A stretch of DNA of 64,000 bases from Thermoproteaceae archaeon (GTDB lineage Archaea > Thermoproteota > Thermoprotei > Thermoproteales > Thermoproteaceae), in contig JAJHRB010000001.1 of the NCBI GenBank assembly GCA_020833025.1, positions 6,943 to 70,942 on the forward strand, given 5' to 3'. Position 1 is the stretch's first letter. The number at the start of each line of letters is the position of its first letter. The notes below the pieces were generated by a model, which was not told the DNA's origin, searched no databases, and saw nothing but the letters and a program-made list of their open reading frames with translations. Below, one piece after another: positions 1 through 64,000 of this stretch. The translations under genes were made by a program, and so were the position numbers.

Positions 1-62
1 TTTCTCACGACGCTAGACACGTCCTTGCAGATAACCGAGCCGCCAATCTTGATTACCATCAT
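1..62 (-). CDS. argB: [LysW]-aminoadipate/glutamate kinase (LysZ/ArgB), 5' part only, runs off the window
   Basis: Manual translation MMVIKIGGSVICKDVSSVVR has the amino-acid kinase KxGG motif; ATGA overlap with the argC stop. Confidence 0.8.
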   Translation of the reverse strand, partial: MMVIKIGGSVICKDVSSVVR

Positions 63-1123
63 AGCGGCGCCACAGGTATCTGACTGAGACCCTCGCCCTC
101 GGGAAAGCCCATCACTATGTTAAATGCTTGCACTGCCTGTCCCGCGGCGCCACGCACCAAGTTGTCAATTGCCGCGAATGTTATTACTCTGCTCGTGCGC
201 GGGTCGAGCTCGAATCCAACGTCCGCGACGTTTGTCCCCAGTACGTACTTGACGTTAGGGTAGTGCGACAGACCGAGCCTGTCCCTCACTACTCTAACGA
301 ACTTGGCGTTGCCGTAAAGCGCCCTGTAGTATTTCCACATGTCGACCTCCGAGGGCAGTTTATCGACGAAAACGTGGCCTGTCGTGAATATCCCGCGTAC
401 CAGGTCTACCGCGTGCGGCGTGAACGCAACTCTCACCTTCCTGCCTGCGAGCAAGCTGAGCTCTTGCTCTATCTCGGCGATATGGCGGTGGCGGGCGGGT
501 TCGTAGGGTCTCACGACGTACGTTCTGTAGCTGTGCAGGTCCACCACGGACCCCTCGGCGCCCGCCCCGCTTGAGCCTATCTTCGCGTCAATGACTGGCG
601 GCACGGCGCCTATCAGCCCGAACTTCGCCAGCGGCGCGAGCATCAGCACCGACGCCGTGGCCATGCAGCCGGGCACTGCAATGAGTCTTGCATTGACGAG
701 CTCGTCTCTGTGCAGCTCCGGCAGGCCGTACACGGCTCTCTCGAGGAGGTCCGGGTACGGGTGCGGGCCCGGCCACCCGTACCACTCCACGTACGCGTTC
801 GGGTCCTTCAGCCTGAAGTCGGCGCTGAGGTCCACCACCGTGATGCCTGACTCGTAGAGCTTGGGGGTCCACTTGACAGACTCGCCGTGTGGCAGCGCCA
901 GAAAGGCGGCGTCTGCCTTCAGCGCGGCGTCTAGCGAGGGCTCCACAAACCTCAGCTGGGTGAAGCCGCGCAAATTTGGGTGCACCCTGTAGACGTACTC
1001 GCCCTTAAACCTTCTCGACGTAGCGCACACTACCTCAACGCCGCTGTGCTGCAGTAATACCCTAAGCAGCTCGCCTCCCACGAATCCCGACGCTCCTATA
1101 ATGCAGACCTTGACGACCTTCAT
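59..1123 (-). CDS. argC: [LysW]-aminoadipyl/glutamyl-phosphate reductase (LysY/ArgC)
   Basis: GASGFVG Rossmann motif, PGCMAT catalytic Cys, GSSGAG, DNLVRGAAGQA. Confidence 0.93.
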   Translation of the reverse strand: MKVVKVCIIGASGFVGGELLRVLLQHSGVEVVCATSRRFKGEYVYRVHPNLRGFTQLRFVEPSLDAALKADAAFLALPHGESVKWTPKLYESGITVVDLSADFRLKDPNAYVEWYGWPGPHPYPDLLERAVYGLPELHRDELVNARLIAVPGCMATASVLMLAPLAKFGLIGAVPPVIDAKIGSSGAGAEGSVVDLHSYRTYVVRPYEPARHRHIAEIEQELSLLAGRKVRVAFTPHAVDLVRGIFTTGHVFVDKLPSEVDMWKYYRALYGNAKFVRVVRDRLGLSHYPNVKYVLGTNVADVGFELDPRTSRVITFAAIDNLVRGAAGQAVQAFNIVMGFPEGEGLSQIPVAPL

Positions 1124-1793
1124 ACTAGCCCTGCGATGAGTTCTGCCTCCTCTCTACTCTCAACCGGCGGCACGGGGTCGATATCTATTACACGCATATC
1201 GCCATTGTAATCCCCTAGCGTCACTCTCGCGTAGAGGAGGCCCAGGTGCGAGAGCGCGTCCGCGACGAGCCCCCTGGCGCTATTGATCGTTGCGAAGACC
1301 GACAGCATTCTGCTTGGTCTCGGCGCGATGACTGTCACTCTCGCGAGGGGATTGCGCATGTAAGCGCGATGCTCGAGCACGCTTTTCGCGCCCTCCATGC
1401 TTGTCACCGGACCGTCTAAGTTCAGCCTCCACGCAGTCAGCAACAGCCACGGCCCCCTCATATCGACCTTTTCGAGCGAGGCGTCTGCGCATACAACCGC
1501 ATACGGCGGGCCGAACTTCGGGAGCCAGCTCAGCCTGTTGACGGCCAGTAGAGATGCCACTGGCGGGTTTATGCTGCGCTTTGCCAGAAGCCCGTAAGCC
1601 GCTGCCACGTACGGGTTCCTGATCCTCACTACTGCCGTGCCCGGAATGCTTCTGACGGGCATCTCTGTCACGTTCAGCGTCACTGCCCTGAGGCCCCTCC
1701 GCGCCAGCGACTCAACTATGAGCCGGTCGGAAACAGTCGGGGTGTCTGTGATGATATATACTGCATCGTCGCCGCCCGTGGCCCCTGATTCAT
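1120..1793 (-). CDS. LysX/ArgX (RimK-like) ATP-grasp-related protein, short and divergent; the promoter-proximal AUG at 1793 joins the ORF only via a -1 shift at 1785-1782
   Basis: The frame is open upstream of the tracked GTG (1683) and reads VYIITDTPTVSDRLIVESLARRGLRAVTLNV, which resembles a LysX N-terminus; C-terminal VIDIDPVP resembles the ATP-grasp ExN strand; first gene before argC/argB. Confidence 0.55.
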
Positions 1794-1812
1794 GGCGGGT
1801 CGAGGAGGCGCG

Positions 1813-1821
1813 CTTTATATA
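1813..1821 (-). promoter_or_regulatory. TATA box of the lysX-like/argC/argB unit
   Basis: TATATAAAG on the minus strand, about 19 nt before the AUG at 1793. Confidence 0.6.
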
Positions 1822-1849
1822 GGTTGTGCTATTGGCTTAGCGCGGCAAG

Positions 1850-1857
1850 TTTAAAAA
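1850..1857 (+). promoter_or_regulatory. TATA box of the thrC/aspartokinase unit
   Basis: TTTAAAAA about 22 nt before the AUG at 1878 (leaderless spacing). Confidence 0.65.
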
Positions 1858-1877
1858 AGACGGGGACCTAAAACATT

Positions 1878-3031
1878 ATGGACGTGCCATCGGGGACGGC
1901 GCGCCGTACCTGAAATGTGTACTGTGCGGAGCTAGATACGAGCAGAACTACAGGCTGTACACGTGCCCCAGGTGCGGAGGCCTTCTTGAGGTGACCATCC
2001 CGCACAAATACTGGAGCCCGCGGGGCAGAGGCATCTGGCGGTATGCATCAATGCTGCCGCTAGGGAGCGGCATCTCGCTGGGAGAGGGCGGCACTCCGCT
2101 GGTTGAGTCGAGTCTGAGTAGTAACCTCTACATTAAGTTTGAAGGGACTAATCCCACCGGGAGCTTTAAGGATAGAGGAATGGCCCTTGGCGTTACAGTT
2201 GCGAGGGAGAGCAGGGCCGAGAAGGTGATAGTCGCGTCCACAGGAAACACTGCGGCGTCTGCCGCAGCGTATGCCGCGAGGGCTGGGCTGAAGTGCTACG
2301 TGCTGCTGCCCCGGGGCAACGTCGCGCGCGGCAAGCTCATACAGGCAGCACTTCACGGCGCTGAGATAATTATGATTAACGGCTTTTTCGACACTGCTCT
2401 CAGGTACGTGCTCGAGCACGGCACCAAGTACGCATATCCGCTGAACAGTTTCAATCCGTGGAGGCTGGAAGGCCAGAAGACAATTGCATTTGAGATATAC
2501 GAGGAGCTTGGATGTCCAGATTACGTAATAGTGCCCGTTGGAAATGCAGGCAACATCTCTGCAATATGGAAGGGGTTTAGAGAGCTGGGAGAGCTCGGTC
2601 TCTGCAGAAAGCTTCCTAGAATGGTAGGCGTGCAGGCAGAGGGCGCGGCGCCGCTTGCCGTGGCGTGGCAGAGAGGTCTCAAGAGCCCGCTATTTGTTGA
2701 CAAGCCCAAGACAATAGCAAGTGCAATTAGAATAGGCAGGCCGATTAACTGGCCCAAGGCAATGGCGGCAGTAGAGCAGTCAGGCGGCCTCTTCATCGCG
2801 GTTTCCGACAGCGAGATTGCCGAGGCTCAGAGGCTTCTGGCATCTAGAGACGGCATCGGGGCGGAGCCGGCGGGGGCTGCCTCCGTTGCAGCCGCGCTGA
2901 GGCTCAAGGTGAGCGGCACTGTAGTGGCCGTCGTCACGGGGCACGCACTCAAGGACCCCGACGTTATCGAAATAAGCGTCAGGGAGATAAAAGATTCAAG
3001 AGAGCTCCTCCTACTGCTGGAGGGAGCGTGA
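1878..3031 (+). CDS. thrC: Threonine synthase; the AUG at 1878 joins the ORF via a -1 shift at 1892-1895
   Basis: NPTGSFKDRG PLP-lysine motif, ASTGNT, VPVGNAGN; the Zn-ribbon CVLC..CPRC lies in frame upstream of the tracked GTG at 1991 with no in-frame ATG/GTG/TTG before it. Confidence 0.93.
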
Positions 3032-4026
3032 AACCCGTCGTGAAGATAGGAGGCTCTCTCCTTAAGAGCGCCGAGGATTTCGTCAGAGCTGCCCGCTTCG
3101 TAGTCTCACAGAGAGAGCCGCCGGTCGTGGTAGTCTCGGCGATGAAGGGCGTCACAGATGCCTTGCTCGAGCTTGAGAAGTCCAGAAGCATTTCGATCTA
3201 CTACGAAATCGCGCGGAGGCACGCCTCTGTTGCTGAAGCACTCGGCGTGCTTGAAGCCACGAGAGCACCGCTCAAGGAGCTGAAAGACGCGCTGAAAATG
3301 CCGAGAGAGGCTTGGACGCGCGATTACTTCGCCTCATTCGGCGAGAGACTCTCCGCGATAATATTACACGCCGTGTTGAGGAGGCTTGGCACTCCCGCAA
3401 AGCTATTCACGGCTCCGCTGCTCACAGATGACAATTACGGAAATGCAGAACCGCTAGCGCTTGAGAGTGCAGACGAAATAGCGGAGCCAGGGACTGTGGC
3501 GGTCGTCACGGGGTATATAGGCAGGAGCAAAGAGGGGAGGTTCACTACTGTTGGGCGGGGTGGCAGTGATTACGTGGCCACCTTCATCGGCAGGGAAATA
3601 GGCTCAAGGAGAGTCTCGCTAATAACGGAGGCTCTCGGTGTGATGACCGCAGACCCCAGAGAGGTTGAGGGTGCAGAGCCGCTCCCGCTGCTCTCGATTT
3701 ACGAGGCCCTTGAGGCCGCAAAGCTTGGCGTCAAACACTTCCACCCGCGAACGTTCGTGCCGCTGCTGGATGCAGCAAGCACAGTAGTTGAAGTGAGAAG
3801 CTATGAAAGCCGCGGGACGCTCATTGGACACTTCTACCCGCCGCCTCCCTGCAAGGTTGTTATAAGGTGCGAGGGAGGTAGTTACATCATAGGGCTGGCG
3901 GCGTACGAGCTAACAAAGCTCGGCGGCGTTCTACTGAGCAGGTATGCCGTAAGGCTAAACATGGCGCCGCGAGACGCTCACGAGCTCTTCATCAGGCCGC
4001 ACCTCAAGACGCTCTTCAAGCGGTAA
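3028..4026 (+). CDS. lysC: Aspartokinase with a short C-terminus
   Basis: VVKIGGS, VVVSAMKGVTD, SFGERLSA, GRGGSDY, MTADPR; GTGA overlap with the thrC stop. Confidence 0.88.
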   Translation: MKPVVKIGGSLLKSAEDFVRAARFVVSQREPPVVVVSAMKGVTDALLELEKSRSISIYYEIARRHASVAEALGVLEATRAPLKELKDALKMPREAWTRDYFASFGERLSAIILHAVLRRLGTPAKLFTAPLLTDDNYGNAEPLALESADEIAEPGTVAVVTGYIGRSKEGRFTTVGRGGSDYVATFIGREIGSRRVSLITEALGVMTADPREVEGAEPLPLLSIYEALEAAKLGVKHFHPRTFVPLLDAASTVVEVRSYESRGTLIGHFYPPPPCKVVIRCEGGSYIIGLAAYELTKLGGVLLSRYAVRLNMAPRDAHELFIRPHLKTLFKR

Positions 4027-4159
4027 TCCCTGCCCCTCAGGACTGGGCTGCCGGCCTTCAGCAGCGGCCCGCAGTGCTCGCCCAGGCCGTTTCCAAAATC
4101 CCAGCCGGAGGGACCAGCAAGGGCGGGGCGAGGGCGCCTTCTCTGGGACGCGGGAGCGT

Positions 4160-4198
4160 CTGCCCTTTAGGGCGGGAGGGGGATTGGCGGGACGTCAG
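4160..4198 (+). mobile_element. Orphan IS200/IS605-type right-end hairpin remnant
   Basis: CTGCCC-TTTA-GGGCGG hairpin followed by GAGGGG and then GTCAG, similar to archaeal IS605 right ends; no adjacent tnpA/tnpB. Confidence 0.45.
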
Positions 4199-4275
4199 TT
4201 CGTGGGTTCCTCCTCACGGGTCAGAACTAAAGACCCTCGTCACCCGAGAGCTCGCGCGCCGCTCCAAAAATTCAC

Positions 4276-4644
4276 TCACGACGCCTCCATTTTTCTTAGC
4301 AGTCTGAGCCACGTGGCAATGGACTCTCCCCCGGCCACTAGCTTGCCTTTAATAAGTCTGTACTGGCTGACGGCGCCCTTTTTCACTAGATACGCTGCAA
4401 ACATGTTGACCAAGACTTTTGCCTGACCTCTCCTCACAAGACCCTTGATGTACTCACTAGGATAGTCTCTGGCGACAGGATTTCCCTTTTCGGCTGCCTC
4501 CTTAGCGCGCAGTGCCAGAAGCTTGACGCCAACCTCCTTGAGCCATGCCTCAAATTTATCCAGCTCATCGCGGAACTCTCTTGCTATTTCTGAGCCGAGA
4601 AACTGGCTCCAGTACTGCCTTAGCTCACTTAGCGCTGACTCCAC
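4276..4644 (-). CDS. Hypothetical helical protein, 122 aa
   Basis: GTG start about 20 nt after TTTAAAAG; protein-like composition. Confidence 0.75.
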   Translation of the reverse strand: MESALSELRQYWSQFLGSEIAREFRDELDKFEAWLKEVGVKLLALRAKEAAEKGNPVARDYPSEYIKGLVRRGQAKVLVNMFAAYLVKKGAVSQYRLIKGKLVAGGESIATWLRLLRKMEAS

Positions 4645-4775
4645 GCTTCTCTGTGCGCGCTACTTTTAAACTTTGGCACTTAACGTGGCTCAAGCGGTGC
4701 GGCTCGCAGCACGGGGCGTCGTGTTATTACGTAGGCCTCAAGCGGCTGCCACGCGGTCGCACGAACGCCTAGGAG

Positions 4776-5318
4776 CTAGAAAAAAGAAGCATAGTACCCC
4801 ACTGCAATTTTCCTCGCCGCCTCCGCGGCGCACGAGGGGCAGACAAGAGCCATGCCGTGTCTCTTTAGCGTCGAGCCGCATTTAGGACACCGCGAGAGAA
4901 TAACGCCATAAGTGGGCCCGCGTATTGAAACTATTAGCGGGGGGCCGTGAGCTGAGACGACCCTCGCCCTTATGTAATCGCCGATGCCGAGCCTCCCGTC
5001 AGCCAAGAAGTGAGGCAGAATACCTGTAAACTGATACTTCAAGTCCACGGGCCCTCGCTTGCCCTCAACGGCGAAGCACTTAAGCTGGTACGCCCTCTTG
5101 CCCTTGCCGGTGACCTGGCAGTAAACTACCGCGCCGGGTTGCGGCAGCGGCGGGTTCCTTACAGGTCTTACCACTGCTGTATGAGATTTATCGTCATAAA
5201 GTGCTACACAAAGCGTGCATGCAATGTACTTGTAGCCGGCATAGTATGCCGAGCCCCTCACATCGTACTCCTCTGCATACGCGACAATCTCACCCGGCGT
5301 GACTACTGCACGCTTCAC
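4776..5318 (-). CDS. csl4: Exosome RNA-binding subunit Csl4
   Basis: VVTPGE N-terminus, S1 domain (GDYIRARV), C-terminal CPKC..CPSC Zn ribbon; start placed by TATA spacing. Confidence 0.85.
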   Translation of the reverse strand: MKRAVVTPGEIVAYAEEYDVRGSAYYAGYKYIACTLCVALYDDKSHTAVVRPVRNPPLPQPGAVVYCQVTGKGKRAYQLKCFAVEGKRGPVDLKYQFTGILPHFLADGRLGIGDYIRARVVSAHGPPLIVSIRGPTYGVILSRCPKCGSTLKRHGMALVCPSCAAEAARKIAVGYYASFF

Positions 5319-5371
5319 GCACAGGCTTGCGCCCATAAGATTAAGCTTTTTACCGCGCCGTACTGTACCTC

Positions 5372-5983
5372 GTGCTTGTTGAGCTGTCATTTAAGTTCAG
5401 CAGCGCGAGTGAGGTCGAGAAATTCTTGTCATTTCTCGAGAGACACGTGAGGAATGTTCGATATTCCGTGAGCGCGCGTCTGACGCACGTTTACGTCCAG
5501 CTGCAGGGAGAAGGCAAGGAGCTTCAGGACGCAGTTGCGCTGGTGAAAATGCTCGCAGGTCTCGCGAGAGCTCGGCGCGCCGTTAGACGGGTGCCGCTGT
5601 TGGTACTGTTCAGAGACGCTGAGCTGGCAAGGCCTGTGCCGCCGGACGCGATAGCCGACGCGCTGACGTTATCCGGCATTCCGTCGAGAGTGCGTGGCAG
5701 CTTCCTCGAGACAGAGGCAGACTACGAGAAGGTCCTACAAGTGGCTGAGGAGCTTTCTAGGCTCTACAAGATCTCCGAGAGGTACCCGATAACGCCACAC
5801 GCAAAGAGAATTGTCGTGGTGCACGCGTATGCTACAGGCAAGCCGGTCGACGCGTCAATAGAGGAGCTAGTAAGTGCCGGGTTGCTAAATCGCGGCGCGG
5901 CTATCAGCCTTAGATACCCCATTGAGGAGACAAAGAGGCGCTTGCTCAGTGCTGCTAGCGTTAGGCAGGGGCGGTCGGCTTAG
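5372..5983 (+). CDS. DUF2067-like conserved crenarchaeal protein
   Basis: Position between csl4 and rpoL, length, LTLSG..S..RG motif. Confidence 0.6.
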   Translation: MLVELSFKFSSASEVEKFLSFLERHVRNVRYSVSARLTHVYVQLQGEGKELQDAVALVKMLAGLARARRAVRRVPLLVLFRDAELARPVPPDAIADALTLSGIPSRVRGSFLETEADYEKVLQVAEELSRLYKISERYPITPHAKRIVVVHAYATGKPVDASIEELVSAGLLNRGAAISLRYPIEETKRRLLSAASVRQGRSA

Positions 5984-6010
5984 TTTAAATACTGCCGCGT
6001 AGCCGCGTGC

Positions 6011-6304
6011 GTGCTTCAGCTTGAAATACTGAAACTTGACGACAAGTACTTGGAAATCAAGGCCCGGGGAGACACGTACACTCTATTCCCGCCTATCGTA
6101 GAGTATCTGTCTCGCGACCCGGACGTGGAGTACGTGCAGTTTGACGTTGACCACCCGCTACTCGAAAATGTACATTTTAAGGTAAAGGTTAGAAGCGGCA
6201 ATCCCCTTAAGGCCGTGGAGAGGGCCGTGAGGGCCATACTGCAGGATCTAGAGGAGCTCGAGAGAGGATTCCTCGCGGAGAGTCGCCAGGCCGGGAGCAT
6301 GTAG
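6011..6304 (+). CDS. rpoL: RNA polymerase subunit Rpo11 (L)
   Basis: GDTYTL..P, DHPL motif, size. Confidence 0.9.
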   Translation: MLQLEILKLDDKYLEIKARGDTYTLFPPIVEYLSRDPDVEYVQFDVDHPLLENVHFKVKVRSGNPLKAVERAVRAILQDLEELERGFLAESRQAGSM

Positions 6305-6325
6305 AGAGCCCCGGCCGCCGCCGTT

Positions 6326-6994
6326 ATGATGCGCCTAGTACTGGCAGAGGCCTCGCTCGAGCTCGTGCCGCCAGAAATACGGAGCCACCCAGCAATAATA
6401 GCCGATGCCAGGAGGCGGGGCAGGAGGCCGGAGGAGATGCTACTCGACCGGGCCCGGCACCATCCGGCAATGCTGGCACTTAAGGACTCTCTCAGGCGGG
6501 GGAGGCCGGACATAGTGCACCAGGCATTACTCGTGTTCCAGTATAGCCTCCTGAATAGGCGCGGGCTGGGCAGAGCATACGTCCACACGCGCGATGACTA
6601 CGTTATCGTGATCCAGCCGGAAACGAGAATGCCCCGGAATTACAATAATTTCATTGCATTAATCGAGCAACTCTACGCCATTGGCAGGGTCCCGCCCCGA
6701 GGGAAGCCTCTCATCGAGCTTCAGAGAAAGGCCCTGCAGTCGCTGCTCAGAGAGCTCGGAAACCGCTGGATCGTGCTTCACGAGAATGGCGTGAAGGTGT
6801 CTCTGGCTGAAATTGGCAAAGCGCTTCTGAGCTCTGTCGTCGTGATCGGCGGCTTTCCGCACGGAGACTTCTTAAATAAGTGGGTCATCGAAGCGGCCGA
6901 AGCCGTGTACAGGCTAGGCGACGAGGTCATGGATGCGGCGCAGGTGATCTGCAAGGCCGTCACTGCCGCAGAGACCGCCGCCGGCCTTCTCTAA
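6326..6994 (+). CDS. nep1: 16S rRNA pseudouridine N1-methyltransferase Nep1 (SPOUT)
   Basis: LAEASLELVP, RGRPDIVH, RMPRNY, IGGFPHGDF. Confidence 0.92.
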   Translation: MMRLVLAEASLELVPPEIRSHPAIIADARRRGRRPEEMLLDRARHHPAMLALKDSLRRGRPDIVHQALLVFQYSLLNRRGLGRAYVHTRDDYVIVIQPETRMPRNYNNFIALIEQLYAIGRVPPRGKPLIELQRKALQSLLRELGNRWIVLHENGVKVSLAEIGKALLSSVVVIGGFPHGDFLNKWVIEAAEAVYRLGDEVMDAAQVICKAVTAAETAAGLL

Positions 6995-7002
6995 CACTAG
7001 CC

Positions 7003-7782
7003 ATGTCCGTGGAATTCCTGGTATATCTGAAGCGGAAGGGGCGCTGGCAAGAGCTAGCGAGATATGTGGAGCAGATCGGTGTGCCGTGCGTTCTCGACGT
7101 GAGCCATCTCGACACGTCGCGCTCGCCGATAACAACTGCGGTGGAGATAGAAGATGCACTACTCGAGAGCAGAATTGACGCGCTGGCTCTGCCGAGAGTC
7201 GGCGTGAGCGAGCTCGACTGGTACATCATGCTGGCAGACGCACTTGGTACGACAAGGCTTGTAATACCACCTGCACCCACAATAGACGATATAGCTGCGG
7301 TGTATGACAGGGCTGTGGGACATGGTATGCACGTTAACTGGATTTACGGAATTCAGCCGCTTGCGAGCATAGACGACGTCGAGAGAGTGGCCCGCGAGGT
7401 GAGGCACACAGCGGCGAGAATAACGTACGACCCGGTCAAGGCGAGAGGCACGAAAGAGATTTACAAGACTATAGTAGCGCTGAGCGGGTACATAAGAGAA
7501 ATATATATGTCGAACAGACGCGGAGGGCGCAGCCCGCGCCTCCCGCCATTTGACCCCTCAGGCAGGGTAAACTTTGCTGAGATTATGCAAATATTGCACT
7601 TGATAGGCTGGGAGGGCAAGCTTACCATTAGGCAAGCTCCTGCGTACTTCAGCGAGCTGGAGGTTCAAATTAAAATAGGCATGGAGGTTCTCGAGAGCAC
7701 AAAAAGCTCCGGCGCCTCTAAAGTAGTGCGGAGACGGGTGTCGGCGATACTCGCCGAGCTTATGTCTCGAGGAGCTCCCTAA
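7003..7782 (+). CDS. Xylose-isomerase/AP-endonuclease-2-like TIM-barrel protein, divergent
   Basis: ATG at 7003; YDP, RLPPFDPSGRVNF and GWEGKLTI match this fold's C-terminal pattern. Confidence 0.55.
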   Translation: MSVEFLVYLKRKGRWQELARYVEQIGVPCVLDVSHLDTSRSPITTAVEIEDALLESRIDALALPRVGVSELDWYIMLADALGTTRLVIPPAPTIDDIAAVYDRAVGHGMHVNWIYGIQPLASIDDVERVAREVRHTAARITYDPVKARGTKEIYKTIVALSGYIREIYMSNRRGGRSPRLPPFDPSGRVNFAEIMQILHLIGWEGKLTIRQAPAYFSELEVQIKIGMEVLESTKSSGASKVVRRRVSAILAELMSRGAP

Positions 7783-7843
7783 GTCCACTTGAGCGCCGCG
7801 GCGGGCAGGCCCCGCGCGACTTGCACACATGTTCAGGACTCCG

Positions 7844-7946
7844 TGTCAGATCAGAGGTCCTATGTCAGAGATCCCGTGCCGGGGGGTCCTATGCGCAGGG
7901 GCACACACCCATTCATAGGACCTCTGGCACAGAACCTCTGACATAG
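7844..7946. repeat. Array of about 14-15 bp repeats (consensus TGYCAGAGGTCCTA): three direct and two inverted copies
   Basis: Perfect 13-bp inverted repeat 7852-7864/7914-7926 and 11-bp inverted repeat 7860-7870/7936-7946. Confidence 0.8.
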
Positions 7947-8006
7947 CATTCTTGACGCAAGAATCTGGAAATCCGGTTTCCCGTTCAGGCCTGCCGCCGC
8001 AGTGAC

Positions 8007-8475
8007 ATGAAAGCATACAGAATGCTCGCGCTGCGCTACGACGTCCTAGAGCTGCCGCCCGAGGCGCAGCAGAATTCCCGCAGTTACTCAAGGTCCTGGC
8101 AGAGTTCCGAGCGCGGGCCTCCGAGCAGGCCGAAAATGGCGGCAGAACGCAACTGCCAGAGAGAGGGGCCCAGCCGAGGCGTCTCGCAGAGAAATTTTGT
8201 CCACGCGTACAACGCGCTGGAGCGACTGAGAGGGCGCGTCATAAGGCGCGGCAAGAGGGACTTATCGAGGGTCTCGCAGGCGGCACGGAGTGCCGTGCGT
8301 TGAGGCGAGGCTCTACAGCACGGTGTGCCCGAAATGCGAGGCGAAAATGGTGGAGCTGCAGAACAAGCGAGCTGGGTGCATGAAATGCTGCCTCAAGACA
8401 AACCAAGAATGAAAGTGCCCATCATGTGGGCGGTGAAGAGATTTGGCGGGCTGCTCAAAACGGCTCAGGCCTAAA
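8007..8475 (+). pseudogene. tnpB: Degraded IS200/IS605 TnpB-like (Zn-ribbon) gene
   Basis: Pieces in different frames: MKAYRMLALRYDVLELPPEAQ, QLLKVLAEFR..LAEKF, VHAYNALERLRGR and STVCPKCEAKM..CMKC; frameshifts and a large internal deletion. Confidence 0.6.
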
Positions 8476-8836
8476 ACCACCTCTTTTTTCTTCGCCGTGC
8501 CGGATGCTTACTAGCCCGGCAGTTCTCGCAATCTCATGAAAGCACGGCCGAGAGAGCGCTCCCTGTCAGGCGTGGGGTCCCGCCCGGCAGCGCCGCCTAG
8601 CGAGCGGGGCTCCGGCCCCCGGAGTGCGGTAGGGGTTGAAAGGGGGCACGGACACTACTACCCCGGCTGGCAGAATTGCGCTATCGCGAAGTTTGCTCTG
8701 TTTTCTTATCGCTACGCGACTGTTTTACATTTCCTAGCAAGGCTACTTGAAATTTAACAGAGCACATGTGAGAAGATGTAACTGAGTAAGTTAACAATGT
8801 ACAAATTAATGGCCAAGTTTGACGAGAGGCTTGCAG

Positions 8837-8853
8837 TTAAAGTTAACTTTAAA
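8837..8853 (+). promoter_or_regulatory. Perfect 16-bp palindrome TTAAAGTTAACTTTAA overlapping the argG TATA box (TTTAAA, 8848-8853)
   Basis: Read directly from the sequence; about 22 nt before the AUG at 8875. Confidence 0.65.
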
Positions 8854-8874
8854 TTCATATTAACGAGAGCGAAC

Positions 8875-10091
8875 ATGGCGAGCAGCGCCTCGGGGCGAGC
8901 AGAATAGTACTTGCCTACTCGGGAGGTCTGGACACCACGGTAGCAATAAAGTGGCTAAGGGAGAAGTTCAATGCAGAGGTTTATACTGTCACTGTTGACG
9001 TCGGGCAGGAGGAGGACTTTGCAGAGATTGAGGAGAGGGCATACAAGGCAGGCGCAGTGCAGCACTTCTACATAGATGCAAAGAGAGAATTCGCCGAGGA
9101 ATACATATTTCGCTCTATTTTAATGAATGGAATGTATGAAGGGCTATACCCACTGGGGACCGCTCTGTCTAGGCCCCTAATAGCTAAGAGGGTTGTCGAG
9201 ATAGCCAGAAGGGTCGGAGCAGACGCAGTGGCGCACGGGTGCACCAGCAAGGGGAACGACCAGGTCAGGTTCGAGCTGACAATTAAGGCGCTCGCGCCTG
9301 ACCTGAAAATCATAGCGCCGGCGAGAGTGTGGGGCATGACGCGCGCTGAGGAGCTTGAGTACGCCAAGCGTCACGGACTGCCTGTGAGCGCCGAGCACAG
9401 GAAATTCAGCATTGACGACAATCTTTGGTCGAGGTCAGTAGAGGGGGGCCCGCTGGACGACCCGGCCGCGGAGCCCTCGGAAGAGGTCTTCAAGTGGACG
9501 GTCGCGCCAGAGAAGGCGCCAGACAAACCGACGTATCTGACGCTAGAATTTAGAGACGGGCTCCCAATTGCGATAAACGGCGAGAGAATGGACCCGCTCG
9601 CACTGGTGACCGCGCTTAACGGCATCGGCGGTGCAAACGGTATCGGCAGGATAGACCACATGGAGAGCAGGGTAGTGGGGCTTAAGAGCCGGGAGGTATA
9701 CGAGGCGCCAGCAGCCGTGATACTGTACCACGCGCACAGAGACCTCGAGAAGCTCGTGCTCACGCCGCGCGAGCTGAGATTTAAGCACGGGATTCTTGAC
9801 ACCACGTGGTCGGACCTAGTGTATCAGGGCCTGTGGGTCGAGCCGCTGCGCGTGGCGCTTGAGAGGGCAGCAGAGGAGATGGAGCGGTGGGTGACCGGCA
9901 CGGTGAGAGTAAAGCTCTACAAGGGCGCCCTCTGGATAGTGGGGAGGGAGTCGCCGTATAGTAGCTACAGCAGAGAGCTCGCCGACTACAATAGAGGGTG
10001 GTATCCGAGCGACGAGGAGGCCAGGGGATTCATTAAAATGTGGGGCCTCCACTCGCTGATCGCCATCAGGAGGCGCCGGCTGGCCGTCTAG
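8875..10091 (+). CDS. argG: Argininosuccinate synthase; the AUG at 8875 joins the ORF via a -1 shift at 8892-8895
   Basis: The essential [14 protein letters not shown]-loop lies in frame upstream of the tracked GTG at 9057 with no canonical in-frame start before it; [29 protein letters not shown]. Confidence 0.94.
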
Positions 10092-10345
10092 CCGGCGCGA
10101 AGAGGAAAGCACCAAAACTGGGCCGGGGAGGGAAAACAGGCGAGGTTTCAGTACCGCTGCCGGAGCGCAACTCGCGGCAACTGCCGCTAACACTCACGGC
10201 GATAATATAATGAGGGAATTGAGGGAGGGCGTTGCATGCCTCAAGAAGTCCGCGCGAAAGACGCCCCGGGCTTTCTGGCCCCGGAGGGCAGCGAGAGTGA
10301 GCGTGTCCTGCCACTCTCAAGCCTCGCTAGCTGTTTTAACTGTGG

Positions 10346-11563
10346 TCATGAGCGCGACCCCGAGCCCTCAAAGAAGTACAGCACAGCGGAAGGCCATGAC
10401 TTTGCTACTGGTGACACGTCGTCCACGCACCCTCCCACTATCTTGAGCGCCGCGAGCGCCATTAGGCCAATTCTGTGATCGCCGTGTGAGGGCAACACGA
10501 CGCCGCCTCTCCTGAGGGGCCCCCTCACGTGCAGTGTGCCGTCCTTGTACTCAGCATATGCGCCGAGCCTCCGCAGCACGTCGATGACAGAATTTATCCT
10601 GTCGCTCTCCTTAAACCGCAAGTGCTCCACCCCGCGGATTACTGAGAGGTCCTCTACCGTCGCGGCTGCCAGCGCCAGCGGCATGACTAAGTCAGTATTG
10701 TGCCTTAAATCTGCGTCAACTCCCCTGGCAAGCGCGCCGCTCACGCGCACGACGCCTCCTGCCTCGCTGATCCTGGCGCCCATTTTCTCCAGCGCCTCTA
10801 AGAGGGGCCTGTCGGTGCTGGCAACCGTGCACGCTATCTCCACGGTACCCCCAGTGGCGAGCGCCGCCACCGCGAGGAATGCTGCCAGGCTGAAGTCGCC
10901 AGGCACTTTAATGCTGCCGGGGCTTCTCAGCGTGCCGGAGACCTCCACGACGCTCCCCACGCTGACTCTCGCGCCAAAGGCCTTGAGAGCCTCGGCCGTC
11001 GCCTCGACAAAGCTCCAAGATCGCCTCTCGCCGAGGGGCTCCACGACTCCGCTTCCGCACAGCGCGGCGAGGTACATGAGGCCTGAGATGTATTGCGACG
11101 AGATGTCAGCCCTCACGCGCACGTGAAAGCTCTCGAGGCGCCTGCCCTCAACCACCACAAGGCCGGGCGCCCAGACGACTCTGGCAAGACCCCTCAAGGC
11201 GTCTACTAGCTCTCCGAGAGGTCTCTTTAGGAGAGTACCGCCGTATAGTATTGCAGTGATGCCTGGCACGCCTGTGTAAATGGCCGTGGACGCGCGCAGT
11301 ACGAACCCGCTCTCCATGACGCTAAAGGCTCTGAGGCGCTCCGGCTCTCTCCTATCAATCATCACGCTGGCTCCCTCCAGTCTCACGCTCGCCAGCGGTT
11401 TTACTGCCCTCAACGCTGCGATCACGTCATCGCTCAGCTCGACCCCGTCAATTATAGTCTCCCCGTCAGCAAGCGCGGCGGCAAGGATAAAACGCTGGGA
11501 GTACGGCTTCGACGGCGGCGCCGGGAATCTACCCCCGAGAGTGCCTCGCTCAATGCAGAACAT
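10346..11563 (-). CDS. aroA: 3-phosphoshikimate 1-carboxyvinyltransferase
   Basis: [32 protein letters not shown]. Confidence 0.92.
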
Positions 11564-12581
11564 GAACTACGTAGGAGGTGGCCCTTGCAACATCCTCAGG
11601 CCTGACCCTCTCCAGCACCCACCTCCCCAGCCTGACCACTAGCGGCATGTAGATGTACTCGCCGCGTCTCTTTTTGTCAAATTTTATCAGCGAGAGCGCG
11701 CCGGCAAGCTGCTCCCTCGACGCACGCGCCCGCGTTGGAAGCCCGAGCACCTCAAGCAGCGACCTCACGTCTGCAACAACGTCCTCGCGCAAGTAGCCCA
11801 GGTCGCGCGAGAGGTGGAGCTCTGCAACTATTCCGAGAGACACAGCCTCGCCGTGAAGGAGGCCCAGCACGCGCTCGAGAGCGTGTCCTACTGTGTGGCC
11901 TACATTCAGAACCTGCCTTATTCCCCTCTCCTCAAACTCGTCGATCTCAACCACTCTAGCCTTTATCTGAAGCGAGCGAAAAATTGCCGTCTCGAGCGCC
12001 CTCTCCTCCCGCCTCAGCAGCGCGTCCACGCCCTGCTTTATCCACGCGTAGAGCTCCTCGTCGAGCGCCACGCCATACTTCACCATTTCGGCAAACGCCG
12101 ACCGGTACGCCCTATCGGGCAGCGTGTCTAGCCATGACGTGTCGCAGAATATTAGCGAGGGCTGATAGAAGACGCCTATGAGGTTCTTGATGCTGCCGAC
12201 ATCGACCGCGCCCTTGCCTCCCAGTGCCGCGTCAATCATAGCGAGAAGCGTCGTGGGAACGCTCACGAGTCTAAGTCCCCTCATGTAGGTCCCAGCCGCA
12301 AAGGTAGCGACGTCGAGCAGCGCGCCCCCGCCCACGGCCACAAGGGCTGTTGACCTGTCGGCGCCTGCGCGCGCGAGAAATTCATATATCTTGAGCAGCG
12401 TGTCGAAACTCTTGACACCCTCGCCGCCCTTCAGTGCCAGCACGGGGACGCCGGGTATTGGCGGCCTGAGTCCCTCTTCGATTACCAGCACGGGTCTCTC
12501 TACCAGCTCTGAGTACGGGAGATCTCTCCCCACGACGACCTCGGTCATCCCGCGGCTATGTCTGTAAGCGAACCGCTTCAT
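11550..12581 (-). CDS. aroB: 3-dehydroquinate synthase
   Basis: [43 protein letters not shown]. Confidence 0.94.
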
Positions 12582-13522
12582 CGCAGTCTCACGAGCTCCT
12601 CGGCCCTCGCCGCCACGCTCTCTGGCGTGAGGCCGAAGTGGTGGTAAAGATCGGCAGGGCTCTTTGCGCTCCTGCCATAGGACTTGAGGCCCATGATGGC
12701 GATTTTCGTCGGCCTTGTCTGGGACAGATACTCGGCGACGGCGGAGCCGAAGCCGCCGTGAACCATGTGCTCCTCGACCGTGACAATAGCGCCGGCTTTG
12801 GTCGCGTATTTCTCCACCGTGGAGTAGTCGAGGGGCTTAACAGTGGGGAAGTGCACTACGGCGGCCGATATTCCCCGGTCTTTTAGCAGCTGTGCTGCGT
12901 CAATGGCGCACGGCAGCATGATGCCAGTTGTAAATATCGCAACATCGCTCCCCTCTCTGATAACATACGCCCTGCCCACCTCGAACTTGTCGTAGAGTGA
13001 ACAGGTAACCGGGACGTGAAAATCCCTCCCGACCCTTATGTAGGCAGGCCCCCTTATTGCTGCCGATGCCATGACCGCCCTGTATACCTCGCACGAGTCC
13101 GCCGGGACTATTATGGTGAAATTAGGGAGAACTCTAAAGAGTGCGACGTCCTCCAGCGCTTGGTGTGACGGGCCGTCGTACGCGTCAGAAAATCCTGCGT
13201 GAGTCCCAACGAGCCTGACGGGAAGCGCGAGCCTGTCAACGGCGTTTCTGGCCTGCTCCCAGCCCCTTGCTAGGAACGCCGCGAACGTCACGGCGTACGG
13301 CATAAAGCCGGCCAGCGCTAAGCCGGCGGCGATCCCGACCAGCGCCTGCTCCGCAATGCCAACGTTGAAGTATCTCTCCGGGTGTCTCTCAGCGAAGAGC
13401 CTGGCCCTTGTGGGCTCCCCCGTATCTGCGACGAGCACGACAACATCCCCCCTTAAATCTCCGAGATCCGCCAGCGCGCGCCCCAGCGCCTCCCGGGGCG
13501 TTAGCTCTTCTAGCCCCGACAT
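12578..13522 (-). CDS. tktC: Transketolase, C-terminal subunit
   Basis: [32 protein letters not shown]. Confidence 0.92.
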
Positions 13523-14342
13523 GCTAGAGACTGTGCGTACTGCAGGGCCTCGTCTCTCGATAGTCTCTGCCGGGGAGTTCCCTCGATGCCCGGCACTCCC
13601 CTCCCCCTCGCAGTTCTGGCAATAATCACTGCGGGTCTTGTGCTGCTCTCGGCCCTTTCAAGCGCCGAGACTATCTGCTCGTGGTCGTGCCCGTCGGTCT
13701 CGAGTACTTCAAAGCCGAGCGCTCTGAGCCTGCCCGGCAGGTCCCCCTTGCGCAGTACCTCCTCAACGCGCCCGTCGAGCTGTATGCCGTTGTAGTCCAC
13801 TATCGCGAGGAGATTAGTCAAGTTGTAGTGTGCCGCCGCGGCGAAGGACTCCCAGCTTAGCCCCTCGTCGAGCTCTCCGTCGCCAGTTATTAAGTACACG
13901 CGACCTCTGTTGCCCCTCAGCTTGAGGCCCAGGGAGAGGCCGACCGCCATGCTTATTCCCAGAGCCAGCGAACCTGAGTTGGGCACGTCGACAAACGGCG
14001 TGTCTGCCTCGGGGTGGTTCTGGAGGCGGCTGCCCAAGCTACCGGACTCCCTCAGCTCGTCGAGCGCTAGATAGCCCATTGCCGCGGCGAGCGCGTAAAT
14101 CGCGTGCACCGCGTGACCCTTAGACAGCACTAGGTAATTCCTGTTGCCCACGCCATTTGCTAGATTGAACTTCACTCTGCCAGTGCCGTAGAGCGCTACC
14201 AGTATGTCGAGCACCGAGAGAGACGACCCGAGGTGCATCCCGGGGTCGTAGCTCGCCATTAGGAGCAGGTATAGTCTCGCCCTGCACGCCAGCTCTCTCA
14301 GCTGCTGAACCCCGACCTCTCTAGTGCTGAGTACCCCTGCAT
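13510..14342 (-). CDS. tktN: Transketolase, N-terminal subunit; the AUG at 14342 joins the ORF via a -1 shift at 14337-14334 or 14313-14310
   Basis: HLGSSLS, LSKGHA, GSL..G, TPP motif GDGELDEG..N; the conserved first helix LRELACRARLYLLL is in frame upstream of ATG 14259 with no canonical start before it. Confidence 0.9.
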
Positions 14343-14434
14343 GGCCTGAAAGGGGGTCCGGTATTTAAGTAATCAGCACGTGCGCGCCACGCGCGCGGGT
14401 TTTTGTCCTTATAAGCAGACTAGGTAGCGGCCGC

Positions 14435-15415
14435 GTGGAGCGCTTGTTGAGAAACGTCGTGGAGGTAGTGACGCCCGAGGAGTTCTCCAGGCTGGGAGGC
14501 GGCGTGGCGTACCTCGGCTTCGAGCCGACCTGGCCAATACACGTTGGGTGGCTCGTGTGGGCTTTCAAGCTCGCAGAGCTCAAGGAAGCCGGCTTCGACG
14601 TGGTGCTGCTCGTCGCGACGTGGCATGCGTGGATAAATGACAAGGGGTCCGTGGAGGAGCTGAGGGAGCACGGCCGTAAAATAAAGTCATTTATCGAGAA
14701 AATTAGCAATTTCAAATATGTCAATAGCGACGACATTGTCAGCGACCCGAAGTACTGGGAGCTGGTGGTCAGGGTGGCGAAGGTGACCTCTCTGGCGAGA
14801 GTGAGGCGCGCGATACCAATAATGGGCAGGCAGGCCGAGGAGGTCATGCTCGACTTCTCGAAACTGCTGTACCCGGTCATGCAGGTCGCCGACATGCTCT
14901 ACCTTGGTGTCGACGTGGCGGTAGGGGGGCTCGACCAGCGTCGCGCTCACATGCTGGCAAGGGATGCGGCGGAGAGACTCGGCCTCAAGAAGCCGGTAGC
15001 CCTTCATGTGCCCGTGATCACCTCGCTCTCTGGCGTTGGGAGAATGGAGGGCATTCACGGAGAGCTTGACGAGATGTACGCAATGTACAAAATGAGCAAG
15101 TCGAGGCCGAGTAGCGCAATATTCGTCACGGACTCCGATGAGGAGATTCGCAAGAAGGTCTGGCTCGCGTACTGCCCGCCGAGGGAGACAAGGTTCAACC
15201 CTGTGTTTGAGATCGCAGCATACCTCCTCATCCCATACGCCGGGCCTCTCGAGGCAGGCGGGCGCCGCTACGAGGACCCGCGCGCGCTTGAGGGAGACTA
15301 CAGGAGCGGTGCCATCGATCCCAGGACTCTTAAGGAGGCCGTGGCGTCCGGCCTCATATCTTTATTCTCCAAGCTTAGGAGCTGCGCCGTTGGCAAGCCC
15401 GGCACAGCGGCATGA
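14435..15415 (+). CDS. tyrS: Tyrosine--tRNA ligase
   Basis: YLGFEPT, HVGW (HIGH-like), YPVMQVAD, GGLDQR, KMSKS. Confidence 0.95.
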   Translation: MERLLRNVVEVVTPEEFSRLGGGVAYLGFEPTWPIHVGWLVWAFKLAELKEAGFDVVLLVATWHAWINDKGSVEELREHGRKIKSFIEKISNFKYVNSDDIVSDPKYWELVVRVAKVTSLARVRRAIPIMGRQAEEVMLDFSKLLYPVMQVADMLYLGVDVAVGGLDQRRAHMLARDAAERLGLKKPVALHVPVITSLSGVGRMEGIHGELDEMYAMYKMSKSRPSSAIFVTDSDEEIRKKVWLAYCPPRETRFNPVFEIAAYLLIPYAGPLEAGGRRYEDPRALEGDYRSGAIDPRTLKEAVASGLISLFSKLRSCAVGKPGTAA

Positions 15416-15458
15416 TGCATTATAAGTTCAATAATGGTGTGCTACAATTCGCCACGAA

Positions 15459-16103
15459 ATGTTTAGATGCCAATCTAACTGTGCACTCTGCTGCAGAGTC
15501 AGCCCCGTGACCGTGCTGCCGCACGAAGTTTACGTGCTCCAGAGGCACGCGAGCGAGCTCGGCGTTAGAGCAGTTTTCACGCCTGCGTACAGAATTGCCG
15601 AGCTCAAGTCGGGCATGAGAATTGCCTTGAGCTACTTAATGCAGCTGGACGAGGAGGGAAAGTGTCCGTTCTTAATGGGCGTTAAGTGCGCAGTCCATGA
15701 CCTCTACAAGCCGCTGACGTGCCGTGCATTCCCCTACCTGCCGAGAGTAATAAAGTACGAGTTACTACCTCACTTGAGGGAGATAAGAATCAACGTCAAG
15801 TTTGTGATGTCAACGCTGTGTCCTGTCGTCAGAAGGGACCTCACGCCAGCCGCTGCCGCCATGATGTCTGACGTGAGCGTTGCCGCGGAGTATGCGCCAC
15901 ACGAGGTCAGGGCGGCTGTAGAGACCCTCAGAGGCAGGTATCTCTACGTTAAAATGCTTAACGAGCTCTGGAAGCGGGAAGTTGTCGAGCTTGACGAGGA
16001 GGGCAAGTATCTGTTCTTCCCCATAGTTAACGGCTTTGTGTTCCTGCGGCGCTTTTATCCAGACCTAACGCTGGACAAGCTCGTGCGAGCCCTCAGCGAG
16101 TAG
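15459..16103 (+). CDS. YkgJ-family cysteine-cluster (Zn/Fe-chelating) protein
   Basis: CQSNCALCC, CPFL..C, KPLTCRAFP. Confidence 0.8.
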   Translation: MFRCQSNCALCCRVSPVTVLPHEVYVLQRHASELGVRAVFTPAYRIAELKSGMRIALSYLMQLDEEGKCPFLMGVKCAVHDLYKPLTCRAFPYLPRVIKYELLPHLREIRINVKFVMSTLCPVVRRDLTPAAAAMMSDVSVAAEYAPHEVRAAVETLRGRYLYVKMLNELWKREVVELDEEGKYLFFPIVNGFVFLRRFYPDLTLDKLVRALSE

Positions 16104-16627
16104 AGGGACTCTTCACCATTCCGGCCTCACGCGCCACATCATTGACGGGCCGCCGGCTCCAGCAATCTGTGCCGTGAGCGCGGCGCGGCTTTTTAAGAGC
16201 TCCAGCACTGAGCGCACTCCTGACCGCTATGCAGCGGCGCCTCAAGAGCCGGCGGAGTGCTGCCCTCGCCAGGCCCCGCGGCAGCCCGGAATCCCGCCGT
16301 TTGAGATTTGGCAGAGAGCTCTCGGGCTGCTGGCTTGTAATAGATATTCTAGGCGGGGCGATGAGCGGGCAGGGGCGTGGAGCTCATTGCGCGACTTGCC
16401 GTGCAGTACAAGTGCCGGTCGTCGCAGACGTGCCGGAGGGCTCTCAATGAGAGGGCCCGGGCGGAGCAATAGCCGCCCCGCCGTAAGGAGGTCTCAATCC
16501 GGCATGCTGGAGCTGCAGGGCAGGCAGCTCAGGGTGCCCTCGCCGAATAACCGACCCGTTATACTAATCCGGATTAATATAATCCGGCCGGGGGCGCTGC
16601 CCGGGAGGCGGCCGGATTGAAATGGGC

Positions 16628-17803
16628 CTAGCTCGCGCCCCTTATTACCGCATCGACGTACTTCTTTCTCTCACTGTCGTATTCATCAGCAGCGTAGGGC
16701 TTTATCCTCGCTAGGATCTTCGGGAGGGCTGTGTACTCCAGCTCCTCAGGCGGCAGCCTGTGCGGCTGGAACGGGCCCATGCGGCGTATGTAATCCGCTA
16801 TCATTGCCGCCACGTGTCTCGTGTAATCAAAAGCAGGATCGTCAAACATGTCGACGGCTCCCTCTAGGTGGCCGTCGTGCAGCTGGAAGCCGAGGGCGCC
16901 TACCTTCGGCGGCCCGTCGAATCTCGTCATTTTTGGCCCTATGGCCATTCTCCTATCCGGGTCTATCAGCGCAAATCTTGCCGGCATTAACGGGCCTGCG
17001 TGGCTTCCGCGCATCCACCCGTGCACGAGGTGCGGGTGGGCGAACGCCTCTAGAATCTCGCCGACTGCCGGCAGTCCAGCCTGTGCCCTGGTTATCATGA
17101 CCGGGTCGTCCTTGCCGACGTACCTGCCGGCTATGAGTGAGAGTCTCTCGACGCTATTCACTGCCGCCACGAGCCCGTCCTTCCTGTAAACCCTCCTAAT
17201 GATGTACCTGCCCGTAGTACCCACGAGACCGAGCAGCGCGTAGGACTCCTCGGGCGTCTTCAGCAAGTACACCTTGTGCTCCTTCACATCCAAGACCTCG
17301 AACACGAAACCGTCGTGCATCGCCGGGTCTATTACAAGCCCAGCTGTGTTAAACGGGTCGGCGAATATCCGGTACAGCGGTAGGTTAAATGCGCCTGGCT
17401 CTGTCTTGTCGGCTGCAAAGGCAATTACGGGCTCACTAGGTCTTTCCTCTATTTCCATCTCGGCGACTTGCGGCCCCAGGCCGCGTATGTTACCTGAGAA
17501 GGCATCTTTAAGAAGATCCTGGCCTGCGCCGTACAGCTTGTACCTCTTGGCGACTTGCTCCGTGACCTCCTTAAACGTCTCCCACGCGAGTCCGTGAATC
17601 TCCGGGCTATCCTCGCCCTTTGTGTGCGTCATTAGCAGCGATATGTCGTCGCCGACGTTGAAGACGAAGTAATCAATTATGACCCCCCTCCTCTGCGCCT
17701 CCTTCAGCTTCGCGGCGGCGTACTCGAGCATTTTCGGGTGGACTTGCGCGTGCCCCGGAAACCCGCCGACGTCCGCCTTGATCAGCGACACCGTGACCTG
17801 CAT
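16628..17803 (-). CDS. fbp: Bifunctional fructose-1,6-bisphosphate aldolase/phosphatase (class V)
   Basis: KADVG, VGDD, YGAGQDLLKDAFSGN, GKDDP, GWMRGSH. Confidence 0.95.
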   Translation of the reverse strand: MQVTVSLIKADVGGFPGHAQVHPKMLEYAAAKLKEAQRRGVIIDYFVFNVGDDISLLMTHTKGEDSPEIHGLAWETFKEVTEQVAKRYKLYGAGQDLLKDAFSGNIRGLGPQVAEMEIEERPSEPVIAFAADKTEPGAFNLPLYRIFADPFNTAGLVIDPAMHDGFVFEVLDVKEHKVYLLKTPEESYALLGLVGTTGRYIIRRVYRKDGLVAAVNSVERLSLIAGRYVGKDDPVMITRAQAGLPAVGEILEAFAHPHLVHGWMRGSHAGPLMPARFALIDPDRRMAIGPKMTRFDGPPKVGALGFQLHDGHLEGAVDMFDDPAFDYTRHVAAMIADYIRRMGPFQPHRLPPEELEYTALPKILARIKPYAADEYDSERKKYVDAVIRGAS

Positions 17804-17898
17804 GTGCGGTTGCGGGCCGGGTTAGAAATATTTTGCTATTTGCTATATGGGCCTGGAGAGCCGGCGGCGACATTTAAAGCTGCCGAGTCGCCGGCGGG

Positions 17899-19242
17899 GT
17901 GGGCCTTCGCATTTACAGCTTATGCACGGCGTACAAGGACCTAACCGCGGGATCTCCCCGCGAGAGGGAGTTCCTCCAGCGCATCCTCACGCTTCTCGAC
18001 ACGCCGCGCCTCTGGTTTCACATATCGCCCGTTGAGGTGTTGTACTGGGAGGACGCAGGCGCCAGGCTTGAGGTCGGGGGCGAGGCCCTCGAGGGGCTCT
18101 CAATGCCGTACTCCAAACCGGCGTCGGTGGAGGGCAGGCTCGTCGCGCTGCGCGACAACGTGGAGGGCAATATCGTTGTAGAGAGACTGCCAGAGGACGT
18201 CGACGACGCCAAGTATATTGTCATAGAGGCAGCGCGCCGGGGCGCCGCCGCGGTGGTCTTTGCGGACGCGCCGCCGCGGAGGGTGGTCGTCACAGGCGAG
18301 CATGGCTTTAAGCTAGACGCTGCGCCGACGCCGATTTCCGTCGCGTGCATAGAGGGCGCCGATAGATATCTCGGCAAGCGCGCCAGGCTGGACGTGATGA
18401 CTAGGTCGAGGGTGACATACAGTTACAATCTCATTGCATTTAATTCATTTGAGGACACACCAATGATATCTGCGCACTGGGACCACTGGCTCACGGGCGC
18501 CGCGGATAACTGCGCCGGCGTTGAGGCCGCAATCACGGCGTTCATTGACCTCGTCTTAAGCGACGTGCCAATCGCACTGGGGCTCTTTACTGCAGAGGAG
18601 GGCGTGGCGCCGCATGTCCCGTCACTGTACTGGGCGTGGGGCTCGCTCAACTATCTCAGCAGGCGGGGGCCGACGCTTCTCGTGAACGTCGACGTTGTCG
18701 GCGTTGGGACCCCACGCATCTATGCCATGCCTTACTTGCACCACGCGCTGAGAGACCTGGCCCCGGTCGAGAGCCCAATACCCTACTTTGACAGCGTGCA
18801 CTACGAAATGTGGGGCATGCCGTCGCTGACGGTCTCCTCGCTGAGAGATGCATGGGGCATCTATCACAGCGCGCTGGACGTGCAAGCGTCTCTAGACAGC
18901 ATTATTCTGTCCGCGGAGCTGGCAAAGCGCGCAGCTAGAATCGAGCCGCGAGCGCCGCAAGTGAGTCTCGAAAAATACGGCCTTGCCAGAGTCGACGAGC
19001 CGTATCTAGCCTGGTCGCTCGTGTATAATTACCTGGTACTGTTCGAGGACTTCGCACACTCTGAAATTGTTTACACGGACGTATTTCAATTTTTAAAGAG
19101 CAAGGGGGGGAGGTACCGTAGAGTGGACCTGCTCGGAGGCCCCACGCTATGCTTGAATAACTGCGAGAGCGCACTTGATACTTATAGAGAGCTTGCACTG
19201 CTTGCGCTCTCCCGCGGGGCCCGCGGCCCTCGCGCAGCTTAG
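17899..19242 (+). CDS. M28-family metallopeptidase with a PA domain
   Basis: SAHWDHW, GAADNCAGV, AEEG, YHS..D. Confidence 0.8.
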   Translation: MGLRIYSLCTAYKDLTAGSPREREFLQRILTLLDTPRLWFHISPVEVLYWEDAGARLEVGGEALEGLSMPYSKPASVEGRLVALRDNVEGNIVVERLPEDVDDAKYIVIEAARRGAAAVVFADAPPRRVVVTGEHGFKLDAAPTPISVACIEGADRYLGKRARLDVMTRSRVTYSYNLIAFNSFEDTPMISAHWDHWLTGAADNCAGVEAAITAFIDLVLSDVPIALGLFTAEEGVAPHVPSLYWAWGSLNYLSRRGPTLLVNVDVVGVGTPRIYAMPYLHHALRDLAPVESPIPYFDSVHYEMWGMPSLTVSSLRDAWGIYHSALDVQASLDSIILSAELAKRAARIEPRAPQVSLEKYGLARVDEPYLAWSLVYNYLVLFEDFAHSEIVYTDVFQFLKSKGGRYRRVDLLGGPTLCLNNCESALDTYRELALLALSRGARGPRAA

Positions 19243-19709
19243 TGATTGAGCTCCTGCGGCCGCGCCTCGAGCACGCTCCTGAGGTAAGTTGACGACAGCC
19301 TGTTCCCGTACCCGTCTCGAACGGTTGATATCACTACGATATCCAGCGGCCTCATGCCTTGTCTCGCCCTTGCGTCGTTAATCTCGAAGGCCCTCGGGGC
19401 TGTCTCGACACTGACAACAATGGCATCGATTTGGTTGTCTGTCGCGGCAGGCCCGTAGGGATCGTCGAGCTCCACGTACGCGGCCTTCCTCTCTGGCGCT
19501 ATCAAGTCCATGAGACCTCTGACGCTCATGAGCCTGACGGTAAAGGGCCTAACCGCATATCGCTTTAAAGACGCCGCAAACCTGTCGCTCGTCACGCCGA
19601 CCCACACTCTCTCGCCAACTAGCGCCGCGGTTGCCAGCAGCTTTATGTGCCCCGAGTGCAGTGTGTCAAAGGTGCCGCCGACTGCCACACAGCGGAACCT
19701 CAGTCTCAT
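19239..19709 (-). CDS. coaD: Phosphopantetheine adenylyltransferase (archaeal type)
   Basis: GGTFDTLHSGH, DPYGP, VVSVET, LSSTYLR; start placed by TATA spacing. Confidence 0.88.
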   Translation of the reverse strand: MRLRFRCVAVGGTFDTLHSGHIKLLATAALVGERVWVGVTSDRFAASLKRYAVRPFTVRLMSVRGLMDLIAPERKAAYVELDDPYGPAATDNQIDAIVVSVETAPRAFEINDARARQGMRPLDIVVISTVRDGYGNRLSSTYLRSVLEARPQELNH

Positions 19710-19784
19710 GCGCGTTCTAGGCATGTGGCATAAAAGCTCGCCCCCAGCTGCCAATCTCAAATAATATCTTGCGAACACTCCCGC

Positions 19785-20429
19785 GTGAACACGCGCGCGC
19801 TAGAGAGACTCCTCTCCGAGAGCCCGCGCGCGCTCGATGCCAGGTACCGGCCCAGGGAGGTCATCTGCGAGCCGGTGCGCGCCCCGTTTGCAGTGCGTCT
19901 CGACGGCGTGAGCTTCGGCAAGAGGCTAAGAGACTTCGAGGCTCCCCGGAGTGCGTTCGTGCACGCCGCGCTTGTCGGCGCGGCGAGAGCTCTTGCCTCG
20001 ACTTATGGCGCTGAGATTGTTCACGTGGTGAGCGACGAGATAAACCTCGTGTTTCTCGCATCGGCGCCCTACGGCGGCAGAGCGGCTAAGGTCGTGAGCG
20101 TCCTCGCCGCGCACGCGTCAGCCGAGCTAACGGCAAAACTCGGCAGGCCTCTGTACTTCGATGGGAGGGCCCTCATGCTGGATGATGCTTGCGATGCTGC
20201 CAAGTATCTCATTTACCGGGCTAGAGTGGGGCTGAATAACTATGTAGTGAAGCTAGCCAGAATGTCCGGTCTCGTAAGCTCGCGCACTCCCAGGCTGGCA
20301 GAGCTGCTGGGCAGAGTGAAAATAGAGCGCGAGGACTTGGCCTGGGGCACGTTCATAGTTAAGGAGAGCGGGTATAGAGAGCATACCGATATTTGCGCCT
20401 TGGTGGCCCGTTTCTGCGGCTCATGCTAG
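19785..20429 (+). CDS. thg1: tRNA(His) guanylyltransferase Thg1-like protein
   Basis: VRLDG..F, VSDEIN, FDGR. Confidence 0.85.
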   Translation: MNTRALERLLSESPRALDARYRPREVICEPVRAPFAVRLDGVSFGKRLRDFEAPRSAFVHAALVGAARALASTYGAEIVHVVSDEINLVFLASAPYGGRAAKVVSVLAAHASAELTAKLGRPLYFDGRALMLDDACDAAKYLIYRARVGLNNYVVKLARMSGLVSSRTPRLAELLGRVKIEREDLAWGTFIVKESGYREHTDICALVARFCGSC

Positions 20430-20479
20430 GGTGCAGCTCAGCACGCCAGCGCGCCTTCTGCTCGGCTGGGATTGAGGTA

Positions 20480-21991
20480 TTACCTAAATTTCTCTTCGAG
20501 GTACCGCACTAGATACTCGGCGTTGTACGCCTCGCCGAAGCTACGCGCGAGAAGCTCCTTCGGCGCGTAAATGCTGCCCCACTTATGCACTTTCTCGCGT
20601 AGATACTCCCACAGCTGAGCGAAATTCCCTGACATCACAAGCTCCCCGACCCTTCCGTGTTTGTAGTATATCATTGCCGCGATGGCATTGCCTAGGGTGT
20701 ACGTGGGAAAGTAGCCGATGAGGCCGTTTGCCCAGTGAATGTCCTGCAGCACGCCCTCAGCGTCATTTCTCGGCCTAATGCCCAGGAGCCTCTCCATTTC
20801 ATAATTCCAGAGCTCTGGAAGTTGCGAGACCTTTATCTCGCCTGCCACCAGCATGCTTTCCAGCTTGTACCTCAGTAATACATGCAAGTTATAGGTCACC
20901 TCGTCGGACTCAACTCTGATGGGGTATGGCCTCACGGTATTGAAGTAATAAAATACGTCCTCTTCGGCGTAATCCGACATGAAGGGCAGGCACTCCCGCA
21001 GAACAGGCATTATAAGGGAGGCGAACTCGCGGCTCCTACCAACGAAATTCTCGACGAATCTTGACTGGCTCTCATGAAGCCCGAGAGAGTTAGGAGTCCC
21101 GACAGGCGTCATGAGCAAGGACTCATCAATGCCTAGACTGTAGAGCGCGTGGCCGTACTCATGAAGCGCTGAGAACAGCGTTTCTTTGAAGTTAACATCT
21201 CTATATCTCACGGTAATTCTTACATCGTAGCGCTGGGTGATTTCAATGCTAAAGGGGTGTGGCGACGTGTCTACTCTGAGCCTGTCCTTAGGGAGGCCGA
21301 GCATCTCGAGGGTCTTTACTACCAGCGCCTCTATCCTCTGCCTCTTGCACGGGACTCTCTCAAGCGGATGGCTTCTCGGCCAGCCCAGCGCCTCGAGCCT
21401 CCTCAGCAGCCCTTTAATGACGGGCTCCAGCGTGGAGAAAATCTGCTCGATGTCTCTGCGCGTGAGCCCCTCCTCGTACAAATCGAGTAGCGCGTCGTAG
21501 GGGTGCTCCTCGTAGCCGAGCCTCTCCGCGATAACTCTCGAGAGCTCGACTATTCTCTCTAGATGTGGCGCTAAGATTTCAAATCTTGATCTCTCCCTCG
21601 CCGCTCTCCACGCTACAGACGCCTCTGATGTTACTTTATTAAATTCTCTTATTACATCGGGAGGCACTCTCTGGAAATATTTTAATTCTCTACTTAGCAC
21701 TCTTATAATTCCTCTTTCGATATCTGTCAAGTCCTTTTCCTCCTTGGCGCGCTCGACGAGACGCACGAGCTTCTCGTCAAGCATAATCCGCTGGATTAAC
21801 TGCGCTATCTCTGCCCGCGCGATTGCGCGTCCCACGATCCCCTCACGCGGCATGTACGTCTCGAGGTCCCACTGCATTAGTGCCAGCGCGTGCTCCAGCG
21901 CCCAGATCGCTCGGTAGTGCTCGAGTATCTGCCTTACAGTCTCCGACCTTATGGCGGTGCTCTCTCGCCGCGGGGATGGCGCCGAAGTCAC
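20480..21991 (-). CDS. Carboxypeptidase, M32 (Taq/Pfu) family
   Basis: HEYGH zinc motif, HPF, HESQS, QDIHW, YFPTYTLG. Confidence 0.93.
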   Translation of the reverse strand: MTSAPSPRRESTAIRSETVRQILEHYRAIWALEHALALMQWDLETYMPREGIVGRAIARAEIAQLIQRIMLDEKLVRLVERAKEEKDLTDIERGIIRVLSRELKYFQRVPPDVIREFNKVTSEASVAWRAARERSRFEILAPHLERIVELSRVIAERLGYEEHPYDALLDLYEEGLTRRDIEQIFSTLEPVIKGLLRRLEALGWPRSHPLERVPCKRQRIEALVVKTLEMLGLPKDRLRVDTSPHPFSIEITQRYDVRITVRYRDVNFKETLFSALHEYGHALYSLGIDESLLMTPVGTPNSLGLHESQSRFVENFVGRSREFASLIMPVLRECLPFMSDYAEEDVFYYFNTVRPYPIRVESDEVTYNLHVLLRYKLESMLVAGEIKVSQLPELWNYEMERLLGIRPRNDAEGVLQDIHWANGLIGYFPTYTLGNAIAAMIYYKHGRVGELVMSGNFAQLWEYLREKVHKWGSIYAPKELLARSFGEAYNAEYLVRYLEEKFR

Positions 21992-22167
21992 GCCCTCCCG
22001 GCCTTGAGCCCTCCGAGGAGAGCCCTGACACTCGTGCCGCCAGTCAGCAGCCCTATCGCACCGCTGAGGACTGCTCCGGTGCCTGCCGGCATTTCAATCC
22101 TGGCCCGCAATTTCTCCCGCGTGCCCGGCCCGAGCTTAGTGACCTTGAGGCGTCCCTTACTAGTCAC
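21988..22167 (-). CDS. Candidate 59-aa small protein (basic N-terminus, Gly-rich hydrophobic C-terminus), below the ORF-track cutoff
   Basis: Manual translation MTSKGRLKVTKLGPGTREKLRARIEMPAGTGAVLSGAIGLLTGGTSVRALLGGLKAGRA; its stop overlaps the carboxypeptidase GTG (GTGA). Confidence 0.4.
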   Translation of the reverse strand: MTSKGRLKVTKLGPGTREKLRARIEMPAGTGAVLSGAIGLLTGGTSVRALLGGLKAGRA

Positions 22168-22258
22168 GCCAGTAGGTTAATGATACAAAAAGAGCAGGAC
22201 GGAGGCCGGCACAGCCGGCTCACGCAGCATCCTGCCGCGCACGTGCGGCTCAACTCGG

Positions 22259-24385
22259 CTAGTGGGGACGGCTTGAGAGCAGCTGGCGCGCCTGCTCGAC
22301 TATAGACTCGGCGAGTCTCTCGCCGAATCCGGGCAGGGATGCTATCTCGCGCGGGGATGCGGCCGCGACGTCCCTCAGCGTCCTGTAGCCAAAGTTGTGC
22401 AGCACTCTGGCCCTGACCCTGCCGATGCCTGCAAGCGACGTGACGAGCTCCAGCAACTCCTCTCTGACGCCGTACTTGACCCGCAGCGTCACGGTCCTGA
22501 GCCCGCGCTCGTGCTCCCTAAGGCCGAGCATTCCGGCGAGTCTCGACGCAGCGCCTCCCAGCCACTCAAAGAGGTCTATGTAAACGCGCAGGTCTCCCGG
22601 CGCGACGTCAAACTCCCTGAATATCTCATCCTCGTCCCCCTCCTCAATCCACGCCATCAGCATTGCAGCAGCTCTCACTACGTCCTCGAACTCCTCACCC
22701 GGCCAGGCCCCAAGCGCCGAGGCTATCTCCTCGGCTATTCTCTCATCTGCGGCGCCGCGCCTCACTCTGGGAAAGTCGGGCGCCGTGAGTACTATGTAGA
22801 GGTACGCCGGAGTGCTAGGCCTCTTGAGCGACCTAATCATGTTGATGTACCCGGCCGCGACCTCTGGATCCAGATAAAGCCTCGCGACGTGCCTCCCGAG
22901 CTCTGTTGCGTAGATCCTGCCCCCCTCGCGCCTTATGAAGCCCCACTTCTCCAGGCTCTCCACCGCTCTCGTTATCTCTGCCTTGAGCAGTGCGCGCCTG
23001 CCCCGCAATTTAAGCTGGTGAAAGCCGAGCGTGTTCGAGAAGAACGCGACAAGGTCCTCGACAAGCCCGGCATACCCCCCGCCCACTGCTCCCAGCACGT
23101 GCGACCTCAAGCACGGCTCGCTGAGTATGTGCGATTTCACGGGCTCCACGCCTCCCCTCACGTACCTCACCATGAGGTACTCGAGCTCCCTCCTGCTCCT
23201 CGCCACTATTACCGCCTCGCCGTAGGGATCGAGCCCGGGCCTCCCAGCGCGCCCCGCCATCTGCTTGTACTCGAGAACTGGTATCTCCTCGCGCCCGACC
23301 GCGGGATCGTACCTCTCGTGGCTGGCCACCACGACTCTACGCGCCGGCAGATTAACGCCGGCCGCCAGCGTTGTGGTGGCCACTACAACCTTTATGACTC
23401 CACGCCTGAAGCCCTCCTCTACGAGTCTCCTGACCTCAAGCTCCAGCCCAGCGTTGTGGAAGGCGACGCCCCTCCTGATGACCTCGGCGAGCTCCCTGCC
23501 TATAATCTTGCTGGACGACGCGCGCGCCACTTCCCCGGCGAGTCTGTGCGCCTCCGCAGCGTCGACGAGCCTAGAGGGGTGAGACGCGATGGCGCTTGCT
23601 ATCGCTCTGGCCAGCCGCACGGTTGATGGCCTGCTGTTCGTGAACACCAGCGCCTGCCCGCCGCCGAGCACGGCATCAAGCGCGAGGGCGACCTCAGCCT
23701 CGCCGCTCACGGCAACCCGCAGCCTTGTCCCGTCGGCGAAGACTATCTCGCCGTTGTGGTAAACGCCCTCTCTGAGGGGCACGGGCCTCCAGCTGGACGT
23801 CACGAGTGCCGCGCCCAGCCACTCTGCGACCTCGCCGGCATTTCCCACCGTGGCGCTCAGCCCGACGAACTGCGCGCGGAGTCTTAGGTGCTTCAGCTTT
23901 GCGACTATCGACTCCAGCACCGGCCCGCGCTTCGGGTCCCCGAGGTAGTGAACCTCATCGATTATCACCGCGCCGACCGAGCCGAGCCAGCCTGGCCTCT
24001 GCCTAAGCACGCTGTCGAGCTTTTCGTACGTCATTACAATCACTTCATACTCATCCAGCTTTCTGTCCTCGAAGCCGAAGTCCCCCGTGGACACACCAAC
24101 GCGCGCGAGTCCGCCGTAGTGAGAGAAGTGGACAAGCTTCTCGTACGCGAGAGCCTTGAGAGGCACCGCATAAATAGCCATTCCGCCCTCCAGCGCCGTC
24201 TTCACAGCCACTATCTCGGCAAGCAGCGACTTCCCTGACGCTGTCGCCGTGCACAGCACTATGCTCCTCCCGTTGAGAATTCCGGCCTTGACGGCCTCCT
24301 CCTGGGGCGGGAACAGCTTTCTAACGCCTCTCTGCCTTAGCGCGTCTACAAGCCTGGCGTCAAGCGGTAACTCCGAGACCTCCAT
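22259..24385 (-). CDS. hel308: SF2 Ski2-like DNA helicase Hel308/Hjm
   Basis: ATASGKS, DEVH, SAT, AFHNAGL, QMAGRAGRPG, C-terminal HhH. Confidence 0.93.
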   Translation of the reverse strand: MEVSELPLDARLVDALRQRGVRKLFPPQEEAVKAGILNGRSIVLCTATASGKSLLAEIVAVKTALEGGMAIYAVPLKALAYEKLVHFSHYGGLARVGVSTGDFGFEDRKLDEYEVIVMTYEKLDSVLRQRPGWLGSVGAVIIDEVHYLGDPKRGPVLESIVAKLKHLRLRAQFVGLSATVGNAGEVAEWLGAALVTSSWRPVPLREGVYHNGEIVFADGTRLRVAVSGEAEVALALDAVLGGGQALVFTNSRPSTVRLARAIASAIASHPSRLVDAAEAHRLAGEVARASSSKIIGRELAEVIRRGVAFHNAGLELEVRRLVEEGFRRGVIKVVVATTTLAAGVNLPARRVVVASHERYDPAVGREEIPVLEYKQMAGRAGRPGLDPYGEAVIVARSRRELEYLMVRYVRGGVEPVKSHILSEPCLRSHVLGAVGGGYAGLVEDLVAFFSNTLGFHQLKLRGRRALLKAEITRAVESLEKWGFIRREGGRIYATELGRHVARLYLDPEVAAGYINMIRSLKRPSTPAYLYIVLTAPDFPRVRRGAADERIAEEIASALGAWPGEEFEDVVRAAAMLMAWIEEGDEDEIFREFDVAPGDLRVYIDLFEWLGGAASRLAGMLGLREHERGLRTVTLRVKYGVREELLELVTSLAGIGRVRARVLHNFGYRTLRDVAAASPREIASLPGFGERLAESIVEQARQLLSSRPH

Positions 24386-24411
24386 GCCCGCAGCCGGCAG
24401 ACCCGGCGGGA

Positions 24412-24867
24412 TTACTCAATGATGAGGTCTGGCGTTGCGTACCACGCGAGGGCCCACCTGCCCTCAGCCCCCCTCACGAGAGCCACAACGCCCGAGTACC
24501 TGAACTTTATAATCTCCCTGGAGGGATCCCCGAGGAGCAAGAGCGAGGCCAGTCTGGAGAGGTGCGGCAGGTGCCCAACCAGCATCACGTCATCGAGAGT
24601 GGAGAGCCTCGACGCCCATATGCCTGGATCGTCACTAGGCCCCAGCCCCGTCTCCTCTCTCGCGCTGCACCTGAGATGCCTAGCAAAGATCTCGGCTGTT
24701 TGTCTGGCCCTGGCCCTCCCGCTGTGCACTATCTCGCGCACTCTAATGCCAGCACGCGCGAGGAACCTCGCTACTCTCTCGGTCTCGGCAGCGCCCTCTG
24801 GCGTCAGTCTCCTTTCCGGGTCCTCAGCCTCACTGTAGGCCTTGCCGTGCTGTGCCAGTAGTATCAC
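24412..24867 (-). CDS. SixA-like histidine phosphatase
   Basis: QHG(K)A, R.LT..G, SG..RA.QTA, VGHLPHL. Confidence 0.75.
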   Translation of the reverse strand: MILLAQHGKAYSEAEDPERRLTPEGAAETERVARFLARAGIRVREIVHSGRARARQTAEIFARHLRCSAREETGLGPSDDPGIWASRLSTLDDVMLVGHLPHLSRLASLLLLGDPSREIIKFRYSGVVALVRGAEGRWALAWYATPDLIIE

Positions 24868-24962
24868 AGACTCTCGCACGGGCGCATTTTAAGGCTTTGC
24901 CAAGCCTGCCGCAACTGACAGTTGAAAGAATTGCAGCTATATTAGCGCTTGCATCGAGGGGC

Positions 24963-25679
24963 GTGAGGAGAAGGAGGCTCGGGCAGCACTTCCTCCGCGA
25001 CAGATCGGTCGCGGAGTATATAGTGAGCCTGGTGCCGCCCGGCCTTGATGTCATAGAAATCGGGCCGGGCAGGGGGGCCCTGACGCTTCCCCTCGCGCGC
25101 AAGTCAAGGACTGTGTATGCGATAGAGGTCGACAGGAGGCTCGCAGAGACCCTCAGGATGCTCGCGCCGCAGAACGTCGTGGTGATAGAGGGAGACGCGC
25201 TTGAGGTCGAGTGGCCCCGGGCGGATTTCGCGACTTCTAACGTGCCATACTCCATAACGTCGCCGCTCCTGCTGAAGCTCGCAAGGCACAGGCTCCCGGC
25301 CGTGCTCACGGTCCAGCGCGAGGTGGCCGAGCGCCTCGCGGCGGGGCCCGGCGATGAGAACTACGGGAGGCTCACAGTGGCTGTTAGGTGCCATTATGAT
25401 GTCGAGATTCTGCGAATTCTGCCGCCGTGGGTCTTCGAGCCGCCCCCGAAGGTTTACTCCGCCGTGATCAGGCTCATGCCAAGAGAGCCGTGCGTTGACG
25501 ACTTTGACGGCTTTCAGAGCTTTACGGCGTGGCTCTTCTCGGCCAGGCGGAAGACGCTGAGGAGGCTGGGTCTCGCAGAATCAGAGAGAAGGGTGCATCA
25601 GCTCTCCTTGCGGGAGATCGCCGAGCTCTATGAGTCCGTGACGCGCGCGGCCGCGCCAGGGCGGCGGGGGGCGGCATAG
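24963..25679 (+). CDS. rsmA: 16S rRNA adenine dimethyltransferase KsgA/Dim1
   Basis: LGQHFL, EIGPGRG, NVPY, PPPKVYS. Confidence 0.92.
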   Translation: MRRRRLGQHFLRDRSVAEYIVSLVPPGLDVIEIGPGRGALTLPLARKSRTVYAIEVDRRLAETLRMLAPQNVVVIEGDALEVEWPRADFATSNVPYSITSPLLLKLARHRLPAVLTVQREVAERLAAGPGDENYGRLTVAVRCHYDVEILRILPPWVFEPPPKVYSAVIRLMPREPCVDDFDGFQSFTAWLFSARRKTLRRLGLAESERRVHQLSLREIAELYESVTRAAAPGRRGAA

Positions 25680-25691
25680 TGCGGCGCGGGC

Positions 25692-26555
25692 GTGCCGCTG
25701 CTAAAGCTCGTGTTCCTTGGCACCGGCGGCGCGGTTCCGAGGCCCGGGAGTGCGCTGCCAGCGATATACCTAGAGGACTGGCTCGGCAATAGAGTGCTGC
25801 TTGACGCAGGCGAGGGCGCTCAGTACAGGCTGCTGGAGGCTGGCGTGTCCCCCGCCTCGCTGACTCTCATCGCGGTGACCCACATGCACGAGGATCACGT
25901 GCTCGGCCTCCCTGGCACTCTGGCCACAGCGTCACTTTTCGGCGGCAGGCCGGTCGTGCTCGCGCCGAGATCTGCCCACGACGTGCTCAGGGGGCTTGGA
26001 GTCGAGGTGATGGAGCGATATGAGTCGCGCCGCTTCCGGGTCTCGTGCGTTCGGACGTGCCACACCATTGATGCATGCGGTTGGCTCCTTGAGTGGGATG
26101 CCGGCATTAAGTTCAGCCGCGATAAGATAGCGGAGCTCCCAAGGTGGGCCGTGGCGGCGCTGGCCAGGGGCGAGGCCGTCGAGGTGGGAGGCAGGGTCAT
26201 AAGGCAGGATGACGTGGTGGAGGGCCGCCAGAGGAGGTTCAAGCGCCTCCTGTACACTGGAGACACGGCCCCATGTCCGGAGGTGTGGAGCGCCGTCGGG
26301 GAGGTCGATGTGTTAATACACGAGGCGGCGTTCGCAGATGACGTGAGCCCGCGGAAGGCGCACAGAGAGGGGCACTCGACAATAGTCGACGCGGTAGAGG
26401 CCGCGAGGGCGCTCAGGGCCAGAGTGCTCGTGGTTACGCACGTAAGCGCGAGATATCCGGACAAGAGTAGACATAAAGCACTTGCCAGGGTGGTCAGGCC
26501 GCCGCCTTACGTCTACGTGCCTGACGACATGGACGCGCTCCTCATATCTCTCTGA
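25692..26555 (+). CDS. rnz: Ribonuclease Z
   Basis: FLGTGG..P, THMHEDH, GDT..C, HEA.F, GHST, THVS. Confidence 0.9.
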   Translation: MPLLKLVFLGTGGAVPRPGSALPAIYLEDWLGNRVLLDAGEGAQYRLLEAGVSPASLTLIAVTHMHEDHVLGLPGTLATASLFGGRPVVLAPRSAHDVLRGLGVEVMERYESRRFRVSCVRTCHTIDACGWLLEWDAGIKFSRDKIAELPRWAVAALARGEAVEVGGRVIRQDDVVEGRQRRFKRLLYTGDTAPCPEVWSAVGEVDVLIHEAAFADDVSPRKAHREGHSTIVDAVEAARALRARVLVVTHVSARYPDKSRHKALARVVRPPPYVYVPDDMDALLISL

Positions 26556-26557
26556 AC

Positions 26558-27310
26558 TCACACTCTGACTGCCACGTAAATTACCGTCGTGGAGAGGGGC
26601 GCCAGGCACTTCAGCACGTCAAACTTCTCAAAGAACTTCAGCCTGAAGCCCCTTTGCAGGAGTCTCGACGGGAGGGGCGGGAGCAAGTACACGGGCCTTG
26701 CCTCGACGAGCTTAAAACCGGCCCGTCTCATTGACGATACCACATGAAAGTATGAGTAGTAAGTGAACGGCACCTCTCTGCCGGAGAACTCCCACACTCC
26801 CCTGACGGCACCTCTGATGAGTGCCGCGAGCAGCTTACGCACTCCCTGGTATATCGCGTACTCGAAGAACATGTCGAGACACACCGCATTGTCGATATCA
26901 GCAATGAACACGCCGCCGCGCTTAAGCACGCAAGCAGCGGAAGTAAACGCGGCATCTGTGTCGGGCAGGTGGTTGTAGACGCTGCCAAGCGCCACCACCG
27001 CATCAAAGCTCTCGCACTTGAAGGGCAGCGACGCGGCGTCTCCTTGTATTCTCTCATCACACGGCTTGCACCTCTTCAGCGACGCGCATGATATATCAAG
27101 CGACGTGACGTGGGCGCCCCTGCGCCTCAGGTAGATGCTCCAGAACCCAGTCCCCGCCCCGACGTCAAGGACGCGCGTCCGCGGCTTTATATATGCATCC
27201 AGCACGTTGCCAATCTTCATGTACAGCGTCCTGTAGTACTCCGAGCCGAGATACAAGCTCTCGTAAAACAGCGCTATCGAGTCGTAATACTCCGCTACCC
27301 TATTCCTCAC
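26558..27310 (-). CDS. Class I SAM-dependent methyltransferase
   Basis: VLDVGAGTG motif I, GDA..LPF...FD. Confidence 0.85.
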   Translation of the reverse strand: MRNRVAEYYDSIALFYESLYLGSEYYRTLYMKIGNVLDAYIKPRTRVLDVGAGTGFWSIYLRRRGAHVTSLDISCASLKRCKPCDERIQGDAASLPFKCESFDAVVALGSVYNHLPDTDAAFTSAACVLKRGGVFIADIDNAVCLDMFFEYAIYQGVRKLLAALIRGAVRGVWEFSGREVPFTYYSYFHVVSSMRRAGFKLVEARPVYLLPPLPSRLLQRGFRLKFFEKFDVLKCLAPLSTTVIYVAVRV

Positions 27311-27312
27311 CG

Positions 27313-28866
27313 TTATCTCGGCTCGATCTTGAAGTCTACGGAAAACTTCTTCCTGAGCTTCTCGAGCTTTGCCGCGCTGCGCGAGAGAACTATATTAAGG
27401 TACTCCTCAGGCACTCTTATAACTACAAGCCCGTCGCGCTCCTCGATCCGTATTTCATGTGGCGGCACGTAGCGCTTCAGTGTAGATATCACCATGGAAC
27501 GAATCTTTCTCGACAGCGCCCCTAGCTCGGCCCTCCCCACTGGCACAATGAACGTCTCCTCGCCGAAAACGTAGATTTCATACTCCACCTCGTCGCTCAG
27601 GAAGTCCTTGACTAGTATTACCGGCCTCGCGAGATCCTCCTCCCTCATGCCGGCGGGCACCTTAACAACCATTGACAGCGCATACACCTTCCTAACCTCT
27701 CCCTCCCTCATGAAGATCACTGTGTCAATTATTGACGGTATCATGCCCAGCTCTACTCTCGTGATGAAGCGCTGGATGGCATCAATGGGCGACGTTGCGT
27801 GGACAACGCCGACCATGCCTATGCCCGCGAGTCTCAAGTCGACATAGAGTTGAAAGTCAGTATCATTTCTCATCTCATCGAATATTGTATAGTCGGGGCG
27901 CGAGAGCAGCAAGATGTCGTGTATCTCCTCAGGGGAGGCTGCGCTCTTGGACAGCTGGGTTATCGCGGGGCTCAGGACCATGTCTCTCGGCGATTCTATT
28001 GTCTTCACTATTTTGCCCTTGCTCAAGTAGAACTCCGCCAGAGCCTGGGCAAACGTCGTCTTGCCCGCGCCCGGCGCGCCTGCAATTAGTATACCCTCGG
28101 CGCTCTTCTCGAGACGCTCTATCACCTTGACATTGAGACCGTAGTCCTCAATCCTCCTCTTGAGTATTGGCCTCGTCGCCGTTATTTCGAGCCTCTCCGA
28201 CACTGGCGGGAACGTCACAACAATTCTATACTCCTTGTGCTGTAATATCAGCGAGTGCGGCCTCCTTATTTCAATCCTCGTCCTGGATTCCGGTCTCGAC
28301 GCCTCGGAGATCAGCTCCCGAGCTATCTCCTCGAGCTGTCTCCGCGTGACCGGCTCTTGGGACAGCTGCACGAGATGCCAGCTGCCTGGCCTGCCGATCT
28401 TCCCCATTGGCGGGAGACCCTCCTTGAGGTGGACTGACATGACGTCTGCGTTAAAGAACTTCTCGATTGTCAGCACGTCGCGCGGCCTCCCTAAGTACAG
28501 CACCTCAATGCCCTGAGCCAGCGCTGCGTCTCTGGCAAGCTCGTCGCTCGTGACGTAAGTGCAGTTGTTCTCTCTTGCGAACTGCCTCGCGCGGGACTCG
28601 ATGTCGGGAAGCTCCGGGCGCCCCCGCGCCTGCACGACCTCAACCCTCACGAAGTCCGAGAGCCCGAGCTTCTCGATCGCGCTGCGCAGCTCTCTCAACT
28701 CCTCCACGGCAATCAGGCCGATGCCGTCGCCCTGCCTAGCGAGCGAGACGAAGTGCTCGACCATCTCGGACAGGAGGAACACCGTGCCCCGTATCACGCC
28801 GCCGACAACTGCATCCTTGAGGCTCCCGTCGAGTATCGCGGAGCTGCCAGCCACATATTTGCTCAC
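27313..28866 (-). CDS. PINA-type PIN-domain/ATPase/KH protein
   Basis: N-terminal PIN-like domain, GAPGAGKTT, DEMR, GVVHA, C-terminal KH-like region; start placed by TATA spacing (track start 28890). Confidence 0.85.
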   Translation of the reverse strand: MSKYVAGSSAILDGSLKDAVVGGVIRGTVFLLSEMVEHFVSLARQGDGIGLIAVEELRELRSAIEKLGLSDFVRVEVVQARGRPELPDIESRARQFARENNCTYVTSDELARDAALAQGIEVLYLGRPRDVLTIEKFFNADVMSVHLKEGLPPMGKIGRPGSWHLVQLSQEPVTRRQLEEIARELISEASRPESRTRIEIRRPHSLILQHKEYRIVVTFPPVSERLEITATRPILKRRIEDYGLNVKVIERLEKSAEGILIAGAPGAGKTTFAQALAEFYLSKGKIVKTIESPRDMVLSPAITQLSKSAASPEEIHDILLLSRPDYTIFDEMRNDTDFQLYVDLRLAGIGMVGVVHATSPIDAIQRFITRVELGMIPSIIDTVIFMREGEVRKVYALSMVVKVPAGMREEDLARPVILVKDFLSDEVEYEIYVFGEETFIVPVGRAELGALSRKIRSMVISTLKRYVPPHEIRIEERDGLVVIRVPEEYLNIVLSRSAAKLEKLRKKFSVDFKIEPR

Positions 28867-28919
28867 CGGCCTCTTACGGCGCGAAGGCATTAAAAATCCT
28901 CAGCACCGCGTGCTCCCCT

Positions 28920-29098
28920 TCAGCTCCCGGCAGCCTGGGGCAGGGCCTCGGCTTGCCCAGCGCGTTAGCACGTACTGACGCGGCCCCGCGCCATTACTGG
29001 CGCGCTCGGGGCTTTGGCTGGTGGCACCCTCACTAGGCGGCGCCCGCCAGTGCCTCCGGCGACAGACTGACCGGGAGGGTTGCCGGCTGCGGTTTTTT
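28920..29098 (+). ncRNA. Candidate structured ncRNA of unknown class, about 180 nt
   Basis: TATA-like TTAAAAAT at 28890-28897, four nested or tandem hairpins with G.U pairs only on +, paired 5'/3' ends, T6 tract at about 29093-29098. Confidence 0.4.
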
Positions 29099-29118
29099 CA
29101 CTATTCCCTCCGCGCCGG

Positions 29119-29925
29119 TTAGACGCCAGCGCACTTCATCAGTTTCGCTACGTGGAGCAGCAGCCTGGAAACCTTAACGGCCGTAATGTCCGAGACGTCA
29201 TTGAGCGGTGAGAATTCCACAATATCAACGGCAATGGGCTTAAGGCTCAGTACTAAATCCGCGACTAGGCTCTCGAGCACCGAGTAGCTAATTCCGCCGG
29301 CCTCGGGCACACCAACTCCAGGGGCCTGTGAGGGGTCAAGAACGTCCACGTCAATGCTTACATAGACTCTACCAGATGCTGTAGATACGGCGTCGGCAAT
29401 GGCGTCGCGGCCGAAATTGCTGCCCTCCACGACAAAAAACCCAGCGCCGTTAGCGTACGTGTACTCCTCGTCGCCATAGGCTCTGACGCCCACGACGATG
29501 GCGTAAAACCCCAGTCTCTCGTGAGCCCTCCGGAGAAACGTCGCGTGCGATAGCTTCTGGCCTGGCGGCCACTCGTCCCGCAGGTCGAAGTGCGCGTCCA
29601 CGTGGACGTAGGTGTCGGGCCTTAGAGCCTCCAGCGCCGCGAGCGTTACTGTATGCTCGCCGCCGAGCATGATAAACGGCGTGCCTACTCCCTCGACGAA
29701 CCGCTTCAGCCTTGCCAGGTTCTCCTCCACCGCGCCGCGCAGCAGGTTAACGTCTCCCATGTCGCACAGCAGCCTCTCGGCGCTTCCGAGCAGCGTTGTC
29801 GGCTCAATGTACGGCATCACAAACCGCACTCTCTGGGGCGCAAATCTCGTGCCAGGCCTGAAGCTGACAGTGTCCTCCATGGGGGCTCCAAAGAGTTTCA
29901 CCTCCTGGTCCCTACATGTGCGCAT
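29119..29925 (-). CDS. speB: Agmatinase (ureohydrolase family)
   Basis: RPGTRFAP, GGEHTVT, DAHFD, HAT, SIDVDVLDP..APG. Confidence 0.9.
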   Translation of the reverse strand: MRTCRDQEVKLFGAPMEDTVSFRPGTRFAPQRVRFVMPYIEPTTLLGSAERLLCDMGDVNLLRGAVEENLARLKRFVEGVGTPFIMLGGEHTVTLAALEALRPDTYVHVDAHFDLRDEWPPGQKLSHATFLRRAHERLGFYAIVVGVRAYGDEEYTYANGAGFFVVEGSNFGRDAIADAVSTASGRVYVSIDVDVLDPSQAPGVGVPEAGGISYSVLESLVADLVLSLKPIAVDIVEFSPLNDVSDITAVKVSRLLLHVAKLMKCAGV

Positions 29926-30817
29926 GTATACATTGTTTCTCTGCACGTTTGCGCGCTTTGCGCTTGGGAATTATCTTTATGTCGACGTGTACTACTAGTG
30001 GGTGGAGTTTCATGACGCTCCTGATAATCCTAGACCTCAGTACGTGCAGCTGGCCCACCGTCATCTCGGGGCTCACCGCGATGAGGGCATACACCACGAG
30101 AAAGCTGCCGGCCCTTCTAATCTTTAGATTAAGCGGCTTGCCGATGCTCAGTAGCTTTTCGCGTATCTTTCCCTCCAGTGCCGGATCTCTGTACAACACG
30201 CCCAGAATCCCGTAAGTGGCATCTCTGCTAAGCCTTGCGAACTCATACAGCACGTAGCAGTACGCTGCAATCACCGCGATCATCTCGGCTGCGAAGAGCT
30301 TGAAGAAGTTGCTCGCGCAGACCGCCGCGGCGAAGCCGGCCGACAGGATGGTGTCGACCTTTGCGTGGAGGGCGTCTGCCTTGAGCACGGTGAGCTTTAG
30401 CGTTTGGTAGTTCCGGCGCTCCCACACATACATAGCATATGTCAGCGCGGCGCCGGCGAGAAAGAGCGGGGCAGCCCACAGCGGCGTTGGCGTGCCCTCC
30501 AGCCTAGTGGACGTGACGAGCATGTAGGTGTAAAAGCCCAGCACTGCAAGCACCGAGAGCAGCGTCACTAAGCTCTCAAGGCGGTAGACTTCCCACGGGA
30601 ATGAGCGGCCCCGCCTCGACGCGTAGTACAGCCCGAAGCCGGAGACATAGGCAATCGCGGCGTCCATGAAGCCGTGAAGCGCATCGCCAATTATGAGCAG
30701 GCTCTCGTACATGACGCCGAGCACCAGCTCAATAAGTGTGTACGCTAGCGAGATGGTGCCCATTATGAAGAGATAGAGAGACGCTATCCACAGTCTGATG
30801 TGCGGTCTCACACTCAA
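29912..30817 (-). CDS. Cation diffusion facilitator transporter
   Basis: DALHGFMD and DALHAKVD metal sites, six TM segments, C-terminal HVD. Confidence 0.85.
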   Translation of the reverse strand: MSVRPHIRLWIASLYLFIMGTISLAYTLIELVLGVMYESLLIIGDALHGFMDAAIAYVSGFGLYYASRRGRSFPWEVYRLESLVTLLSVLAVLGFYTYMLVTSTRLEGTPTPLWAAPLFLAGAALTYAMYVWERRNYQTLKLTVLKADALHAKVDTILSAGFAAAVCASNFFKLFAAEMIAVIAAYCYVLYEFARLSRDATYGILGVLYRDPALEGKIREKLLSIGKPLNLKIRRAGSFLVVYALIAVSPEMTVGQLHVLRSRIIRSVMKLHPLVVHVDIKIIPKRKARKRAEKQCIHAHM

Positions 30818-30948
30818 AGTTTACAATACAATGTTAATAAGCAGGATCCCGCGATGGCAGCCGGCCACTGCCGCGCGGCTCTGGCGCGTGCCTGGCCCCG
30901 CGAGACTACCTTGAAGCACATCTTAAATACGGCGCGACATGCAAACTA

Positions 30949-32706
30949 ATGCGCCGCGCCGAGCTGCTCGATGACATAATAAAGCGCCGCTTGATTTACT
31001 GGCCGTCGTTTGAGATTTACGGCGGGGTTGGCGGTTTTTACGACTACGGCCCTCTCGGAGCTCAGCTCAGGCGTAATATAATTGAGAAGTGGAGGAGCGT
31101 ATTCATTCTGCCATATCAGGATACCATAGTTGAAATTGAAACTCCCATCATAATGCCGGAGCCCGTCTTTAGGGCGTCAGGGCACCTGGATCACTTTACG
31201 GATTACGTTATAACGTGCACTAAGTGCGGCAGAAAGTACCGGGCAGATCACTTAGTGGAGGAGGAGCTTGCAAAGCGCAGACTCAAGGTCTCGGCCGAGG
31301 GCCTCCCGCCTGAATCTCTCCAGCAGCTGGTCGATGAATACAAAATTTCATGCCCGGCGTGCGGGGGCGCGCTAAACGGCGTCGAGACGTTCAACTTGCT
31401 CTTCAGGACAACGGTGGGGCCCTATAGCAACAGCACTGGCTACTTGAGACCAGAAACGGCTCAGGGAATTTTCGTGGCCTTCCCGCGAGTAGTGGAGTAC
31501 ATGAGGCGCAGGCTTCCGTTCGGGGTTGCCCAGATCGGGAGAGTCGCCAGGAACGAAATCTCGCCGAGAGGGGGTCTTATCAGGCTTCGGGAGTTCACGC
31601 AGATGGAAATAGAGCTCTTTTTCGACCCGCTGAGCCCCAAGTGCCCGTACTTCGCTGAGGTGGAGAATATCGAGGTGCCCGTGGTCCCCGAGGAGCTCGT
31701 CGCTAAGGGCCAGAGCGAGCCGCTGCTTCTAACTGCGCGCGAGATAGTAGAGAGGAATTACGCCAGCGAGTGGATGGCGTTCTTCATGGCGCTCTCGGTG
31801 AAGTTCCTCAGAGGGCTCGGCGTGCCGCTCGAGAGGCAGAAGTTCGTAGGCAAGCTTCCGCACGAGAGGGCCCACTACTCCTCCAAGTCTTACGATCAGG
31901 TAGTGCTGACGGAGCGCTTCGGCTGGATAGAGGTGTCCGGGCACGCGTACCGCGCTGATTATGACCTGTCGCGGCACAGCAAGTACAGCGGCTACGAGAT
32001 ATATCTAGAGAGGAGGCTCCCAGAGCCCAGAGAGGTTGAGGTCGCCAGAGTGTATCCCAATCCGGCCGCGATAAGGGAAAGGTATGGCGAGAGAATCGGC
32101 GAGGTTATAAAGGCAATTAAGGAGGGCGGGGATGTTATCGCCAGCGCGTTCAGGAGTGAGGCGGACAGGGTTAGCCTCGGCCCCTACGTGATAACCAGAG
32201 ACATGGTGTTCATAAAGGTTGAGAGAAAGAGAGTGGAGTTCGAGAAGTTCGTGCCTCACGTGGTCGAGCCGTCTTTCGGTCTCGACAGAGTCCTTTACGT
32301 AACGCTGGAATTAGCCGTGGCGGAGGAGGGGGGCAGAGTTTACCTCAAGCTCCCGCCGGATATAGCACCCGTTAATGCATGCATTCTGCCCATTGTGAGA
32401 CGCGCCGAGTATGTCGAAATAGGCAGCAGGTTAATGAGGGAGCTCGCGCGGGAGGGCTTTATAGTACTTTACGACGACGAGGGGACAATAGGCAGCAGGT
32501 ATGCAAGCTGCGACGAAATAGGGACGCCTGCAGCAATAACAATCGACGAGCGGACGCTTGTAGACGGCACAGTTACGGTCAGGGACCGCGACACAAGGAG
32601 GCAAGTGAGAGTGCGCATCAGCGACGTGGCCAAGTTCGTTGAGCTCGTAAGGCGGGGAGTTGGATTTGACAGCGCGGCAAAAGCGCTCGGCGCCGCGCCA
32701 GCATAG
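30949..32706 (+). CDS. glyS: Glycine--tRNA ligase
   Basis: YDYGPLG, LRPETAQG, RNEISPR..RLREFTQME, HVVEPSFG. Confidence 0.95.
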   Translation: MRRAELLDDIIKRRLIYWPSFEIYGGVGGFYDYGPLGAQLRRNIIEKWRSVFILPYQDTIVEIETPIIMPEPVFRASGHLDHFTDYVITCTKCGRKYRADHLVEEELAKRRLKVSAEGLPPESLQQLVDEYKISCPACGGALNGVETFNLLFRTTVGPYSNSTGYLRPETAQGIFVAFPRVVEYMRRRLPFGVAQIGRVARNEISPRGGLIRLREFTQMEIELFFDPLSPKCPYFAEVENIEVPVVPEELVAKGQSEPLLLTAREIVERNYASEWMAFFMALSVKFLRGLGVPLERQKFVGKLPHERAHYSSKSYDQVVLTERFGWIEVSGHAYRADYDLSRHSKYSGYEIYLERRLPEPREVEVARVYPNPAAIRERYGERIGEVIKAIKEGGDVIASAFRSEADRVSLGPYVITRDMVFIKVERKRVEFEKFVPHVVEPSFGLDRVLYVTLELAVAEEGGRVYLKLPPDIAPVNACILPIVRRAEYVEIGSRLMRELAREGFIVLYDDEGTIGSRYASCDEIGTPAAITIDERTLVDGTVTVRDRDTRRQVRVRISDVAKFVELVRRGVGFDSAAKALGAAPA

Positions 32707-32803
32707 TGGCGGTCTCGCGCGCCGGCGGGCGGCCCGGGCAGCAGGGGCGCACTCCCAAGACTCCCGCAGTTCGGTTTTTAAGAGCGGGCGTTCAGGAATT
32801 TCA

Positions 32804-33154
32804 ATGAGCGGAGCGGAGGTAGAGAGGGGGAGGAGACTGCTAGTGCCGTCATTCCTAACTCCGCAGCAAGAGCGAAAAGAGCCGAGGCGCGGCGAGCGGA
32901 GAGTGAGAGCCAGGGGAATCGAGGGAATTGACAGAGGGTTTGTGAGGATATCTGCCGAGCTCCACGAGGCTCTCGAGAGGCCCGCCGAAATTGAGATTGT
33001 CGTGCCAGGAGGCTCGACGCATACTAGGCGCGAGGCGTTCAAAGTAGTGGTAGATAGCAAGGTGCCGAGCAGCGAGATTCATATGAGCCGAGACGACATG
33101 CGAGCGCTAGGAGTTGCCGACAATACCGTCGTGACCGTCAGGAGGAAGCTATGA
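32804..33154 (+). CDS. Hypothetical protein with a probable double-psi-barrel-like C-terminus, coupled to endA
   Basis: ATG about 22 nt after TTTTAAG; ATGA overlap with endA. Confidence 0.65.
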
Positions 33155-33702
33155 TCGGCGTGCTGAGGGGTCTGGCCGTAATTGTTGATAATGTAGAGTA
33201 CGCTAGGAAGTTATACAAAGAGGGCTTTTACGGTAGATTTCTGGGCTACGATAAGATAAAGCTAGAGGATATAGATAAAATAAATACGCCGCTCATACTG
33301 TCTCTCTTCGAGGCGGTGTACTTAGCAGAAGGGGAAAGGCTAAAGGTTTTATCCGAAGACGGCATGGAAATACCACCAGAGAAGCTTATGCAAATAGGAA
33401 GGGAGAGAATTAAGGACTTCGAGGAGAAGTACAAAGTGTACAAGCACTTTCGCGACTTGGGCTATATTGTGAAAAGCGGCCTCAAATTCGGCGCGATGTT
33501 CTCCGTCTACGAGCGGGGGCCGGGTATTGATCATGCGCCTCTAGTCGTTGTATTCCTAGAGCCAGACAGGGGGATTTCCGCAATAGACATAACGCGAGGG
33601 GGTAGATTGAGTCACAGCGTGAGAAAGACGTTCACGCTGGCAACAGTTCTGAAACAAACAGGGGAAATAGTTCTGCTCGGCTTTACGTGGGCCAAGCTCT
33701 GA
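33151..33702 (+). CDS. endA: tRNA splicing endonuclease, catalytic subunit
   Basis: KSGLKFG, catalytic Y/H/K pattern, crenarchaeal loop [14 protein letters not shown]. Confidence 0.92.
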
Positions 33703-33842
33703 CCCCCTAGGGGCGCTTGGGCAATGCGTACATAATGCAGCGCGCCATCGCTCTGCACCCCCTCATGGAGTGGCCGCGAGCTCCTGCACAGAAGGGCGGG
33801 GCTTAAATATAGTGCCCTGAAGGGCAGGACCGTCGCGATGCG

Positions 33843-34238
33843 CTAATCGATCTTTACCTCTGCCGTCTCGCTGTATTCGCCGGCCTTTGCCACTGTAACT
33901 TGCAAAACGCCGTCCCTGTACACAGCCTTCGCGCTGTCTATTCTCAGTCTGAAGGGGAGCTCTACCCTTCTCGACACCGCGAAATTCGAGATTCTCTCCT
34001 GTCTGAGCGGCTTTGCCTGAGAGTCACGCTGGGGCGGCGATGCGGCAATCTCCACGGCTCGCTCGTAAACCCTCACCTTAATGCTCTCCTTTTTAAAGCC
34101 TGGCATGTCAATGTATATAGTCACGCCGTCTCCCGTGTCGTAAATATCGACATCAGGCATCCTCTCCGCCGTGCCGGCTTGCAGGCTGTAAAGCGCCTTC
34201 ATTCCCTCCTCGAGTCTCTTCAGCACGTCCATGCGCAC
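33843..34238 (-). CDS. Small heat-shock protein Hsp20
   Basis: DIYD, DMPG..KE, A.Y.DGVL. Confidence 0.9.
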   Translation of the reverse strand: MRMDVLKRLEEGMKALYSLQAGTAERMPDVDIYDTGDGVTIYIDMPGFKKESIKVRVYERAVEIAASPPQRDSQAKPLRQERISNFAVSRRVELPFRLRIDSAKAVYRDGVLQVTVAKAGEYSETAEVKID

Positions 34239-34315
34239 ATGCAGTGGCTGTGCTTATAATACCAAGGCACGGCTTCAGCAAAGGGCTAAAAACGCTCCAC
34301 GCCCCGGTGTTGCTG

Positions 34316-34540
34316 CTAGGAGTATTTTGGCTCGACGGTGCCTATAATCTTGCCGTGGGCGTTTATGGGAAACGAGCGGCCGCACTTAAGACAGCTTATC
34401 GTGAAGCCCATGCTATACCAGCTCTCGCCTATTTCGGTCTCAAATTTGTATTTACAGTGCGGGCACGTCACGAGCACTTTGAGCGTCCTCTCGAGCGTGC
34501 CCCCCGAGTATTCCCAATCCTCTGGAAATCCCTCGGCCAT
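34316..34540 (-). CDS. Small Zn-ribbon protein
   Basis: CPHC and CLKC; TATA-positioned ATG. Confidence 0.75.
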   Translation of the reverse strand: MAEGFPEDWEYSGGTLERTLKVLVTCPHCKYKFETEIGESWYSMGFTISCLKCGRSFPINAHGKIIGTVEPKYS

Positions 34541-34621
34541 GAGAGGTGGCGCCGGAGTCTCATATAAATATGTACCCGCGGGATTTGGGTAAATTTATAT
34601 GCCGCGCCGGCCCTTGATAGC

Positions 34622-34963
34622 ATGCCTACAATCAGGGGAGTTGTGGTATCTAAGCAGCTAGTTTACGACCCCACAGGGACTAGGTATATCAAAATCGACA
34701 TTATGGAGGAGAGAGAGATCCCGGGCCCCATTGCCACATTCCCGGCCCACGACGAGCGCGCAACGCACTTGGCGCGTGAGGTTGTGCCGATACTCACGCA
34801 GATTATCAAATCGTTGCCATTCGGCGGCGGCAAGATTCCAGTGCCTAGGCTGACTGCGTGGCTCACCGACGAGGAGGCCGAGGTGCTTGGCGACATCGAT
34901 GTGGGAGACACGGTCGTCATAAGCATTGAGGGCGGCGAGGTGAGAGTAAGGCGAGAGGGCTAG
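34622..34963 (+). CDS. rkd-1: Arcadin-1
   Basis: First gene of the Arcade cluster, directly before crenactin; size fits. Confidence 0.8.
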
Positions 34964-34999
34964 CCAGTGTGCCTGCCGGCGTGTACTAAAGTTATTTAG

Positions 35000-36954
<1,955 letters not shown>

Positions 36955-37200
36955 GAGCTGCGCGCCCAGCGCGCAAGGACCTTCTACCGGACCTCCTGCA
37001 GCAGCATATTAATGGACGTCAAAATATATACTCTGCGACAAGCCCCGTGCTTGTGAATACAATAATCGAGGAGCTCAGGAAGGTCTTCGGAAGCGGCGAC
37101 GAGGGAAGGCTTGCAGAGCGGCTGATCTTGGCATACAAGGACGGCGGCACGCGCGCTGTGAGGCTCGTGCTTCACGAATATCTCAAGACACTCGGCGTCA

Positions 37201-39579
37201 ATGTGGAGAGTAGAGAGAATTGAGATTGAGAACTTCAGGTCCTACAGAGGGAGGCATGTAATCCTGTCTGGCGATGTGAACATACTCTGGGGGCGCGTTG
37301 GCGCGGGCAAGACGAGCGTGCTCTACGCAATCGAGTACGCGCTCTTCGGCAGACAGCTCGAAGTGAAAGAGAGAGTTGCAAGGCTTGTGGACTTGATACA
37401 CAGCGGCGCCGATGAGATGAGAATTGCGCTCACGCTGCGCAGCGGCAGCAGCACGCTCTGCATAGAGAGGCAGCTCGCGCGCGGCGGCGAGAAATTAATC
37501 GTGAGGCACGGCGGCGAGGAGCTGAGGGGGGGCGAGGCCGAGAGCAGGCTGCTGGAACTCATCGGCGCCGATGAAGACGTATACGAGAGGCTCGTCTACA
37601 TATCTCACAGGACTCTGGAGGATTTCATTTACGGCACTGCGCGCAAGCGGTCCACCTCTGTCGACAGACTTTTCGGTATAGACATAGTGGACGGTGTTGT
37701 CAGGGTTATAGCCGCGTTCGAGCGGGCCCTGATAGAGCGCGCTGAAAATCTCAGGAGGCGGCTGTCGGCCTACGAGAAGTACAAGGAGGTAATAAGGAAG
37801 TATGGCGGCTACGCCGGTGCGGTCTCCAGGCTTAGCGAGCTTGATAAGGAGATCGCGGCCCTAAGGGAGAGGGAGCGCGAGCTCACAGTGATGCTGGACG
37901 AGCTGGCGCAGAGGCGGTCTGCGCACCTGTCAAGGCTCAAGGAGAGCGAGAGCATTCTCGTTGAGTACTACAAGGCGAAGTCAGAGCTAGAGGCCCTCGA
38001 GGCGGTCACTGGAGGCGAGGACGCGACTGCATCGACGTTTGAGAAAATCAGAGAGGCCATTAAGGAGGCTGTCGAAGAGTACGAGCACGCGCTCGGCCGC
38101 GAGCTCCTGGACAAGCTCACCAAGTCTCAGGATCTCGAGGCCCTATCGGCTGCGATGATGGAGGCGCACGACGCGCTCGCCAGACTGCTGAGAGACATGG
38201 AGGCACAGGTGTTGGAACTTCGAAAATTCCACGAGCAGTACGCAGCGAAGGCGAGGAGGCTCGAGAGCGAGATTGCGGACATGGAGGCAAGGCTGAGAAG
38301 GCTGGAGAGGGGCCACCAGCGGTTTAGGGAGCTGCAGAAGCAGTACGGACAGCTCGAGTCGGCAAAGGCTGCTCTGTTGGAGTGCAAGAGGAGATTCGAG
38401 GAGCTAGAGAGAGGCCTTGCGCTCTTCTCGGCGCTAAGGACGATCGCTCATTACATCACAGAGACAGGGCTGGAGAGGTGCCCGGTGTGCGGCTCGGCGC
38501 TTAGCAAAGACGCCATTGAGGCGCTCGCCAAGAGCGTAGACGAAAAATTCGGAGGCATGATACGCGAGGCGGAGAGATACAAGGAGAGGGCGAGGGAGCT
38601 AGAGAGGGCTATCGAGGAGATGGAAGCGCTAAATGCCGAAGTTCTGGAATACCTATCTGTGCGGTCGAGACTTGAGGAGCTGAGAGCGGAGAGAGACGAA
38701 ACAGTCAGGAGGGCAGTGCAGGCCGAGAAGGCGCTGCGAGAGCTTGAGAGAAAGGGAGAGAGGCTGAAGATGCTCCTCTCCAGAATTGACAAGCGGGCGC
38801 TCCTCGACGCGGTCGCGAGATACAGCAGGGCGGCTAGAATTAGAGAGCTGCGCAGGAGGCTTAGAGAGCTTGAGGACGCGTTGAGGCGCGCCGGTCTAAC
38901 GGGCGAGGCAATTGAAATCGACATGAGGTGGAGAGAGGCCATTGAGAGCCTAGAGAGAGTGACAAGCCGTCTGGCAGAGCTCTACAGAGAGAGAGCCCTT
39001 CTGGAGGATGTGACAAAAAGTGTTGGCGGAGAGGCGGAGGAGCTGAGGAAAGAGCTCGATGCGGCGCTCTACGCGTACAGCAAGCTGGAGGATATAAAGT
39101 CCAAGCTCATGCTTGTTAAGCTCCGCGCGCGGGAGAGACTCCTCGAGGCTGCGAAAAGCAAGCTGAATGAGGTGTTCCTGTCGCTCTATAGATACGGCGA
39201 CATAGTCAAGGTCGGCGCCGACCTCGAGGGCAGGAGGGGGTATTATGACTTTCACGCAATAGCGCCAAACGGCGAGCGGTACGGAATCGCGAAGCTTAGC
39301 GACGGGCAGAGGCTCTCCATCGCGCTCGCACTAGCGCTGGCGCTTAGATTTATTTCGAATGTGCAGCTGGGCTTTTTAATATTTGACGACCCAATACCGT
39401 ACATTGATGTCAATATACGCAAGGCATTTATTGAGCTAGTGAGGGGCCTTGCAGAGCAATATCAAGTATTCGTGGCAACGCAGTCTGAAGAGCTGGCGCG
39501 AGCACTGAGGGCCATCATGCCGCGCTCGAAATTATTCGCAGTGGTAAAGAACGGCAGCTCAGAAGTGAGAGAGGAATAA
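37201..39579 (+). CDS. rkd-4: Arcadin-4, SMC/Rad50-like ATPase
   Basis: GRVGAGKT Walker A, long coiled coil with CPVC hook, LSDGQ signature, FDDP. Confidence 0.85.
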   Translation: MWRVERIEIENFRSYRGRHVILSGDVNILWGRVGAGKTSVLYAIEYALFGRQLEVKERVARLVDLIHSGADEMRIALTLRSGSSTLCIERQLARGGEKLIVRHGGEELRGGEAESRLLELIGADEDVYERLVYISHRTLEDFIYGTARKRSTSVDRLFGIDIVDGVVRVIAAFERALIERAENLRRRLSAYEKYKEVIRKYGGYAGAVSRLSELDKEIAALRERERELTVMLDELAQRRSAHLSRLKESESILVEYYKAKSELEALEAVTGGEDATASTFEKIREAIKEAVEEYEHALGRELLDKLTKSQDLEALSAAMMEAHDALARLLRDMEAQVLELRKFHEQYAAKARRLESEIADMEARLRRLERGHQRFRELQKQYGQLESAKAALLECKRRFEELERGLALFSALRTIAHYITETGLERCPVCGSALSKDAIEALAKSVDEKFGGMIREAERYKERARELERAIEEMEALNAEVLEYLSVRSRLEELRAERDETVRRAVQAEKALRELERKGERLKMLLSRIDKRALLDAVARYSRAARIRELRRRLRELEDALRRAGLTGEAIEIDMRWREAIESLERVTSRLAELYRERALLEDVTKSVGGEAEELRKELDAALYAYSKLEDIKSKLMLVKLRARERLLEAAKSKLNEVFLSLYRYGDIVKVGADLEGRRGYYDFHAIAPNGERYGIAKLSDGQRLSIALALALALRFISNVQLGFLIFDDPIPYIDVNIRKAFIELVRGLAEQYQVFVATQSEELARALRAIMPRSKLFAVVKNGSSEVREE

Positions 39580-39770
39580 CCCGCGTCTCAGTCCCTGACC
39601 CCCTCCTCATGCCACTCAGACTGGTAAGTTCTCGTCACTAGCGCTGCCGGAGGGTGCCCGCATAAGTTTAAAACTAATGCAGGGGCACGACGGGGGCGAG
39701 GCCAGGCTGAGCGGAAAGCACTCAGTCCTACAACTAAGAAGTATATATACCTCGCGCGTGTCTTTCTCAC

Positions 39771-40769
39771 ATGACGTCCAAGAAGAAGAAACAGGAGGCA
39801 GAGGCGGCAGCGCAGGTTGCCGTGCAGGCGAGCCCAGAGCTAGATGTAGAGGAGCTAGAGGGCGTGGGGAGAGTCACCGGCGCGAGACTCAAGGAGAGAG
39901 GTTACTATACTGTGCACGACGTGGCGTTTGCATCAGTTAAAGAGCTTGCAGAGATCTTGGGGAACGAGGAGCGCGCGCAGCAGATCATTAACGCGGCCCG
40001 GAAAATGCTGGGCCTCAACGCATTCATAACAGCGCTTGAGGTGTACGATAGGAGGAAGAAGGTAAGGCGGATATCGACTGGCATAAAGGCTCTCGACGAG
40101 CTGCTAGGCGGCGGCATAGAGACAAAGGCCGTGACAGAAATTGCCGGCGAGTTCGGCTCCGGGAAGACACAGCTATGCCACCAGCTAGCGGTGATGGTGC
40201 AGCTGCCCGAGGACAGGGGCGGGCTCAACGCCAAGGCAATTTACATCGACACAGAAAACACGTTCAGGCCGGAGCGAATAGTTCAGATAGCCAAGGCTAG
40301 AGGACTGGATCCAGATGAGGCACTGCGCAACATACTCTACGCGAGAGCCTACAGCTCTGATCACCAGATGCTGCTGGTCGAGCAGGCAAAGTCCATGGTC
40401 AAGAGGCAGGGCGCGTCACTCCTAATTGTGGACTGCGTCATAGCGCACTTTAGAGCCGAGTACCCGGGCAGGGAGAATCTTGCAGAGAGACAGCAGAAGC
40501 TGAATAAACATGTCGCGGACCTGCTCAGAATAGCTGACGCGTACGACGTCGCCGTCGTGATAACAAACCAGGTCATGGCACAGCCTGATGTGTTCTTCGG
40601 CAACCCGCTGAGACCGGCGGGCGGCAATATTCTGGCTCACGGCGCGACGTACCGCATATGGCTCAGGAAGTCCAAGGAGAACATCAGGATAGCAAAGATT
40701 TTCGACAGCCCCTACCACCCAGAAGGAGAGGTCTCCTTCAGGATCACCGAGGAGGGCCTTGTCGATTAG
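39771..40769 (+). CDS. radA: DNA repair and recombination protein RadA, no intein
   Basis: [35 protein letters not shown]. Confidence 0.96.
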
Positions 40770-41371
40770 GTGTTCCGACCGCCGTGCATTAACAACAGCC
40801 AGTTGTACGCCGGCAGGAATTTAAAATTTGTCGTGACAAAGTCCCAGAACTTGCGGTAGATCTCGGCCGCTGGGTGCGACGATATTAACGCAAGCAGTCT
40901 AGCTGCCTCCGAGAAGCGGCCTGCAATAGCTAGACTCGCTGACACGTCAACGGCGAGAGTCCTCACGAGAGTGAGGGGGAGAGTCTCGCCCTCGATTATC
41001 TGGGCACGCGCGCGCTCGACTACGAGCTCCGGGCTCGCTCTCGCGACTATCGAGTCGACAAGGCGCTTGAGCATGGCAAGCGAGAGCTCGTAGGCGAGCT
41101 CGTCGGCCTTCACGCCGCTCGGCACGGCCCAGACTTCTATTAACTCCGGCTCCGTCACCGCGCGGGCGGTTGCAGCCTCTCTCATTATTGCGTAGTCGTT
41201 GGGCGGTAGTGACACCTTGAGTATTATCATGTCGCCAATTTCTAGCTTTGTCCGGTCAGCGCCCACTATCACAACATCAATAGGCGCTGGCCCGACGAGC
41301 TCTATACTTCTTTCAATTCTCTTTAGGGTCTCCTCTCTCACTTCGGCGGTAATAATGAAGTCGGCACTCAT
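40766..41371 (-). CDS. Hypothetical protein
   Basis: 201-aa ORF with ATG and protein-like composition. Confidence 0.7.
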
Positions 41372-41424
41372 GACTTCACCTGACCTCCTGAGGTTAATGT
41401 TTTATATGCGAAATAAAGGGCCGC

Positions 41425-43035
41425 GTGGGCGCGCCAAAATTTGACGTGATTATCACGACAGATCGCTCCATGATGTCGAACTACCACCACAAGGAGTTTC
41501 TCGGGTTTGGCACAACAGGGCCCGTGTTCGTAGAGCTGCCGCTCGGGCTCTCGGAAGTATTTCACTCCTTTCTGTTTGCCCCTAAGGTGAAGACCGACAG
41601 GTGGGGGAGGCCTCTTGAGGCGCCGTACGGGATGAGAAAAATCGAGGCAAAACTGCTAGATGCCGGCATCAACGCGGCAGTGATAGACCCCAGCCACGTC
41701 CACAAGCACATACCGCGCGCTAAGGTGCTCATGTTGAGCCACCACGACTACTTCGGTCTTAACCCTCCAAGCAGCACTTGGGGCGTGATTCTCAATAGAG
41801 AGCCGATGAATGCCATGTTCTTCAGGAGGTTCATGGAGAGAATCGCGCCGCTGGTTAAGAGAGCCAAGGCGGAGAACGGGCTCAGAGTGATAGCCGGGGG
41901 GCCGGCAGCGTGGCAATGGCTTTACTTCCCCGAGCTTATAGAGAGGTGGGGCGTAGATACAATATTCGACGGCGAGGGCGAGAGACACATCGTGTCGCTT
42001 GTGAAAATGGCACTGGAGGGGGAGCCGCTCCCGAAGTACTTGTACGTCGGCGCCGACGAAGCCCCCAGCCTCTCTGAAATCTCGACGATTAAGTACCCGA
42101 GCATAAACGGGCTCGTAGAGATAGGCAGAGGCTGCCCCAGACGCTGCGCGTTCTGCCCCGTGACATTACGCCCCCTACGATGGTACCCGCTTAGCAAAAT
42201 TGAGGAGGAGATTAAAGTGAACGTACAGGCAGGGGTCGTAGACGGCATACTGCATGCGGAGGACGTGCCTCTCTACGGCTCCAGCGGCATCGTGCTGGAC
42301 CCCGAGAAAGTAATAGCTCTGCATAAGCTGGCCAAACGTTACTACCGCAGGGTAGGGTGGAGCCACACGGCGCTGGCCACGGTGTACCACGGAGAGAAGA
42401 AGATGGGGCGTCTCTTCACAAAGCTGGCTGAGATCCTGCTTGACGAGGATCAAGAGTGGTGGGGGGCCCAGGTGGGCCTTGAGACTGGGTCTGTGCGCCT
42501 GATTAAGAGGTTCATGCCGGGGAAGGTAGCGCCGTACCGGATCGAGCAGTGGAGGGAGATAGTCGTGGAGGCTGCTGCTATAATGCACGAAATCAGGCTG
42601 ATACCCGCGCTTACAATAATAGTAGGGCTGCCAGAGGAGCGGCCGGAGGATGTCATTGAGACCATCGAGCTGGTGGAGCAGCTCAGGCCGTACAGGAGCT
42701 TAATCGTGCCGCTCTTCTACGTGCCCATGAGCCACGTTACGAGCGGGAAGACCGGGTGGCTTGACAGGCTGAACCTGTACCCAGAGCACCTCGACCTGTT
42801 AAAGCTCGTCGCGAGACACTCGATACACTGGGCCCGGGATATAGTTAACAGGTTTTACCTGCGGGGGATGCGCTACGCTCTTGTGAGATTTTTAATAAAT
42901 TATTTCATTAACTATGTCGAGAGGAAGTTGAATGAGATAGAAGATGTCGTGGAGAGCTACAAGGAGAGGCTAAAGCAGTTCAGAGAATCCGCTAGGAGAG
43001 AGATCCTACTGTTTTCGGACATTAAGTGCCGTTAA
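41425..43035 (+). CDS. B12-binding-type radical SAM protein
   Basis: GRGCPRRCAFC, IAGGPAA, GEGE, GLETGS. Confidence 0.88.
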   Translation: MGAPKFDVIITTDRSMMSNYHHKEFLGFGTTGPVFVELPLGLSEVFHSFLFAPKVKTDRWGRPLEAPYGMRKIEAKLLDAGINAAVIDPSHVHKHIPRAKVLMLSHHDYFGLNPPSSTWGVILNREPMNAMFFRRFMERIAPLVKRAKAENGLRVIAGGPAAWQWLYFPELIERWGVDTIFDGEGERHIVSLVKMALEGEPLPKYLYVGADEAPSLSEISTIKYPSINGLVEIGRGCPRRCAFCPVTLRPLRWYPLSKIEEEIKVNVQAGVVDGILHAEDVPLYGSSGIVLDPEKVIALHKLAKRYYRRVGWSHTALATVYHGEKKMGRLFTKLAEILLDEDQEWWGAQVGLETGSVRLIKRFMPGKVAPYRIEQWREIVVEAAAIMHEIRLIPALTIIVGLPEERPEDVIETIELVEQLRPYRSLIVPLFYVPMSHVTSGKTGWLDRLNLYPEHLDLLKLVARHSIHWARDIVNRFYLRGMRYALVRFLINYFINYVERKLNEIEDVVESYKERLKQFRESARREILLFSDIKCR

Positions 43036-43498
43036 GTGCAAAGCCTAGAAGCCTGCCGCGCAGCGAGCCCCTCACGTCGACAAGCGAGCCCGCGCGAGCG
43101 AAACCCAGCACTGCAGCCAAAATGCAAGCTGTGCCGCACTGCACGCAGCACGAAAGCGGGACTTCCTTGTCGCACTCAACCTCGCCGTGCTTGCAAACAA
43201 GCTCCTCGATGAGCTTCCAGGCCTTCCTCAATAGACTCTCGCGCGGGACTTGAAGCTCGAGCGCTAGAGATGTTGTAATACCGTAAATGTCAGTAATGTA
43301 GAGTATCGACTTGACGCCGAGGCGCGAGGCGAGCGACGACATACACGGCAGAGTCCTCCTCTCCAGCCTGCCGCCGCAAAGCCGGTATATTTCCTTAAAC
43401 CGCTTTAGCGCTTCGGCGTCTGCCTCGACATACGCTAACAGCCCGCTTCTCCAGTCAACAAGCGCGACTCCCCTGCACGCATATCCGTCAGCGTGCAC
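43022..43498 (-). CDS. Hypothetical Cys-rich protein, start uncertain
   Basis: The in-frame GTG at 43498 abuts the TATA box; the TATA-positioned ATG at 43482 is out of frame. Confidence 0.65.
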   Translation of the reverse strand: MHADGYACRGVALVDWRSGLLAYVEADAEALKRFKEIYRLCGGRLERRTLPCMSSLASRLGVKSILYITDIYGITTSLALELQVPRESLLRKAWKLIEELVCKHGEVECDKEVPLSCCVQCGTACILAAVLGFARAGSLVDVRGSLRGRLLGFALNGT

Positions 43499-43529
43499 GA
43501 TTTATATGTTGCCGCAGGGCTTAAGCGGC

Positions 43530-43839
43530 GTGGCGACGGTGTGTCTCGCGTGCGCAGAGCACGAATATGCCAGACCGTCGGCCGCGGTGCGGTGCACTAT
43601 CTGCGGGGCCGAGGTCGGCTGGAGGAATGTGATATCCCATTACGTGGAACACGGCAAGAGGGACGGGGATGGCGTCGCGTGCACTATATGCAATGAGCGA
43701 GTAAGCCCGGCGATTACAGGCAGCACGTGAGGGGGCACTTTGTGGTGAGGCGCGAGTCTTACTACACGCGCGGCGTCTGCGGGAGAAGCTTTATTGTTGT
43801 CAAATCGCTTATTGTGCGCAAATGAGATCGCACGAATGA
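43530..43839 (+). pseudogene. Multi-zinc-finger (C2H2-like) gene broken by two frameshifts
   Basis: CLAC, CTIC..H..H and CTIC in frame 0; continues as DYRQHVRGHF..VCGRSF in the -1 frame after 43708; a second shift near 43820 gives MRSHE* overlapping the carS ATG. Confidence 0.55.
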
Positions 43840-44333
43840 TAGACATAGTCGGCTTCCTGCTTCTCATTTGGCCCCCTTATGTTGCCAACGGCTCTGCCGT
43901 TCTGGCCAGCAAGCTTAAGTGGCGCCACCCCGTGGACTTTGGCAGGACGCTTCCAGACGGTAGGCGGGTTTTTGGAGACGGCAAGACTTACGAGGGGCTC
44001 CTGATCGGGATCTCTGCCGGCACGCTGGTGGGCTACCTGCCTAACATTGCATGCCCGCGTCTAGCGCTTCATGATGCCTTAATTCTGTCGGCGGCGGCAA
44101 TGCTGGGAGACCTGCTCGGCGCCTTCATAAAGCGCCGCCTCTGCATGCCCCGGGGGTACCCCGCTGTTCCCCTCGACCAGCTCGACTTCATACTCACGTC
44201 GCTGCTGGTGTACAGCATATACGCCGACGTGCCACTGGAGTTCATAGCCGCAGCAGCAGTAATAACGCCGCTCATGCACCGCGCAACCAACCGCATAGCA
44301 CATCTAGTGGGACTGAAGGGCGAGCCGTGGTAG
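43836..44333 (+). CDS. carS: CDP-archaeol synthase
   Basis: ANGSAV, PVDFG, FGDGKTYEG, GDLLGAFIKRR, LDQLDF. Confidence 0.9.
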   Translation: MIDIVGFLLLIWPPYVANGSAVLASKLKWRHPVDFGRTLPDGRRVFGDGKTYEGLLIGISAGTLVGYLPNIACPRLALHDALILSAAAMLGDLLGAFIKRRLCMPRGYPAVPLDQLDFILTSLLVYSIYADVPLEFIAAAAVITPLMHRATNRIAHLVGLKGEPW

Positions 44334-44371
44334 GGACTGAATATTTTAATAGTGCCGCCATGCACTAATCC

Positions 44372-44662
44372 ATGTACATTGTTATCGGCGACAGGCTAAC
44401 GGTGGCGCTATTCAAGTTAATGGGGTTTGAGGGCACTGTCATGGAGGATCCGAAGGAGGCGCTCGCGTTCATGGCCAAGGGAATCGAAACTTATGATATT
44501 ATCTTCATTGCGTCCAAAGTCGCAAAGCCAATACGGAGGGAACTCGACGACATCAGACTCAAGAACCCGCGCAAGTTTATAGTGGAGATCCCGAGCGTAG
44601 AGGAGAGCATCGAGCGCGAGGTTAACTACCTCTGGCTCGTCAGACAGGTTCTCGGCGGCTGA
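44372..44662 (+). CDS. atpF: A/V-type ATP synthase subunit F
   Basis: VIGD..TV..FKLMG, P.FIVEIP. Confidence 0.85.
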   Translation: MYIVIGDRLTVALFKLMGFEGTVMEDPKEALAFMAKGIETYDIIFIASKVAKPIRRELDDIRLKNPRKFIVEIPSVEESIEREVNYLWLVRQVLGG

Positions 44663-44693
44663 ACTCTTTTTAAGTGGGCAGATAGCACCCTTC

Positions 44694-45269
44694 ATGTCCT
44701 CGCTCTTTGCGAGCCTGGTGAGCAGCAAAATAAACGAGCTCGAGGAGTTGAAGAAAAACATTCCAGTCGAGATCGAGACGAGACTCAAGCGGGAGGCCCA
44801 CGCAGTGTTGTCGAAATTCTCTGAGAAAATTTCAAGCGTAGAGAGCGAGGTCGCTCTCGAGCGAGAGCGCTTGCTTTTCGAGGCGTTAATCCGGTCGAGA
44901 GAGGTAGTTGCGGAGACGTACGAACAGATGCTCAGAGACTTAATAGAGGCTGTGTACAGCGAGATAGACAAGCTTAGGGGGTCGGAGAGGTACGCGAGAC
45001 TGCTAGCGAGACTTCTTGAAAGCTCGCTCAAGTACGTACAGTCGAGGGACGTCGTGATATATGTCTCGCCGAGGGACAGAGGTGTTGTGGAGGCCGTTGC
45101 GAGAAACATGGGCATTACCGGCATCGTAGCCGAGAGGGACATCAGGGGCGGCATCATAGTTGCCTCTAAAGACGGCTCGATCATGGTCGACTACTCAATT
45201 GAAACGCTCCTCTCAAACATGATGGAAGACTTAAAACATCTAGTATACGCGGAGGTACATGAGCGGTAG
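44694..45269 (+). CDS. atpE: A/V-type ATP synthase subunit E
   Basis: Helical N-terminus, IRGGIIV..DG..VDYS. Confidence 0.82.
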   Translation: MSSLFASLVSSKINELEELKKNIPVEIETRLKREAHAVLSKFSEKISSVESEVALERERLLFEALIRSREVVAETYEQMLRDLIEAVYSEIDKLRGSERYARLLARLLESSLKYVQSRDVVIYVSPRDRGVVEAVARNMGITGIVAERDIRGGIIVASKDGSIMVDYSIETLLSNMMEDLKHLVYAEVHER

Positions 45270-47064
45270 TGGAGTCGGCAAGATAGAATACATCTCTGGC
45301 CCCGTCATCAAAGCAGACCTTCCCGGCGCTAAGCTTTACGAGCTCGTCTTCGTCGGCGAGCTTAAGCTGTTCGGCGAGGTTGTCAGAATACAGGGAGACA
45401 AAGTATTCGTTCAGGTCTACGAGGACACCACCGGTCTCAGGCCGGGCGAGCCGGTCATAAGGACCGGCGAGCCGCTCAGCGCGTGGCTCGGGCCGACGAT
45501 AATGGGCAAGATTTACGACGGGGTGCAGAGGCCTCTCAAGTTCATCGAGGAGATATTCAAGAGGCCGTTCGTGGCACGAGGCATAGGGTATGACAAGGCG
45601 CCGCCGCTCGACTTGAACGCAGAGTTCGAGTTCATGCCAGACGTGAAGCCGGGCGAGGAGGTCTGGCCAGGCGACATCCTGGGCCACGTCAAGGAGACAG
45701 AGCTGACCACACACTACGTAATGTACCCGCCGCTGCCGGGCAACACGCCAGGCGTTGTCGAGTGGATTGCCGAGGGCAAGCATAGGGTTGACGACGTCAT
45801 AGCCAGGGTCAGAACAAAGCACGGAGTGGTGGAGGTCAAGATGTGGCACAAGTGGCCCGTTAGAAAGCCGAGGCCCTTCAGGGAGAAGCTCCCGCCGACG
45901 GAGCCTCTAATTACAGGCCAGCGGGTCATTGAAACCATGTTCCCGGTAGCCAGGGGAGGCACTGCCTCGGTTCCCGGCCCCTTCGGCACCGGCAAGACGG
46001 TTCTTCTCAGGGCGCTGTTCCTGTTCGCGCAGGCCAGGATAATCGTGCCAGTGCTCTGCGGCGAGCGCGGCAACGAGGCTGCCGACGCGCTGCACACGCT
46101 GCTGAAGCTTAAGGACGTCGCGACCGGCAGATCGCTCCTGGAGAGGACTATAATTATCGTCAACACGTCTAACATGCCCGTGGCCGCGAGGGAGGCGTCA
46201 GTCTACATGGGCGTAACGATTGCCGAGTACTTCAGAGATCAGGGCTACGACGTTCTCCTGACGGCGGACTCGACGTCGCGCTGGGCCGAGGCCATGAGGG
46301 AGGTCGCGCTGCGTATAGGCGAGATGCCGTCAGAGGAGGGCTTCCCGGCTTACCTGCCGACCAGGATTGCCGAGTTCTACGAGCGCGCCGGCCGCGTGAG
46401 GGTTCTAGGCAAGAAAGAGCGCGTCGGCTCCGTCACGATATGCGCCTCCGTAAGCCCGCCCGGCGGCGACTTCACAGAGCCGGTCACGTCGCACACCCTC
46501 AGGTTCGTGGGCACGTTCTGGCCGCTGTCCGCGAAGCTCGCCTACGCGAGGCACTACCCCGCAATAGACTGGCTCCTCGCGTTCTCGCGCTACGTCGACA
46601 CGGTCGAGGTGTGGTGGTCCGCGAACGTATCGCCGGAGTGGAAGAAAATACGGGACGAGTTCCAGTCTCTGCTGGTCAAGGAGGCCGAGCTCGCAGAGAT
46701 CGTCAGGATCCTCGGCACAGAGGCGCTGAGCGAGTACGAGAAGCACATAATGAACGCTGCCTATCTGATCAGGGAGGGCTTCCTGAAGCAGGACGCATAC
46801 AACCCAGTAGACACGCCGTGTTCGCCCCTCAAGAACTTCCTACTCGCCAAGGCTATCCACACGTTCTACGAGGAGGGCTTGAAGGCCGTTGAAGCCGGAG
46901 TTCCGGCGTCGGTGCTCAGAGAGCTCGAGACCGTTAAGCGCTTGCCGAGGCTCAGAATGGAGGTGACCAACGAGGCAGCCAAGGAGGAGATAACGAAATT
47001 CATCGAGAAGATGGTCGAGGAGATCCGGGCCGCGGTGGCCAAATACGCTGGCAGGAAGGTATAG
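45259..47064 (+). CDS. atpA: A/V-type ATP synthase subunit A, no intein
   Basis: GPFGTGKT, CGERGNE, ADSTSRWAEA, VSPPGGDF. Confidence 0.95.
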   Translation: MSGSGVGKIEYISGPVIKADLPGAKLYELVFVGELKLFGEVVRIQGDKVFVQVYEDTTGLRPGEPVIRTGEPLSAWLGPTIMGKIYDGVQRPLKFIEEIFKRPFVARGIGYDKAPPLDLNAEFEFMPDVKPGEEVWPGDILGHVKETELTTHYVMYPPLPGNTPGVVEWIAEGKHRVDDVIARVRTKHGVVEVKMWHKWPVRKPRPFREKLPPTEPLITGQRVIETMFPVARGGTASVPGPFGTGKTVLLRALFLFAQARIIVPVLCGERGNEAADALHTLLKLKDVATGRSLLERTIIIVNTSNMPVAAREASVYMGVTIAEYFRDQGYDVLLTADSTSRWAEAMREVALRIGEMPSEEGFPAYLPTRIAEFYERAGRVRVLGKKERVGSVTICASVSPPGGDFTEPVTSHTLRFVGTFWPLSAKLAYARHYPAIDWLLAFSRYVDTVEVWWSANVSPEWKKIRDEFQSLLVKEAELAEIVRILGTEALSEYEKHIMNAAYLIREGFLKQDAYNPVDTPCSPLKNFLLAKAIHTFYEEGLKAVEAGVPASVLRELETVKRLPRLRMEVTNEAAKEEITKFIEKMVEEIRAAVAKYAGRKV

Positions 47065-47117
47065 GCCAGCCGGCTCCAGCAGATTTTTTATAAACTAAGC
47101 TGGAGATCTCTTTCTCT

Positions 47118-47345
47118 GTGGGCAGAATAGTCATTGGCGTTAAGGACGTTTCTGTCATACCCAGAGAGCAGGCAAAGGAGCTCCTCAAGAAGCTGAGACT
47201 GAAGCCGTGGCAACTCCCCTGGATCAGAGCCAGCGACCCCCTTGTTAAGTATGCCGGCGCGAGGCCCGGAGATATACTGAAAATAGTCGAGGAGTTCCCG
47301 ACGGCCGAGGAGGTAGTGTGTTACCGCCTCGTCGTGCCGGGATAG
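47118..47345 (+). CDS. rpoH: RNA polymerase subunit Rpo5 (H)
   Basis: QLPWI..SDP, GDILKI, YRLVV. Confidence 0.9.
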   Translation: MGRIVIGVKDVSVIPREQAKELLKKLRLKPWQLPWIRASDPLVKYAGARPGDILKIVEEFPTAEEVVCYRLVVPG

Positions 47346-47351
47346 GCAGCC

Positions 47352-50300
47352 ATGCCAGAGCTCTCTCTACTCCCGGTAATCAAGAGCTCGCGAGAGGAGG
47401 AGTTCCCGACTAGTGACGACAGGTGGGCCCTAGTCGAGAGGTTGATTAAAGACCGGGGCCTCGTATATCACCAGATAAAGTCATTCAACGATTTTCTTGA
47501 AAGGAAGCTGCATAAAATAATAGAGGAGTTCAAGGTTATTGAGACAGAGATAAAGGGGCTCAGAATAATCCTTGAGAGAATTGAAGTAGAGTGGCCCAGA
47601 ATAAAGGAGAGCGACGGCTCCGAGTCGCTCATATTCCCGATGGAGGCAAGGCTTCGCAACGCGACTTACGCCGCGCCGATGAAACTTGTTGCAACTCTAT
47701 ATGTTGACGACGAGCCCTATATCACTGACAAGTTCTACATTGGTGATCTGCCAATAATGGTTAAGTCTAAGAGGTGTAACTTGACGAGACTCAAGCCAGA
47801 GGAGTACGTTAAGAAATTTGAGGACCCAGAAGACTTTGGCGGCTACTTCATAATTAACGGCAGCGAGCGAGTGGTAATATCTCAAGAGGACCTGGTTACG
47901 GACAGGCCGATTTATGATGAGGGTGACAGGCCATCTGTTAAGTACATCGCAAAGGTTGCCTCGACAGGCATAGGCTACAGGAGCACGGTAACAGTAGAAC
48001 TGCACAGAGACGGCATTATTTACGTCATACTGTCAGCAATACCCGTGAGAATTCCGTTCCCGATCTACATGAAGGCCTTGGGCCTTGCGACAGACGAGGA
48101 AATAGTCAGAGCGGTGTCGGACGACCCCGAGATACAAAAGGAGCTCCTGCCGTCTCTAGTGATCGCGAGCCAGCTGGCCGCGACCCAGGAGGACGCGCTG
48201 GACTACATAGGCGGCAAGGTTGCCGTGGGGCAGCCCAGGCCCGTGAGAGTTGAGAGGGCCCTTCAGATGCTGGATAAATACTTCCTGCCGCATCTGGGCA
48301 CGACGGCGACAGACGAGAAAAAGCAACAGGAGATCCGGCTGAGGAAGGCCCTCATGCTCGGGCAGATAGTCAAGGGGCTTGTGGAGCTGCAGCTCGGCAG
48401 GAGAAAACCTGATGACAAGGACCATGTGGCAAATAAGAGGGTGAGGCTCGTTGGCGACTTGATAGCGCAGCTCTTCAGGACAGTATTCAAGCAGTTCTTG
48501 CAAGAGCTAAGGAGCCAGCTTGAGAAGTACTACGCCAGAGGGAGGATACCGCACCTGCAGACAATAGCAAGACCGGACATCATAACCGAGAGAATAAGGC
48601 AGGCGCTGGCCACCGGGAACTGGGTCGGCGGCAAGACCGGCGTCTCGCAGCTGCTCGACAGGACTGACTACCTCTCGACGCTTAGTTATCTCAGGCGGGT
48701 GGTCTCGTCGCTGTCCAGAGCCCAGCCGCACTTTGAGGCGCGCGACCTCCACCCGACGCAGTGGGGCAGGCTGTGTGCCGTCGAGACTCCCGAGGGCCAG
48801 AACGTGGGCCTAGTGAAGAACCTGGCCTTGCTGGCTGAGGTGACGGGCGGAATTGACGAGGAGGAGGTAGAGCAGTTACTGTACAGCCTCAAGGTCGTGC
48901 CAATACTGAGGGCGAGAGAGAAGGGCGTGCGCGGCGCCGAGGTGTACCTCAACGGGAGGTTGATAGGCATTCACACAAATCCCGAGGAGCTTGTGAATAC
49001 AGTGCGGAGCCTCAGAAGGCAGGGGAAGATAAGCTACGAGATCAATATCGCCTACCTTAACAACGCGGTGTGCGTGAACTGTGATGGAGGGCGCCTCAGG
49101 AGGCCTCTTCTCGTCGTTGAGAGTGGAAAGCTCAAGCTGACGGAGGAGGTAGTCGAGAGAGTGAGACGCGGCGAGCTCAGCTGGGACGACCTAGTAAAGA
49201 TGGGCGTTATTGAGTATCTCGACGCGGACGAGGAGGAGAACGCGAGAATAGCAGTAGACCCCCGCGGAGATCTTAGCGGCTACACGCACGTAGAGATAAT
49301 ACCGTCTGCTATACTCGGCGCCGTGGCGTCAATCATACCGTACCTAGAGCACAACCAGTCGCCGCGCAATCAGTACGAGGCGGCCATGGCAAAGCAGTCG
49401 CTGGGCCTGCCGCAGCTTAACTTCCTCTACAAGCTCGACCCGAGAGGCCACATGCTCTACTACCCGGAGAGGCCTATAGTCACCACGCGCGGGCTGGAGC
49501 TTATTGGCCTCTCAAGAAGGCCGGCGGGCCAGAACGCTGTGGTGGCGCTTCTAGCCCTTGCCGGCTACGGCATGGAGGATGCCGTTATCCTGAACAGGGC
49601 AGCTGTTGAGCGCGGCATGATGCGCTCCGTGTTCTACAGGACCTACGAGACCGAGGAGCAGAAGTATCCGGGCGGCGAGGAGGACAGAATAGAAATACCT
49701 GATAGCTCTGTCAAGGGCTACAGAGGGCCCGAGGCATACAGCCACCTAGACGAGGACGGAATTGCACCGCCCGAGGTTTATGTGAGCAGCGGCGAGGTGA
49801 TTATAGGCAAGACGTCGCCGCCGAGATTCTACACGACGCTTGAGGCCGAGCGCATCATAAAGGAGAGGCGGGACTCGTCCGTCGCCGTGAGGCGCGGCGA
49901 GAGAGGCATTGTCGACAAGGTCGTCATAACTGAGTCGCAGGAGGGCAACAGACTTGTGAAGGTGAGACTGAGGGAGCTTAGAATTCCCGAACTGGGGGAC
50001 AAGTTTGCATCACGCCACGGGCAGAAGGGCGTTGCCGGAATGCTGCTGAGGCACGAAGACATGCCGTTCACTGAGAGCGGCACAGTGCCTGACATCATAG
50101 TGAACCCACACGCACTGCCGTCGCGCATGACGGTTGGCCAGCTTCTGGAGAGCATGGCGGGGAAGGTCGGCGCCCTGATGGGCGCGCTTGTTGACGCGAC
50201 GCCGTTTGAGGGCATTAAGGAGGACGAGCTGAGAAGGCTCCTGCTGAAGCTCGGCTACAGATGGGACGGGAAGGAGGTCATGTATAGCGGCATGACCGGC

Positions 50301-50735
50301 GAGAAACTCGTTGCCGATGTGTTCATAGGCATTGTGTACTACCAGAAGCTGCACCACATGGTTGCTGATAAGATTCACGCAAGGGCGAGGGGGCCCGTGC
50401 AGATCCTCACTAGACAGCCGACTGAGGGGCGCTCGCGCGAGGGCGGGCTTAGACTCGGCGAGATGGAAAGGGACGTCTTCATAGCGCATGGAGCCTCTGC
50501 GCTGCTTTACGAGAGGCTCGTGGAGTCCAGCGACAAGTACGCGATGTACGTTTGCGAGCTCTGCGGGCTTCCCGCTTATCTGGACGCGAGGATCAATAGG
50601 CCGAGGTGTCCCATTCACGGCGATGCGGGTCAGTTCGCCAGAGTTATAGTGCCCTATGCATTCAAGCTCTTGCTGCAGGAGCTCATTGCGCTTGGCATAT
50701 ATCCCAGGCTGGAATTAACGGAAGTACTGGAGTAG
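47352..50735 (+). CDS. rpoB: RNA polymerase subunit Rpo2 (B), unsplit
   Basis: GDKFASRHGQKG, RQPTEGRSREGGLRLGEMERD, ETPEG. Confidence 0.97.
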   Translation: MPELSLLPVIKSSREEEFPTSDDRWALVERLIKDRGLVYHQIKSFNDFLERKLHKIIEEFKVIETEIKGLRIILERIEVEWPRIKESDGSESLIFPMEARLRNATYAAPMKLVATLYVDDEPYITDKFYIGDLPIMVKSKRCNLTRLKPEEYVKKFEDPEDFGGYFIINGSERVVISQEDLVTDRPIYDEGDRPSVKYIAKVASTGIGYRSTVTVELHRDGIIYVILSAIPVRIPFPIYMKALGLATDEEIVRAVSDDPEIQKELLPSLVIASQLAATQEDALDYIGGKVAVGQPRPVRVERALQMLDKYFLPHLGTTATDEKKQQEIRLRKALMLGQIVKGLVELQLGRRKPDDKDHVANKRVRLVGDLIAQLFRTVFKQFLQELRSQLEKYYARGRIPHLQTIARPDIITERIRQALATGNWVGGKTGVSQLLDRTDYLSTLSYLRRVVSSLSRAQPHFEARDLHPTQWGRLCAVETPEGQNVGLVKNLALLAEVTGGIDEEEVEQLLYSLKVVPILRAREKGVRGAEVYLNGRLIGIHTNPEELVNTVRSLRRQGKISYEINIAYLNNAVCVNCDGGRLRRPLLVVESGKLKLTEEVVERVRRGELSWDDLVKMGVIEYLDADEEENARIAVDPRGDLSGYTHVEIIPSAILGAVASIIPYLEHNQSPRNQYEAAMAKQSLGLPQLNFLYKLDPRGHMLYYPERPIVTTRGLELIGLSRRPAGQNAVVALLALAGYGMEDAVILNRAAVERGMMRSVFYRTYETEEQKYPGGEEDRIEIPDSSVKGYRGPEAYSHLDEDGIAPPEVYVSSGEVIIGKTSPPRFYTTLEAERIIKERRDSSVAVRRGERGIVDKVVITESQEGNRLVKVRLRELRIPELGDKFASRHGQKGVAGMLLRHEDMPFTESGTVPDIIVNPHALPSRMTVGQLLESMAGKVGALMGALVDATPFEGIKEDELRRLLLKLGYRWDGKEVMYSGMTGEKLVADVFIGIVYYQKLHHMVADKIHARARGPVQILTRQPTEGRSREGGLRLGEMERDVFIAHGASALLYERLVESSDKYAMYVCELCGLPAYLDARINRPRCPIHGDAGQFARVIVPYAFKLLLQELIALGIYPRLELTEVLE

Positions 50736-50850
50736 AAGGCAGTATGTCGCTAAATTCCAGCCGGCGGCCCTCGCGTACCGGGAGGGCGCCCAAAAAGGGC
50801 TGGGGGGTCGTTCTGCTAGAGGCTTTTTATACTGATGCGCAAAGAGATTG

Positions 50851-53514
50851 GTGTCGCTCGCTGAGAGCGTAGAGACAGTGCCACTCAAAGCCATCAAGTC
50901 AGCTAAATTCGGGCTGCTCAGCCCAGAGATAGTGAGAAAATACGCAATCATGGAAATTACGACATCAGAGGTCTACGACGAGGGAGGCCTGCCCGTGAGG
51001 GGTGGTATTACTGACAGAAGGCTCGGCGTTGCCGAACCCGGGGCGCGCTGCGAGACGTGCGGGCACGCTTACGACACGTGTCCCGGACACTTCGGTTATA
51101 TAGAGCTTGTCAAGCCCGTAATTCACGTCGGGTTTGCCCGCATGATTTATGACATACTCAGGGCCACGTGCCCAAACTGCGGGCGCATAATGTTGAGAAA
51201 TGACGAGATAAAGCGATACAGAGAGAGGCTAGCTAGGCTCAGGCAGAGGTGGAGGCTCCTTGCACTCAACCTCCACGAGAAAATACGCAAGAAGGCCTCC
51301 GAGAGAGCAGTATGCCCGCACTGCGGGCATAAGAAGAATAAGATGAAGTTCGAGCGACCGTACTACTTTTACGAGGAGACAGAGGGCGGCGCGCTAGTAA
51401 AGCTAGATCCAGAGACTCTGAGAGAGAGACTCGCCAAAGTCCCCGGGGAGGACCTAGAGCTGCTGGGCATAGACCCGGCAGTCGCCAGGCCCGAGTGGGC
51501 AATACTGCGGCTGCTGCCAGTCCCGCCGCCGCACGTGAGACCATCAATACAGCTTGAAAGTGGCGTGAGGTCAGAGGATGACTTGACGCACAAGCTCGTG
51601 GACATTATACGGATGAATGAGAAGCTGAAAATGGCGATAGAAACTGGCGCTCCTACGAACGTCATTGAGAGCCTGTGGGACCTGCTGCAGTATCACGTCG
51701 CGACGTACTTTGACAACGAGCTGCCCGGCGTACCCGTGGCTAAGCATCGCAGCGGGAGGCCCCTAAAGGGCCTGGCGCAGAGACTTAAGGGCAAGGAGGG
51801 GAGGTTCCGCGGCTCGCTCTCCGGCAAGCGCGTGAACTTCTCGGCCCGCACCGTAATAAGCCCGGACCCGAACATCAGCATAAATGAGGTGGGCGTGCCC
51901 TACGAGATTGCAAAGATTGTGACCGTGCCCGAGAGGGTGACCGAGTGGAATATTGACTTTCTGCGGGAGCTCGTGATTAGGGGGCCTGACGTGTGGCCAG
52001 GCGCCAATTACGTGATAACACCAGAGGGGAGGAGAATTGACTTGAGATACGTGAAGGACAGGAAGGCGCTTGCCGAGCGGCTGGCACCCGGCTGGGTCGT
52101 TGAGAGACACCTGATAGACGGGGACGTCGTGCTCTTCAACAGGCAGCCAAGTCTCCATAGGGTGTCAATGATGGGACACATTGTCAAGGTGCTGCCCGGC
52201 AGGACTTTCAGGCTTCACCTGTCAGTATGCCCGCCTTACAATGCTGACTTTGACGGGGACGAGATGAATCTCCACGCCCCTCAGACTGAAGAGGCAAGGG
52301 CGGAGGCGAGGACGCTCATGCTGGTGGAGAAGCAGATAATAACCCCGCGCTACGGCGGCTCCATAATCGGGGCGAGGCAGGACTACATCATAGGTGCCTA
52401 CCTGCTGTCGCATAAGAGCACGTTTATCACAAAGAGGGAGCTGGCATATCTCCTAGGCGCCGGGATGTCAGCAGAGGACCCGCCTGAGCCGGCAATATTG
52501 CACCCTGTAGAGCTGTGGACGGGCAAACAAGTTATCTCTCACTTCCTCCCGAGGGACTTAACTTGGGTGCAGCCCACGGCGTTTAAGAGCAAGTGTCAAG
52601 ACGCGTTCAGGTGCGACAGGGACGAGTGGATTATTGTAATTAATGGCGAGCTCGTTAAGGGAGTTCTTGACAAGAAGTCCATCGGCGCGGAGCAGATCGG
52701 CTCCCTATGGCACAGAATCGCAAGGGACTACTCACCAGAGGTTGCGAGGCGGTGGCTCGACTCGTCGCTGCGGGTGTTTTTGAGGTTCCTGGACTTGCAC
52801 GGCTTCTCTCTCGGAATGGACTCGCTGCACTTGCCGCGGGAGGCGTATGAGGAGATAGATAGAATTGTAAAGAGCGGCATTGAGAAGGCCTACGAGCTGC
52901 TGAACGACTACAGGAGTGGGCGTCTTGAGGCGATGCCCGGCCTCACGGTTCACGAGACATTCGAGAATAGAATTGCCGAAATTCTCTCGAAGGTGCGCGA
53001 GGAGGCCGCCTACGTCGTGGAGAGGTACCTCGCGAAGAACTCGGAGGGCTACCTAATGGCCAAGACTGGGGCCCGGGGCAGTATCATAAATATCGTGCAA
53101 ATGGTCGCAGTTCTGGGCCAGCAGACTATTAGAGGCGAGCGCATCAGGCGGGGCTTCAGGACACGCACGCTGCCGCACTTTCCCGCTGACGACATAGGCC
53201 CGCACGCCGGCGGCTTCGTGCAAGGCGCCTTCAAGTTTGGGCTCTCGCCGATTGAGTATTTCTTCCACGCAGCTGCAGGCAGAGACGGCCTCATTGACAC
53301 GGCAGTGCGCACGGCCCAGTCTGGCTACATGCAGAGGCGCCTAATAAACGCGCTGCAAGATATCTACGTGGCGTACGACGGCACGGTGAGATTCGGCGGC
53401 ACGCTGCTATTGCAGCCACTCTATGGCGGGGATGGAGTTGACGTCAGCCGCTCTGACCACGGTAAGATTATTGACATGGGCGTGTTAAGGCTGGCCGCGA
53501 GGGTCGGGACATGA
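50851..53514 (+). CDS. rpoA1: RNA polymerase subunit Rpo1N (A')
   Basis: YNADFDGDEMN, CPGHFG, NRQPSLH. Confidence 0.97.
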   Translation: MSLAESVETVPLKAIKSAKFGLLSPEIVRKYAIMEITTSEVYDEGGLPVRGGITDRRLGVAEPGARCETCGHAYDTCPGHFGYIELVKPVIHVGFARMIYDILRATCPNCGRIMLRNDEIKRYRERLARLRQRWRLLALNLHEKIRKKASERAVCPHCGHKKNKMKFERPYYFYEETEGGALVKLDPETLRERLAKVPGEDLELLGIDPAVARPEWAILRLLPVPPPHVRPSIQLESGVRSEDDLTHKLVDIIRMNEKLKMAIETGAPTNVIESLWDLLQYHVATYFDNELPGVPVAKHRSGRPLKGLAQRLKGKEGRFRGSLSGKRVNFSARTVISPDPNISINEVGVPYEIAKIVTVPERVTEWNIDFLRELVIRGPDVWPGANYVITPEGRRIDLRYVKDRKALAERLAPGWVVERHLIDGDVVLFNRQPSLHRVSMMGHIVKVLPGRTFRLHLSVCPPYNADFDGDEMNLHAPQTEEARAEARTLMLVEKQIITPRYGGSIIGARQDYIIGAYLLSHKSTFITKRELAYLLGAGMSAEDPPEPAILHPVELWTGKQVISHFLPRDLTWVQPTAFKSKCQDAFRCDRDEWIIVINGELVKGVLDKKSIGAEQIGSLWHRIARDYSPEVARRWLDSSLRVFLRFLDLHGFSLGMDSLHLPREAYEEIDRIVKSGIEKAYELLNDYRSGRLEAMPGLTVHETFENRIAEILSKVREEAAYVVERYLAKNSEGYLMAKTGARGSIINIVQMVAVLGQQTIRGERIRRGFRTRTLPHFPADDIGPHAGGFVQGAFKFGLSPIEYFFHAAAGRDGLIDTAVRTAQSGYMQRRLINALQDIYVAYDGTVRFGGTLLLQPLYGGDGVDVSRSDHGKIIDMGVLRLAARVGT

Positions 53515-54650
53515 TGTCGAGACAGGAGCTGCTGGCTAAGCTCTTGAACTTACTGCCGAAGCCGCTCTACAGGGAGCTCGAGAGCGCAATACGCGACCTA
53601 AGCGATGAGAAAGCGCTGCAGCTTGTGTACCGCGTTCTAAAGTCCTACATCTCGTCGCTCATAGATCCCGGCGAGGCCATCGGAATAGTCACGGCGCAGT
53701 CAATCGGAGAGCCCAGCACGCAGATGGTCCTCCGGTCTTTCCACTACGCGGGTCTCAAGGAGTTCTCGATGGCCAAGGGCCTGCCGAGAATGGTAGAGAT
53801 CGTCGACGCCAGGAGGGCGCCCTCGATACCGCTGATGTACGTCTACCTCAAGCCGCCGCACAACAAGAGTAGAGATGCGGCGGAGTCTGTCGCGAAAAAG
53901 ATACAGCAAGTGACTGTGAATGCCGTCGCGAGGGAGGTAGACGTCGATTACCTAGCAGGCACTATTACCATAACACTGGACTCAGAGCAATTGAAATACC
54001 GCGGCTTGAGCGTAGAAGACGTCAGAAGGGCCGTGAGCAAGATTCGGGGGAGAGACTTGAGCGTGGCGGTGCAAGATTGCAGTATCACGATAATGCTGAA
54101 CACGCCGGATATACTGAAGCTCAGAAAGGTTCGCGACAAGGTTCTTAACACAAGAATCTCAGGCATAAGGGGAGTAAAGAAGGTCGTGATACAGTATGAC
54201 TCGACAAATAATGAGTGGTTCATAATCACGGAGGGCACGAATCTTGAGGCAGTGCTGCAGCTTGAGGAAGTCGACAAGACCAGAACTTACAGTAACAACC
54301 TGCACGAGGTTGAGGAGGTTCTGGGCATCGAGGCCGCGAAGGCACTAATTGCGAGAGAGATAAAGCGCGTCCTCGACGAGCAGGGGCTTGACGTCGATAT
54401 TAGGCACATGTACCTGGTGGCTGATGCAATGACGTGGTCAGGCAGGGTGAGGCCCATCGGGCGCCACGGCGTCGTGAGGGCCAAGGAGTCGCCGCTCGCG
54501 CGCGCTGCGTTTGAGGTAACCGTCAAGACACTGCTCGAGGCAGCAATGAGGGGAGAGCCCGAGCACTTCAAGGGCGTCGTGGAGAGCATAATAGCGGGGA
54601 AGTACACACCCATAGGCACCGGCATGGTGCGCCTGCTGATGCAGCTATAA
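53511..54650 (+). CDS. rpoA2: RNA polymerase subunit Rpo1C (A'')
   Basis: AQSIGEPSTQM, GLPRMVEI, RAAFE. Confidence 0.95.
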   Translation: MMSRQELLAKLLNLLPKPLYRELESAIRDLSDEKALQLVYRVLKSYISSLIDPGEAIGIVTAQSIGEPSTQMVLRSFHYAGLKEFSMAKGLPRMVEIVDARRAPSIPLMYVYLKPPHNKSRDAAESVAKKIQQVTVNAVAREVDVDYLAGTITITLDSEQLKYRGLSVEDVRRAVSKIRGRDLSVAVQDCSITIMLNTPDILKLRKVRDKVLNTRISGIRGVKKVVIQYDSTNNEWFIITEGTNLEAVLQLEEVDKTRTYSNNLHEVEEVLGIEAAKALIAREIKRVLDEQGLDVDIRHMYLVADAMTWSGRVRPIGRHGVVRAKESPLARAAFEVTVKTLLEAAMRGEPEHFKGVVESIIAGKYTPIGTGMVRLLMQL

Positions 54651-54681
54651 CTTTAATTAGGGGCGCGAAAACTTGCGTGCT

Positions 54682-54990
54682 ATGATTGACATAGGCAGGG
54701 AGCTCCAGGTCGCAATGTCGACAGGCAGGGTGGCAATAGGATTTAAGGAGGCGAAAAAGGCGCTCTTGACCGGCTCCCCGAAGCTTGTGATAATAGCTGC
54801 AAACGCTCCCAAGTGGGCGCGCGACGACATCGAGCACTACGCCAGGCTCGCCGGGGTTCCTGTGTTTATCTTCCCGGGCTCCAGCATTGAGCTCGGCGCC
54901 GCCGCGAAGAGGCCGCACAAGATAATGGCCATGGCAGTTATGGACCCAGGGCAGAGCGAGATCCTAAAGCTGGTTGAGCGTCATGCCTGA
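54682..54990 (+). CDS. rpl30e: 50S ribosomal protein L30e
   Basis: TG.V.IG, IIAAN.P, ELG. Confidence 0.92.
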
Positions 54991-55417
54991 GATAAGGCTA
55001 ACCGAGGAGGAGATCCGATTCGCAACGCTCTTCGAGAGCGTAACTGGCGTGACGCCGCTCGACGTCATTCTCGACAGCGAGTACTCCAGGGTCATTTACG
55101 TGGTGCCAAAAAACCAGGCCGCGATGGCCGTGGGGCGCGGCGGCTCTAATGTAAAGCTTCTCAGGCAGGTTATTGGGAGGGACGTGGAGGTGGTGGAGAC
55201 CGGGGACACGCCGGAGGAGCTCATCAAGAACAGCCTCTACCCCGCGAGAGTTATCATGGTGAAAGTCGTCAAGGCGCCGTCCGGCACGAAGACTGCTATT
55301 GCGACAGTGGCTTCTGGGGACAAGGGCATAGCCATAGGCAGGAACGGGCGCAACATAGCAAGGGCGCGCCTGCTGGCAAAACGATACTATGACATTGACA
55401 AGATAGTGCTCACGTGA
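54983..55417 (+). CDS. nusA: Archaeal NusA-like KH protein
   Basis: AVGRGG.NV and [11 protein letters not shown] motifs. Confidence 0.92.
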
Positions 55418-55459
55418 GCGCCTGTGCTAAGGCTTTTATACGCTGGGAGCGGCACTGCC

Positions 55460-55903
55460 GTGCCCGGCAAGAAGTCGCCTAGCGGTTTGTTTGCGGGCGG
55501 CAGGATCAAGAGGAAGAGACAGAAATTCAGATGGAGCGATATAAACTACAAGCGGAGGATGCTCGGCCTTGTCGAGAAATACGACCCGCTGGAGGGCGCG
55601 CCGATGGCGCGGGGCATTGTGCTCGAGAAGGTAGGCGTCGAGGCGAGGAAGCCAAACGCCGCCGTTAGGAAGTGCGTTAGGGTTCAGCTGGTTAAGAATG
55701 GCAAGGTGGTCACGGCCTTCGTGCCGCTTGACGGCAGTCTGAATTACATCAATGAGCACGACGAGGTGATAATTGAGCGCATAGGCGGGCCTGAGGGGAG
55801 GTCGCTCGGCGACATTCCCGGCGTGAGATTCAAAGTGACTAAAGTGAATGGAATTTCTCTCTACGCGATCTGGAGGGGCAAAAAGCAGAAACCCACCAGG
55901 TAG
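55460..55903 (+). CDS. rps12: 30S ribosomal protein S12
   Basis: [25 protein letters not shown]. Confidence 0.96.
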
Positions 55904-55918
55904 GGGTCGCTCGCAGTA

Positions 55919-56704
55919 ATGCCGGCGGTCAAAGTCGTAGAGAAGACTCCCCTGTTCTTGAAGGCAATAGTGGACGGCGTTAGCCCATCGCTCGTTAACG
56001 CGCTCAGAAGGGTCATCATCGCAGAGCTTCCTGCACTCGCAATAGACACTGTGATCGTGATAACAAACACCTCGGCCATGTATGACGAAATGCTGGCACA
56101 CAGACTCGCGCTAATTCCGCTGACAACGCCGCTTCACGCGCTCCCGTCAATTGAGGACTGCGAGACGGGAGTAGTGGACCCCTCTGAGTGCACTGTCAGA
56201 CTGACGCTAAACGTCACAGCTAGCGATGACGTGATGGTCTACTCCGGGCACTTAGTCTCCGACAGGCCGGACGTGGCCCCGGTCTACAAGGAGGTTCCCA
56301 TTGTGAAGCTCGTCAAGGGGCAAAGCATAGTGCTAGAGGCCTACGCAAGGCTCGGGCGAGCGAGAGATCACGCAAAGTGGCAAGCAGCCCTTGCGAGTTA
56401 CTACTACTACCCAAGAGTTGTAATCAAGGACGATAGGTGCAGGGAAATTTGCAAGGATATATGCAAGAACCTCGAAGACCCGCTGGAGTGCACATTCAAC
56501 AGGGCGTGGGCGTGCAAAGATATATGCGGCGACGGGCTGGTAGTCGAGTGGGACAAGTACAAGTATGTCTTCTGGATTGAGTCATTCGGAAACTACGACA
56601 TTGATACAGTATTGAGAGAGACGTTTAGTATCATCAAGAAAAAGATGTCCAGATTTCTGGAGACTTTAATGCAGAGGGCGGCGGACTACTCTCAGGGCAA
56701 GTGA
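55919..56704 (+). CDS. rpoD: RNA polymerase subunit Rpo3 (D)
   Basis: NALRR, NTS.MYDE.LAHRLALIP, HAKW, Cys-rich domain. Confidence 0.94.
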   Translation: MPAVKVVEKTPLFLKAIVDGVSPSLVNALRRVIIAELPALAIDTVIVITNTSAMYDEMLAHRLALIPLTTPLHALPSIEDCETGVVDPSECTVRLTLNVTASDDVMVYSGHLVSDRPDVAPVYKEVPIVKLVKGQSIVLEAYARLGRARDHAKWQAALASYYYYPRVVIKDDRCREICKDICKNLEDPLECTFNRAWACKDICGDGLVVEWDKYKYVFWIESFGNYDIDTVLRETFSIIKKKMSRFLETLMQRAADYSQGK

Positions 56705-56745
56705 GAGGCACCTAAGCCTTTAAAGCATGCCCAGAGCCGGCAGGC

Positions 56746-57120
56746 ATGCCGCCCAATCCAACCGGCCCCACCAACAGGCAGCTGAGGATGCTGACTAGAT
56801 TCCTGCGGAAGGCAGCGGCACTAAACTCTGCTAGAATCTGGAGCGCCGTTGCTGATCTGCTCGAGAGACCCGGCAGGCGGAGAGTTGTGGTCAACGTCGG
56901 CAAGCTTGAGAAGCTATCTTATGTCAAAGATGGCGACAGTGTTGTAATACCAGGCAAGCTTCTGGGCGGGGGTGTGCTTAGGAAGAGAGTTACCGTCGCG
57001 GCGTACAAGGTCTCGAAGAGCGCTGTACAGAAGGTTCTCGAGGCGGGCGGCGAGGTGCTGACAATTCCGGAGGTAATCCGCAGGAGCCCGAAGGGCAGCG
57101 GCGTCAAGATAGTCATATGA
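56746..57120 (+). CDS. rpl18e: 50S ribosomal protein L18e
   Basis: VNVGKL, VIPGKLLG. Confidence 0.93.
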   Translation: MPPNPTGPTNRQLRMLTRFLRKAAALNSARIWSAVADLLERPGRRRVVVNVGKLEKLSYVKDGDSVVIPGKLLGGGVLRKRVTVAAYKVSKSAVQKVLEAGGEVLTIPEVIRRSPKGSGVKIVI

Positions 57121-57734
57121 GTGCCGCGACGGCAAGCGCGCAGGCGCCGAGCGTGACAAGAGTACCTCTGGACATCTCGCAGCTGCCCGAGAGAGGCGAG
57201 ATAGTAATAGACGGCGCGGGGCATGTGGCGGGGAGGCTTGCGACTTACATCGTCAGGGTATTGCTAAGCAAGCCAGAGCTCTGGGTTTACGTGATAAACG
57301 CAGAGAAAATAGTAATAACGGGATGCAGCAGAGTGGTAACCCTCTGGTTCGCGAGGAAGATAAGTGAGTGGCGCACTCACTACAACCCGGAGAAGGCGGG
57401 GCCTAAGATTCCAAGAAGGCCGGACCGCGTCTTCAAGAGAATTGTAAGAGGGATGCTCCCCAGGAAGCAGTGGAGGGGGCTCTGGGCCCTCAAGAGACTT
57501 AGAGTATACATGTCAGTGCCGCTCGCACTCATGCAGCGGAGGCGCCTTGTGATTTACGAGATTCCCGAGGCTAAGCTAAGAGCTAAGCCCATGCTGAAGT
57601 ACACCACCCTCGAGGAGGTGTGGCGGCTGCTCGAGCCGCTGGCGTGGGAGAGGTGGAGGCGCGCGAGAGAGTTGTGGGAGCGCAAGACCGCCCAGCTGCT
57701 GGCGAGTAAGACCGGCGCCCCGGGCTCGCAGTGA
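57117..57734 (+). CDS. rpl13: 50S ribosomal protein L13
   Basis: IDGAG..AGRLA, NAEK, P.RP..FKR.VRGMLP. Confidence 0.92.
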   Translation: MSAATASAQAPSVTRVPLDISQLPERGEIVIDGAGHVAGRLATYIVRVLLSKPELWVYVINAEKIVITGCSRVVTLWFARKISEWRTHYNPEKAGPKIPRRPDRVFKRIVRGMLPRKQWRGLWALKRLRVYMSVPLALMQRRRLVIYEIPEAKLRAKPMLKYTTLEEVWRLLEPLAWERWRRARELWERKTAQLLASKTGAPGSQ

Positions 57735-57778
57735 GCCTGCAGGTAAGTTTTTAACAGCGCTCGTCACTCGCCTGAGCG

Positions 57779-58219
57779 ATGAGCCTGCGCGTCCTAGGAG
57801 TCGAGGTGCTACGAGAGGCGCCCAGAGTTGTAGTGTCGGTGGGCAAGAAGAAGACGGCAATTGCAAAAGCAGTCATCAGAGCGGGGGTGGGGCGCGTCAG
57901 GATTAACAGATACCCGCTCGAGCTGTGGCCCGTTGAGGTAGCCCGGCTCAAGATGATAGAGCCGCTAATCCTGGCCGGGGAGCTCGCGAGAAAGGTTGAC
58001 ATAGACATTGAAGTGTCGGGCGGCGGCTTCATGGGCCAGGCAACCGCCGTGAGAATAGCAATTGCAAGGGGTCTCGTTGCATACTTCCAGAGCCAGGAAC
58101 TAGAGGAGCTTTATGAGAAGTACGACCCCTATGTGCTTAGGGGAGACCCGCGGCGCGCGGAGCCCAAGAAGCCCGGTCTCAAGCACGCCAGAAGCAAAAG
58201 ACAGAAGGCGTACAGATGA
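57779..58219 (+). CDS. rps9: 30S ribosomal protein S9
   Basis: [27 protein letters not shown]-type C-terminus. Confidence 0.94.
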
Positions 58220-58416
58220 TAATCCCGGTCCGGTGTTTCACTTGCGGCAGGCCACTCGGGCACCTTTATGCTGTCTTTAAACAGCGCGTACTGGCGGGTG
58301 AGAGCCCGGGTAACGTGCTCGACAGCCTGGGACTCACGAGATATTGCTGCAGGCGGACGCTAATGGCACACGTTGAGTGGATCGACGACGTCTTAGCGTA
58401 CGAGAGACGGGAGTAG
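58216..58416 (+). CDS. rpoN: RNA polymerase subunit Rpo10 (N)
   Basis: [17 protein letters not shown]. Confidence 0.95.
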
Positions 58417-58512
58417 GGCCCGCGGCGCAGTCCCTGAGCTCTTTGGGCCTCGCCAGGGGGCTGCTGCGACCGCGCGAGACCGTCTCGCGCGGCAGGCTCA
58501 GCGCCGCCGGCC
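58417..58512 (+). other. Long GC-rich stem-loop between rpoN and the Sm gene
   Basis: GCGGCGC/GCGCCGC and CTGAGC/GCTCAG outer stems plus an 11-bp inverted repeat 58470-58480/58482-58492. Confidence 0.55.
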
Positions 58513-58564
58513 GGGCAGCGGGGCGGGAGAGCAACTTTATATTGGCTCCGGCTCTCGTCGTAAC

Positions 58565-58825
58565 ATGTCGAGGACGGCGCAGCAGATTAGAATGCCGTCT
58601 CCAATAAAGTCACTCGTGAAGATGCTGAATAAGGAAGTCGTGGCGAGACTCAAGGGCGGTGTCGCTGTTAAAGGAGTACTGACGGCCTACGATAACTGCA
58701 TGAATCTCGTGCTTGACGACGCAACGGAGCTTGGCGAGACAGGAGAACCGGTGGCGCGCCACGGCAGAATAGTGATCCGAGGGTCTCAAGTCGTCTATAT
58801 TTCATCGCTTGACGCCACAGCATGA
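58565..58825 (+). CDS. Sm-like archaeal protein (SmAP/Lsm)
   Basis: G.L..YD..MNLVL, IRGSQV. Confidence 0.9.
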   Translation: MSRTAQQIRMPSPIKSLVKMLNKEVVARLKGGVAVKGVLTAYDNCMNLVLDDATELGETGEPVARHGRIVIRGSQVVYISSLDATA

Positions 58826-60027
58826 TCATTGTCAGCAGGCTAGAGGCCGTACCAACGGTAAAAAAACAAGTTGAGGTGGTGGAGCGGAAGGGGCAGGGCC
58901 ACCCCGATTACATCGCCGATGGGATTTCCGAGTATGCCAGCCGGTATCTCTCGATGTATTACCTCAAGCAGTTTGGGGTCATTCTGCATCACAACATCGA
59001 CAAGACGTTAATTGTCGGCGGGCAGTCAGCTCCGCGCTTTGGCGGTGGCGAGATCCTCCGGCCAATTTACATACTGATGTCAGGCAGGGCCACGTACGAA
59101 GTAAGGACAAAGGAGGGCACCGTGAAAGTGCCCATAGGGCCTATTGTAATCAAGGCCGCCAGAGACTGGATAAAGCAGTACTTCAGATTCCTCGATCCTG
59201 ACGTGCATGTGGTGATCGATTACAGGATAGGGCAGGGGTCTGCAGATCTCGTGGGCATATACGAGCTAGGCATGGGCAGGGTGCCCTTGGCAAATGACAC
59301 ATCCGTTGGCGTTGGCTTCGCGCCTCTGACGCCGCTGGAGGAACTCGTCTACAAGACGGAGCGGGTGCTCAACTCGCGAGACTTCAAGGCGAGGTTCCCA
59401 GAGGTCGGAGAGGACGTTAAAGTCATGGGCATGCGCGTGGGGAGGGACGTGAAGCTAATAGTGGCTGCTGCAATGATAAGCCACCTCGTCAAGGACAGAG
59501 ACCACTACCTGTCGGTGAAGGAGGGGGTGAAGCGCGCAGTCGAGGACCTCGCGTCAAAAATAGCGCCAGACTACAACGTCAGCGTGACCGTAAACGCGGC
59601 GGACAGGCCGGAGCACGGGATATTCTACCTAACAGTCACAGGCACGTCGGCTGAGCACGGCGATGACGGCATGACCGGCAGGGGCAATAGGGCTAACGGA
59701 CTGATAACGCCGACGAGGTACATGTCGCTAGAGGCCGCCGCAGGGAAGAATCCTGTCAGCCACGTCGGCAAGATCTACAACGCGCTGGCCCAGAGGATTG
59801 CAAGCAGGGTGTACCAGCAGGTGAAAGACGCGCACGAGGTATATGTAAAGATAGTCTCACAGATAGGGAGGCCGATAAGCGAGCCCGAGCTCCTCAGCGT
59901 AGAGATAGTAGGTGGCGAGCTCACTAGCGACACCAAGAGAGAGGCCGAGGCCATTGCGGCTGAGGAGCTGGGTAGGATTACGCAGCTCACCGAGAGCTTA
60001 TTGCGGGGGGAGATTTCCGTGTTCTGA
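58822..60027 (+). CDS. mat: S-adenosylmethionine synthetase (archaeal type)
   Basis: [38 protein letters not shown]. Confidence 0.95.
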
Positions 60028-60030
60028 CTC

Positions 60031-61797
60031 TCAGCCGCCCAGAAGACCTCTCCTGTACTCCTCAATCACCCTCCTCAGGTCAACGACACGCTCCCCGCTC
60101 CCCACCCGCTTCTTCAGAACTTCCGTCAGCTCTCTGACGGCATGTGCGTCCACGACGTAAAACTCGCCGAGTTGGAGCCGCGCGACCTGCCGCAGGGGAA
60201 CGCCTGACACTCCCCGAGCCACGGCCTCCTCGATGGTCTCTACATTCTTGCAGATTGAGCCGTAAGGCTCGCTCCCGTTACAATTAACAAGTTCCGACGC
60301 GTGAATTATGCGGTATTTAGTGCCGTAGTTGATAAGAATTTCGATCAGCGCCCTCTTGAGGCGCTCTATCTCTGCATCTCTCTCGCTCAGTGCGCGTGCC
60401 AGCGACTCCGCCCGCATTTGCAGCTCCCTGTACTTTACGTCGCGCCACCTCTCGTCCTCGAGGAGTCTCCGCAATTGCGCGTACTCTGCGCGCAGAGCGT
60501 CTAGCTCTTTGCGCAGCTGCTGGTTCTCGTACTCCAGCGCCCTGACGCGCGATAGAAGGCCCTCGTCAGCCGCGGCACGCGGCCTCTCAACGGTGACGCG
60601 CACAATGCGCACCTCCCGGCTCTCGCGCCTCTTAATCGCCTCGGAGACAGCTTGCGCCACTGAGAGCCCGCGGACTATGAGAGCCTTGGCGTACTCAAGC
60701 TCGCCTGGCTCAAGCACGCTCCCGAACTCTCTCTCCAGGCGCTCGAACTTCTGCCTGTGCTCCTGATACGCCCTGTACGCTGCGGCGAGCGCGTCGCGCT
60801 CGTGCGACGTTCTCACTTGAACGCCCAGCCTCTCTACTAGCCGCGCCTTCTCCTCCGTTGTCAAGTCTCGCGATGGCGTGTAGAGCGCCGCCCCGCACAT
60901 GGCAGCGAGCTTCCTCACGAATTCAGGCGCCTCGCTGACGTCGGTCGCGATCATTACCGGAATGCCCCACTGGTGCACGTACCTTATAATGTCGCCGCGG
61001 GAGAGGCCCCTGCGAGCGACAGTGTCGAGAACCTCGCCGCTGAGAGTAAGCACGGCGATACCTGTAACAGCGCCGGGGTCCACCCCAACTATTAAATGGC
61101 ACTCGCGGACTGGGCCCCTGCTGCCTCTGGCCGGCGTCGAGTAAATAACGGCTGAGACGTCAATGCTCCGCATTGGTCTCACGTACCTTCTCACGACCTC
61201 CTTGCCTGCATAAACGACGAACTTGGCTGAAGTGATCTCGCCGGACTCCTTGCGGATGAAGAGGTCGTAGTCAAGCCCCGCGCTCTTCAGCTTTGCCTCT
61301 ATCCTCGCCGCTATCGATCTTATCCTGTGGCTGACGTTCCTCACGAAGCGATTGTGACTCATACCGCCCGCCGCGGGCGATATTTTCCTGTACACCAGGA
61401 TCACGGTCTCCTCCTCGAACAGCCTGACGGCAGTGCCGGCACCGCGCGCGGCGAGCGCGGCCAGATACTCTGCGGTCTCAGGCGGCTCAAGGCGGCTCCG
61501 GAACACGCCGAAGTGCTCGCCCACCAGCTCCTCAAGGCGCCTGTAGCCGCGTTCGTCTCTCGTCACCTCGACGACTGACACGTCGTAGGGAAGGCGGGCC
61601 AGCGCCCCTAGTATTGCCCTGCCGCTCGCTAGCAGCTCGCTCATGCTGTCTACCGCAATGACCTTGACCCTGTATCTCTTGAGGAGCCGCAGAATCGCGC
61701 GCGCGTCAGAGACGCCCCGCTCGACTACAGTACCATTGTCCAGAACGGCGTAGGCGAAGGAGCCGCCCGGCGCGGCGTCGAGACCCAGTATTGCCAT
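60031..61797 (-). CDS. DUF460 protein (RNase H-like folds plus coiled coil)
   Basis: IVGVDPG..TG, IATDV..P, HERDALAAA, long coiled coil. Confidence 0.8.
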   Translation of the reverse strand: MAILGLDAAPGGSFAYAVLDNGTVVERGVSDARAILRLLKRYRVKVIAVDSMSELLASGRAILGALARLPYDVSVVEVTRDERGYRRLEELVGEHFGVFRSRLEPPETAEYLAALAARGAGTAVRLFEEETVILVYRKISPAAGGMSHNRFVRNVSHRIRSIAARIEAKLKSAGLDYDLFIRKESGEITSAKFVVYAGKEVVRRYVRPMRSIDVSAVIYSTPARGSRGPVRECHLIVGVDPGAVTGIAVLTLSGEVLDTVARRGLSRGDIIRYVHQWGIPVMIATDVSEAPEFVRKLAAMCGAALYTPSRDLTTEEKARLVERLGVQVRTSHERDALAAAYRAYQEHRQKFERLEREFGSVLEPGELEYAKALIVRGLSVAQAVSEAIKRRESREVRIVRVTVERPRAAADEGLLSRVRALEYENQQLRKELDALRAEYAQLRRLLEDERWRDVKYRELQMRAESLARALSERDAEIERLKRALIEILINYGTKYRIIHASELVNCNGSEPYGSICKNVETIEEAVARGVSGVPLRQVARLQLGEFYVVDAHAVRELTEVLKKRVGSGERVVDLRRVIEEYRRGLLGG

Positions 61798-62726
61798 TAA
61801 ACGCCCCGCCTGAAGAGGTACTTGTTCATTTCCGCAATGAAGTCTCTGGCAGCGCTGCCGCCCTCCTCTGCCGCCCTCATAACCTCACTCACGGGCAGCT
61901 CAACGCCTCTCTTCCTGAAGTAGCTCGCGATGTTATTGATGTCGCGCAGCAGAAGCCCTGCCGCGTTCTGGTGCCACACAGGCACCCACTGGGGCCAGTC
62001 AATGACGTAGCCGCGCTCGCCGACAATGACATTGTACGGGGACAGGTCTCCGTGTATTATGCCGGCGCGAAGCGCCGCCAGGAGGGTTGTCACAATGTCG
62101 TCGGCTATTCTCTTAAAGTCGCCGTCCGCCAGGCGGTGCAGCTCAACGCCGTTAATATATGACATGACAACGACATGCCTATTGTACGCGAGCGGCTCTG
62201 GCACGATCCCGCCCGCGTCGAAAATCTTCCTGAGAGCAAAGTACTCTGCAAGCGCAGAGAGTCTCGTCTCGTAAACCTGCTTTAGGTGCCTGAATTTGCG
62301 CACTCTGGACCTGAACGCCTTATCGTACCGGAACGCCGACGCGCCGCCTCTGTAAAACTTCAGGGCAACTTTGAAGCCGGACGGCATCTCGCCGGCGTAG
62401 ACGGCGGCCTCCTTGCCGACGCCAATGGGCGTTGGCGAGACTCTGACCACTCTCTGTCTGGCGCGCAGCGTGTGAAGAGCAAGAACGTCGTAGCCCGCCG
62501 CAGTGATCCTCCAGCCCAAATAGGCAGAGTGGCTCCGTCTCAGCAGCCCCAGAGCGTGCATCCTCCTAATGCTCTGCGCCACCTCCTCCCTCCTGCACCT
62601 ACTCCACCTCTCAATCAGCTCCTGCGGCACGTACTCGTAGTACTTGTGGCCCGCCTCGATCACTCTGAGAGTCCTAAGGTCCCTCTTTGTCAGCTTGCCG
62701 TAGGCCTCGACGACGTTTACAATCAC
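61797..62726 (-). CDS. rio2: RIO2-type Ser/Thr kinase
   Basis: N-terminal wHTH, IGVGKEA.V, IHGDLSPYNV, IDWPQW. Confidence 0.9.
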   Translation of the reverse strand: MIVNVVEAYGKLTKRDLRTLRVIEAGHKYYEYVPQELIERWSRCRREEVAQSIRRMHALGLLRRSHSAYLGWRITAAGYDVLALHTLRARQRVVRVSPTPIGVGKEAAVYAGEMPSGFKVALKFYRGGASAFRYDKAFRSRVRKFRHLKQVYETRLSALAEYFALRKIFDAGGIVPEPLAYNRHVVVMSYINGVELHRLADGDFKRIADDIVTTLLAALRAGIIHGDLSPYNVIVGERGYVIDWPQWVPVWHQNAAGLLLRDINNIASYFRKRGVELPVSEVMRAAEEGGSAARDFIAEMNKYLFRRGV

Positions 62727-62760
62727 TATGCACTAAAACGGCAGCACGGACTTAAACGTT

Positions 62761-63180
62761 ATGAGGAGAGTAGTAACGCTAATTTCAAGAGAGCAGGCCG
62801 TGACCGGCCACAGGTTCCGCGTGGTCGCGGTCCCCGCAGAGTGCAGGGCGTGCAAGCTTTACTCCGTGTGCATGGGCAGGCTGGCGCCAGGTCTCACGTA
62901 CAGGATAGTCAGTGTGAGGCAGTCAATGGGCCAGAGGTGCAGGATCTCCGGCAGCGAGATGGTTCCCGTTGTCGTCGAGCCGTGCCCGCTCGTCGGGCTT
63001 GTCCCGGCTCACAAGGCGCTCGAGGGGGTTATTGTCACGTTTGAGGGGGAGTGTGCAGGGTGCGAAGGGTGCCCCCTCGACGTGGTGAAGCCGGGCGCGA
63101 AGATAAAGATTCTCAAGCTGCTCGGGAGGGTTGAGTGCCGCGGGAGGCCCTTTGCCGTTGTTGAATTTTACGTCTTATGA
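62761..63180 (+). CDS. UPF0179 family protein
   Basis: VTLI, C..C.L..C.G.L, C..CP pattern. Confidence 0.8.
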   Translation: MRRVVTLISREQAVTGHRFRVVAVPAECRACKLYSVCMGRLAPGLTYRIVSVRQSMGQRCRISGSEMVPVVVEPCPLVGLVPAHKALEGVIVTFEGECAGCEGCPLDVVKPGAKIKILKLLGRVECRGRPFAVVEFYVL

Positions 63181-63367
63181 GCGCCCTCACCCTGAGGATT
63201 AAGTAGTGCAGCGGCCTCTCAAGACCCCTCTCCCTGGCCTCCTTGACTGTATCCCTCAGCGCGGCCTTCGCCTCCTCAACCCTGCCCTCTCGGGCCAGCC
63301 TCTCTGCCTCCCTCAGGCGCACGATCAATCTTGCCGCGGCTTCTGCCAGCTCTCCGGCCTCGGCCAC
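63113..63367 (-). CDS. Small hypothetical helical protein
   Basis: GTG at 63367 fits TATA spacing; amphipathic helices; overlaps the UPF0179 3' end. Confidence 0.55.
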   Translation of the reverse strand: MAEAGELAEAAARLIVRLREAERLAREGRVEEAKAALRDTVKEARERGLERPLHYLILRVRALIRRKIQQRQRASRGTQPSRAA

Positions 63368-63587
63368 GCGGCCATCGCCGCAGCGCATTTTAAGCTTTTA
63401 ACCCCGCCAGCGCCTTCGCGGCGTGCGCGGGCTCTACAGAGGCATTGACATGCCCGGAGGTCTCTGGCACGCCTGCGGACCCGCAGACGGCCTCAGAGGG
63501 CGCCCAGCAGCGACTGGGCGGCCCGCCGCCGCGCTGACAAGGCGCGAGCGCCGGAAGGGGACCAAAGAATGCTGAAGGCGCTAGGCA

Positions 63588-64000
63588 ATGGATAGGGCTG
63601 CCGTTTACATCAGGAACCTTGAGGGCGCGCTGAATACCCTGGTGCTCAAGGACAGAGCGTGCAAGCACGTCGTGGACCTCGTGCGCGCGTACCTCAAGGA
63701 TTCCAAGTACTACTACTCAGTCGGTGACATTGAGACCGCAATAGCTACCGCGTCTTACGCGGAGGGACTGCTGGACGCCCTGAGATTAATAGGCGCCGCG
63801 AGCTTTGAGTGGAGGAGGCCCAGCGAGATAAAGAACGTGAGATCAGTCATGGTCGCCGGGACGTTTGAGATACTGCACCCCGGCCATCTCGCCTACCTCA
63901 GAGAGGCATGGAAGCTGGGCTACGTCACTGCAGTCGTGTCGTCGGACGAGAACGCGGCGAGGTTCAAGGGGCGTAAAATTGCAATCCCGCAGAGCCAGAG
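63588..64000 (+). CDS. DUF357 fused to a RibL-like cytidylyltransferase, 3' truncated by the window
   Basis: Manual translation: AYLKDSKYY..GD..A...YAEGLLDALR (DUF357), then VAGTFEILHPGH (HxGH). Confidence 0.8.
   Translation, partial: MDRAAVYIRNLEGALNTLVLKDRACKHVVDLVRAYLKDSKYYYSVGDIETAIATASYAEGLLDALRLIGAASFEWRRPSEIKNVRSVMVAGTFEILHPGHLAYLREAWKLGYVTAVVSSDENAARFKGRKIAIPQSQ

Follow-up and report, generated by a model that had tools for sequence, protein, structure and literature searches.

Bacterial attenuation systems (trpL, pheL, thrL, ilvL, leuL) place a short leader ORF at the operon head, where ribosome stalling at codons for the pathway product reports on charged tRNA and feeds a terminator/antiterminator switch; multi-product operons, as with ilvL, have codons of more than one kind. 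In Gram-positive bacteria, T-box riboswitches act across whole regulons of biosynthesis and synthetase genes and rely on one specifier codon in a structured RNA. In archaea, where we know of neither attenuators nor T-boxes, the matching of amino-acid synthesis to supply remains, to our knowledge, largely unknown. A leaderless mRNA also has no 5' UTR in which a riboswitch could be housed.

Frameshifting provides a second set of comparisons. The early +1 shifts required in bacterial prfB (RF2) and eukaryotic antizyme occur at a stop codon at a rate set by slow A-site decoding, and close a feedback loop by sensing release factor or polyamines. The hungry-codon -1 shift studied in E. coli by Gallant and Lindsley depends on a re-pairable P-site codon and a limiting A-site aminoacyl-tRNA, needs no stimulatory structure, and is there an error or laboratory phenomenon (PMC8211752, PMC5009743). 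That a single tRNA can slip in the P site while the A site is vacant, when aminoacyl-tRNA is limiting, is established in E. coli (PMC8211752, PMC5009743), and Atkins et al. (2016) knew of no natural example in which starvation frameshifting yields a useful trans-frame protein (PMC5009743). Among archaeal cellular genes, fucA1 of Saccharolobus solfataricus undergoes a -1 frameshift mid-gene at an A_AAA_AAU heptamer, without any link to amino-acid supply; a 2021 review names it as the sole reported archaeal case of -1 PRF (PMC8211752).

Here we analyze the head of the tktN-tktC-aroB-aroA operon in a 64,000-nucleotide stretch of DNA (the window) from a Thermoproteaceae archaeon (assembly GCA_020833025.1, contig JAJHRB010000001.1), the source being a metagenome-assembled genome (MAG) of 126 contigs. 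An earlier note on this stretch had proposed that tktN is entered by ribosomal slippage at two sites that read out Tyr and Phe as a possible OR gate. Comparative sequence analysis shows how the locus is laid out and conserved, that no other plausible start is present and that a rule links codon to pathway in at least 15 genes, and it supports the proposed interpretation; that slippage occurs, that starvation governs it and that both N-termini are made is inferred and has not been directly observed.

Results

An out-of-frame ORF overlaps the start of tktN

The gene for the transketolase N-terminal subunit, tktN (13510-14337, minus strand), has its body in the -1 frame of a short leader ORF (14298-14342, minus strand), which runs from ATG 14342 to TGA 14300-14298, encodes MQGYSALERSGFSS* and is accordingly in the +1 phase relative to tktN. 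The minus-strand sequence of the leader, ATG CAG GGG TAC TCA GCA CTA GAG AGG TCG GGG TTC AGC AGC TGA, contains two codon-aligned runs of four G's, each made up of the last G of one codon and a following GGG codon. Slip site 1 (14331-14337, minus strand) consists of G_GGG at 14337-14334 and the Tyr codon UAC at 14333-14331, and slip site 2 (14307-14313, minus strand) of G_GGG at 14313-14310 and the Phe codon UUC at 14309-14307. A -1 step at site 1 would produce MQG-VLSTREVGVQQLRELACR..., and the same step at site 2 MQGYSALERSG-VQQLRELACR.... Re-reading of the sequence bore out the earlier note on each of these points: the ATG and the encoded peptide, the positions of both G runs, the Tyr and Phe codons as the only aromatic codons of the leader, and entry into the TktN frame by a shift at either site with both predicted N-termini reproduced.

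A TATA-like box (TTAAATA, 14362-14368, minus strand) begins 26 nt upstream of the leader ATG. Upstream of the ATG of ordinary long ORFs in the window's genome, 6-mers made up of A and T alone are most frequent at -27 (range -30 to -25), which is the signature of leaderless mRNAs, and the spacing between TTAAATA and ATG 14342 matches the modal spacing of these ordinary leaderless starts. In the region before ATG 14259, the annotated start of tktN, no TATA-like run comparable to TTAAATA was found.

Downstream, the four genes of the operon are chained via overlapping stops and starts. The first 13 nt of tktC (transketolase C-terminal subunit; 12578-13522, minus strand; Transket_pyr and Transketolase_C) are shared with the end of tktN, aroB (3-dehydroquinate synthase by Pfam; 11550-12581, minus strand) joins tktC through an ATGA overlap, and aroA (EPSP synthase by Pfam; 10346-11563, minus strand) overlaps aroB by 14 nt. 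On the other strand, a divergent gene for a TyrRS-like class-I synthetase of the W/Y type (14435-15415, plus strand) uses an in-frame GTG as an ordinary leaderless start, some 25 nt beyond CTTATAAG; unlike the TrpRS gene elsewhere in the genome, it has no frameshift leader.

Measured against described mechanisms, the leader meets the requirement for P-site slippage, since at both runs the P-site tRNA could pair just as perfectly one base further upstream. It also meets that for a hungry codon, the A-site codons being Tyr and Phe, which are meaningful for an operon that feeds the shikimate pathway. The A-site re-pairing of the canonical -1 PRF heptamer (X_XXY_YYZ) is not met, UAC becoming GUA and UUC becoming GUU after the step. 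No stimulatory hairpin or pseudoknot was detected, the 100-nt leader folding no better than shuffled sequence (z = +0.67), and a search of 14150-14480 on either strand returned no Rfam match up to E = 1. A G-quadruplex was considered and rejected, most relatives carrying just three G runs and the window two.

The leader qualifies as a leader peptide in the sense of bacterial attenuation, being a short ORF in which the regulated amino acids are encoded, and with its Tyr, Trp and Phe codons across the genus it resembles ilvL in reading more than one product. It differs from those systems in that terminator and antiterminator alternatives between leader and tktN are absent: the leader overlaps the enzyme gene, to which it would be fused by the shift, and no significant structure is present. 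Moreover, it carries a single codon per amino acid rather than a run and lies on a putative leaderless archaeal mRNA. Compared with the T-box, the leader lacks a structured RNA, and its codon would be read on the ribosome. The prfB and antizyme shifts resemble it in their early position, whereas a shift in tktN would be -1, at a sense codon, and would sense an amino acid. The hungry-codon shift of E. coli shares the re-pairable P-site codon, the limiting A-site aminoacyl-tRNA and the dispensability of a stimulatory structure, but here the shift would be a normal, selected route in many operons. None of these families (attenuation, T-box, prfB/antizyme, hungry-codon shift) fits as a whole, and a literature search found no published description of this leader system, including in Pyrobaculum.

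The N-terminal region of TktN lacks a conventional start

The open tktN frame extends from 14364 to 13510, and the sole ATG, GTG or TTG in it before the motif YDPGMHLGSS is ATG 14259, three codons ahead of the motif. The encoded protein matches Pfam Transketolase_N (PF00456; 3e-34) and the following gene matches PF02779 and PF02780, so that the criterion for a split archaeal transketolase is met. The body of tktN is intact, with 70-76% identity to relatives and no internal stops. Within the open frame, similarity to relatives sets in at residues 8-20 and the DXP_synthase_N profile aligns from residue 15, in both cases well upstream of ATG 14259 (residue 36). In two outgroup genera the approximately 30 residues before YDPG contain the same helix (...LKEIACRARKYLLL...) and are encoded from an ordinary in-frame ATG. 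The number of residues before YDPG is 33 in an outgroup protein and would be 31 in the site-2 slip product.

ATG 14259 was rejected as the sole start, the frame upstream of it being conserved coding sequence that the outgroups also encode; initiation there is disfavored because the conserved N-terminal helix would be lost. In the window and in two relatives (L017, L018) no GTG, TTG or ATG yields this helix. A GTG start was likewise rejected, the GTG being a by-product of G|UGG in the relatives and missing from the window, as was a Shine-Dalgarno-like role for GGGG ahead of a non-canonical start: the candidate codon in argG varies between ATA, GTA, ATC and ATT, which is Ile/Val-like and not start-like. 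A CUG start at about 14301, which the earlier note had named as an alternative that would refute its reading, is not needed and is disfavored, ATG 14342 standing at the leaderless position relative to the TATA box.

Public Pyrobaculum tktN records are either 267 aa long, from the by-product GTG (MERGVSEL...), or 246-249 aa long, with a start three codons before YDPG, and the window's own TktN is deposited with the ATG 14259 start (249 aa). We found no public protein record that reflects the leader ATG as the tktN start.

The leader is retained across the genus

The locus was compared in 18 members of the genus, the window and 17 others, including single-contig genomes of 1.77-2.44 Mb. An out-of-frame leader ATG, from which a -1 step would be needed to reach tktN, is kept in all 18, with a TATA box at -26 to -28 in most relatives. 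In the relatives zero to two extra codons separate the ATG from [C/G]AG GGG TAY, and typical leaders read MQGYLQSGWKEGFRA or MSQGYLLSGWKEGFQN. The Tyr site (G_GGG UAY) is present in 18/18 genus members, while the Phe site (G_GGG UUY, GAG GGG UUU in relatives) and an additional Trp site (UCG GGG UGG) are each present in 15/18. The conservation of both sites in orthologs, which the note had named as a check, is therefore borne out, and the relatives add a third aromatic codon. The sites are invariably ordered Tyr, Trp, Phe, and aromatic codons occur almost exclusively directly after G_GGG, where TAT/TAC and TTT/TTC vary synonymously. At least seven indel events have occurred in and after the leader, all in multiples of three. 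The Trp unit is missing in the window, L017 and L018, where the in-frame GTG was lost along with it. A metagenome scan for further Pyrobaculum tktN heads returned only distant transketolases.

The out-of-frame ATG and the G_GGG-aromatic sites in 18/18 genus members, together with the match of codon to pathway in 15 genes described below, are more than chance.

Genome scans recover the same architecture on other biosynthesis genes

The window's genome was scanned for an ATG preceded by an A/T run (-34 to -18), an ORF of at most 45 codons in the ATG frame with a codon-aligned homopolymer of four, and a -1 frame that stays open over 120 codons or more and lacks a canonical start upstream of the ATG; the scan was blind to codon identity. 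It returned 23 matches, of which approximately 13 are real genes, and 12 of these are the first genes of amino-acid biosynthesis units by NCBIfam and Pfam. The TATA filter made the scan specific: without a promoter filter it was uninformative in this 63% GC genome (54 matches for G -1 versus 56 for C -1). In the strictest class, with the first canonical start beyond the leader ORF, the mirror +1 control gave one GGGG match versus ten for -1.

Besides tktN with its Tyr and Phe sites, the scan recovered isopropylmalate synthase (IPMS, leuA; UCG GGG CUC, Leu; contig C30 of G000, as are the contigs that follow), homocitrate synthase (GCG GGG AAA, Lys; C39), citramalate synthase (cimA; UCG GGG AUC, Ile; C65), carA (UUG GGG CGA, Arg; C46), argG (UCG GGG CGA, Arg), thrC (UCG GGG ACG, Thr), trpE (UCG GGG UGG, Trp; C59), a trpB2-like gene (UCG GGG UGG, Trp; C88), ilvB (UCG GGG CUC, Leu; C116), a Cys-synthase-like gene (CUG GGG UGU, Cys; C74) and a lysX-like gene (CAG GGG CCA, Pro). 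Orthology searches from a relative's scan added a pheA-like gene (CCG GGG UUU, Phe; C19), trpD (UCG GGG UGG, Trp; C59) and TrpRS (AUG GGG UGG, Trp; C31). The occurrence of GGG UGG on trp genes elsewhere, a further check named by the note, is met in the same genome by trpE, trpD, trpB2 and TrpRS, and the TrpRS leader parallels the inclusion of synthetase genes in T-box regulons.

The same scan of a finished relative (1,826,402 bp) recovered the same genes and more. In this genome three sites, GGG GUA (Val), GGG CUC (Leu) and GGG AUU (Ile), stand at the head of ilvB, and two, GGG AUU (Ile) and GGG ACA (Thr), at that of thrC. Each of the three paralogous synthases retains its particular codon in all relatives examined (Lys 6/6, Leu 6/6, Ile 7/7). 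In all, the site codon falls within the product set of the pathway in 15/15 genes, which none of 200000 permutations equalled; with amino-acid usage from long ORFs as the baseline, the joint chance of the codon matches is approximately 1e-21, or 1e-18 without the two least certain genes.

Several of these genes appear to offer no route around the leader. The argG head (8875-8907, plus strand) reads ATG GCG AGC AGC GCC TCG GGG CGA GCA GAA TAG, an ORF in the +1 phase to argG. A TAA two codons ahead of GGG closes the argG frame in 11 relatives, and no start in that frame precedes the PP-loop; the -1 step at UCG GGG CGA would thus be the only route to ArgG, and dependence on it appears close to forced. 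The sensor codon CGA is the rarest Arg codon in the finished relative G007, with 3% of Arg codons. The thrC head (1878-1913, plus strand) reads ATG GAC GTG CCA TCG GGG ACG ... TGA, while relatives have ATG GMG GGG ATT TCG GGG ACN, giving an Ile and a Thr site, and the Zn-ribbon N-terminus of ThrC is without an in-frame canonical start. More generally, argG, thrC, cimA and the genes for homocitrate synthase and IPMS have no in-frame start ahead of essential motifs. The lysX-like head (1716-1793, minus strand; ATG AAT CAG GGG CCA CGG...) has a Pro site only; the leader of the finished relative has Pro (GGG CCA), Lys (GGG AAA) and Arg (GGG CGA) sites, which fit a LysW-type pathway serving Lys and Arg/ornithine.

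Discussion

We regard it as probable that the mRNA is leaderless and that, in a process so far deduced from sequence comparison, P-site tRNA-Gly slips by -1 at a hungry aromatic codon to give TktN. Translation of the putatively leaderless tktN-tktC-aroB-aroA mRNA would begin at AUG 14342, and in the leader frame it would run for 14 codons and then terminate. Under a shortage of charged tRNA-Tyr (at site 1) or charged tRNA-Phe (at site 2), the A site would stand empty with peptidyl-tRNA-Gly on GGG in the P site, and this tRNA could re-pair one base back on G_GGG, because the base preceding GGG is also G. The new A-site codon, GUA or GUU (Val), would be read at once and the ribosome would continue in the tktN frame to full-length TktN; at any sister site the new A-site codon would start with G and specify Val, Ala, Asp or Glu. 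With aromatic amino acids plentiful, most ribosomes would read through and terminate at UGA 14300. Each site would be sufficient alone, making the leader an OR gate with the inputs Tyr and Phe in the window and Tyr, Trp and Phe in most relatives. The overlapping starts of tktC, aroB and aroA would probably couple these genes to the slip. Initiation at the 5' AUG, the slip, its starvation dependence and the coupling to tktC, aroB and aroA are all inferred.

Some observations count against slippage. NNG GGG is not avoided in the long ORFs of the finished relative G007 and is in fact over-represented (observed/expected 1.63). Since ordinary genes do not avoid it, G_GGG alone cannot be strongly slippery, and an extra contributor would have to be involved, whether closeness to the start with a very short nascent chain, the favored UCG in the E site, or a long stall. 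There is also no stimulatory structure, and ARAGORN detected only tRNA-Gly(UCC) and tRNA-Gly(GCC) in G007, where intron-rich tRNA genes may be missed. Finally, 15 of the 18 genus members possess the in-frame GTG.

This GTG is central to the idea that the leader is a regulatory uORF without a frameshift, in which ribosomes stall at the aromatic codons and TktN starts internally, at the GTG at -24 in most relatives and at ATG 14259 or CUG 14301 in the window, with the stalled or terminating ribosome modulating internal initiation. Public annotations use just such starts (the GTG, 267 aa, or the ATG at -3, 249/246 aa), and where a species retains the GTG, a share of internal initiation at tktN cannot be ruled out. 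However, the GTG follows automatically from G|UGG and is missing in three genus members, among them the window, while ATG 14259 lacks a TATA-like run and would delete a helix that the outgroups encode. The five genes without an in-frame start ahead of their essential motifs weigh further against it: because these sister cases lack such starts, a single mechanism for the whole gene set needs a shift. We consider a uORF of this kind unlikely to be the explanation. A strong doubt attaches also to frame correction without sensing, either by a constitutive -1 frameshift or by RNA polymerase adding one G at the G4 run. Reiterative transcription close to the transcription start is known in bacteria, the putative 5' end is 5-8 nt away from the G run, and the protein made after insertion of a single G would be identical to that from a -1 slip. 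Yet G4 is short for slippage during elongation, and neither variant explains why an end-product codon follows the run in 15/15 genes or accounts for the retention of several sites, 15-30 nt from one another, whose cognate codons differ.

An assembly or sequencing error, or a decaying pseudogene, is a natural concern in a MAG of 126 contigs, homopolymer errors being common in such assemblies. The earlier note had judged sequencing error very unlikely, and the recurrence of the same frame relation and sites in 17 independent genomes, several of them finished, effectively refutes it; the intact body of tktN speaks against decay, and this explanation retains hardly any credibility.

Returning to slippage at hungry codons, we lean toward the broader proposal of a regulon that spans the genus Pyrobaculum and comprises at least 15 amino-acid biosynthesis genes or operons as well as TrpRS. 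In each, a leaderless mRNA would open with a mini-ORF in the wrong frame that presents a single hungry sense codon after G_GGG as the sensor, and the -1 slip of tRNA-Gly would be the sole entry to the enzyme frame, tktN being a three-input OR gate (two-input in the window). Such a regulon would be an archaeal counterpart of attenuation and the T-box and the first natural case of starvation frameshifting for a needed protein. Judged from the sequences, it looks like an undescribed way of sensing amino-acid shortage, in which four G's and one codon within the first few codons form a sensor that costs almost no sequence. If the proposal is true, hungry-codon frameshifting turns from an error into a selected regulatory device, known archaeal -1 frameshift genes rise from one to dozens, and the public start annotations of many Pyrobaculum biosynthesis genes, tktN for example, are wrong. 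It would also supply a predictive rule, by which the codon after GGGG names the amino acid that the gene responds to, and this could help to assign functions to paralogues such as IPMS, homocitrate synthase and citramalate synthase.

In other genera of the order (L113-L118, L132-L139, L147, L148, L155, L156), argG and cimA are also without in-frame canonical starts, and GGGG is absent from them. For argG there, a -1 step at CUU AAA C/A_AAC, ahead of CGG (Arg), is a possible variant, and for cimA a +1 step at GAA_A, ahead of AUC (Ile). The argG and thrC leaders have the motif GGAAACCCAG in common in these genera, in which thrC has a 5-codon mini-ORF, ATG GAA ACC CAG NCA TGA, overlapping its ATG.
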